From positions 270,001 through 302,000 of the forward strand of contig MKSO01000001.1 of the NCBI GenBank assembly GCA_001897305.1: a stretch of 32,000 nucleotides of DNA, written 5' to 3'. A program made the translations under genes and the position numbers. The notes under the pieces were generated by a model, which made no database searches, was not told the origin of the DNA, and saw nothing but the letters and a program-made list of their open reading frames with translations. This stretch comes from Candidatus Saccharimonadota bacterium (GTDB taxonomy: Bacteria; Patescibacteriota; Saccharimonadia; Saccharimonadales; Saccharimonadaceae). Positions 1-32,000 of the stretch are shown here, piece by piece (the stretch's first letter is position 1; every line of letters starts with the position of its first letter).

Positions 1-68
1 CGTTAAGCGCCGACGATGCTAATGCTGGTAGGGATCCGCAACTTGATGCCGCCCTGCAGTCGTTCTAG
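1..68 (+). CDS. C-terminal fragment of an unidentified CDS cut by the window edge
   Basis: The frame is open from the window edge (...LSADDANAGRDPQLDAALQSF) to TAG at 66-68. It is too short to identify. Confidence 0.3.
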   Translation, partial: LSADDANAGRDPQLDAALQSF

Positions 69-69
69 C

Positions 70-98
70 TTGTGCTTATCTTTGGACCGTAGTACAAT
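70..98 (+). promoter_or_regulatory. Sigma70-like promoter of the first response regulator gene
   Basis: TTGTGC (70-75), a 17-nt spacer, then TACAAT (93-98). ATG 108 lies 9 nt after the -10 with no SD. Confidence 0.45.
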
Positions 99-107
99 AC
101 AGCGTAT

Positions 108-488
108 ATGGACGCAAAAAAGAAAATCTTACTAGTAGAAGATGACGAGGCGTTGGCAAATGTCTACAAGTCGCGTCTCGACATCGAAGGCTTCGAAACA
201 GAATGGGTACCTAATGGTGAAGAGGCGCTGGCTACGGCTACACGCTACAAGCCTGATCTTATTTTGCTCGACGCCATGATGCCAAAAATCAGTGGCTTCG
301 ATGTGCTCGACATTCTTCGTAACACCCCTGAAACCGCTAATATTCACGTTATTATGCTCACGGCTCTTAGCCAGCCAAAGGACAAAGAACGTGCTGAAGC
401 ACTTGGCGTTGATGATTATCTTGTGAAATCACAGGTAGTTATTGGCGATGTTGTTGAGCGGGTGCGATATCATTTAGGGCAGTCGTAA
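108..488 (+). CDS. Stand-alone response regulator receiver (CheY-like, REC only)
   Basis: 126 aa. It has the LLVEDD acidic pocket, a phospho-acceptor Asp context (DLILLDAMMP), and conserved T and K contexts (IMLTA, DDYLVKS). There is no output domain. Confidence 0.85.
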   Translation: MDAKKKILLVEDDEALANVYKSRLDIEGFETEWVPNGEEALATATRYKPDLILLDAMMPKISGFDVLDILRNTPETANIHVIMLTALSQPKDKERAEALGVDDYLVKSQVVIGDVVERVRYHLGQS

Positions 489-524
489 GCCATATTAGAT
501 ATTAATTAACACTAAAAACAAAAA

Positions 525-1652
525 ATGACAGATATCGAATCGCAAAATCCAACACCAGAGCAAGACTTATCAAAGAAATTTCTTACCGAAGCAACCGATC
601 TTAGAGATTCCCTGACCCCTGAGACTAGCCAGTTAGTGCTTGATGCCCAAATGGACCGGTTTATATCTGGCATAGAAGATGCTTCACAGAATGGTGAGCT
701 TGTGGGCTCTACTGGAAAGCAATATAGTCTCGAAGAAATAATGGAGCGACTTGATGTTCTTCGCTCACTTATAGATGAAACGACGAAAGAGGGGCAGCCC
801 GTACCGATGACTGTTCTTCCGGTTGCGTTGAGGGACCCGTTTCGATTACTTTTAGCTAATGAAACCACTGCACAAACGTTGAAGGGCAGTATCGATACTG
901 CTGTGGCTATTTTTAAACAGGAACAGGCGGGTGTTCGTGAGCCATCTCCAAGTGTTGCTAATATACCGTTTAGTGACAAGTTTCCTCGGAAGAGTGAAGT
1001 TGGTGCCGCTAAGACTATTGTGAATCTAGAAGGCATAATGTCCGGTCAGGACGTTGCACCCAAAACTGAAGCTTACCAGTCGACTGAACGTTTTGTGGAC
1101 AAAGAAGCGCGCGAGCAAATTATCGAAGATCTTTCCGAAGAAGCAACGAATGCTTCAGGGATCGCAAACCCCATCGAGCACGAATCCGCTAAACATTTCT
1201 CGCCTGGTCAAGAAGTAAGGGTTAAGCGTAGTAGCGGAGAGTTGGAAGGTGGGTGGAAGGTAGACTTCGTTAATAAGCAAGATGGCACACTTCTTCTTGT
1301 GTCGCCTGATGGGCGTCATGAAAAGCCCTATAAAGCGAGTGAACTGCTCGTATTGAACCCATCCGGACAGACTAATGAGGTACCAGTAGCAACTCCTGAT
1401 GATATGAAAGATGACCCAGATCTCCGTATTGATGCGTTGTCGGCAAGGATGGATGATATTCGTGGTAAATTCGATGCACAAGACGCTCGCTTGCTTCATA
1501 AATTTGCTTCGGCGGTACATGAGTTTGAATTTAATTCTGCATATGGTGACATGAGCCCTGGTGCAAGGGGTGTCGCGTTGCAATACAGAGATCTTCTTGC
1601 CGAGTTGAAGCAAGCAAGGGCTGATAAGGAACAGTCAAAGGGGAGTAGATAA
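525..1652 (+). CDS. Hypothetical acidic protein (375 aa)
   Basis: Long uninterrupted ORF with coding-like composition and no recognisable catalytic motif. The leader is A-rich with no SD. A strong terminator follows. Confidence 0.55.
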   Translation: MTDIESQNPTPEQDLSKKFLTEATDLRDSLTPETSQLVLDAQMDRFISGIEDASQNGELVGSTGKQYSLEEIMERLDVLRSLIDETTKEGQPVPMTVLPVALRDPFRLLLANETTAQTLKGSIDTAVAIFKQEQAGVREPSPSVANIPFSDKFPRKSEVGAAKTIVNLEGIMSGQDVAPKTEAYQSTERFVDKEAREQIIEDLSEEATNASGIANPIEHESAKHFSPGQEVRVKRSSGELEGGWKVDFVNKQDGTLLLVSPDGRHEKPYKASELLVLNPSGQTNEVPVATPDDMKDDPDLRIDALSARMDDIRGKFDAQDARLLHKFASAVHEFEFNSAYGDMSPGARGVALQYRDLLAELKQARADKEQSKGSR

Positions 1653-1690
1653 AAATAAAACCCGTGAGGTACCTCACGGGTTTTATTTTA
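1651..1690. terminator. Bidirectional intrinsic terminator
   Basis: Perfect palindrome cccgtgaggt/acctcacggg (1661-1680), flanked by an A-run (1651-1660) and a T-run (1681-1690). It sits between convergent genes. Confidence 0.75.
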
Positions 1691-1706
1691 CTTTTGGCAA
1701 GAAGGA

Positions 1707-1979
1707 CTAGCTAACGCTTACTTGCGTACGCTGAACAGTTTTACCGGTGAAGCTGCCTTTTTTTACCTTGGCAAAGCTTACGACGCCATCTTGAGCGGCA
1801 TGAATAGTGTAGTTGCGGCTAATAAAAGTTCCAGGGCCAGCAACTTTAGTGCTACCGGTTTGGCGAACGAGAACTTCACCAGTACGAACCTTTTGGCCAC
1901 CAAAGCGCTTAACGCCAAGGCGGGCGCCAGCGTTGTTGTGGATGTTCTTACTTGAACCACCTGCTTTAACGTGTGACAT
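1707..1979 (-). CDS. rpmA: 50S ribosomal protein L27
   Basis: 90 aa with the L27 hallmark N-terminus (SHVKAGGSSKN...ARLGVKRFGGQ...VRQTGS). An AAGGAG SD lies about 9 nt upstream of the ATG. Confidence 0.95.
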   Translation of the reverse strand: MSHVKAGGSSKNIHNNAGARLGVKRFGGQKVRTGEVLVRQTGSTKVAGPGTFISRNYTIHAAQDGVVSFAKVKKGSFTGKTVQRTQVSVS

Positions 1980-2023
1980 ACTTTATTATCTCCTTATGAG
2001 CTTTTGCTCAAACAATCTGTTCA

Positions 2024-2052
2024 ATTGTACCTAAAATAACGTGAATAGTCAA
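2024..2052 (-). promoter_or_regulatory. Sigma70-like promoter of rpmA
   Basis: On the minus strand: TTGACT (2047-2052), a 17-nt spacer, then TACAAT (2024-2029). A leader of about 45 nt carries the SD. Confidence 0.55.
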
Positions 2053-2301
2053 GGGGTACGAGGGTTAAAAATTACCATTAGATTTAAAGACTATTTAATA
2101 ATTGGTATGCTAGAATACCTCCACACCTACTGTAGTTACCGTACGACTATAGGTAGTTTGTGTATACAATTCGGTATAACCTAACCCGATTACCAAAAAG
2201 TATTCGGTATGGTTAAAAAACGCGCTAACACTACTGATTCCGTCATTCAGGCTTGTTTGTGTGGGACGTATAACGTAATAGACGGACTTAGGAGATTTTC
2301 T

Positions 2302-2415
2302 ATGGCAAAACCATATAAAAATGATGACGTACTCACAACCAGGGTGGTTGTGGTGTTCTTCGTGCTTACTATATTATTAGCACTGCAAATTGGTATGCAG
2401 TTTACTGCTTGGTAA
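2302..2415 (+). CDS. Possible 37-aa small membrane protein
   Basis: MAKPYKNDDVLTTRVVVVFFVLTILLALQIGMQFTAW. An AGGAG lies 7 nt upstream of ATG 2302 and the protein has one hydrophobic helix. This start is internal to the 2209 track ORF. It is short, so the call is uncertain. Confidence 0.3.
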   Translation: MAKPYKNDDVLTTRVVVVFFVLTILLALQIGMQFTAW

Positions 2416-3586
2416 CTAGCAGTATTTCCCTGGCGACAACTTGATCTGGGCGGGCGTAAAGTAATCTGTCACTTTCGACGGTTGTTAACTTAATTCGTGT
2501 AAGCCCAAAACTATCAAGTTGTTGCGTAAGGGGGAGGTGAGTAAAGTTTCCGTTGGTATCACGCCAGGCTGGTACAGCTAGGGCGAGGCATGTACCGGTT
2601 TCTAATTGTGGTACGATATTGCGCAGAAAACTTCCAATAATATGGTTGCAATTACCACGCACTTCCGTGAGCTTGGCTTTCGAAGGCGGGGCGCTAAAAG
2701 GCTGGCCAAGATACGTCTCGGTTGCGACCGCGTCAATCGGTTGTTGCCACTGTGTAGTCATGGCGTCGCCTTCGGCTAGTTTCCAGTCAAAGCTACTGTG
2801 AGTAAGGTTTTCGAGCCAAGCGAGGTTGTCCTGGCTGTAGCGGATCATTTTTTCTGATAAATCGGTTCCGTATACTGAAGCCCCTAAAAGCGCTGCTTCT
2901 TGAAGGAGTACGCCTGTTCCACAAAAAGGGTCAAGCACTCGCAGGGTATTGTGAGCCTTGTGGAGTTCTAGCGACTTAGGTCCTAAAGCAAAATTAACCA
3001 TCATCTGGGCTAGCTTAGGTGGCAGCATGCCTACGAACGCATCGCGGCGTGGCCGGCCTTGGTCTCGAGCGGCGAGGGCGGTGATGTTTTGCGTGCCTAT
3101 ACTTTCGGCAACAATAGTGCTGTTGCGGCCTTTTATGATCAGCAATTCAACTTTTGTCGCAGATAACCCGAGTTTATTGTGGTGGGCCGTAGCGGTACTG
3201 AGCGCGGCGTCTTGATTAGGGATGAGCCGTACACTGACTGCTTGTTTTTTTAGGTTGCTTTTAACGAGTAAACCGGTTTTTTGTATCTCTCGACCTGGTA
3301 GCGTGAAGCCGTAGGCGCTTAAGCCGAGGGTTATCTTGCCCTCGGAAGTTTTCCAGGCATCAGAGTAGTGGCGAACAATACGAGTGCTGATCGTTCTCCA
3401 GTCGGTGGAAGGTATTTCAAGGCTTATGCGGCCAATTTTTTGAGAACCACCCAATCGCTGGATATCGATAACCTCATCCGTGTTAATACGAGCACTCTCG
3501 GCCGAAAACCAGCTAACGTTTGTGAAAACCCGCTCCAACTCGGCAATAGATAATTCGGGTTGGCGGCCCAGTAGAGAAATATACAT
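2402..3586 (-). CDS. Putative SAM-dependent RNA methyltransferase (UPF0020/Trm11-RlmL-like)
   Basis: 394 aa with SAM motif I (VLDPFCGTGVLLQEAALLGA) followed by YGTDL. The motif IV-like ETYLGQPF is degenerate. TATAAT lies 7 nt upstream of the ATG. Confidence 0.6.
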   Translation of the reverse strand: MYISLLGRQPELSIAELERVFTNVSWFSAESARINTDEVIDIQRLGGSQKIGRISLEIPSTDWRTISTRIVRHYSDAWKTSEGKITLGLSAYGFTLPGREIQKTGLLVKSNLKKQAVSVRLIPNQDAALSTATAHHNKLGLSATKVELLIIKGRNSTIVAESIGTQNITALAARDQGRPRRDAFVGMLPPKLAQMMVNFALGPKSLELHKAHNTLRVLDPFCGTGVLLQEAALLGASVYGTDLSEKMIRYSQDNLAWLENLTHSSFDWKLAEGDAMTTQWQQPIDAVATETYLGQPFSAPPSKAKLTEVRGNCNHIIGSFLRNIVPQLETGTCLALAVPAWRDTNGNFTHLPLTQQLDSFGLTRIKLTTVESDRLLYARPDQVVAREILLVTKQ

Positions 3587-3636
3587 AGCCCTTATTATAC
3601 AGTGGTATTAATAGATGTTGCATATATAATAAGGGT

Positions 3637-4680
3637 ATGAACGTGTCTTTTAGAGGTTGGCTGACGATTATTACGCTCGGGCTGCTTGCTATTGTGGTGG
3701 TTGCGGCTTGGCCGGAGATCGTCAAAGCATGGCTGTTGTTGGGCCAAGTTAATATTTCTATATTACTACTCTTAATTCCAGTGCAGTTTTTTAGTTACTA
3801 TGCCACAGGGGGGATGATCTTTTCATACCTTCGGGCTAAGGGTAATCTGAAAGATATGTCCCACTGGGGGACTACTCGTTTGGCGCTAGAGCTGAATTTT
3901 GTAAATCATATTTTGCCAAGTGGGGGAGCGGCCGGTTTTTCGTATCTTGCGTGGGTATTAGGGCGGCACAAAGTATCTGCGTCGCGTTCAACCATGGCGC
4001 AACTTATCCGTTTCGTGCTGACGTTCGTTAGTTTTATTATGCTGTTGGTGCTGGCGGTTATCATACTTATTTTCGAGCATCAGATTGATCGAACGATTGT
4101 GTTTATTGCCATTGCTTTGGTGGTTGGTGCGGTTGCGGTGCTTAGCTTGGTTATTTGGCTTATTAAAAGCAAACGGCACCTTGAGCGTTTCTCGGCTTGG
4201 CTGACGCGTGTGTCTAATGCCTTTGTTACCTGGATTACTCGTGGAAAGAAAAAGAACGTCGTAAAGGGCGCTATTATACTGGAATTTTTTGAAGGGTTGC
4301 ACGACGACTATTTGGCCATTCGACGCGACCGCAAAATCTTAATTGTTCCCTATATTTGGGCGACACTGGCCAATGTTCTTGACGTAGCGTTGTTATGGAT
4401 TGCTTTCTGGTCGTTAGGGTACCCGCTTGATGCGGCCTTGTTGTTTATTGCGTTTGGAGTGGCCTCGATTACCAGTGCAATCTCTGTAACTCCTGGTGGC
4501 GCAGGGGTGTACGAAGCGGTGATGGTGGCGTTCTTGGCGGCTAGTGGCGTAACGGCTGAGGTTGCGATTGCTGGTACATTGCTGGCCCGTATTACATTGC
4601 TTGCCGGCACGATTGGTTTCGGATATGTGTTCTATCAACTAACGATTCTTAAGTATGGAAAACGTACAGCTGACAGTTAG
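3637..4680 (+). CDS. Flippase-like / lysylphosphatidylglycerol-synthase TM-region family membrane protein
   Basis: 347 aa and polytopic. The C-terminal TPGGAGVYEAVMVAFL motif is typical of the UPF0104/LPG_synthase_TM family. Confidence 0.6.
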   Translation: MNVSFRGWLTIITLGLLAIVVVAAWPEIVKAWLLLGQVNISILLLLIPVQFFSYYATGGMIFSYLRAKGNLKDMSHWGTTRLALELNFVNHILPSGGAAGFSYLAWVLGRHKVSASRSTMAQLIRFVLTFVSFIMLLVLAVIILIFEHQIDRTIVFIAIALVVGAVAVLSLVIWLIKSKRHLERFSAWLTRVSNAFVTWITRGKKKNVVKGAIILEFFEGLHDDYLAIRRDRKILIVPYIWATLANVLDVALLWIAFWSLGYPLDAALLFIAFGVASITSAISVTPGGAGVYEAVMVAFLAASGVTAEVAIAGTLLARITLLAGTIGFGYVFYQLTILKYGKRTADS

Positions 4681-5749
4681 TGATTTTGTTGCTCTGGTCA
4701 ACCAAACGCTAGAGTACGCCTATCCCACGGTCACGGTTACGGGCGAGGTGGCCGAGTTTAGGGTCAGCCAGGGTAAGTGGGTCAGTTTTAAACTCAAGGA
4801 CGACGGTGCTTTAGTCGACTGTTTTATGCCGGCTTATTCGCTCCGTATTCCCATTGAAGATGGTATGAAGGTTGTGGTTGTGGCGGCTCCGCGGATTAGC
4901 CCTAAATGGGGTAAATTCAGCCTTAATATTCGTGCCGTCAAACCAGTCGGCGAAGGTTCGATTAAAAAAGGTTTCGAACTCCTGAAGGCTAAATTAGAGG
5001 CCGAAGGCTTATTTGCCCCCGAGCGCAAGCGTCCGTTGCCGCGCGTGCCATCTCGAGTGGCGGTTATTACAAGTACTGAATCGGCGGCCTATGCGGACTT
5101 TTGCAAAATTGTGAATGAGCGTTGGGGTGGCATGGATATTGAAGTAGCTCATACGCAAGTGCAAGGCGATCCAGCTGCAGATCAGATTATTCGGGCTATT
5201 AAATACTTCAATAACCTTGAACAACTCCCGGAAGTGTTGGTAATTGTTCGTGGCGGAGGAAGTGCCGAAGACCTTATGACGTTTAATGATGAATTGTTAG
5301 CCCGGGAAATTGCCGGTAGCCGTATTCCAACATTGGTCGGGGTAGGGCATGAGGTTGACCATACGTTAGCCGATATGGTGGCGGACCGACGGGCCGCTAC
5401 GCCAACAAATGCCGCCGAGATTCTTGTGCCAGACAGGCGGGAAATTATTCGAGGGGCTCATCAGCAGGCTACTTCATTGGGGCACCAGTTAGTTCAGGCG
5501 ATTGACCAATATTCGGTCCGCACTCGCGACCAGCTTGAGGCGGCGTATCGTCGCATTCGCGAGCGTTTGGATGATTCGTTCGAGCGCCTTGCGACACTAC
5601 GATTGGCGGTCGCCCAGCTTAACCCGGACACCGTATTACAGCGAGGCTACGCACTGCTACGCGGCGATGTAGCGGTGGGTAAGGCGATTGAGATTGAAAC
5701 ACACACTACAGTAATTACAGCGGAGGTACACGATGTCAGAAGCAAATAA
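4655..5749 (+). CDS. xseA: Exodeoxyribonuclease VII large subunit
   Basis: 364 aa with an N-terminal OB-fold (LTVSDFVALVNQTLE...VTGEV) and the catalytic core VIVRGGGSAEDL...GVGHEVDHTLADMVADRRAATPTNAAE. It overlaps the upstream gene by 26 nt. Confidence 0.9.
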   Translation: MENVQLTVSDFVALVNQTLEYAYPTVTVTGEVAEFRVSQGKWVSFKLKDDGALVDCFMPAYSLRIPIEDGMKVVVVAAPRISPKWGKFSLNIRAVKPVGEGSIKKGFELLKAKLEAEGLFAPERKRPLPRVPSRVAVITSTESAAYADFCKIVNERWGGMDIEVAHTQVQGDPAADQIIRAIKYFNNLEQLPEVLVIVRGGGSAEDLMTFNDELLAREIAGSRIPTLVGVGHEVDHTLADMVADRRAATPTNAAEILVPDRREIIRGAHQQATSLGHQLVQAIDQYSVRTRDQLEAAYRRIRERLDDSFERLATLRLAVAQLNPDTVLQRGYALLRGDVAVGKAIEIETHTTVITAEVHDVRSK

Positions 5750-5945
5750 CAATAAAACGGTCCAACAGAAACTATCAGAACTCTCGGAATTAGTGACCTG
5801 GTTTCAAAGCCCCGCCTTTGCGCTTGAAGAAGCGGTTACTAAATTTAAGGCGGCCGAAACGCTGGCTGAAGAAATTGAAAAAGACCTTACGAAACTGAAA
5901 AACGATATCAAAGTGGTGAAGAAGAGGTTTGATACCGAAGAATGA
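5733..5945 (+). CDS. xseB: Exodeoxyribonuclease VII small subunit
   Basis: 70-aa helical protein directly coupled to xseA (17-nt overlap). It has the typical LSELSELV...LEEAVTKFKAAETLAEE pattern. Confidence 0.85.
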   Translation: MSEANNNKTVQQKLSELSELVTWFQSPAFALEEAVTKFKAAETLAEEIEKDLTKLKNDIKVVKKRFDTEE

Positions 5946-6454
5946 TCTGGGTATATATAGCTGGTTGCGTGGCAGTGCTACTGGGTATGAGCGTCTTTTT
6001 TGGTGCGCCGTATGTTCCATCAAGGCGACGTGACCTTCGCCGATTGCTCGATACAGCTCTGCCTCTAGGTAAAACCGATGTCGTGCTTGATATCGGTAGT
6101 GGTGATGGAGTAGTGCTGCGCGAGGTGAGCCGGCGAGGTGCGAAGGCGGTTGGATATGAAATCCACCCGTTATTTGTGTGGATTTCGCGTGCACTGTCTT
6201 GGCGTGATCCGAACGTGTCGGTGCGGTGGGTGAATGGCTGGCGCGAAGCTTTTCCTGACGCCACAACAATTGTGTATGCATTTTCTGTCAGTCGCGATGG
6301 CAAGCGCTTGCAACGGGCGGTCCAGCGAGAAGCAAACCGATTGAATCGGCCCTTGAAACTTGTGTGTTATGGCAGCCCTTTGGTGGGCATTGAGCCGGTG
6401 GCGACCTTCGAAGCATATGCGATCTATGTAATCGAGCCTTTACACCTTAGCTAA
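5942..6454 (+). CDS. Class I SAM-dependent methyltransferase with an N-terminal membrane anchor
   Basis: 170 aa with an N-terminal hydrophobic helix and motif I (VLDIGSGDGVVL). It has an ATGA overlap with xseB. Confidence 0.6.
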   Translation: MIWVYIAGCVAVLLGMSVFFGAPYVPSRRRDLRRLLDTALPLGKTDVVLDIGSGDGVVLREVSRRGAKAVGYEIHPLFVWISRALSWRDPNVSVRWVNGWREAFPDATTIVYAFSVSRDGKRLQRAVQREANRLNRPLKLVCYGSPLVGIEPVATFEAYAIYVIEPLHLS

Positions 6455-6467
6455 GCGTAAGTATAAT
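6439..6467 (+). promoter_or_regulatory. Near-consensus promoter driving a leaderless start at 6475
   Basis: TTTACA (6439-6444), a 17-nt spacer, TATAAT (6462-6467), then 7 nt to ATG 6475. Confidence 0.6.
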
Positions 6468-6474
6468 AGCGCGT

Positions 6475-7254
6475 ATGAACCCCCAATCTCCTTACGAGCC
6501 ACAAGGCCAGCAGCCCCTGCCACAGCAGCCTGTTATGCAACCGCAGCCTTTCCCTGGCCAGCCAATGGGGCCGCAGCCTGGCTATACGCCAATACCACCG
6601 GTTGCACCGGCACCTATGCACGCAAAGACTTCTAAAAAGTGGCTTATTCTTACTTTTGTATTTATTTTTACAACACTTGCCGCGAGTGGCGGAGCGGTTT
6701 GGGCCTATATGAACTACCGCGATCAAAAATATAACACTGATAGCAAGGTATCAACTGCTGTAGCGGCTGCCGTTAAGACACAAGCTGATAAAGACGCCGC
6801 CGATTTTCTTGAAAAAGAGAAGCAGCCTAATCGTCAGTTTACTGGGCCTGCCGACTACGGAACGTTGTCGTTCGATTACCCTAAGACCTGGAGTGTATAT
6901 GAGGCTAAAGATGCAACCAGTGGTGGTACCTACGAGGCGTACTTTAACCCAGTGGTTGTCCCGCCGGTTTCGACCACCCAGCAATATGCACTACACGTCA
7001 CCATTGAAGACAAGGATTACGACAAGGTTGTCGATACATATAAGACACTTGTTAGTAAGGGTGATCTTGTTTCTAGCTCTTTTACGACTAACGAACAGAC
7101 TGGTACTCGCCTTGACGGCGCCTTCACAAAAGATATTCGCGGCCAAGCAGTTATATTTAAGATTCGTGATAAAACAGTCACTATTCGTTCCGACGCCTTG
7201 GTATTTAAACAAGACTTCGACGCTCTCGTAAAAACAATTAGCTTTGTAAAATAA
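6475..7254 (+). CDS. Membrane-anchored hypothetical protein with a Pro/Gln-rich N-terminus
   Basis: 259 aa. A P/Q-rich cytoplasmic head is followed by one TM helix (WLILTFVFIFTTLAASGGAVWAY) and a beta-rich extracytoplasmic domain. Confidence 0.6.
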   Translation: MNPQSPYEPQGQQPLPQQPVMQPQPFPGQPMGPQPGYTPIPPVAPAPMHAKTSKKWLILTFVFIFTTLAASGGAVWAYMNYRDQKYNTDSKVSTAVAAAVKTQADKDAADFLEKEKQPNRQFTGPADYGTLSFDYPKTWSVYEAKDATSGGTYEAYFNPVVVPPVSTTQQYALHVTIEDKDYDKVVDTYKTLVSKGDLVSSSFTTNEQTGTRLDGAFTKDIRGQAVIFKIRDKTVTIRSDALVFKQDFDALVKTISFVK

Positions 7255-7300
7255 CATCACGCTTGTCTTTGCTCTGGGTAGTATGACAGTGCTACTATAG

Positions 7301-8017
7301 ATGCATATGGATGGAGGTGATAGTAGGTACGAAGTGACGCCGCTGATTGCGGCTGCGCACGAACTCAAAGCACCGCTTGCGTTAGTGCGCCAGCTAGCCC
7401 TGCGTCTTGAGGATACGCATTTACCCAAAGCGGAACGCCAGCGACTTTTGCGCCAGACCATTCTTACTACCGAGCGTGCCCTTCGTCTTACAAGTGACCT
7501 AACAAAATCGGCTCGCCTTGAAGACGCATTGTTTACTGTAGAGCCAATAAACCCCGAGCAATTGTGCCGAGATATTGTCGCAGAGCTGACGCCATTATTT
7601 GAGGCTTATGGCCGTGAGGTCGCGATTGAAGGCCGTAAACACCCACTACTACTGGTGGCAAACCGTGACTTATTGCGACGAATCTTGCTTGGTTTTAGCG
7701 ATAACGCCCTGCGCTATAGTTTGCCTGGAACAGCTGTGCACATGCAAATAAAAGCCTTTAAAAAAGCGGGAATAGTACGGATTGGTGTTCGTGACTACGG
7801 CCCGGCCCTCTCTAGTGATATGTGGCGAAGCTTACAGAAAAAACTGCGTCATGCACCGCAAACTATTCACGCCCGCCCAGAGAGTAGTGGACTAGGACTG
7901 TATATAGCGAGCCAATTTGCCGATGCTATGAACGGTCGGATTGGGGCTATTCGCCACAAAGACGGCGCTACCTTTTACGTTGAACTACAAGCTTCAATGC
8001 AGATGAGCTTGCTATGA
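7301..8017 (+). CDS. Sensor-less soluble histidine kinase
   Basis: 238 aa with an H-box (AAHELKAPLALV), N-box (FSDNALRYS), G1 (VRDYGPAL) and G2 (GLGLYIASQFA). It has no TM or sensor domain. The start could be ATG 7307. Confidence 0.8.
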   Translation: MHMDGGDSRYEVTPLIAAAHELKAPLALVRQLALRLEDTHLPKAERQRLLRQTILTTERALRLTSDLTKSARLEDALFTVEPINPEQLCRDIVAELTPLFEAYGREVAIEGRKHPLLLVANRDLLRRILLGFSDNALRYSLPGTAVHMQIKAFKKAGIVRIGVRDYGPALSSDMWRSLQKKLRHAPQTIHARPESSGLGLYIASQFADAMNGRIGAIRHKDGATFYVELQASMQMSLL

Positions 8018-8379
8018 CGCGAGTGCTTGTTGTAGAAGATGATACTTGGTTGGCCGATAGCCACGGCGCTGTGTTGCAGAATGCGGGTTATGAAGTAGAG
8101 ACAATCCCGCACCCATTAGCAGTCATGGATGCCATTGATGCGGTATTGCCCGATGTTATTATTCTGGATGTTCTATTAGGGGGCGCCACGGCTTTTGCTT
8201 TGTTAAATGAGTTGCAATCACATAGCGATACGCAGGCCATACCCCTTGTACTATGTACTAATTTAGCGGAACAGCTGGCTGAAGTGCAGCTAGAAGCCTA
8301 CGGCGTAAAACGCATACTTGATAAAACAACTATGCACCCCGATGATATTGTGGCGGCGGTGAAGGCGGTAGCGGAGTGA
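8014..8379 (+). CDS. Stand-alone response regulator receiver (REC only)
   Basis: 121 aa with VLVVEDD, a phospho-acceptor context (VIILDVLL) and a conserved K (ILDKT). It has an ATGA overlap with the kinase gene. Confidence 0.85.
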   Translation: MTRVLVVEDDTWLADSHGAVLQNAGYEVETIPHPLAVMDAIDAVLPDVIILDVLLGGATAFALLNELQSHSDTQAIPLVLCTNLAEQLAEVQLEAYGVKRILDKTTMHPDDIVAAVKAVAE

Positions 8380-9059
8380 AAACCCACCGCACCCAAGCTG
8401 TGGTGTTACGGCGCACTAACTACGGTGAAGCTGATCGCATTTTGCAATTATTAACCCCCGATGGCCGCCGCAGCGTGATGGCTCGCGGCGTGCGCAAAGA
8501 GAAAAGCAAACTGGCTGGTGGCATTGAATTATTTGCAGTCAGCGATGTCGTACTGGGTGAGGGCAAGAGTGACCTTGGGGTGTTGACGTCGTCTAAGTTG
8601 CAGCATTTTTACCGGCATATTTTAGAAGATTACGACCGCCTGCAGTTTGGCTATCAGGTGATAAAACTCGTAGCTAGGGCAAGTGAAACAGTCGATGAGC
8701 CGGAGTGGTTTGATTTGACCGTCGAAACGCTGGCCGGACTTGATGTATTGACGATTCCTTTGCCGTTAGTGCAAACGTGGTTTTATATACGCTACGCGTC
8801 GCTGCTGGGGCATGAATTAAACCTCGAACTTGATATTGACGGAGCGCCGCTTTCAGCTGAAAGTAACTACCGCTACGATAGCGCCGAACAAGGTTTGCGG
8901 CCGGTGCAAAACGGCGAATTAACCGGGGATCATATTAAACTACTGAGGCTTATCGCTGGCCGACCACTGAGCGTGCTGGTACAAATCGGCGGGGTGGCGC
9001 CGTTATTGGGTGAGTGCTTGCGTTTGGTAGAGGCGCATGCGGCGGTAGAGATACAGTAG
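8376..9059 (+). CDS. recO: DNA repair protein RecO
   Basis: 227 aa with an N-terminal OB-fold signature (TQAVVLRRTNYGEADRILQLLTPDGRRSVMARGVRK). It has a GTGA overlap with the RR gene. Confidence 0.85.
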   Translation: MKTHRTQAVVLRRTNYGEADRILQLLTPDGRRSVMARGVRKEKSKLAGGIELFAVSDVVLGEGKSDLGVLTSSKLQHFYRHILEDYDRLQFGYQVIKLVARASETVDEPEWFDLTVETLAGLDVLTIPLPLVQTWFYIRYASLLGHELNLELDIDGAPLSAESNYRYDSAEQGLRPVQNGELTGDHIKLLRLIAGRPLSVLVQIGGVAPLLGECLRLVEAHAAVEIQ

Positions 9060-9069
9060 GAAAGTTGAA

Positions 9070-9091
9070 GGGGCCCGCTTGCGCGGGCCCC
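9070..9091 (-). terminator. GC-rich hairpin terminator downstream of GC-rich cassette A
   Basis: ggggcccgc-ttgc-gcgggcccc forms a perfect 9-bp stem. The minus-strand transcript continues into TTCAACTTT. It may also stop recO read-through. Confidence 0.55.
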
Positions 9092-9130
9092 GGAGTGATG
9101 CTTTGCGTGCTGCAGCGCGCATCACGGCGC

Positions 9131-9499
9131 TTACCTCAGATCGTGCCACTTGACTCCGGCGAGGCTGGACTTGTTGACTCGCTTCGCCAGGTCCTGGTGG
9201 CGCTTGTTGGGGCTCTTGATCAGCACGTCGACGACGCTCAGCAGGCCGAGGGCCGGCCGTACCGAACATCCCGACTGATGCGTGGCGCGGACGCCCGCCT
9301 TGACCCACCAGTAGAGCAGCGTGTACTCGTCCTCTGTCAGGAGGTGACTTCGAAGGTCGCCCCCGAGGGTCATCAGCCTGCTCTCCTTCAGCACGTCGTT
9401 CAGCGTGTCGAAGGCGGCGATGTAGTCGTGCTTCTTGTAGAGCTCTTCGGCGGTCTGGGGGGTTCCGATTGCTGAAACCCCGGTGATCTGGATGTGCAC
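9131..9499 (-). CDS. GC-rich orphan CDS A (122 aa), unknown function, probably foreign
   Basis: GTG 9499 is preceded by GAGAGGA at a 9-nt spacing. The track ORF extends to 9601 but runs through the promoter. A hand count of 9181-9240 gives 38/60 G+C. Codons are mostly G/C-ending. Confidence 0.6.
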   Translation of the reverse strand: MHIQITGVSAIGTPQTAEELYKKHDYIAAFDTLNDVLKESRLMTLGGDLRSHLLTEDEYTLLYWWVKAGVRATHQSGCSVRPALGLLSVVDVLIKSPNKRHQDLAKRVNKSSLAGVKWHDLR

Positions 9500-9535
9500 T
9501 TTCCCATTCCTCTCGTTGATTGCAGGGATATATAT

Positions 9536-9564
9536 ATTATAGCAAAAAAACCATAAAAAGTCAA
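9536..9564 (-). promoter_or_regulatory. Consensus-like promoter of cassette A
   Basis: On the minus strand: TTGACT (9559-9564), a 17-nt spacer, then an extended -10 TGCTATAAT (9536-9544). Confidence 0.65.
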
Positions 9565-9601
9565 TTCTCCAAAGGGGTAGACTATGGTATACTGGGCGCA
9601 T

Positions 9602-10948
9602 ATGAGTACTGAAAAAAACATGGAAGAGATTGTTAGTTTAGCTAAGCGACGCGGCTTTATTTACCCTGGTTCCGATATTTACGGTGGCCTGAGTGGTACT
9701 TGGGATTACGGCCCACTTGGCGTGGCGTTAAAGCGCAATATTATGGCGCTATGGTGGAAGTTGTTTGTTGATGAGCGCGAAGACATGTATGGTGTCGATG
9801 CGGCAATTTTGATGAACCAAAAGGTGTGGCAGGCTAGTGGGCATGTTGATACGTTTAACGACCCGTTAGTCGAGGACCTCGAAACTAAGCAGCGTTTTCG
9901 AGCCGACCACCTGCTAAAAGATGCTGGCTATCAGGTTGATGGTTTAAGTTTGGATCAACTCACTCAGCTTATTCGTGACAACAACGTCAAGAGTCCTAAC
10001 GGCAACGAACTATCAGATGTGCGTACTTTCAATATGATGTTTACTACTACGGTAGGTCCGGTTGCCGACGACAAGGCTGTCACATACCTTCGCCCAGAAA
10101 CCGCCCAAGGAATCTTTACTAACTACAAAAATGTCGTCGACTCATTCTACCCAGACCTGCCATTCGGTTTGGCACAGCAAGGTAAGGCCTTTCGTAACGA
10201 GATCAGCCCGCGTGATTTTATTTTCCGTAGCCGCGAGTTTGAACAAATGGAGATTGAATACTTTGTTGATCCAGCCAAGTGGGAAGAAGCGTTTGAACAT
10301 TGGCGCCAGCAAGTCTGGAAATGGACCCAGGCCCTTGGTTTAGCTGACGAGAACGTGCATGAGCTGGAAGTGGCCGAAGAAGACCGCGCTCATTACAGTA
10401 AACGAACGATCGATTTTGAGTTTGATTTCCCAATTGGCCGCGAGGAACTTCTTGGTTTAGCGTATCGTACTGACTTCGACCTGGGCAACATTCAGCGAGT
10501 GAGTGGCAAGAATATGGAATATACCGTAAAGGGGACGAACACAAAATTTGTTCCCCATGTGATTGAACCATCGTTTGGTGTCGAAAGGGCTTTAATGGCC
10601 GTTCTTACTACCGCCTACACTGAAGACGAAGTAAACGGCGAAAAGCGCGTTGTAATGAAATTTCCAGAACACCTAGCGCCAGTAAAATTTGCCGTTTCAC
10701 CATTAGTACGCAACAAACCAGAGTTAGTTGCTAAGGCTCGTGAAGTCTATGAGATTCTGAAAAAGAAATACGGTGCGGTCATGTGGGACGACAATGGCAA
10801 TATTGGTAAGCGCTACCGTCGCCAAGATGAAATTGGTACGCCGTACTGTGTTGTAGTGGATTTTGATACGCTTGAAACCGATGGGTTAGTGAGTGTGCGT
10901 GATCGAGACACAACCGAGCAACGACGGGTGAAGCCAGAAGATTTGTAG
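9602..10948 (+). CDS. glyQS: Glycine--tRNA ligase (homodimeric class II type)
   Basis: Contains RRGFIYPGSDIYGGLSGTWDYGPLG, class II motifs and a C-terminal anticodon-binding domain. I moved the start to ATG 9602, which lies 8 nt after TATACT 9588-9593. The track start is 9584. Confidence 0.9.
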   Translation: MSTEKNMEEIVSLAKRRGFIYPGSDIYGGLSGTWDYGPLGVALKRNIMALWWKLFVDEREDMYGVDAAILMNQKVWQASGHVDTFNDPLVEDLETKQRFRADHLLKDAGYQVDGLSLDQLTQLIRDNNVKSPNGNELSDVRTFNMMFTTTVGPVADDKAVTYLRPETAQGIFTNYKNVVDSFYPDLPFGLAQQGKAFRNEISPRDFIFRSREFEQMEIEYFVDPAKWEEAFEHWRQQVWKWTQALGLADENVHELEVAEEDRAHYSKRTIDFEFDFPIGREELLGLAYRTDFDLGNIQRVSGKNMEYTVKGTNTKFVPHVIEPSFGVERALMAVLTTAYTEDEVNGEKRVVMKFPEHLAPVKFAVSPLVRNKPELVAKAREVYEILKKKYGAVMWDDNGNIGKRYRRQDEIGTPYCVVVDFDTLETDGLVSVRDRDTTEQRRVKPEDL

Positions 10949-10950
10949 GT

Positions 10951-11514
10951 ATGACGAATCGACCACTTCCGCCAAATGCAAACTTAATACCTGAACATGC
11001 GGAGCGTGTGTTTCATGGTGAAGTCTTCGATGTCTATCAATGGCAGCAAGAAATGTTTGACGGAAGCTTTGCGACATACGAGATGATTAAACGCCCAGAC
11101 ACCGTGAAGGTGATTGCGATTGACGAAGGTAAGATTATTGTTCTTGATGAAGAGCAGCCTGGAGATGTAAAAAGAACGCACACACTGCCTGGTGGGCGTG
11201 TTGACCCAAGTGACGCATCTGTACTAGATGCGGCAAAACGCGAACTACGCGAAGAGACTGGCTTGGAATTCAAAGATTGGTATTTATTACAAATTACCCA
11301 AAGAGTCTCGAAAATTGAATGGTTTTGGTATACTTTTGTCGCTCAAAACAAAATCGCTACACATCCAACACATCTTGACGCTGGCGAGCGGATAGTGGTA
11401 AAGCACATAAGTTACGAAGAACTTAAATTCAATCATGGTGAAGCACTGGGGCTCGTTGAGGCGTTCAATAATTGCGATACCTTGGAAGAATTTTTAAGTG
11501 GAATACGCGTATAA
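10951..11514 (+). CDS. NUDIX hydrolase
   Basis: 187 aa with a Nudix box (LPGGRVDPSDASVLDAAKRELREETGLE). It starts 2 nt after the glyQS stop. Confidence 0.85.
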   Translation: MTNRPLPPNANLIPEHAERVFHGEVFDVYQWQQEMFDGSFATYEMIKRPDTVKVIAIDEGKIIVLDEEQPGDVKRTHTLPGGRVDPSDASVLDAAKRELREETGLEFKDWYLLQITQRVSKIEWFWYTFVAQNKIATHPTHLDAGERIVVKHISYEELKFNHGEALGLVEAFNNCDTLEEFLSGIRV

Positions 11515-11522
11515 TAATAAGT

Positions 11523-11825
11523 ATGAAAGCAGTCTGGAACAACGAAACAATCGCCGAAGCACCTAAAGAAGACCTCATTCGCATTGAGGGTAACTGGTAT
11601 TTCCCACCTAAAAGCCTGAATTGGGAATTTTTCGAAGAAAGCGATCATCATAGCACTTGTGTATGGAAGGGTGAGGCGAGTTATTACGACATTGTAGTCA
11701 ATAGCCAGCGGAATGAATTTGGCGCTTGGTATTACCCAGAACCAAAAGACGGTTCGGTTGAGCGTGTCAAAAAAGACTTTGCAAATTATGTCGCTTTTTG
11801 GAATGGCGTTGAAGTAGTTGAATAG
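11523..11825 (+). CDS. DUF427 domain protein
   Basis: 100 aa with the characteristic CVWKGEASYYDIVV...GAWYYPEP pattern. ATG 11523 lies 7 nt after TATAAT 11510-11515. The track start 11472 is rejected. Confidence 0.75.
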   Translation: MKAVWNNETIAEAPKEDLIRIEGNWYFPPKSLNWEFFEESDHHSTCVWKGEASYYDIVVNSQRNEFGAWYYPEPKDGSVERVKKDFANYVAFWNGVEVVE

Positions 11826-11840
11826 GCTAGAATAAATCTT

Positions 11841-12260
11841 ATGATTGTTTACTATACAGATGGCTCTGCGAGCCCCAACCCCGGCCCTGGTGGCTATGCG
11901 GTCATTAAAAACGGCGTACCACATATTCTTGGCAGCGAGGATGGCGAAACGACTAACATTCGCATGGAAGGTAAGGCTATTATTGCTGCTCTTAAGGATG
12001 CAGCTGGAGAGCATGCTGAAATCTTCACCGATAGTGAGTTTTGGATTAATGTCATTACCAAGTGGGCGCCAAGCTGGGAAGCGAAGGGCTGGAAGAAGAG
12101 CGGTGGCCCTATTAAAAACCTTGATATCGTTCAAGAAGTCTACCCACTGTACCAAAACTCGAACGCCACCCTTACTTGGGTGCGTGGGCACGAAGGTGAT
12201 GAAGGCAACGAACTCGCCGACCAATGGGCTAATAAGGCGCGCGAAGGCGTCCGGATCTAG
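11841..12260 (+). CDS. rnhA: Ribonuclease HI
   Basis: 139 aa with YTDGSASPNPGPGGYA, TNIRMEGKA, IFTDSEF and VRGHEGDEGNELADQWA (the DEDD catalytic set). Confidence 0.9.
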   Translation: MIVYYTDGSASPNPGPGGYAVIKNGVPHILGSEDGETTNIRMEGKAIIAALKDAAGEHAEIFTDSEFWINVITKWAPSWEAKGWKKSGGPIKNLDIVQEVYPLYQNSNATLTWVRGHEGDEGNELADQWANKAREGVRI

Positions 12261-12261
12261 T

Positions 12262-12882
12262 ATGAGTGAGGCTGTTTTTGGTGGCGAGGGGATCAAACCA
12301 AGAACAGAGTATGAAACACTGCGGGGCCTTGAGTTATATCAAGGGGCGTACGAAGCGACTTTGGCGCTCGATCAATTTATAGAGGCTAATAACAATGAAG
12401 CGGTGTTTGGTGAAAGTACCGCCTCTTCGAGTCCCGAAATGACCGAACGTAACCTCCATCTTTCGTATATGGTATTTGATAAGCCGGCTGACGACTTTTT
12501 TATATTTGATTCTGACAGTAAAGCAGTTCGGCTGGTTGAAGTAGCCGCTACAAGCTACGAAAAAAACATCACACTTCATTACACCCGATTTCATGCCGGG
12601 CCGGTGCTTGAAGAATATTATGTCTCATTCGAGCGGTATGTTCCGTATACGACTGTGCCCTTCGTCCACACCTATCTTTTCGAGTTTATTAAAGGCGGCT
12701 CTGCTCATGTAACAGTTCAGGGAAACAATATAGATATTGATGATGGTATAGAAGGGGTTATGTATGAACGCCAAGTAACTCCTTATGATTTAGCCGAGTT
12801 CTACAAAGAACTCGATGAAGTAAACGAACATATTAGGGCTGGTATGACGGAACACGAGGCGGTGCGACGGCTCGCGCAATAG
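12262..12882 (+). CDS. Hypothetical soluble protein (206 aa)
   Basis: ATG 12262 lies 1 nt after the rnhA stop. It is the C-terminal part of the 345-aa track ORF, whose upstream portion overlaps rnhA out of frame. No TM helix and no recognised motif. Confidence 0.55.
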   Translation: MSEAVFGGEGIKPRTEYETLRGLELYQGAYEATLALDQFIEANNNEAVFGESTASSSPEMTERNLHLSYMVFDKPADDFFIFDSDSKAVRLVEVAATSYEKNITLHYTRFHAGPVLEEYYVSFERYVPYTTVPFVHTYLFEFIKGGSAHVTVQGNNIDIDDGIEGVMYERQVTPYDLAEFYKELDEVNEHIRAGMTEHEAVRRLAQ

Positions 12883-12931
12883 AAAATTCATGTATAATAA
12901 ATCCTGTTGTTTTAAATAGGGAAATACACAC

Positions 12932-14047
12932 ATGGATACTGACGAAACGCTTGAAATGACCGATATGTCTGATGTAATTGACGCCGATGCTGAAGTAGTT
13001 GTTGAGACAAAAAGTACTAACGCGCCAGTTGAAGCTGTTGAAAAAACAGATGACCTTAGTGCAGAGCTAAAAAATAAAGATGACACCAACGGGGTGGATA
13101 TTTTCCAATGGGCCAACCAAACGGATGCGGTTAAAAATGAACTTCGAGTAGAATTCTTTCTATTTAATAAAAATTACACACCTTACACTACAACTATTGC
13201 CGATGAACTTGACGCTCAAATTAAATCGCTTTTTTTGTACGACATCATTAACGACGTAAACCTCGGTGCGGGTACCGGCCTAAGTGTGCGTGATTACGAA
13301 CTTGTAGAGAAAGAAGATAACGTGCTACTGCGCACCGACCTCCCTAAAGTAGGGCGCGCCGAAACGCTTATCCATCTTATCGAACATGAGCGTAACGACA
13401 TTGTTGAATTTAGCGAGCAAGAGCACGAATTCAAACGCATTAAGGGAATTGTAGCGCGTTTTAGCCGTAAGGATGGTACAGGTGTCTTTTATGTTATCAA
13501 GCAGGTGAGTAGCGGTAATACACTGGCCGGGGCGACATCTTGGGAATTCAAAGAAGGTACCTTTAAGCCTTTTACGCCCGACTTTGGCTGGAAGGTTCCT
13601 TCTGACAACCAAGTGTTGATCGTTGATAAGGATATTTTCATCTTTAGCCAGTCAAAATTTGAGCGTTTATTTAACTACGAGTTTAAAAAGCAGCTCTTGG
13701 CTGACCAAAAAGTCACCGAGATTGAAAAGCAGTACAAACTGAGTTTCCCAGAAGGCCTCGATTTGCAGTCGCTAGTGATGGAAAAGAAAAAGATCGTCAA
13801 CAAGCTGCAGAAGCTTGAAGTAGGGGCGATTACCCAAGAACAAGCCATCGACTATGCGGACACTATGCAACTCGAACTTATGACTGATGATGAAGGCCGA
13901 ATTATTATTATGGATGGCAACGACCTTGATATGTTCGTGAACCTTATTAACGAAGATTATATTACCAGTGAACTAACGGGTAAGCGCTACGAAATTAAAA
14001 GTAAGAAACTACTGGGTGAACCTGAGGGCGAACCACCTCGCGGCTAG
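12932..14047 (+). CDS. Hypothetical protein, possibly DUF4868 (KwaB-like)
   Basis: 371 aa with an acidic N-terminal extension. The layout and the segment NQVLIVDKDIFIFSQSKFERLFNYEFKK recall DUF4868 members as I remember them. This was not verified by any search. Confidence 0.4.
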   Translation: MDTDETLEMTDMSDVIDADAEVVVETKSTNAPVEAVEKTDDLSAELKNKDDTNGVDIFQWANQTDAVKNELRVEFFLFNKNYTPYTTTIADELDAQIKSLFLYDIINDVNLGAGTGLSVRDYELVEKEDNVLLRTDLPKVGRAETLIHLIEHERNDIVEFSEQEHEFKRIKGIVARFSRKDGTGVFYVIKQVSSGNTLAGATSWEFKEGTFKPFTPDFGWKVPSDNQVLIVDKDIFIFSQSKFERLFNYEFKKQLLADQKVTEIEKQYKLSFPEGLDLQSLVMEKKKIVNKLQKLEVGAITQEQAIDYADTMQLELMTDDEGRIIIMDGNDLDMFVNLINEDYITSELTGKRYEIKSKKLLGEPEGEPPRG

Positions 14048-14049
14048 CG

Positions 14050-14967
14050 CTACGGTTTTAGATACTTCTCAAAGAACGCTGTAATAATGGGTTGTGCGGC
14101 GGCCTGAGCTTTACTGCCAGTGGCATCACCAAACCCGTGGTGAGCGCCTGGAATGGTAACGAGCTGGGCGTTGTCGCCATTCATAAGTAGCTTCTTGTAA
14201 AAACGTTGAGCCGTTTCAATGGGAACGACGGCATCGTTGCTGCCATGCACTAACAAGAAAGCTGTTTTTGTACGGAGGTCGGCATTGTAAGGGCTGGCTT
14301 GATTGGCGGTTGTTTGGTCCTTTTTACCACCAAGGTAGCGAATAGCATTGGTGTCGTTCTTTTTGGTGATTTGGTACCACAAATCTGTCACCCCGTATAA
14401 TACGGCAGTTGCAGCAGCATTGGCTCGTGTATCGCTGCGCAGTGATTGCATGATTGCCAGCTGGCCGCCGGCGCTATCTCCAAAGAAGCCTACCTGTGTG
14501 GTGCGCAAGTTATATTCTGACCCGTGGCTCATTAAATACTGATATGCGCAGTTAATGTCATTATTTTGACTGGGGTAACTTACCGTTGGCGCAAGCCGAT
14601 ATTCGACTGTCACAAAGGCAATTCCTTTAGCAAGTAAAAATTGCGGGTAATATTTTTGTATATTATTACGAGAGGTGCCTGCTTTCCAGCCACCGCCGTG
14701 GACGTAAAAAACGAATGGGGCAGGGCGGTCTTCCTTAGCTGTTGCTGGGATGTAGATATCCATTTTTTGACGAGCATCGTTTGAATCGCAGTAAGCAATA
14801 TCTTTGTATAGCGTCGCTTGTGCACCGTTGGCAAACGTTTGTGGTGTAGGCTCGGAGGGCGAGTCTCCTATAGAAATAAAGAAATAAACAAGTAGGCCGA
14901 TACCGATGACAAGCAGCCCTAAAACCAATAGGCGAATGTTGTGCTTTTGTGTCCTGGGGTGCTTCAT
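14050..14967 (-). CDS. Membrane-anchored alpha/beta hydrolase (esterase/lipase-like)
   Basis: 305 aa with an N-terminal TM anchor, an oxyanion HGGGW motif, a nucleophile elbow (GDSAGG) and a late His (GAHHGF). Confidence 0.8.
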   Translation of the reverse strand: MKHPRTQKHNIRLLVLGLLVIGIGLLVYFFISIGDSPSEPTPQTFANGAQATLYKDIAYCDSNDARQKMDIYIPATAKEDRPAPFVFYVHGGGWKAGTSRNNIQKYYPQFLLAKGIAFVTVEYRLAPTVSYPSQNNDINCAYQYLMSHGSEYNLRTTQVGFFGDSAGGQLAIMQSLRSDTRANAAATAVLYGVTDLWYQITKKNDTNAIRYLGGKKDQTTANQASPYNADLRTKTAFLLVHGSNDAVVPIETAQRFYKKLLMNGDNAQLVTIPGAHHGFGDATGSKAQAAAQPIITAFFEKYLKP

Positions 14968-14970
14968 GGC

Positions 14971-15000
14971 TTGAGTATATCACTCTTTCTCACCTATAAT
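14971..15000 (+). promoter_or_regulatory. Promoter of the helicase gene (leaderless start)
   Basis: TTGAGT (14971-14976), an 18-nt spacer, TATAAT (14995-15000), then 7 nt to ATG 15008. It overlaps the divergent TATACT (14974-14979, minus strand), which lies 6 nt before ATG 14967. Confidence 0.55.
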
Positions 15001-15007
15001 AGGCAGG

Positions 15008-16528
15008 ATGAACCAAGCATTGGCACTAGAGATAATGCTTTCGGGGGAAAGTGTGTTGTTAACCGGTCCGGCAGGGGCGGGTAAAACGTATGTCCTAAAC
15101 CAGTTTATTAAACTAGCTAAACACGACGGTAAGCATGTGTCGGTAACAGCAACAACGGGTTTGGCGGCTACGCACTTGGGCGGTACTACTATTCACGCAT
15201 GGGCGGGTATTGGTGTAAACGATTTTGTACCCAACGGGTTCGCCGAACATATTGCCAAGGGTCGCCGTGAAATTATTGAAAAAACTGATGTACTGGTTAT
15301 TGATGAGATTAGTATGCTCCACGATTACCGGCTTGATATGGTCGATGAGGTCTGTCGATTGGTGCGTAAAGAACCTGATCTTCCATTTGGCGGTATACAG
15401 GTCATTATGTCGGGTGATTTTTTTCAACTTCCGCCTATTAATAGGGGGGATTCGCGAGCTGGCAGCTTTGTAGTAAATTCAAATGTTTGGCAGGAACTCG
15501 ATCCGGTTATTTGTTACCTTGAAGAACAACATCGTCAGGACGATGAGCAATTATTGGAAATATTGAACGCTATTAGGGCCGGGGATGTTCGTCGTCGGCA
15601 TGCCGAAGTACTGCTAGCTCGCACCGAAGTCTACCCAGATGACCTCGAGCAGCTCACCGAGCTACACACGGTAAATATAGACGTCGATGCTATGAATGAG
15701 GCAAAATTGCGCCAGTTAGAAGGCGATGAGGTATCGTACGAGCAATCAACCTCTGGGTCAGAGAATTACGTGGAAACGTTACAACGCTCGGTTTTGGCTC
15801 CAAAAGTCTTAAAGCTCAAATTGGGTGCATTAGTAATGGCGGTAAAAAACAGTACCGAGCGCAAATACGTAAACGGTAGTGTTGGAACAGTTGTCGCATT
15901 TGAGCCGGCTACCGATTACCCAATTGTTGCGTTTCAAAACGGCAAAGAAGTACTAATGACACCCGATACTTGGGAACTGCGCGATGGCGATAAAAAGCGG
16001 GCCAGTATTACCCAAATTCCACTTCGGCTAGCCTGGGCGATTACGGTGCACAAATCGCAAGGCATGACCCTCGATGCGGCGCGAATCGACCTGCGTAAAG
16101 CCTTTGTGGAAGGTATGGGATATGTAGCGCTCAGTCGAGTAAAAAATGTGAACAACCTGTATTTATCGGGCATTAACCAGATGGCCTTACGGGTGAGCGA
16201 AGAGGCCCAGTTTATAGATGGCCACTTACGTGAAAAAGCAGCTCAAGCTGCAAAACGGTTTGCGCACCTTGCTCAGCAGGCAACCAAACGTAAAGCCGCA
16301 CCGCCGAAACCATCGGCTGCAAAAACGGGTTGGGCAGATAAAATTGCTAAAATGCGCGAAGTCTACCCTAATGCCTATCGGCCATGGGAACCACAGCATG
16401 ACACCGATTTGAAGCAATACTTTACTCAAGGCGAAACGGTCCAACAACTCAGTAAACGCCTCGGTCGGCATGAAGGTTCTATTAAAATGCGCCTTCAAAA
16501 ACACTTTGGCGAAGATGTTGTAGCGTAA
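15008..16528 (+). CDS. Pif1/RecD-family ATP-dependent DNA helicase with a C-terminal HTH-like tail
   Basis: 506 aa with Walker A (GPAGAGKTY), Walker B (VLVIDEISML), SGDFFQLPPI and AITVHKSQGMTLD. Confidence 0.85.
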   Translation: MNQALALEIMLSGESVLLTGPAGAGKTYVLNQFIKLAKHDGKHVSVTATTGLAATHLGGTTIHAWAGIGVNDFVPNGFAEHIAKGRREIIEKTDVLVIDEISMLHDYRLDMVDEVCRLVRKEPDLPFGGIQVIMSGDFFQLPPINRGDSRAGSFVVNSNVWQELDPVICYLEEQHRQDDEQLLEILNAIRAGDVRRRHAEVLLARTEVYPDDLEQLTELHTVNIDVDAMNEAKLRQLEGDEVSYEQSTSGSENYVETLQRSVLAPKVLKLKLGALVMAVKNSTERKYVNGSVGTVVAFEPATDYPIVAFQNGKEVLMTPDTWELRDGDKKRASITQIPLRLAWAITVHKSQGMTLDAARIDLRKAFVEGMGYVALSRVKNVNNLYLSGINQMALRVSEEAQFIDGHLREKAAQAAKRFAHLAQQATKRKAAPPKPSAAKTGWADKIAKMREVYPNAYRPWEPQHDTDLKQYFTQGETVQQLSKRLGRHEGSIKMRLQKHFGEDVVA

Positions 16529-16661
16529 AAACACAGCATCCGCGGCATCTTTCAAAAGGACACTTTCGCGTAACCGAAGGACCGTAAGGCGTAGAGACCC
16601 TTACGGTTCGTGGCGTGAAGCAAGTTCCGTTGAAACGATGCCGCGGATGCTGTGTTTTTAC
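16525..16661. repeat. 137-nt rod-like inverted repeat / long hairpin
   Basis: 16525-16549 pairs perfectly (25 bp) with 16637-16661. The next pairing is 16550-16555 with 16630-16635, and the apical stem is 16581-16589 with 16599-16607. The element overlaps the helicase stop codon, and its 3' arm ends in TTTTT. Confidence 0.7.
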
Positions 16662-16696
16662 ACTCTAAAACTGCCAAAGTGTATAATGAAAAGCAT

Positions 16697-17710
16697 ATGA
16701 AAGATCCTTTTAAGCCGAACGAATTGAAAATAGCGGTGATTGGTGGAGGGACCGGGAGCTTTACAATGCTATCCGCCCTTAAAAAGTATACGACCCAAAT
16801 AGCGGCGATTGTGAGCATGGCTGACGATGGTGGGAGTACAGGAGTGCTTCGCGACGAGTTGGGTGCGTTACCTCCCGGTGATGTCCGTCAGTGCCTAGTA
16901 GCTTTGAGCGACTCACCTAAAATTCGTGATTTGTTTCAGTATCGCTTTGATGGTGGTACGCTGGGTGGTCACTCATTTGGCAACGTATTACTTTCGACTT
17001 TAGAGAAAATAACCGGTGACTTCAGTCAAGCTGTTGAAACGGCATCGGAAATTTTAAGAATCCGGGGGACGGTTATTCCTGTAACACTGGATAACGTTCG
17101 GCTTAAGATGGAATGGGCTGATAAAAGCCTGGTACTGCACGGCGAACGGGTGATCGATGAAGAATACTTTAAGCATGACCCGCGCCGCGCCGAACTCTCA
17201 CTGGTTCCTACAGCTCAAGTGAACCCAATGGCGCTGGCTGCGATTGAGCAAGCAGATATTATTGTTGTGGCCCCAGGTGACCTCTATACTTCACTTGGCC
17301 CTCTGTTGGTTATTGATGGGATCGGCGAAGCGCTAAAGAAAACAACAGCAAAAACAGTATACGTGTCCAACCTGGTGAGTAAAAAAGGCCAGACGGATGG
17401 TTTTACGGTGAGTGATCATGCAGCCGAGATTGAGCGATTTGCTGGTACGCCGTTTCTTGATTATGTCCTGTATAACAAGCAGCAGCCTTCTGTAGAGATA
17501 GCGAAGCGGTACGAGGAAGAGGGTGGCTACGTCACAAAAGTAGACAGTGATACGCTACACGAACAACACTACCAAGCGGTGGGCGGTGATTTTCTTGGTG
17601 CAATGGCTGCCCTGAACGAAGCCGATTCTTTAATTGGACACCGTTCGCTTATTCGTCATGATGCCGATGCGGTTGCAAAGATGATCGTGGGGCTCGCTAG
17701 TAATGATTAA
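16697..17710 (+). CDS. yvcK: YvcK / CofD-like (UPF0052) gluconeogenesis-factor family protein
   Basis: Contains IAVIGGGTGSFTMLSALKKY...IVSMADDGGSTGVLRDELGALPPGDVRQCLVALS. ATG 16697 lies 9 nt after TATAAT 16682-16687. The track start is 16652. Confidence 0.85.
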   Translation: MKDPFKPNELKIAVIGGGTGSFTMLSALKKYTTQIAAIVSMADDGGSTGVLRDELGALPPGDVRQCLVALSDSPKIRDLFQYRFDGGTLGGHSFGNVLLSTLEKITGDFSQAVETASEILRIRGTVIPVTLDNVRLKMEWADKSLVLHGERVIDEEYFKHDPRRAELSLVPTAQVNPMALAAIEQADIIVVAPGDLYTSLGPLLVIDGIGEALKKTTAKTVYVSNLVSKKGQTDGFTVSDHAAEIERFAGTPFLDYVLYNKQQPSVEIAKRYEEEGGYVTKVDSDTLHEQHYQAVGGDFLGAMAALNEADSLIGHRSLIRHDADAVAKMIVGLASND

Positions 17711-18392
17711 AAGCACGCTTTTCCAGTGTATTGATTTCGACCGAACACTTTTTGATACTCCGCGTTTTGTGAAAGCGCTTACTGACGAAGTCGATCGGGT
17801 TCATCCAGGTATGGGGGCTGAGCTTGATAAAAAATTTGAAAGTGCCTATAAGGCTGAGCGAACGTTTTTTCTTATGCGTCATTTACGCAGTACACTTGGG
17901 AGCGAGGCGGTTATGCAACTGGTTGAGGCGCTCATTAAGCGGCATAAGGGGGATCGCTTCTTGCTGCCCGGTGCACTCGAGCGAATACAGTTGGCTGACG
18001 AAATAAGTACTCAACGACCAGCCTGGGGGCTTCTTACATATGGTGATATGGCCGATCAAAAATTGAAAATTGCTATAGCAGGGCTAAACCAAGCGCCATT
18101 GCATATGACCGATACGCCGCATAAGGCAGCTGTAATAGCGAGTTGGCAACAACCAGATGGCACCTTTCAGCTCCCTAGTGAATTCGGTAGTCAAATAGTG
18201 ACACAAGTAACACTAGAAGATGACAAGCTTAGGGCTTTTAAGGACTTACCAAAGGGTGTGGTGGGTGTATGGGTGCATCCAGGTGAGCAAAGAGGTGAGT
18301 ATCAGGAAGTTGCTACTCAAGGCGGTATTATTACTGAGGCACCATCTGTCGCAGAGTCTGGCGAGCTGCTCAGGCATCTATTTTCTAAGTAA
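17703..18392 (+). CDS. HAD-superfamily hydrolase-like protein
   Basis: 229 aa with an N-terminal DxDxT motif (CIDFDRTLFDT). It overlaps yvcK by 8 nt. Confidence 0.5.
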   Translation: MIKSTLFQCIDFDRTLFDTPRFVKALTDEVDRVHPGMGAELDKKFESAYKAERTFFLMRHLRSTLGSEAVMQLVEALIKRHKGDRFLLPGALERIQLADEISTQRPAWGLLTYGDMADQKLKIAIAGLNQAPLHMTDTPHKAAVIASWQQPDGTFQLPSEFGSQIVTQVTLEDDKLRAFKDLPKGVVGVWVHPGEQRGEYQEVATQGGIITEAPSVAESGELLRHLFSK

Positions 18393-18456
18393 AGGAAAAC
18401 CCCGCTGGCTGCGAGGCTCCTGGGTTGGGGGCCGAGCTCGGCGGGGTGGGTGACGC

Positions 18457-18834
18457 CTAGGCGTCGGGCTTCACGAGGGTGAAGTGTGGGTCGTCGGTTC
18501 CGAATGTTCGACCCTGCCAGGCACGCCTGCCGTCGGACGAGCGAACTTGGATCTGGAAGTCTTCTCCGATCTTTTCGATCTCGATTGCCTTCTTCTGCCC
18601 GAGGAGCGACCAGTCTTTACTACGCTCGATGTGCCACGGTCCGTTCTGGCTCCCGCTTTCGCTGACAGCTAGCCACTCCAGTGTGATGTTGAGTAGATAG
18701 CCGTGAAATACTTCGATGGACTTGATGGGTCCGGCGAAAGTCGACCCTGCCTCGTATACCCGAAGGAATCTTCCTTCGTAGTTGCCACTGGCAACTTGCT
18801 CGAGGCCGATTTTTTCGGGCTCTTGCTGGTCCAT
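18457..18834 (-). CDS. GC-enriched orphan CDS B (125 aa), unknown function, probably foreign
   Basis: ATG 18834 lies 4 nt after an AGGAG. The codons are dominated by C-ending forms (ATC, GAC, TTC, CTC), unlike the neighbours. Hand-counted lines range from 29/60 to 39/60 G+C. The 3' flank is very GC-rich. Confidence 0.55.
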   Translation of the reverse strand: MDQQEPEKIGLEQVASGNYEGRFLRVYEAGSTFAGPIKSIEVFHGYLLNITLEWLAVSESGSQNGPWHIERSKDWSLLGQKKAIEIEKIGEDFQIQVRSSDGRRAWQGRTFGTDDPHFTLVKPDA

Positions 18835-18880
18835 GATGCTCCTAACTGCTTGGAGATTACACACCCTGTGTAACTATATT

Positions 18881-18909
18881 ATTATAGCATATTTCTGTAA
18901 AAAACTCAA
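18881..18909 (-). promoter_or_regulatory. Consensus-like promoter of cassette B
   Basis: On the minus strand: TTGAGT (18904-18909), a 17-nt spacer, then an extended -10 TGCTATAAT (18881-18889). Confidence 0.6.
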
Positions 18910-19050
18910 TATACCATAAACGCAATGATACGTATGTGGAAAATACCACGCTTAATTTTGTATCTACAAAACAGCGTAACACCGGTAAGTGTATATGGTT
19001 TTCCCCAATAATGTGGATAAATCGACACGTTATGAAAAAATGTCAAAATT

Positions 19051-19084
19051 GGGGGTTGTAGTGGGTAATTGTGGGTAGTATGAT
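19051..19084 (+). promoter_or_regulatory. Putative MraZ operator (three phased GTGGG-type boxes) overlapping the mraZ promoter
   Basis: GGGGG (19051-19055), GTGGG (19061-19065) and GTGGG (19071-19075) sit at a 10-bp period. A -35-like TTGTAG lies at 19056-19061 and TATGAT at 19079-19084. Confidence 0.55.
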
Positions 19085-19161
19085 GAGTCCAAGTGGCAAA
19101 GCAGCCCACTAAGACAAAAAACTACATTAAAAAATAACTCTAGCACCCTAAGGAAAAACGA

Positions 19162-19536
19162 GTGGCCCGCATAGATTATTTCGAACGAAGACTAGACGAC
19201 AAGCGTCGATTGACGATACCGTCAGAGCTTCGCGAAGAATTTATTTCCGGCATTGTTCTTACGAGGGGGTTTGGGCAGTATTTGCACCTTTATCCAAAAG
19301 CGGTATGGGAGCAAGAAGTCGAACCGGCTTTGAACGCCAGTGGCAGTATTCTTGATGAGAAGATAGCCGACGTAAACGTTCAATTTCGCCGCGGGAAGAC
19401 TGAAGCCGAGCTTGACGACAAACAAGGTCGCGTAACGATCGAGCAGCATTTGCTTGACTATGGTCGTATCACGAAAGATATTGTTGCCGTTCGGGCGGGG
19501 CAGTACTGGCGCCTAATGGCTGGAGATTCAGAATAG
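19162..19536 (+). CDS. mraZ: Transcriptional regulator MraZ
   Basis: 124 aa with a GTG start 7 nt after AAGGA. It has two SpoVT/AbrB-like repeats (LDDKRRLTIPSELR and LDDKQGRVTIEQHL). Confidence 0.85.
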   Translation: MARIDYFERRLDDKRRLTIPSELREEFISGIVLTRGFGQYLHLYPKAVWEQEVEPALNASGSILDEKIADVNVQFRRGKTEAELDDKQGRVTIEQHLLDYGRITKDIVAVRAGQYWRLMAGDSE

Positions 19537-19860
19537 ACCGCACTAAGCGCGTACACGCTTACCTTGTAGTACGTCTGTTCTTTGACAATTAAACACGAAA
19601 GAAAAACTCTCGAGATCAACTATCTGGTAGTGAGGCGTGGTACGTGGCCCACATTAATAAAGCCATTGCACCTTTCTCCAAAACACACCTCCCAAAACTC
19701 CACCTCACATAAGTCTCTCAACACGTTCTCGCCCCAACAAGAGCTGCCACCAATTATGGTACTTCCGCTCTGGCAAGAACACGACTTTTACAAAAACAAA
19801 CACACCTGCGAAAACAAACAGCTTCGCTATCAGTTAGGTGATCTCGAGAAATTTCGAGCA

Positions 19861-19899
19861 AAAAGCACCAAAAATGAAGTTCTTCATTTTTGTGCTTTT
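19861..19899 (+). terminator. Strong hairpin, possible terminator between mraZ and rsmH
   Basis: 18-bp stem with one bulged C (19869) and a gttc loop. The 3' arm ends in TTTT. Confidence 0.45.
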
Positions 19900-19911
19900 G
19901 TGAGAAATTTC

Positions 19912-19941
19912 GATGAGATATGGCCTTGGTCATATCTCATC
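19912..19941. other. Perfect 11-bp stem-loop
   Basis: gatgagatatg (19912-19922) pairs with catatctcatc (19931-19941), leaving an 8-nt loop. Confidence 0.5.
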
Positions 19942-19999
19942 CTCCTCTCAGTACATTAATCAGTTCTTGTTATCAAGGCTGTGCGATATACTGTAGGAG

Positions 20000-20890
20000 A
20001 TGAGTAAAGAACATCCACCACTTCAACATGTTCCGGTTCTATTCGACGCTGTTCTTCGCGAGCTTGCACCGAAAGCGGGTGAGTCCTATTTAGACCTCAC
20101 CGCTGGCTATGCGGGCCATGCAACGGCAGTTTTGAGTATAACCAAAAACGATAAGGAGAGTGTTCTGGTCGACCGTGATGATTATGCGATTGCGCATCTT
20201 CAGCACTTAGCAGACCGGGGCGTTCAATTAATGCACACCGATTTTGTATCTGCGGCAAAGCAGCTCTGCGAAGAAGGTAGGGCATTTGATCTTATCCTGA
20301 TTGACTTGGGGGTGTCGTCACCACAGCTCGATCAGGGCGAACGAGGGTTTTCATTCTCACATAATGGTCCGCTGGATATGCGTATGGATCGATCTCAAGG
20401 TAGTACAGCCTCGGAATTGATTAACAAGGCAACTGTCCAGGAACTCGCAACTATTATTCACGAGTACGGCGAAGAGCCCTACATGCAAGCTAAGAATCTT
20501 GCCGAAGTAATAGTCGGCCAACGGCCGTTTCGTGACACTGAAAGCCTAGCGGAACTGATTAAGCAACACTATCGTGGCCGAGCCGGAAAAATCCATCCCG
20601 CCACGCGTACTTTTCAAGCGCTCCGCATTGCCGTCAACGACGAACTTGGGCAAGTGAAAGCAATCCTGCCATTTCTTCCGAAACTTTTACATAAAGGTGG
20701 AAGAGTAGGGGTTATAAGCTTTCATAGCCTTGAAGATCGTCTGGTGAAACGCTTTTTTAAAGAGCAGATCGAGTCAGGATTAGAAGCTGAACTCGATATC
20801 CTCACCAAACACCCCATTTCAGGAGCCACCGACGACGTTCACAATCCGCGTTCACGTAGTGCAAAGCTACGAGTCGCTGTGAAAAAATAA
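20000..20890 (+). CDS. rsmH: 16S rRNA (cytosine1402-N4)-methyltransferase
   Basis: 296 aa with HVPVL, YLDLTAGYAGHA, DLGVSSPQLD and ISFHSLEDRLVK. TATACT 19987-19992 lies 7 nt before the ATG. Confidence 0.92.
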   Translation: MSKEHPPLQHVPVLFDAVLRELAPKAGESYLDLTAGYAGHATAVLSITKNDKESVLVDRDDYAIAHLQHLADRGVQLMHTDFVSAAKQLCEEGRAFDLILIDLGVSSPQLDQGERGFSFSHNGPLDMRMDRSQGSTASELINKATVQELATIIHEYGEEPYMQAKNLAEVIVGQRPFRDTESLAELIKQHYRGRAGKIHPATRTFQALRIAVNDELGQVKAILPFLPKLLHKGGRVGVISFHSLEDRLVKRFFKEQIESGLEAELDILTKHPISGATDDVHNPRSRSAKLRVAVKK

Positions 20891-20988
20891 AAAAAAGAAA
20901 GGGCAAAAAATATGCCAGTTCACATCACTGTACAATACGCAGACCAACCACAAATCGTAGCGGTTCGCGTAAAGTAACACATCATATA

Positions 20989-21024
20989 CTTTCGGCCTGC
21001 TTCCTCATAGCAGCAGGCCGAAAG
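20989..21024. other. 13-bp perfect stem-loop in the rsmH-ftsL spacer
   Basis: ctttcggcctgct (20989-21001) pairs with agcaggccgaaag (21012-21024), leaving a 10-nt loop. No T-run follows. Confidence 0.5.
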
Positions 21025-21100
21025 GCCACGTGACCTACCTAGGCCTAAAGCCTATCGGGGCCATACAAAAAACATCAACAAATAAAAACAAACAAGTAGT

Positions 21101-21448
21101 ATGTCACAAAACACTAATTATTATGTATCTAGGCGCCAGCAAAACTGGTCTCGCAATCAGAACACAACTCGTTTTCAGTCTGCTGTAAAGCTTGGCCCGG
21201 TTGCCCATACCGTATTGGTTGCACTAATGATTATTGTGCTCGGGTTAATTTACGTGACACAGGCCACTCGCACAACCGGCTATGACTACGAAGCGCAGAA
21301 GATAGATAATCAAATTTCAAGCTACGCCGAGCAAAAGAGCGAACTTGAAGTTGAAAGCGCTCGTTTGACCGCCCTTGAGACGGTAAAGAATAGCAACGTG
21401 GCTAAAGAGATGACCACACCGGCTAGTACACAATACGTAAACGAGTAA
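21101..21448 (+). CDS. ftsL: FtsL-like cell division protein
   Basis: 115 aa with a basic N-terminus, a single TM helix (VLVALMIIVLGLIYV) and a coiled-coil-like segment. Its position between rsmH and the PBP gene fits FtsL. Confidence 0.55.
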   Translation: MSQNTNYYVSRRQQNWSRNQNTTRFQSAVKLGPVAHTVLVALMIIVLGLIYVTQATRTTGYDYEAQKIDNQISSYAEQKSELEVESARLTALETVKNSNVAKEMTTPASTQYVNE

Positions 21449-21472
21449 ATTCCCGTATAATAGATAGGATAT

Positions 21473-23227
21473 ATGAAGCCTGAACTACGAAAAGGCAGTC
21501 GCTCACGAATTTTAGCTGGCATCGTTTTAGCGATCGCCACTATTTTTGTGTTTCGTTTGTTTTATTTGCAGGTTATTCAGCATGATCACTATGTTGCCTT
21601 GGCACAGGCCGAGCAGGTGAAGCGCGATAGGCTACCTGCTAGCCGGGGTGAAATCTATGCTTTAAACGGCAGCACGCCAGTAAAATTGGTTATGAACGAA
21701 ACGGTGTATACGGTGTTTATTGACCCGTTTGTCGTGAACCAATCTAAAGAAGTTGACGAACTCCGCCAGGTAATGAAAGATGTTGCCGGTGGTAATTTAT
21801 TGAGCACTTTTGAAGACTCAGTCAATGCAACCGACAGTCGCTACCAGGTTATTGCTAAGAGGGTAACCCGAACCCAGGCGGAAAAAATAAAGGAAAAACA
21901 CCTTAAGGGGGTGAGGTTCTTAGCGGTATCGCAACGGGTATACCCAGAAGGTCAATTAGCCGCCCAAGCACTAGGTTTCGTGAACGCTGATGGTGTAGGA
22001 AACTACGGCCTTGAAGGCTATATGAATGATGAATTAAGCGGTGTTGATGGCAAGCTCGAAACCGTTACCGATGTTAGTGACGTTCCGCTTACTATAGGTA
22101 GTGGTAATATCCGTATACCTGCCAAGGATGGCAAAAATATAGTAACAACCATTGATCGCAATATTCAGTCTAAAGCCGAGCAAGCATTGGCTGATGGTAT
22201 TAAAAGGAGTAACGCAACCGATGCCAGCGTGGTTGTTATGGACCCTAACACCGGTAAGGTGATGGCGATGGCGAACCTGCCTACCTATGACCCTTCTAAG
22301 TATTACGAAGTAAAAGACGGCGCTGTATTTAATAACGCCACTATTTCCGCACCGTATGAACCCGGCTCGGATGTCAAAACCTATACAATGGCCACGGCTA
22401 TAGATAAAGGGGTGGCTAAAGCAACCGATACCTACAATAATACCGACTACATAAAGGTTGATGACCGCACAATTAGCAATGCAACAAAAGGCCATACAGG
22501 GGTTATTAGCTTTCAAACGGCCCTAACGTGGTCGCTAAACACCGGCTTCGTAACGTTGGCGCAGCGGCTAGGCAATGGTACGGAAATTACCAAAACGGCG
22601 CGCGACACTATGTACCAGTATTTCCACGATCGCTTTAAATTGGGGCAAAAAACCGGTATCGAGTTAGCTAATGAGGCAGCAGGTATTATTATTTCGCCGG
22701 ATGATGCAGATGGTAATGCTGTGCGTTATTCAAATATGTCATTTGGCCAGGGTTTGGATGCTACGATTATACAGGTGGCGAGCGGCTTCAGCGCTATTAT
22801 TAATGGAGGTAATTACTATAAACCAACTATTATTGCCGGTTCGGTAAATGACGATGGCGTATATATGCCAAACGAAGCACCTCAACCAATTGAGACAGGT
22901 GCCGTTCAGGCCTCAACCTCTCAGCAAATTAAAGAGATGACCCATGTCGCACGGTCTGGTTTTGCCGGTATTGATAAACCCGGCTATTACATTGGTGGTA
23001 AAACGGGTACATCACAGGTTATTAGGAATGGTGTTTATGCCGATGACGAGACTATCGCGACCTATCTTGGGTATGGCGGAAGTGACATAGATCATCCAGA
23101 ATATGTCATAATGGTATCAATCCATGGTGACCATAAAGTACTTGGTGGTTCTGTGGATGCCATGCCGATTTTTTCAGAGATCTCTAACTGGTTACTCGAT
23201 TACTTAAAGATTCAACCGAAAGGCTAA
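21473..23227 (+). CDS. ftsI: Class B penicillin-binding protein (FtsI/PBP2B-type transpeptidase)
   Basis: 584 aa with an N-terminal TM anchor, a dimerisation domain, SxxK (GSDVK), SxN (SNA) and KTGT (GGKTGTSQV). Confidence 0.85.
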   Translation: MKPELRKGSRSRILAGIVLAIATIFVFRLFYLQVIQHDHYVALAQAEQVKRDRLPASRGEIYALNGSTPVKLVMNETVYTVFIDPFVVNQSKEVDELRQVMKDVAGGNLLSTFEDSVNATDSRYQVIAKRVTRTQAEKIKEKHLKGVRFLAVSQRVYPEGQLAAQALGFVNADGVGNYGLEGYMNDELSGVDGKLETVTDVSDVPLTIGSGNIRIPAKDGKNIVTTIDRNIQSKAEQALADGIKRSNATDASVVVMDPNTGKVMAMANLPTYDPSKYYEVKDGAVFNNATISAPYEPGSDVKTYTMATAIDKGVAKATDTYNNTDYIKVDDRTISNATKGHTGVISFQTALTWSLNTGFVTLAQRLGNGTEITKTARDTMYQYFHDRFKLGQKTGIELANEAAGIIISPDDADGNAVRYSNMSFGQGLDATIIQVASGFSAIINGGNYYKPTIIAGSVNDDGVYMPNEAPQPIETGAVQASTSQQIKEMTHVARSGFAGIDKPGYYIGGKTGTSQVIRNGVYADDETIATYLGYGGSDIDHPEYVIMVSIHGDHKVLGGSVDAMPIFSEISNWLLDYLKIQPKG

Positions 23228-23236
23228 GACACACAT

Positions 23237-24271
23237 ATGGAGCAACTGAACCACGCCCTAAACGATGCATTTACTCGAACGATGCTTTTAAGTGTGGCGG
23301 CTTTTATTTTGGCTATGTTTTTGACACCAATCTACACATTTGTAGCCTATAAATATAAGTTTTGGAAGCGTCAACGCACCGAAAGCACTACAGGCGAGTT
23401 ACTAAAGGTGTTTACAAAGCTGCATGCAGATAAATTCAAACGCAATATCCCTACCATGGCGGGGATGGTCTTTGTATTGGCAATTGTAGTGGTGACCTTC
23501 TGTTTTAACCTTGATCGTCGCGAGACATGGTTGCCGTTGGCGGCTTTAGCTGGTGGGGCGATTGTGGGCTTGATTGATGATATTATCAATATTCGCGGGG
23601 CTGGCAAGGGTGTCGCGGGCTTACGCTCGAGCTTAAAGTTCTTGATGATTACCGCTATTGGCCTTGTGTTAGGTTGGTTCTTCTTTGATCGGCTTGGGGT
23701 AACGGCTGTAACAGTGCCATTTATTGGCGACTGGAATCTTGGGTGGTTGATCGTGCCACTGTTTGCATTTGTTGTGGTTGCCACTGGTAACGCCGTTAAT
23801 ATTAGCGATGGCCTAGATGGCTTGGCGGGCGGCTTGGCGGCGATTGCTTTCGGGAGCTTCGGGGTTATTGCTTTGATGCAGGGAAACCCTCTTATGGCCG
23901 GCTTCTGTTTTACGGTCGTAGGAGCGCTGTTAAGTTACCTTTGGTTTAATATTTATCCAGCTCGGTTCTTTATGGGTGACGTGGGAAGTTTTGCGCTAGG
24001 AACAGCCCTTGGTGTTGTAGCGATGCTTACCAATACATTGTTTATTCTGCCAATTATCGGTATTGTATTTGTTGTCGAAGCTGGCTCAAGTTTGATTCAG
24101 ATTTTTAGTAAAAAAGTATTTAAGCGTAAAATATTCATTTCAGCGCCGATTCACCACCACTTAGAAGCCATTGGCTGGCCTGAAACAAAAGTGACGATGC
24201 GCTTTTGGGTCATTGCAGCGGTCGCGTCGTTTGTTGGAGTGATGGTTGCGTTGCTTGGGGGCATTATTTAA
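23237..24271 (+). CDS. mraY: Phospho-N-acetylmuramoyl-pentapeptide transferase
   Basis: 344 aa and polytopic, with NAVNISDGLDGLAGG, FMGDVGSFALG and APIHHH. Confidence 0.95.
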   Translation: MEQLNHALNDAFTRTMLLSVAAFILAMFLTPIYTFVAYKYKFWKRQRTESTTGELLKVFTKLHADKFKRNIPTMAGMVFVLAIVVVTFCFNLDRRETWLPLAALAGGAIVGLIDDIINIRGAGKGVAGLRSSLKFLMITAIGLVLGWFFFDRLGVTAVTVPFIGDWNLGWLIVPLFAFVVVATGNAVNISDGLDGLAGGLAAIAFGSFGVIALMQGNPLMAGFCFTVVGALLSYLWFNIYPARFFMGDVGSFALGTALGVVAMLTNTLFILPIIGIVFVVEAGSSLIQIFSKKVFKRKIFISAPIHHHLEAIGWPETKVTMRFWVIAAVASFVGVMVALLGGII

Positions 24272-24273
24272 CC

Positions 24274-25548
24274 GTGGCAACTGGGTGGCGTGATCGGCGA
24301 TCTAGCACGCCCGAAGGGGTAGTGCGCAAGCACCATGGTGACCGCCTTATTGTGGTACTTACAGTCCTACTGATGTTTATTGGTCTTTTGATCATATACG
24401 CCATCGGGCCCCAACGCGCCAACCTCTTAAACTCGGTATATGGCTTTAGCTATTCCGACACATACTTCTTCTGGAAACAGCTCCTTAGTTTTGGGCTATC
24501 GCTTGGCGCTTTCTGGGTCTTGTCGGTAGTACCATACAATCTTGTGCTAAAACATGGCTCCAAAGTGTTATGGGTCGGGTTTATTGCCTGTGCCTTACTG
24601 GCAATAGGGGGCTGGACGCATATTATTGCGGGAACTAACGGGGCGGTGCGGTGGATTGACTTGGGGCCGCTGGGAAGTGTTCAACCGGCTGAAATTCTTA
24701 AGTTCGGGGTTTTGCTGTATTTAGCAGTATTTCTAGGCATACGGTCGCGAGAGGGGCGTGTAAATGACCTTAAGGCCACACTTCTTCCGGTTGGTATGCT
24801 GGCGGCCTTTGCGCTGTTGTTCGTGATTGTTATTCAAAAAGACCTCGGAACAGGTATCTCCTTGACGGCTATTGTGGCGACAATGCTGGTTGTGGCGGGG
24901 ATTAACCGTAAGATTATCTTTTCGCTTTTTGGCTTACTTTTGATAGCGGGTACTATCCTTATATTTACCTCACCTCACCGTATTGAGCGTGTCTTAACTT
25001 ATTTGGAAGGCGATAACACCTCAACATCAGATGCTGAATCGTACCACATTGAACACGCCAAAATTGCCATTGGCTCTGGCGGGTTGTTTGGGGTAGGGAT
25101 TGGCGATAGTGTCCAGGCTTCAGGATACTTACCGGAAGCAATCAACGACTCGATCTTTGCTATTATTGGTGAGACCTTTGGTTTTGTTGGTACCGTAGCG
25201 CTCATAGCTTTGTTTGTGGCGCTGCTTATGCGTTTACTTGGGGTGATGGACCACATGGTGGATGTACGACTAAAGTTATTAGCTGCTGGCGTGTTTGGTT
25301 GGCTAGGGGCGCATGTTATTCTTAATATAGCTGCTATGATTGGCATCTTCCCATTAACGGGTATTACCTTACCGCTTCTGAGTTATGGGGGAACGAGTAT
25401 GATATTCATGGCCGCAGCCCTTGGGCTTATATTTCAGTTATCAAAGTACACGGTGCATGCATCGCATATAAAGGAGGACATCAATGAGGATTCTCGCAGT
25501 CGGCGGGGGGTCGGGCGGACACGTTACGCCAGTCGTCGCGGTGCTTAA
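24274..25548 (+). CDS. ftsW: FtsW/RodA/SpoVE-family peptidoglycan polymerase
   Basis: Contains LPEAINDSIFAIIGETFGFVG and FPLTGITLPLLSYGGTSM. I chose GTG 24274, which lies 2 nt after the mraY stop, over the track TTG 24205, but the start is uncertain. Confidence 0.85.
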   Translation: MATGWRDRRSSTPEGVVRKHHGDRLIVVLTVLLMFIGLLIIYAIGPQRANLLNSVYGFSYSDTYFFWKQLLSFGLSLGAFWVLSVVPYNLVLKHGSKVLWVGFIACALLAIGGWTHIIAGTNGAVRWIDLGPLGSVQPAEILKFGVLLYLAVFLGIRSREGRVNDLKATLLPVGMLAAFALLFVIVIQKDLGTGISLTAIVATMLVVAGINRKIIFSLFGLLLIAGTILIFTSPHRIERVLTYLEGDNTSTSDAESYHIEHAKIAIGSGGLFGVGIGDSVQASGYLPEAINDSIFAIIGETFGFVGTVALIALFVALLMRLLGVMDHMVDVRLKLLAAGVFGWLGAHVILNIAAMIGIFPLTGITLPLLSYGGTSMIFMAAALGLIFQLSKYTVHASHIKEDINEDSRSRRGVGRTRYASRRGA

Positions 25549-26629
25549 AGAGCTTCGCAGCGAAGAACCTGATGTTGAACTACGCTTCTGGTGTGATACA
25601 GGGTTTGTACAACAAGCTTCAAAAATTGTCGGCGCCTTCGATGCTACTATTCCGGTTGAAACGATCATGTCGGGGCGTTTACGAAGGTATCATCACCTGA
25701 CATTTTGGCAGCACATTACATGGTTTTCACTTATGCGCCAAAACTTTGTCGATAGCTTTAAAGTTATCGGTGGTTTTTTTCAGAGTTTTTGGAAATTACT
25801 ATTGTGGCGCCCTGACGTTGTATTTACCAAGGGTGGATTTGTATGTTTACCGGTAGGCATGGCGGCGCATCTTTTGCGTATTCCTTTGGTTATACATGAC
25901 TCAGACGCGCACCCGGGCCTTACAAACCGCGTACTGTCGCGTTGGGCGACAAAAATTGCTACTGGTTCTCCGCTAGAGTACTACCCATATCCAAAAGACA
26001 GATCTTATTATGTCGGTATTCCTATTAGTGAAAAATTCGAACACTATAACTCGACGAAACAAGCAGCCGCCAAAAAACGCTGGAAGGTTGACGCCGATGC
26101 TCCGCTGATTGTTGTTACTGGTGGTGGCCTGGGGGCAAAACGCTTAAACGAAACCGTTATAGCCGCTTTGCCAGAACTCGAAAAGCTTGGCTCGGTGATT
26201 CTTGTAGCAGGTGCGGGTCATTACGAAACCCTCCGAAACTCAGTAAAAGATACAAGCAAGTTCCAGCTCCATGCTTTTATAGATACAATGCCCGATTTGC
26301 TAGCTGCTTCGGATATCGTTGTTGCGCGTGCCGGAGCGACCACTATTCAAGAGCTTGCCGCCTTAGAGAAGCCGACAATCTTGGTACCAAACGCCGCTCT
26401 AACAGGGGGGCATCAACTAAAAAATGCCGCCGTCTATGGTGATGCACAGGTTGCGCTGGTATTGGACGAAGACGCAATGGTCGAAAAGCCAAAGCTGCTG
26501 GTTGATGCAGTTCGTTTTTACTTGAAAGACCCCAAAACGACTCGTACGATGGCGCATCGCTTCGGCATTTATGCTAAACCAGATGCTGCAAAAGACGTAG
26601 CCCACCTTATCTTATCGGCTACTAAGTAA
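25484..26629 (+). CDS. murG: Undecaprenyl-PP-MurNAc-pentapeptide UDP-GlcNAc transferase
   Basis: 381 aa with MRILAVGGGSGGHVTP and ARAGATTIQELAAL. AAGGAGG (25471-25477) lies 6 nt upstream, inside the ftsW 3' end. Confidence 0.92.
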   Translation: MRILAVGGGSGGHVTPVVAVLKELRSEEPDVELRFWCDTGFVQQASKIVGAFDATIPVETIMSGRLRRYHHLTFWQHITWFSLMRQNFVDSFKVIGGFFQSFWKLLLWRPDVVFTKGGFVCLPVGMAAHLLRIPLVIHDSDAHPGLTNRVLSRWATKIATGSPLEYYPYPKDRSYYVGIPISEKFEHYNSTKQAAAKKRWKVDADAPLIVVTGGGLGAKRLNETVIAALPELEKLGSVILVAGAGHYETLRNSVKDTSKFQLHAFIDTMPDLLAASDIVVARAGATTIQELAALEKPTILVPNAALTGGHQLKNAAVYGDAQVALVLDEDAMVEKPKLLVDAVRFYLKDPKTTRTMAHRFGIYAKPDAAKDVAHLILSATK

Positions 26630-26647
26630 GGTATAATAAACATAACC

Positions 26648-27562
26648 ATGTTCAAGAAACCTTCTTCTCGTAGGCCTGTACCTCGTCGTCGGCAACCGAC
26701 GGAAAACGATACGCAAGTACCGGGTTCTTCGGGTGCTTCGCAGTACCGACGAAACCAAACCCTTAGCGGCTATCGTCGCGACGATCAGCAAGAGACATCC
26801 ACGCGGCAAAAGGCACATCATCTTGCATTGCAGCGTCGTCGCTTAGGGGGTATCTTTGTGTTGGTTATCGGTGCTGCCGTGTTACTTGGCTTACTATTAT
26901 GGCAACTGGTAGCCCAGGTACAAGTGACAACCTCATCGAAGCAACTGTCGACATCATTTGACACAAAGCCGTATAATGACGCCATTGAAAGCTATCTAGC
27001 GCTCAACCCGGCTCAACGGCTTCGTTTTACCTTAGATCAAACGGCTCTTAGCGCCTATGTGGCTGCTACATTACCAGAGGTGGAATCGGTAAAATTAGCC
27101 AGTACGCCGGGTATTGCACGGGCTGACTTTATGATTACTTTCCGTACGCCAATTGCAGGTTGGCAAATCAATAATCAACAGTACTATGTCGACGCTTCGG
27201 GGGCGGTTTTTAAGAAAAATTATTATCAATCACCATCTGTACAGATTGTTGACGAGAGCGGCGTTAAGCCAGAGCAGGGGAGTACAGTAGTGGGAACCCG
27301 TCTGCTTGGTTTTTTGGGGAAGGTAGTCTCGCAAGCGGGGGAGAGGGGATATACCGTCACGAAAGCTGTCCTGCCGCAAAATACTACACGCGAGCTTGAT
27401 GTAAATATTGAAGGTATTTCAACGCGCGTGAAGCTGGCTATCGACAGGGGAGCAGGGGAGCAGGTGGAGGATATGGCCCGGGCACTTAATTATTTGAAGT
27501 CACGTAATATGTCGCCGCAGTATGTTGATGTTCGTGTAAGCGGGCGTGCTGCGTATCGATAG
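26648..27562 (+). CDS. ftsQ: FtsQ/DivIB-like cell division protein
   Basis: 304 aa with a basic N-terminus, one TM helix (IFVLVIGAAVLLGLLLW), then POTRA-like and beta domains. Its position after murG fits FtsQ. Confidence 0.65.
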   Translation: MFKKPSSRRPVPRRRQPTENDTQVPGSSGASQYRRNQTLSGYRRDDQQETSTRQKAHHLALQRRRLGGIFVLVIGAAVLLGLLLWQLVAQVQVTTSSKQLSTSFDTKPYNDAIESYLALNPAQRLRFTLDQTALSAYVAATLPEVESVKLASTPGIARADFMITFRTPIAGWQINNQQYYVDASGAVFKKNYYQSPSVQIVDESGVKPEQGSTVVGTRLLGFLGKVVSQAGERGYTVTKAVLPQNTTRELDVNIEGISTRVKLAIDRGAGEQVEDMARALNYLKSRNMSPQYVDVRVSGRAAYR

Positions 27563-28112
27563 AACCGAACACGGCCAACAACAAGCTAGGCTTGGCAGCT
27601 AAGCATGGAGCGTGCTAAACCCAGTACGCTCTTCCCCCTTTTCTCTTTGTATTAATGTTCTATTTTTGTTCTATACATAACAAGTATGTTTAAAAAGTAT
27701 ATTAAAATATCGTAATACTAAAAAGTCAAAAAGGAGGGGAGCGGAGGAATGAGGGAGTAGTATAATCATTTTGAGAAAAAAGCAAATAACGGCTAGGTAT
27801 GTGGAAAACTTGCTCTGAGGTAAAAATATACAACACTACGACTAACCGTGGGTATGAATGCACAATAGCGTCATTAATAGTTAATTAAAACTTACATATA
27901 TAACTTACTAATAGGGATATGTGAGGTTCAAGGCACGTAGTACTCTCTTTTGCCTATAAACTAGATGTATTGGTACTCATCTTTATTTGTAATAATGTGC
28001 TTCGCAAAAGATATATTGTGCGACGTTAAGTCTATTGCTAGACTTTGGTTAGTTATATACATTTTTTCATTCCCCCGCTATGCTTCAAACATAAAAATTA
28101 ATTGGAGAAATT

Positions 28113-28346
28113 ATGGCAGACACCATTTCCCTACCAGACAACTTAAAATCACGAATTGCACGTGCATATATCGCCAATCGTTCGTTTACTGGCGATGACG
28201 GTAAATCCGTCGATTATAAGCGTTTTGTTCTTTCTGGCCTCATTAATGGCCAAGAAGTCGATATAGAGGTCAAAATTGATAAAAAAGACCTACTCCTCCT
28301 AAGTCTCTTTGAGGTCGTAGATCAACCTCAGTTAGGTCAGGAGTAG
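28113..28346 (+). CDS. Phage-region hypothetical protein (77 aa), in the position of a ssDNA-binding or regulatory protein
   Basis: GGAGA SD 5 nt upstream. It is soluble and beta-rich (KRFVLSGLINGQEVDIEVKIDKKD). The functional guess is by position only. Confidence 0.5.
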   Translation: MADTISLPDNLKSRIARAYIANRSFTGDDGKSVDYKRFVLSGLINGQEVDIEVKIDKKDLLLLSLFEVVDQPQLGQE

Positions 28347-28353
28347 AATCGAT

Positions 28354-28497
28354 ATGCAACCACAAATGACGTTTGCACAAGGAATTATTGAAGTGTTAAT
28401 CCAGTTGTCACCGTCATTTTTGGTTGTTTGTTTTGTTCTAATTGTGTTCTCATGGCTTCGATTATTGATTGATGTTATGAGTGGTAGGGGCTTCTAG
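28354..28497 (+). CDS. Small membrane protein (47 aa)
   Basis: MQPQMTFAQGIIEVLIQLSPSFLVVCFVLIVFSWLRLLIDVMSGRGF. AGGAG lies 10-11 nt upstream. It has one hydrophobic helix. This ORF is below the ORF-track cutoff and I translated it by hand. Confidence 0.45.
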   Translation: MQPQMTFAQGIIEVLIQLSPSFLVVCFVLIVFSWLRLLIDVMSGRGF

Positions 28498-28498
28498 T

Positions 28499-28681
28499 AT
28501 GTGGTACAACCCAGAGATTTATACTTCTGCTCAAGACCTTACAGACACACAAATTCTTTGGGCAATTTATCAGCATTTGGTTGCTACGACAACATTAGCT
28601 TTCGCTTTAGTTATTTTCTATTTTATTTTTAAATTAATTGTTTGGTTTGTACCAAAGTTTTGGCATAGGAGTAAAGAATAA
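28499..28681 (+). CDS. Small membrane protein (60 aa), coat-like charge pattern
   Basis: Acidic N-terminus, TM helix (TTLAFALVIFYFIFKLIVWFV) and basic C-terminus (KFWHRSKE). ATG 28499 lies 1 nt after the previous stop. Confidence 0.5.
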   Translation: MWYNPEIYTSAQDLTDTQILWAIYQHLVATTTLAFALVIFYFIFKLIVWFVPKFWHRSKE

Positions 28682-28773
28682 TGAAGAAAGATATTTTACT
28701 TGTTACAGGTTTATTTTCTGGCGTTTTAGGTTATGTATTATTTTTTCATGGTCTTAAGGAGGACAAAAAGTAA
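28681..28773 (+). CDS. Micro membrane protein (30 aa)
   Basis: MKKDILLVTGLFSGVLGYVLFFHGLKEDKK. It has a TAATG overlap with the upstream gene and an AGGAG 9 nt upstream. Its size is similar to pVII/pIX. Confidence 0.4.
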   Translation: MKKDILLVTGLFSGVLGYVLFFHGLKEDKK

Positions 28774-28910
28774 TGTGGTTTTTAACTTTTATTCTCGGTA
28801 TTCTTATAGGTCATTACGTTGTAGCTGACATAAAGGAATGGTTTATTTTTTACAAAACACGCCAAAGTCTTATTGATGACCCTAAAGCGCCTTGGAATAA
28901 GGGGGAGTGA
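28773..28910 (+). CDS. Micro membrane protein (45 aa)
   Basis: MWFLTFILGILIGHYVVADIKEWFIFYKTRQSLIDDPKAPWNKGE. It has a TAATG overlap with the upstream gene, and AAGGAGG lies upstream. Confidence 0.4.
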   Translation: MWFLTFILGILIGHYVVADIKEWFIFYKTRQSLIDDPKAPWNKGE

Positions 28911-28912
28911 TA

Positions 28913-29071
28913 ATGTCCCTTCCCTACTCTATGAACATTCGTGATATTTATGAAGAAATTGCTGAGATTTCTGATAAATTTTTCTGTATGCCTACTAATT
29001 CCGAGCGCGAGACTCTTATTAAGCGTCTTTTAGCACTTACTTATGAGCTTGACCGGAGATTTAATCAATGA
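28913..29071 (+). CDS. Small soluble helical protein (52 aa)
   Basis: MSLPYSMNIRDIYEEIAEISDKFF...LTYELDRRFNQ. GGGGAG lies 5 nt upstream. It has an ATGA overlap with the next gene. Confidence 0.4.
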   Translation: MSLPYSMNIRDIYEEIAEISDKFFCMPTNSERETLIKRLLALTYELDRRFNQ

Positions 29072-30576
29072 AACCGAAGTACGCTGTATTAGTAATCGGT
29101 TTCATTACCTCTGTCATAACAGGGGTACTGTTATCTCCCTCTTCTACACATGCAGCAAGTGCTTATGATAATGTGGTTCAAACTACAAATACACTTTCTG
29201 TTATATCCCCCGACGGTACGCAAAATGTTAGTTTAGCTGAAAATGGCGATCTACCCTGGTATCAACTTATAGAGAGTAAAAATCAAGCTTATGCCGATGC
29301 TCGTTGCGGTGATAGTTATATTTCTTCTTTAAATAATGCAAGATCATCTGGTTATGTTTCAGTAGTACAGGCTAAAGCGTCGGAACATTATCAGCGTGTT
29401 TACGTTATTTGGACTGACGATACTTACCCTTACGCTTGGCCTGTTTGGACTTTTCAAACAACCGAGTCAGGCACAAATTATGCCGAGCTTAAGTCTCCTA
29501 CTGGTGGCGATCTATCTATTGCACAAATAGAAATTGCTGACAATGGTGATTGGACCTGGCTTTGTTGGTCATCGGGTTCACCTAGTTTTGGTGTTGGTTC
29601 ACCAGATGGTTACATTTACCGTAATAACTATTCAGTTACTTATCCTGACGGTTATGATGGTGTATACTTTGCAAATTTAACACCTATTTCTACTCCTAAT
29701 GATTCTTCTTATAAACCGGATTTAAATGTTATATCCGTAGTGGGTTATCATGCCGTTATTCAAGATAGAAACTTTAATACCTTCGATCCAGTCCCCTTTA
29801 CGTGTAACGATACCCTCACACCAATAATGCATTATGAGCTATGGAAAGGCTCAGACCCCAATACGGATGTAAAATTAACCGACGGTGTCATGTCCCCTAC
29901 TGTTCCTTTCGAGTATGATGTGCCTTCAGGAAGTCAAGATACATACACTCTTGTAGCTTGGTATTCATGTGCCCCTGGAGATCTTACCTTCGATCAGTCT
30001 AGTTTCCTTTCCTTTCAGGTCAACGAATACGGTAGCCTTGTTCAGGAATGCGGTGATGATATACAGGGGTTCTTGTGTAAAGCTAGCCAGAATTTAAGTA
30101 TAGGTATATTCTCGACTACTTTTAACGGCCTCTTATCAATATTAAATAACATGAAAGCCATTAACCCGGTGTACTGTAGCACTGCATGGATAAGTCAAAA
30201 TCACTTCCAAAGCAACATACTACCCGTTCAAAACTTCCCTCCTAAAGTCTGTCAGTTTGCGCAAAATATGTACCTCTCGAATAACACACCATTTTATAGC
30301 ATCAATTTATGGCTCAATATCGTCTTAAAGGGCGCTGCAATCCTTCTCTTAGTCTTCGGTATTCTCTCAATTCTCGGGTTCAAGGTACGGCTACCATCTC
30401 CGATTGGTGAGGAGAATGGTACCGACATTCGTCCAGATATACCCACCTCCTCTTCTATTAGTAAGCATAGGGGTTCTTACTCTAGAACTCCGTCTGGCAC
30501 GCGTAGTACGGATGCAACTTTTACTCCTGGTAATTCTGGTAAATGGCATGATAGAAAACCTGAGAGGTGGCGTTAA
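29068..30576 (+). CDS. Secreted, C-terminally anchored large protein; pIII-like adsorption protein candidate
   Basis: 502 aa with a signal peptide (cleavage-like THA/AS), eight Cys in the exported part, a TM helix (GAAILLLVFGILSILGF) and a basic Ser/Thr-rich tail. GGAG lies 9 nt upstream. Confidence 0.55.
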   Translation: MKPKYAVLVIGFITSVITGVLLSPSSTHAASAYDNVVQTTNTLSVISPDGTQNVSLAENGDLPWYQLIESKNQAYADARCGDSYISSLNNARSSGYVSVVQAKASEHYQRVYVIWTDDTYPYAWPVWTFQTTESGTNYAELKSPTGGDLSIAQIEIADNGDWTWLCWSSGSPSFGVGSPDGYIYRNNYSVTYPDGYDGVYFANLTPISTPNDSSYKPDLNVISVVGYHAVIQDRNFNTFDPVPFTCNDTLTPIMHYELWKGSDPNTDVKLTDGVMSPTVPFEYDVPSGSQDTYTLVAWYSCAPGDLTFDQSSFLSFQVNEYGSLVQECGDDIQGFLCKASQNLSIGIFSTTFNGLLSILNNMKAINPVYCSTAWISQNHFQSNILPVQNFPPKVCQFAQNMYLSNNTPFYSINLWLNIVLKGAAILLLVFGILSILGFKVRLPSPIGEENGTDIRPDIPTSSSISKHRGSYSRTPSGTRSTDATFTPGNSGKWHDRKPERWR

Positions 30577-30893
30577 TGGATATTTTAAGTGCAATTGTTT
30601 CTTTCCTCTTTCAGCTCCTTGCAGCTGTTGTAACCGTTATCTTGACGCCAGTTGACGCATTAATTAACACTTTGGTTCCAGAGGCAACAACGGCTATTAG
30701 GTCTTTCTTTACATGGGTCAATTCCATGATTGCCCAATTTTTAGATTTTGTTAACTGGTTCTTTTATGTACTAGGCATTAAGCCAGACACATGGATGCTA
30801 ATCATGACTGTATGTAGCGCCCTACTTCTTATTTGGGTATTTCTTTTTCCTCTCAAACTGATACTTTCTGTCTTTAGAGGTATGAAAGATTAG
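30576..30893 (+). CDS. Polytopic small membrane protein; pVI-like candidate
   Basis: 105 aa from ATG 30576, which forms a TAATG overlap and follows GAGGTGG. It has three hydrophobic segments. Its size and position match pVI/Ace. Confidence 0.5.
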   Translation: MDILSAIVSFLFQLLAAVVTVILTPVDALINTLVPEATTAIRSFFTWVNSMIAQFLDFVNWFFYVLGIKPDTWMLIMTVCSALLLIWVFLFPLKLILSVFRGMKD

Positions 30894-30895
30894 CT

Positions 30896-31543
30896 ATGAA
30901 AATATTCTTTAAAACATTCACTAAAAAAGCTACAAAGTCGGGTAATACATTTCCCGTTGGCATGGTCCTATTTGTTGGTCACCAAGGTGCTGGTAAAACG
31001 ATTAGCGCCGTTCACTATGCTCAGTATTTAGAAAAAAAGTACCCTGATCTTAAAGTATTTAGTAACATTAAGCTCACGGGTTTTAAGGACTTTACTCAAC
31101 TATCTGCCGAGGAAATTGAACCAACCTTGCTTCAAGACTTTGGCCGTCGACCAGTCGCCTATTTGCTTGACGAAATTCAAACCCTCCTTCGCTCTAAAAA
31201 GAAAGTTTTGTCAGAAGATACCCTCATGTCTATTCAGCAGCAGAGAAAGGCCAACAAGACCATTTTAGGCACACTCCAGGAGTTCCTAGACCTCGATATC
31301 AGTTATCGACGCCAACTTCTTGCACAAGTCCAGTGTCGTCATGTAGGAAATGCCCAAGTAGAGTTTTGGCGCGACCCCACTACTCTTTCGTACAATGCCG
31401 ATAAAAACGATTACACGGGCCGTGTAATGGATATTTGGATTTGGAAACGACACGACGAAATATATAAGAAATATGACACCTATGAGATTGTTAGACAATC
31501 TATTAATACTACTCCACGCATCACCCCTGCTAATACTGGCTAG
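30896..31543 (+). CDS. P-loop NTPase; Zot/pI-like assembly ATPase candidate (short form, no TM)
   Basis: 215 aa with Walker A (GHQGAGKT) and Walker B (VAYLLDEIQ). It sits directly after the pVI-like gene, as in the ace-zot and gVI-gI arrangements. Confidence 0.6.
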   Translation: MKIFFKTFTKKATKSGNTFPVGMVLFVGHQGAGKTISAVHYAQYLEKKYPDLKVFSNIKLTGFKDFTQLSAEEIEPTLLQDFGRRPVAYLLDEIQTLLRSKKKVLSEDTLMSIQQQRKANKTILGTLQEFLDLDISYRRQLLAQVQCRHVGNAQVEFWRDPTTLSYNADKNDYTGRVMDIWIWKRHDEIYKKYDTYEIVRQSINTTPRITPANTG

Positions 31544-31563
31544 GGAGAAAGGAAAGACGAATC

Positions 31564-31737
31564 ATGGATGCAGCACAAGTAACAGCACTTACTGGCGCTT
31601 TTGATCCACAGGATTTGCTCGCTACGTTTATCCAATTCGCACCATACGTTATCGGTGTTATTGGCGTAATCGTTGGCGTTAGCCTTATCCGTTGGGGTTA
31701 TCACAAAGTACGTATACTTCTTTCACGAGGTGTTTAG
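31564..31737 (+). CDS. 57-aa major-coat-like membrane protein
   Basis: MDAAQVTALTGAFDPQDLLATFIQFAPYVIGVIGVIVGVSLIRWGYHKVRILLSRGV. It has an acidic N-terminus, a Gly/Val/Ile helix and a basic C-terminus, which is the pVIII/Pf3-coat charge pattern. I translated it by hand. Confidence 0.55.
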   Translation: MDAAQVTALTGAFDPQDLLATFIQFAPYVIGVIGVIVGVSLIRWGYHKVRILLSRGV

Positions 31738-31818
31738 TACTAGCCAGTATGCCATTTAGCTTATTAGTACCCAGGGTGGGCTATTAATAATCGGATTGGC
31801 TGAAAGTCCTTGTTTTTT

Positions 31819-31917
31819 CCACGGCCTTTAGGCTGTGGTAAAAGCTAGGACGTCCGGCCGGCGTGGCTACCACCACGCCGAACGCCGGGCCGGTTCAGAC
31901 CCGAGGCGCGAAGCGCC
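31819..31917. other. GC-rich hairpin cluster in an otherwise AT-rich element
   Basis: Hairpin 1 is 31819-31838 (ccacggcc/ggctgtgg). A nested hairpin pairs 31854-31859 with 31888-31893 and encloses 31860-31866 paired with 31873-31879. Hairpin 3 is 31905-31917 (ggcgc-gaa-gcgcc). Confidence 0.6.
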
Positions 31918-32000
31918 AAGGGGCTACTCGATACCAGAACATTTAATGTACTTTTTATAGAGGTGTAAGGTGATAGATATTAACGAATCGAGGGTATTCG

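Follow-up and report, generated by a model that had tools for sequence, protein, structure and literature searches.

Evidence for an integrated inovirus-like filamentous prophage downstream of ftsQ in a Saccharibacteria chromosome

The stretch of DNA analysed here (32,000 nucleotides, hereafter the window) belongs to a Saccharibacterium, as a preliminary description of the sequence had guessed in proposing a host of the CPR/Saccharibacteria type. The host is walled, and the cell-wall genes PBP, MurG, MraY and FtsW adjoin the element described below. Past ftsQ the composition turns AT-rich, as had been noticed, with GC dropping from approx. 0.48 to 0.35–0.41. The first 447 of these AT-rich bases (27563..28009) are conserved host non-coding DNA and no part of a phage: they form the left part of a conserved region of approx. 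570 nt downstream of ftsQ, align with the matching region of about 30 Saccharibacteria devoid of the element, and are unchanged in the empty site of a conspecific contig, L072. Within them lie a GTTCTA-N4-TGTTC box (27657-27671) and a DnaA-box-like sequence, TGTGGAAAAC (27800-27809).

Ten ORFs follow on the forward strand at 28113-31737, with the sizes given for them previously (77, 47, 60, 30, 45, 52, 502, 105, 215 and 57 aa) and with gaps of -4 to +20 nt between them. Hydropathy analysis agreed with the topologies earlier proposed for the small ORFs, p502, p105, the ATPase and p57; it placed one TM-like segment in each of p47, p60, p30 and p45, and none in p52 and the ATPase. The majority of the small proteins could not be placed in any Pfam or PHROG family. 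The operon starts with p77 (28113..28346), a soluble protein of 77 aa in the position equivalent to gV of Ff phages. Its homologues occupy the same position in two related prophages, which were found at the same site in the distant Saccharibacteria L020 (52% identity) and L057 (29%). The gV-like, ssDNA-binding role implied for p77 fits this position, but was not backed by any Pfam or PHROG match, nor by a significant PDB match of its AF2 model (pLDDT 69). Three single-TM mini-proteins are p47 (28354..28497), which may be a minor virion or assembly protein and shares 52% identity with its counterpart in the L020 prophage, p30 (28681..28773) and p45 (28773..28910; 64% identical in L020). The fourth, p60 (28499..28681; 44% identical in L020), resembles a coat protein in that its TM core lies between an acidic N-terminus and a basic C-terminus; no Pfam family matched it, and it is a further candidate for a coat or minor coat protein. 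The small helical soluble protein p52 (28913..29071) matched no Pfam or PHROG family.

The largest gene of the array encodes p502 (29068..30576), which is predicted to be secreted and membrane-anchored: hydropathy shows two TM-like segments, one at residues 5-23 that resembles an N-terminal signal and one at residues 418-436 that would serve as the C-terminal anchor. No Pfam or PHROG match was obtained for it, and by position and architecture it is a candidate gIII-like adsorption protein. The corresponding slot in relatives is filled by non-homologous proteins of the same architecture (462 aa in L020, 577 aa in L063 and 602 aa in L069), which is the pattern expected for a fast-evolving receptor-binding protein. 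In the gVI position, p105 (30576..30893) is a membrane protein with 2–3 TM segments, and proteins of 100-108 aa take this place in all relatives. The array closes with p57 (31564..31737), in which a hydrophobic core of 19 aa separates an acidic N-terminus from a basic C-terminus and a signal peptide is absent; judged by its sequence, p57 is the leading candidate for the major coat protein. It is 63% identical in L020 and duplicated in L069, and Pfam Inovirus_capsid matched four of six p57 orthologues at sub-threshold level (E 0.016-0.07; cut-off 27 bits).

Between p105 and p57, a P-loop ATPase of 215 aa is encoded (30896..31543, forward strand), with the Walker A motif GHQGAGKT, the Walker B motif LLDE and no TM domain. 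The comparison with Zot/pI profiles that had been proposed for it pointed to a relationship, though the match to Pfam Zot (E 0.0019, 18.2 bits) lies below the cut-off of 20.3 bits. Zot was nevertheless matched by 14 of the 28 members of the ATPase family (best E 2e-5), and the Zot-like PHROG 197 matched the ATPase itself with an E of 3.8e-4; the protein scores about equally with generic AAA models. The best Foldseek match was Zot of Inoviridae sp. (E 8.6e-14, TM 0.68/0.71), with a protein of Acholeplasma phage L2 at rank 7 and A32-like packaging ATPases next, and tblastn aligned the ATPase with Zot/ATPase genes of GenBank Inoviridae at 27-35% identity (E 1e-13 to 1e-16). Together, the profile and structural comparisons support its prediction as a Zot/pI-like morphogenesis ATPase. 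Canonical pI has a membrane-spanning C-terminal part, and the ATPase found here is without one.

Downstream of p57, an intergenic region (31738..31969, forward strand) contains GC-rich hairpins, including GCGCGAAGCGC. Pointed out already in the preliminary description, these proved to form a much more stable ssDNA fold than shuffled sequences do (dG -49.6 kcal/mol, z -5.5; 0 of 200 shuffles were as stable), and relatives have different GC-rich hairpins in the equivalent place. For a single-stranded genome, the region may serve as packaging signal, as origin of the complementary strand, or as both. The 5' end of a rolling-circle Rep follows on the same strand as a long GTG-start frame (31970..32000) which continues past the window. 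Carrying the window numbering on beyond base 32000 ('virtual' coordinates), gene callers start the gene at an ATG at virtual 32024, and it ends at virtual 32704 (11075/11129-11809 on L001, the contig holding the element). Although its gene lies mostly outside the window, a gpII/ORF2-type HUH replication initiator is present: Rep belongs to Pfam REP_ORF2-G2P (PF23343; 56.5 bits against a cut-off of 27.8) and to PHROG 3419, rolling-circle initiation (E 1.4e-18), and has the motifs FVTFTF, HFHALF and YVCKYITK. A small antisense ORF for a membrane protein overlaps the 3' end of the Rep gene.

The element is delimited by a perfect 26-bp direct repeat, GATATATTGTGCGACGTTAAGTCTAT, of which the left copy (attL) lies at 28010..28035 and the right copy (attR) 4,951 bp downstream, at virtual 32961-32986 (L001 12066-12091). 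The two copies are identical in 26 of 26 positions, and the repeat found zero matches in shuffled sequences. The HUH/RCR Rep and att repeats that had been suggested as a check beyond the window are thus both present just past its edge. The element had earlier been taken to begin at 27640 and to run off the right end of the window; the gene array and its reading as a prophage were upheld, as was the overrun, which amounts to 986 bp beyond base 32000, but the left end was misplaced, the true start being 28010, approx. 450 bp downstream of ftsQ.

The empty site was found on L072, which encodes an identical FtsQ and is without exactly the 4,951 bp. After subtraction of one att copy and the DNA between the repeats, the lysogen is colinear with L072, with 0 indels and 36 mismatches in 13,964 bp; the flanks are 99.7% identical, and the gain or loss of the prophage was therefore recent. 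The order murG-ftsQ-[site]-897aa-sigma70, with a single copy of the site approx. 430 nt after ftsQ, is shared by about 45 other Saccharibacteria. The proposal that the block might be a conserved syntenic core region of all relatives was decided in favour of a prophage by the empty conspecific site and by the presence of a related element in only 2 of the 58 related Saccharibacteria loci fetched. In the closest relative, L062, a free form has a closed attP junction across one att copy. Bounded by direct repeats, absent from a near-identical chromosome and with a closed junction in this free-form relative, the element bears the marks of a prophage, and its small genome, genes closely packed on one strand and structured intergenic region give it an inovirus-type layout. 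We consider it very probable that window position 28010 to virtual 32986 is one integrated inovirus-like (Tubulavirales-type) filamentous prophage of 4,951 bp in a Saccharibacteria chromosome.

The putative host recombination target, intact at attL, has the architecture of an attB: a 28-bp imperfect palindrome with an 11-6-11 arrangement (27999..28026; GCTTCGCAAAA-GATATA-TTGTGCGACGT). Its consensus, ATGTCGTAAAAGATATATTGTGCGACGT, is near-invariant in more than 30 species, and 7-9 of the 11 positions of its arms are complementary. In all of the approx. 20 lysogens inspected, the stretch of att identity opens with the G of GATATA, the first base of the 6-bp centre. Neither Pfam nor PHROGs revealed integrase, resolvase or transposase domains in the twelve phage ORFs, and no recombinase gene was seen within approx. 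42 kb of host genome. The palindrome and the lack of a phage recombinase suggest, by analogy, a host Xer-type tyrosine recombinase as the integrator. The phage carries, over 15-26 bp, a copy of the 6-bp centre and right arm of the palindrome, and the host enzyme would most likely exchange strands at the GATATA centre, as for integrative phages exploiting Xer (IMEX). The site shares 18 of 28 positions with the dif of B. subtilis and E. coli, a level that random matches within these loci also reach. The GC skew across the site showed no sign change in 30 of the 37 loci scored, the other seven being weakly negative to the right, and hence the site does not behave as a classical terminus dif. A single recognisable arm is present in attP, which in this lineage also contains an iteron-like second copy, ATTTTGCGACGTT, at a distance of 32 nt from the core.

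An alternative, which we regard as unlikely, is that the phage integrates by means of its own HUH Rep, at an origin-like sequence shared by the host site and with no host recombinase involved. The iteron-like second copy in attP would suit such a mechanism, as would the absence of a phage-encoded recombinase and the behaviour of the host site, unlike that of a terminus dif. However, an identical att 15-mer is used by phages with Reps that share no more than 35-55% identity with that of the element, whereas the 15-mer is absent from a circular relative with a homologous Rep (29% identity), so that the site appears to follow the host and not the Rep; furthermore, the identity border coincides with the margin of the centre of an 11-6-11 palindrome, a geometry that tyrosine recombinase sites have. 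Returning to host-mediated integration, we tentatively propose, while rating it somewhat below even chances, that an integrase-less filamentous lineage exploits a previously unrecognised, Saccharibacteria-wide 28-bp palindromic recombination site in conserved non-coding DNA by the division cluster. The palindrome may possibly be the Saccharibacterial dif, situated away from the GC-skew terminus, or possibly a site at which another host recombinase or a regulator acts and which the phages mimic.

Whether the prophage is still active bears on a second alternative, namely that it is a cryptic or domesticated remnant kept in most of the population. The prophage occupies 22 of the 23 longest contigs with this exact FtsQ, and an excised form of this exact phage, recognisable by its attP junction, was not found among JGI metagenome contigs, both of which would suit an inactive remnant. 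On the other hand, all twelve ORFs are intact and closely packed, the 26-bp repeats are still identical, the empty site in a strain with near-identical flanks speaks for recent gain or loss, and L062 occurs with a closed attP. We therefore hold inactivity to be improbable, a little more so than integration by Rep. Free circular relatives exist: besides L062, a relative with a 75%-identical ATPase, which is the 15-mer-less genome mentioned above, is a circle of 4,919 nt, for which the six contigs read were exact rotations, and it was recorded in 15 samples. Near-identical hosts carry different phages at one and the same site, and ftsQ or murG is included in 14 of 26 IMG/VR contigs with homologues of the ATPase or Rep.

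We see very little room for a non-viral integrative rolling-circle plasmid, or for a small adhesion or secretion island resembling a phage. The Rep type is also used by plasmids, the ATPase is weakly Zot-like by sequence and most small proteins lack a family, but the full inovirus module order is kept in every relative, the best structural neighbours of the ATPase are inovirus Zot proteins, both hallmark genes (ATPase and Rep) have homologues together in circular 4-6-kb GenBank genomes classed as Inoviridae, and genes for mobilisation, a relaxase or resistance are absent from the element. Just as improbable is another membrane-associated virus, e.g. an enveloped, plasmavirus-like one, which the many small membrane proteins and the lower-ranking Foldseek matches to phage L2 and A32-like ATPases might recall, but which is at odds with a Rep of the Tubulavirales ORF2/G2P family above the curated cut-off, a genome below 5 kb, best structural and sequence matches to Inoviridae Zot, repeated though weak Inovirus_capsid matches in the p57 family and a hairpin region of ssDNA type.

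Drawn as a circle, the genome reads Rep, att, p77, four single-TM mini-proteins, p52, p502, p105, ATPase, p57 and the hairpin-rich intergenic region. Rep would nick the double-stranded replicative form and yield single strands, while coat proteins would be held in the membrane until assembly. Extrusion across the single membrane and the wall may be powered by the ATPase with the help of p105 and the mini-proteins, a monoderm host making a secretin unnecessary.

The virus-host pairing is less novel than had been implied, as relatives are already in IMG/VR and the literature. The phage group is catalogued and the novelty modest: earlier records include inoviruses of CPR bacteria, relatives in IMG/VR and, in an oral TM7 genome, a Zot gene next to ftsQ. 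IMG/VR viral contigs such as UViG_3300015189_000013, UViG_3300008679_000076 and UViG_3300025913_000237 encode the same ATPase family, with 79% identity to the element in UViG_3300015189_000013 and 26-37% in the contigs bearing the 15-mer, many of which also have a Rep homologue; they show the same att 15-mer in the same place after ftsQ/murG in other Saccharibacteria. They differ in their adsorption proteins and partly in their replication modules, and are catalogue entries without described ends, att or empty site. Similar in size and circular are the GenBank genomes named 'Inovirus sp.' (pigs, MT135285-MT135314, approx. 4.2-8 kb) and 'bajarodino virus' (rodent faeces, PQ0061xx, 4.7-8.8 kb), with a Zot-like ATPase of 27-35% and a replication initiator of 33-42% identity. 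In contrast to the element, no bacterial host is known for them, nor are they known to occur as prophages; they show no nucleotide similarity to it, and the two genomes fetched (PQ006144.1 and MT135286.1) are without the att 15-mer. If the lineage does exploit the proposed Saccharibacteria-wide site, these orphan 4-6-kb genomes from animal guts would gain Saccharibacteria as candidate hosts.

Among characterised phages, the gene order mirrors the inovirus module, as had been claimed, being colinear with gII-gV-gVII/IX/VIII-gIII-gVI-gI-IG on the circular map of Ff (M13/fd/f1), with all structural genes on one strand and the same series of Rep, soluble protein, membrane mini-proteins, anchored adsorption protein, membrane protein, ATPase and hairpins. 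Unlike Ff, the element has no secretin (gIV), its candidate coat gene follows the ATPase instead of preceding gIII, its ATPase is short and without a TM segment, and it integrates, with 4.95 kb against 6.4 kb. The IMEX (CTXphi, VGJphi and TLCphi of Vibrio; Cf1c of Xanthomonas) are XerCD-dependent filamentous phages without an integrase, which integrate at a short host palindrome through a partial copy of it, with the identity border at the central region. The element resembles them in having no recombinase of its own, a partial copy of a host palindrome and a border at the centre, but its host site lies away from the GC-skew switch and is not significantly dif-like, and its attP is one-armed. 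Although their hosts are wall-less Mollicutes, whereas that of the element is walled, and no further gene similarity was detected, the Plectroviridae (SpV1, MV-L51) likewise combine very small genomes with hosts lacking an outer membrane, and the Pfam family of the element's Rep, REP_ORF2-G2P, is named after ORF2 of SpV1 and the gpII Reps of inoviruses.

The gene array that the preliminary description had set out downstream of ftsQ is borne out by an ORF table for window positions 25000–32000 and by independent gene calls on public contigs of the same sequence, both of which return it, and by hydropathy, base composition and single-stranded DNA folding. Directly 3' of ftsQ (26648–27562) the GC content falls from ~0.48 to 0.35–0.41, and ten genes on the + strand (28113–31737), separated by gaps of -4 to +20 nt, encode proteins of 77, 47, 60, 30, 45, 52, 502, 105, 215 and 57 aa (p77, p47 and so on; the 215-aa product, 30896–31543, is referred to as the ATPase). 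The hydropathy scan gave one transmembrane-like segment each in p47, p60, p30 and p45, whereas p502 combines a signal-like N-terminal segment with a C-terminal anchor, p105 has two to three transmembrane segments and the ATPase has none; p57 has an acidic N-terminus, a hydrophobic core and a basic C-terminus. The GC-rich stretch 3' of p57 folds as ssDNA with a dG of -49.6 kcal/mol (z -5.5 versus shuffles). Consensus promoter and terminator sites were no more numerous than in shuffled sequence.

The exact ATPase protein was found on many public contigs, including one of 915 kb whose locus, L001, has 11,105 bases in common with the window, all identical (window coordinate = L001 coordinate + 20895). 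Directly past the window edge lies the gene for Rep, starting with GTG at window position 31970 (244 aa) or with ATG (226 aa), which was recognised by Pfam (REP_ORF2-G2P, 56.5 bits; cut-off 27.8) and by PHROG 3419 (‘rolling circle DNA replication initiation’, E 1.4e-18) and shows the HUH-type motifs FVTFTF, HFHALF and YVCKYITK. An ORF on the minus strand with one transmembrane segment (L001 11703–12149, virtual window 32598–33044) overlaps the 3' end of rep; its product has 94 aa if it starts at an ATG and 148 aa if it starts at a TTG in host DNA past attR. Of the relatives of the element, L062 has this ORF (113 aa) whereas L020, L063 and L069 lack it, and an accessory or exclusion function specific to the lineage is possible. 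Further on, host genes on the minus strand encode a 423-aa protein, an 897-aa TrwB/DUF8128-type ATPase, a sigma-70 factor and topoisomerase I.

The two copies of a perfect 26-bp direct repeat, GATATATTGTGCGACGTTAAGTCTAT, at window 28010–28035 (L001 7115–7140) and at L001 12066–12091, are spaced by 4,951 bp, and shuffles of the window contained no copy of it. A look-up with the exact FtsQ sequence led to L072, a 396-kb JGI contig of the same species, in which the 423-aa gene follows ftsQ directly. After removal of one repeat copy and the intervening 4,925 bp, the lysogen is colinear with L072, differing from it at 36 of 13,964 bp and by no indel; L072 is an isogenic empty site. Because of this comparison, window 27563–28009 must be counted as host DNA despite its AT-richness, and the left end, which the preliminary description had drawn within this stretch, moves to 28010. 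The reconstructed attP, the junction in the free phage, reads …CACAGAGGTCGAG-GATATATTGTGCGACGTTAAGTCTAT-TGCTAGACTT…, and had no match in JGI metagenome contigs. Two other arrangements were rejected: a 34-nt repeat pair around the whole AT-rich island (L001 6752–6785 and 12284–12317) consists of conserved host boxes also seen in empty sites, and tandem phage arrays are excluded by the host flank past the second att copy.

The ATPase scored just below the cut-off of the Pfam Zot model and about equally against generic AAA models, and its family profile found only generic AAA matches among PDB sequences. Its AlphaFold model (pLDDT 69.6), searched against BFVD, best matched a 206-aa ‘Zonular occludens toxin’ from Inoviridae sp. 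(E 8.6e-14, TM 0.68/0.71), with more inovirus Zot proteins at ranks 3, 10 and 11 and, at lower scores, an Acholeplasma phage L2 protein and A32-like packaging ATPases. On these structural matches and the tblastn matches taken together, we accept a relationship to Zot/pI, with the caveat that the membrane segment is absent. The layout of p57 is of the classic coat-protein type, and its family gave recurrent, all sub-threshold, matches to Inovirus_capsid; roles for p502 and p105 are assigned from architecture and position only. For p77, similarity and fold searches returned zero detectable matches, and its reading as a gV-like OB-fold protein gained no support, no structural match being significant. 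With Rep, exact repeats, an empty site and a Zot-like ATPase, the proposed integrated filamentous (inovirus-like) prophage stands.

At the nucleotide level the element had no match among GenBank phages; at the protein level, circular Inoviridae genomes in GenBank (4.2–8.8 kb) encode homologues of the ATPase (27–35% identity) and Rep (33–42%), annotated ‘Zonula occludens toxin’ and ‘replication initiator protein’. Closer relatives were found through 43 ATPase homologues (41–93% identity), mostly on 4–6-kb contigs. The closest, the free-form L062 (4,862 nt; ATPase 93% identical), is circularly permuted relative to the prophage, and its closed junction brings the attR-left and attL-right sequences together around one core, which is an attP. 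Another, with a 75%-identical ATPase, is represented by 15 contigs, every one 4,949 nt long; the six of these that were read (L063–L068) have a 30-nt terminal overlap each and all give the same 4,919-nt circle, exactly rotated. Compared with L001, this circle has the 75%-identical ATPase but a Rep of only 29% identity, and lacks the att 15-mer, the shorter shared form of the core; judging from these sequences, modules appear to have been exchanged.

The same site is occupied in other hosts. In L020, a distant Saccharibacterium (FtsQ 46% identity), a related prophage with unchanged gene order encodes proteins 44–64% identical to p77, p47, p60, p45, the ATPase, p57 and Rep, has a non-homologous 462-aa protein in the p502 slot and shares a core of 15 bp; in a further lysogen, L057, a p77 homologue lies directly past the site. 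A scan of IMG/VR for the 15-mer GATATATTGTGCGAC gave 84 stretches, many of them probably chance matches. Screening of 80 loci from these yielded 26 with ATPase and/or Rep homologues, 14 of which have ftsQ or murG upstream, and clearly different phages occupy the site in hosts with 93%-identical flanks. On one IMG/VR contig (L086, reverse complement), two 15-mer copies at 5450 and 6454, 1,004 bp apart, directly follow a complete phage and could mark a small satellite or remnant integrated at the same site.

FtsQ relatives in 58 species-level genomes all belong to Saccharibacteria, the closest being Ca. Microsaccharimonas (60–63% identity), and most of these genomes keep the order murG-ftsQ-gap-897aa-sigma70. 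The core, TTGTGCGACGTTAAGTC, is present with up to three mismatches in ~45 of the 58, as one copy about 420–450 nt 3' of ftsQ. The host sequence here is a 28-bp 11-6-11 imperfect palindrome, ATGTCGTAAAA-GATATA-TTGTGCGACGT, nearly invariant in >30 species whose FtsQ proteins are merely 32–63% identical to that of the window. Larger post-ftsQ gaps in other species, considered as extra integrated elements, hold ordinary minus-strand host genes and no second core copy.

The core lies in a non-coding region of ~570 nt, from ftsQ to the convergent genes, that is conserved across Saccharibacteria (window 27563–28009 plus L001 12092–12333; L072 9916–10630 in the empty form). The region has a GTTCTA-N4-TGTTC box at each end (direct repeats with 11-bp spacing, a type that response regulators bind) and contains a conserved DnaA-box-like TGTGGATAA. 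The region had zero matches to Rfam, tRNA or tmRNA, and placement of attB, the host target, in an RNA gene was rejected after ARAGORN and Rfam returned nothing for the window and empty-site loci at E up to 1. A third host-type box, GTTCTAATTGTGTTC, within p47 (28435–28449) may be fortuitous, as 10 of 100 shuffles contained at least two matches.

Two other loci deserve mention. A 371-aa protein (window 12932–14047, + strand) has matches to KwaB, from the anti-phage defence system Kiwa (Pfam PF16162, E 1.5e-10; PADLOC KwaB, E 6.3e-14), and the 345-aa ORF just upstream (11845–12882, + strand), which had zero matches, could be a divergent KwaA. Outside the window, ~5.5 kb from the integration site and adjoining the conserved 897-aa ATPase, a 257-aa protein (L001 17659–18432, minus strand) begins MTHRWAPAFTIVEIIVVV…, an N-terminus that looks like that of a type IV pilin; it may bear on the earlier suggestion of a pilus as receptor.

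The novelty originally attached to the prophage has to be lowered, as CPR inoviruses and IMG/VR relatives of the element are already on record. Nine CPR inovirus detections, e.g. in a Magasanikbacteria genome, are among those listed by Roux et al.; Shaiber et al. (2020) ran the inovirus detector on oral TM7 genomes, and in their supplementary gene table one oral TM7 contig has a Pfam-Zot protein ~3.2 kb downstream of ftsQ (PMC7739484). Nothing is overturned; inoviruses of CPR bacteria were on record at catalogue level before, and the phage kind itself is known. No published account of the att site, empty site or mechanism was found, and the integration target may be the new part. Phage biology of Saccharibacteria and other CPR bacteria is still mostly uncharted, and a 2026 paper calls CPR–phage interactions largely speculative because tractable systems are lacking (PMC13578794). 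The locus is a clean case open to experiment: the filamentous-type prophage is complete, measures 4.95 kb and has both ends fixed to the base, a natural strain with 99.7%-identical flanks is free of it, circular relatives occur in free form, and the 28-bp target is conserved class-wide. It permits simple PCR or read-mapping assays of excision, gives a testable hypothesis on host recombinase use, possibly offers a small vector or integration site for the genetics of hard-to-manipulate Saccharibacteria, and gives a clue to which hosts the small orphan inoviruses of gut viromes have.

No recombinase domain was found in any phage ORF. The shared core comprises the central 6 bp of the host palindrome and its right arm; on the left, identity stops at the boundary of the palindrome centre in every lysogen, and in all those inspected the first identical att base is the G of GATATA. 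Xer/dif-type (tyrosine-recombinase) sites have this same geometry, by which integrase-less filamentous phages such as CTXphi, VGJphi and TLCphi integrate. A host Xer-type recombinase would then integrate the phage at the 28-bp palindrome, a mechanism that we hold tentatively, at a little short of an even chance. Integration by something else is a somewhat weaker possibility, and mediation by the phage Rep is unlikely, since the site follows the host rather than Rep: the identical 15-mer is kept by phages whose Reps are merely 35–55% identical to that of the element, and the 4,919-nt circle has a homologous Rep without it.

Three points speak against a textbook dif. The sign of the GC skew is steady across the site (unchanged in 30 of 37 scored loci), which speaks against placing attB at the replication terminus or origin; identity to the B. 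subtilis and E. coli dif sequences is 18/28, a background level that chance equals in the same loci, and gives no support to a likeness with these model sites; and attP has one clear arm only, with a second, iteron-like copy 32 nt off in the lineage of the element. No secretin is found among the genes of the element, which fits a wall-bearing monoderm host with genes for PBP, MraY, FtsW and MurG close by; drawn as a circle, the element is colinear with the Ff order of gII, gV, small coat genes, gIII, gVI, gI and intergenic region.
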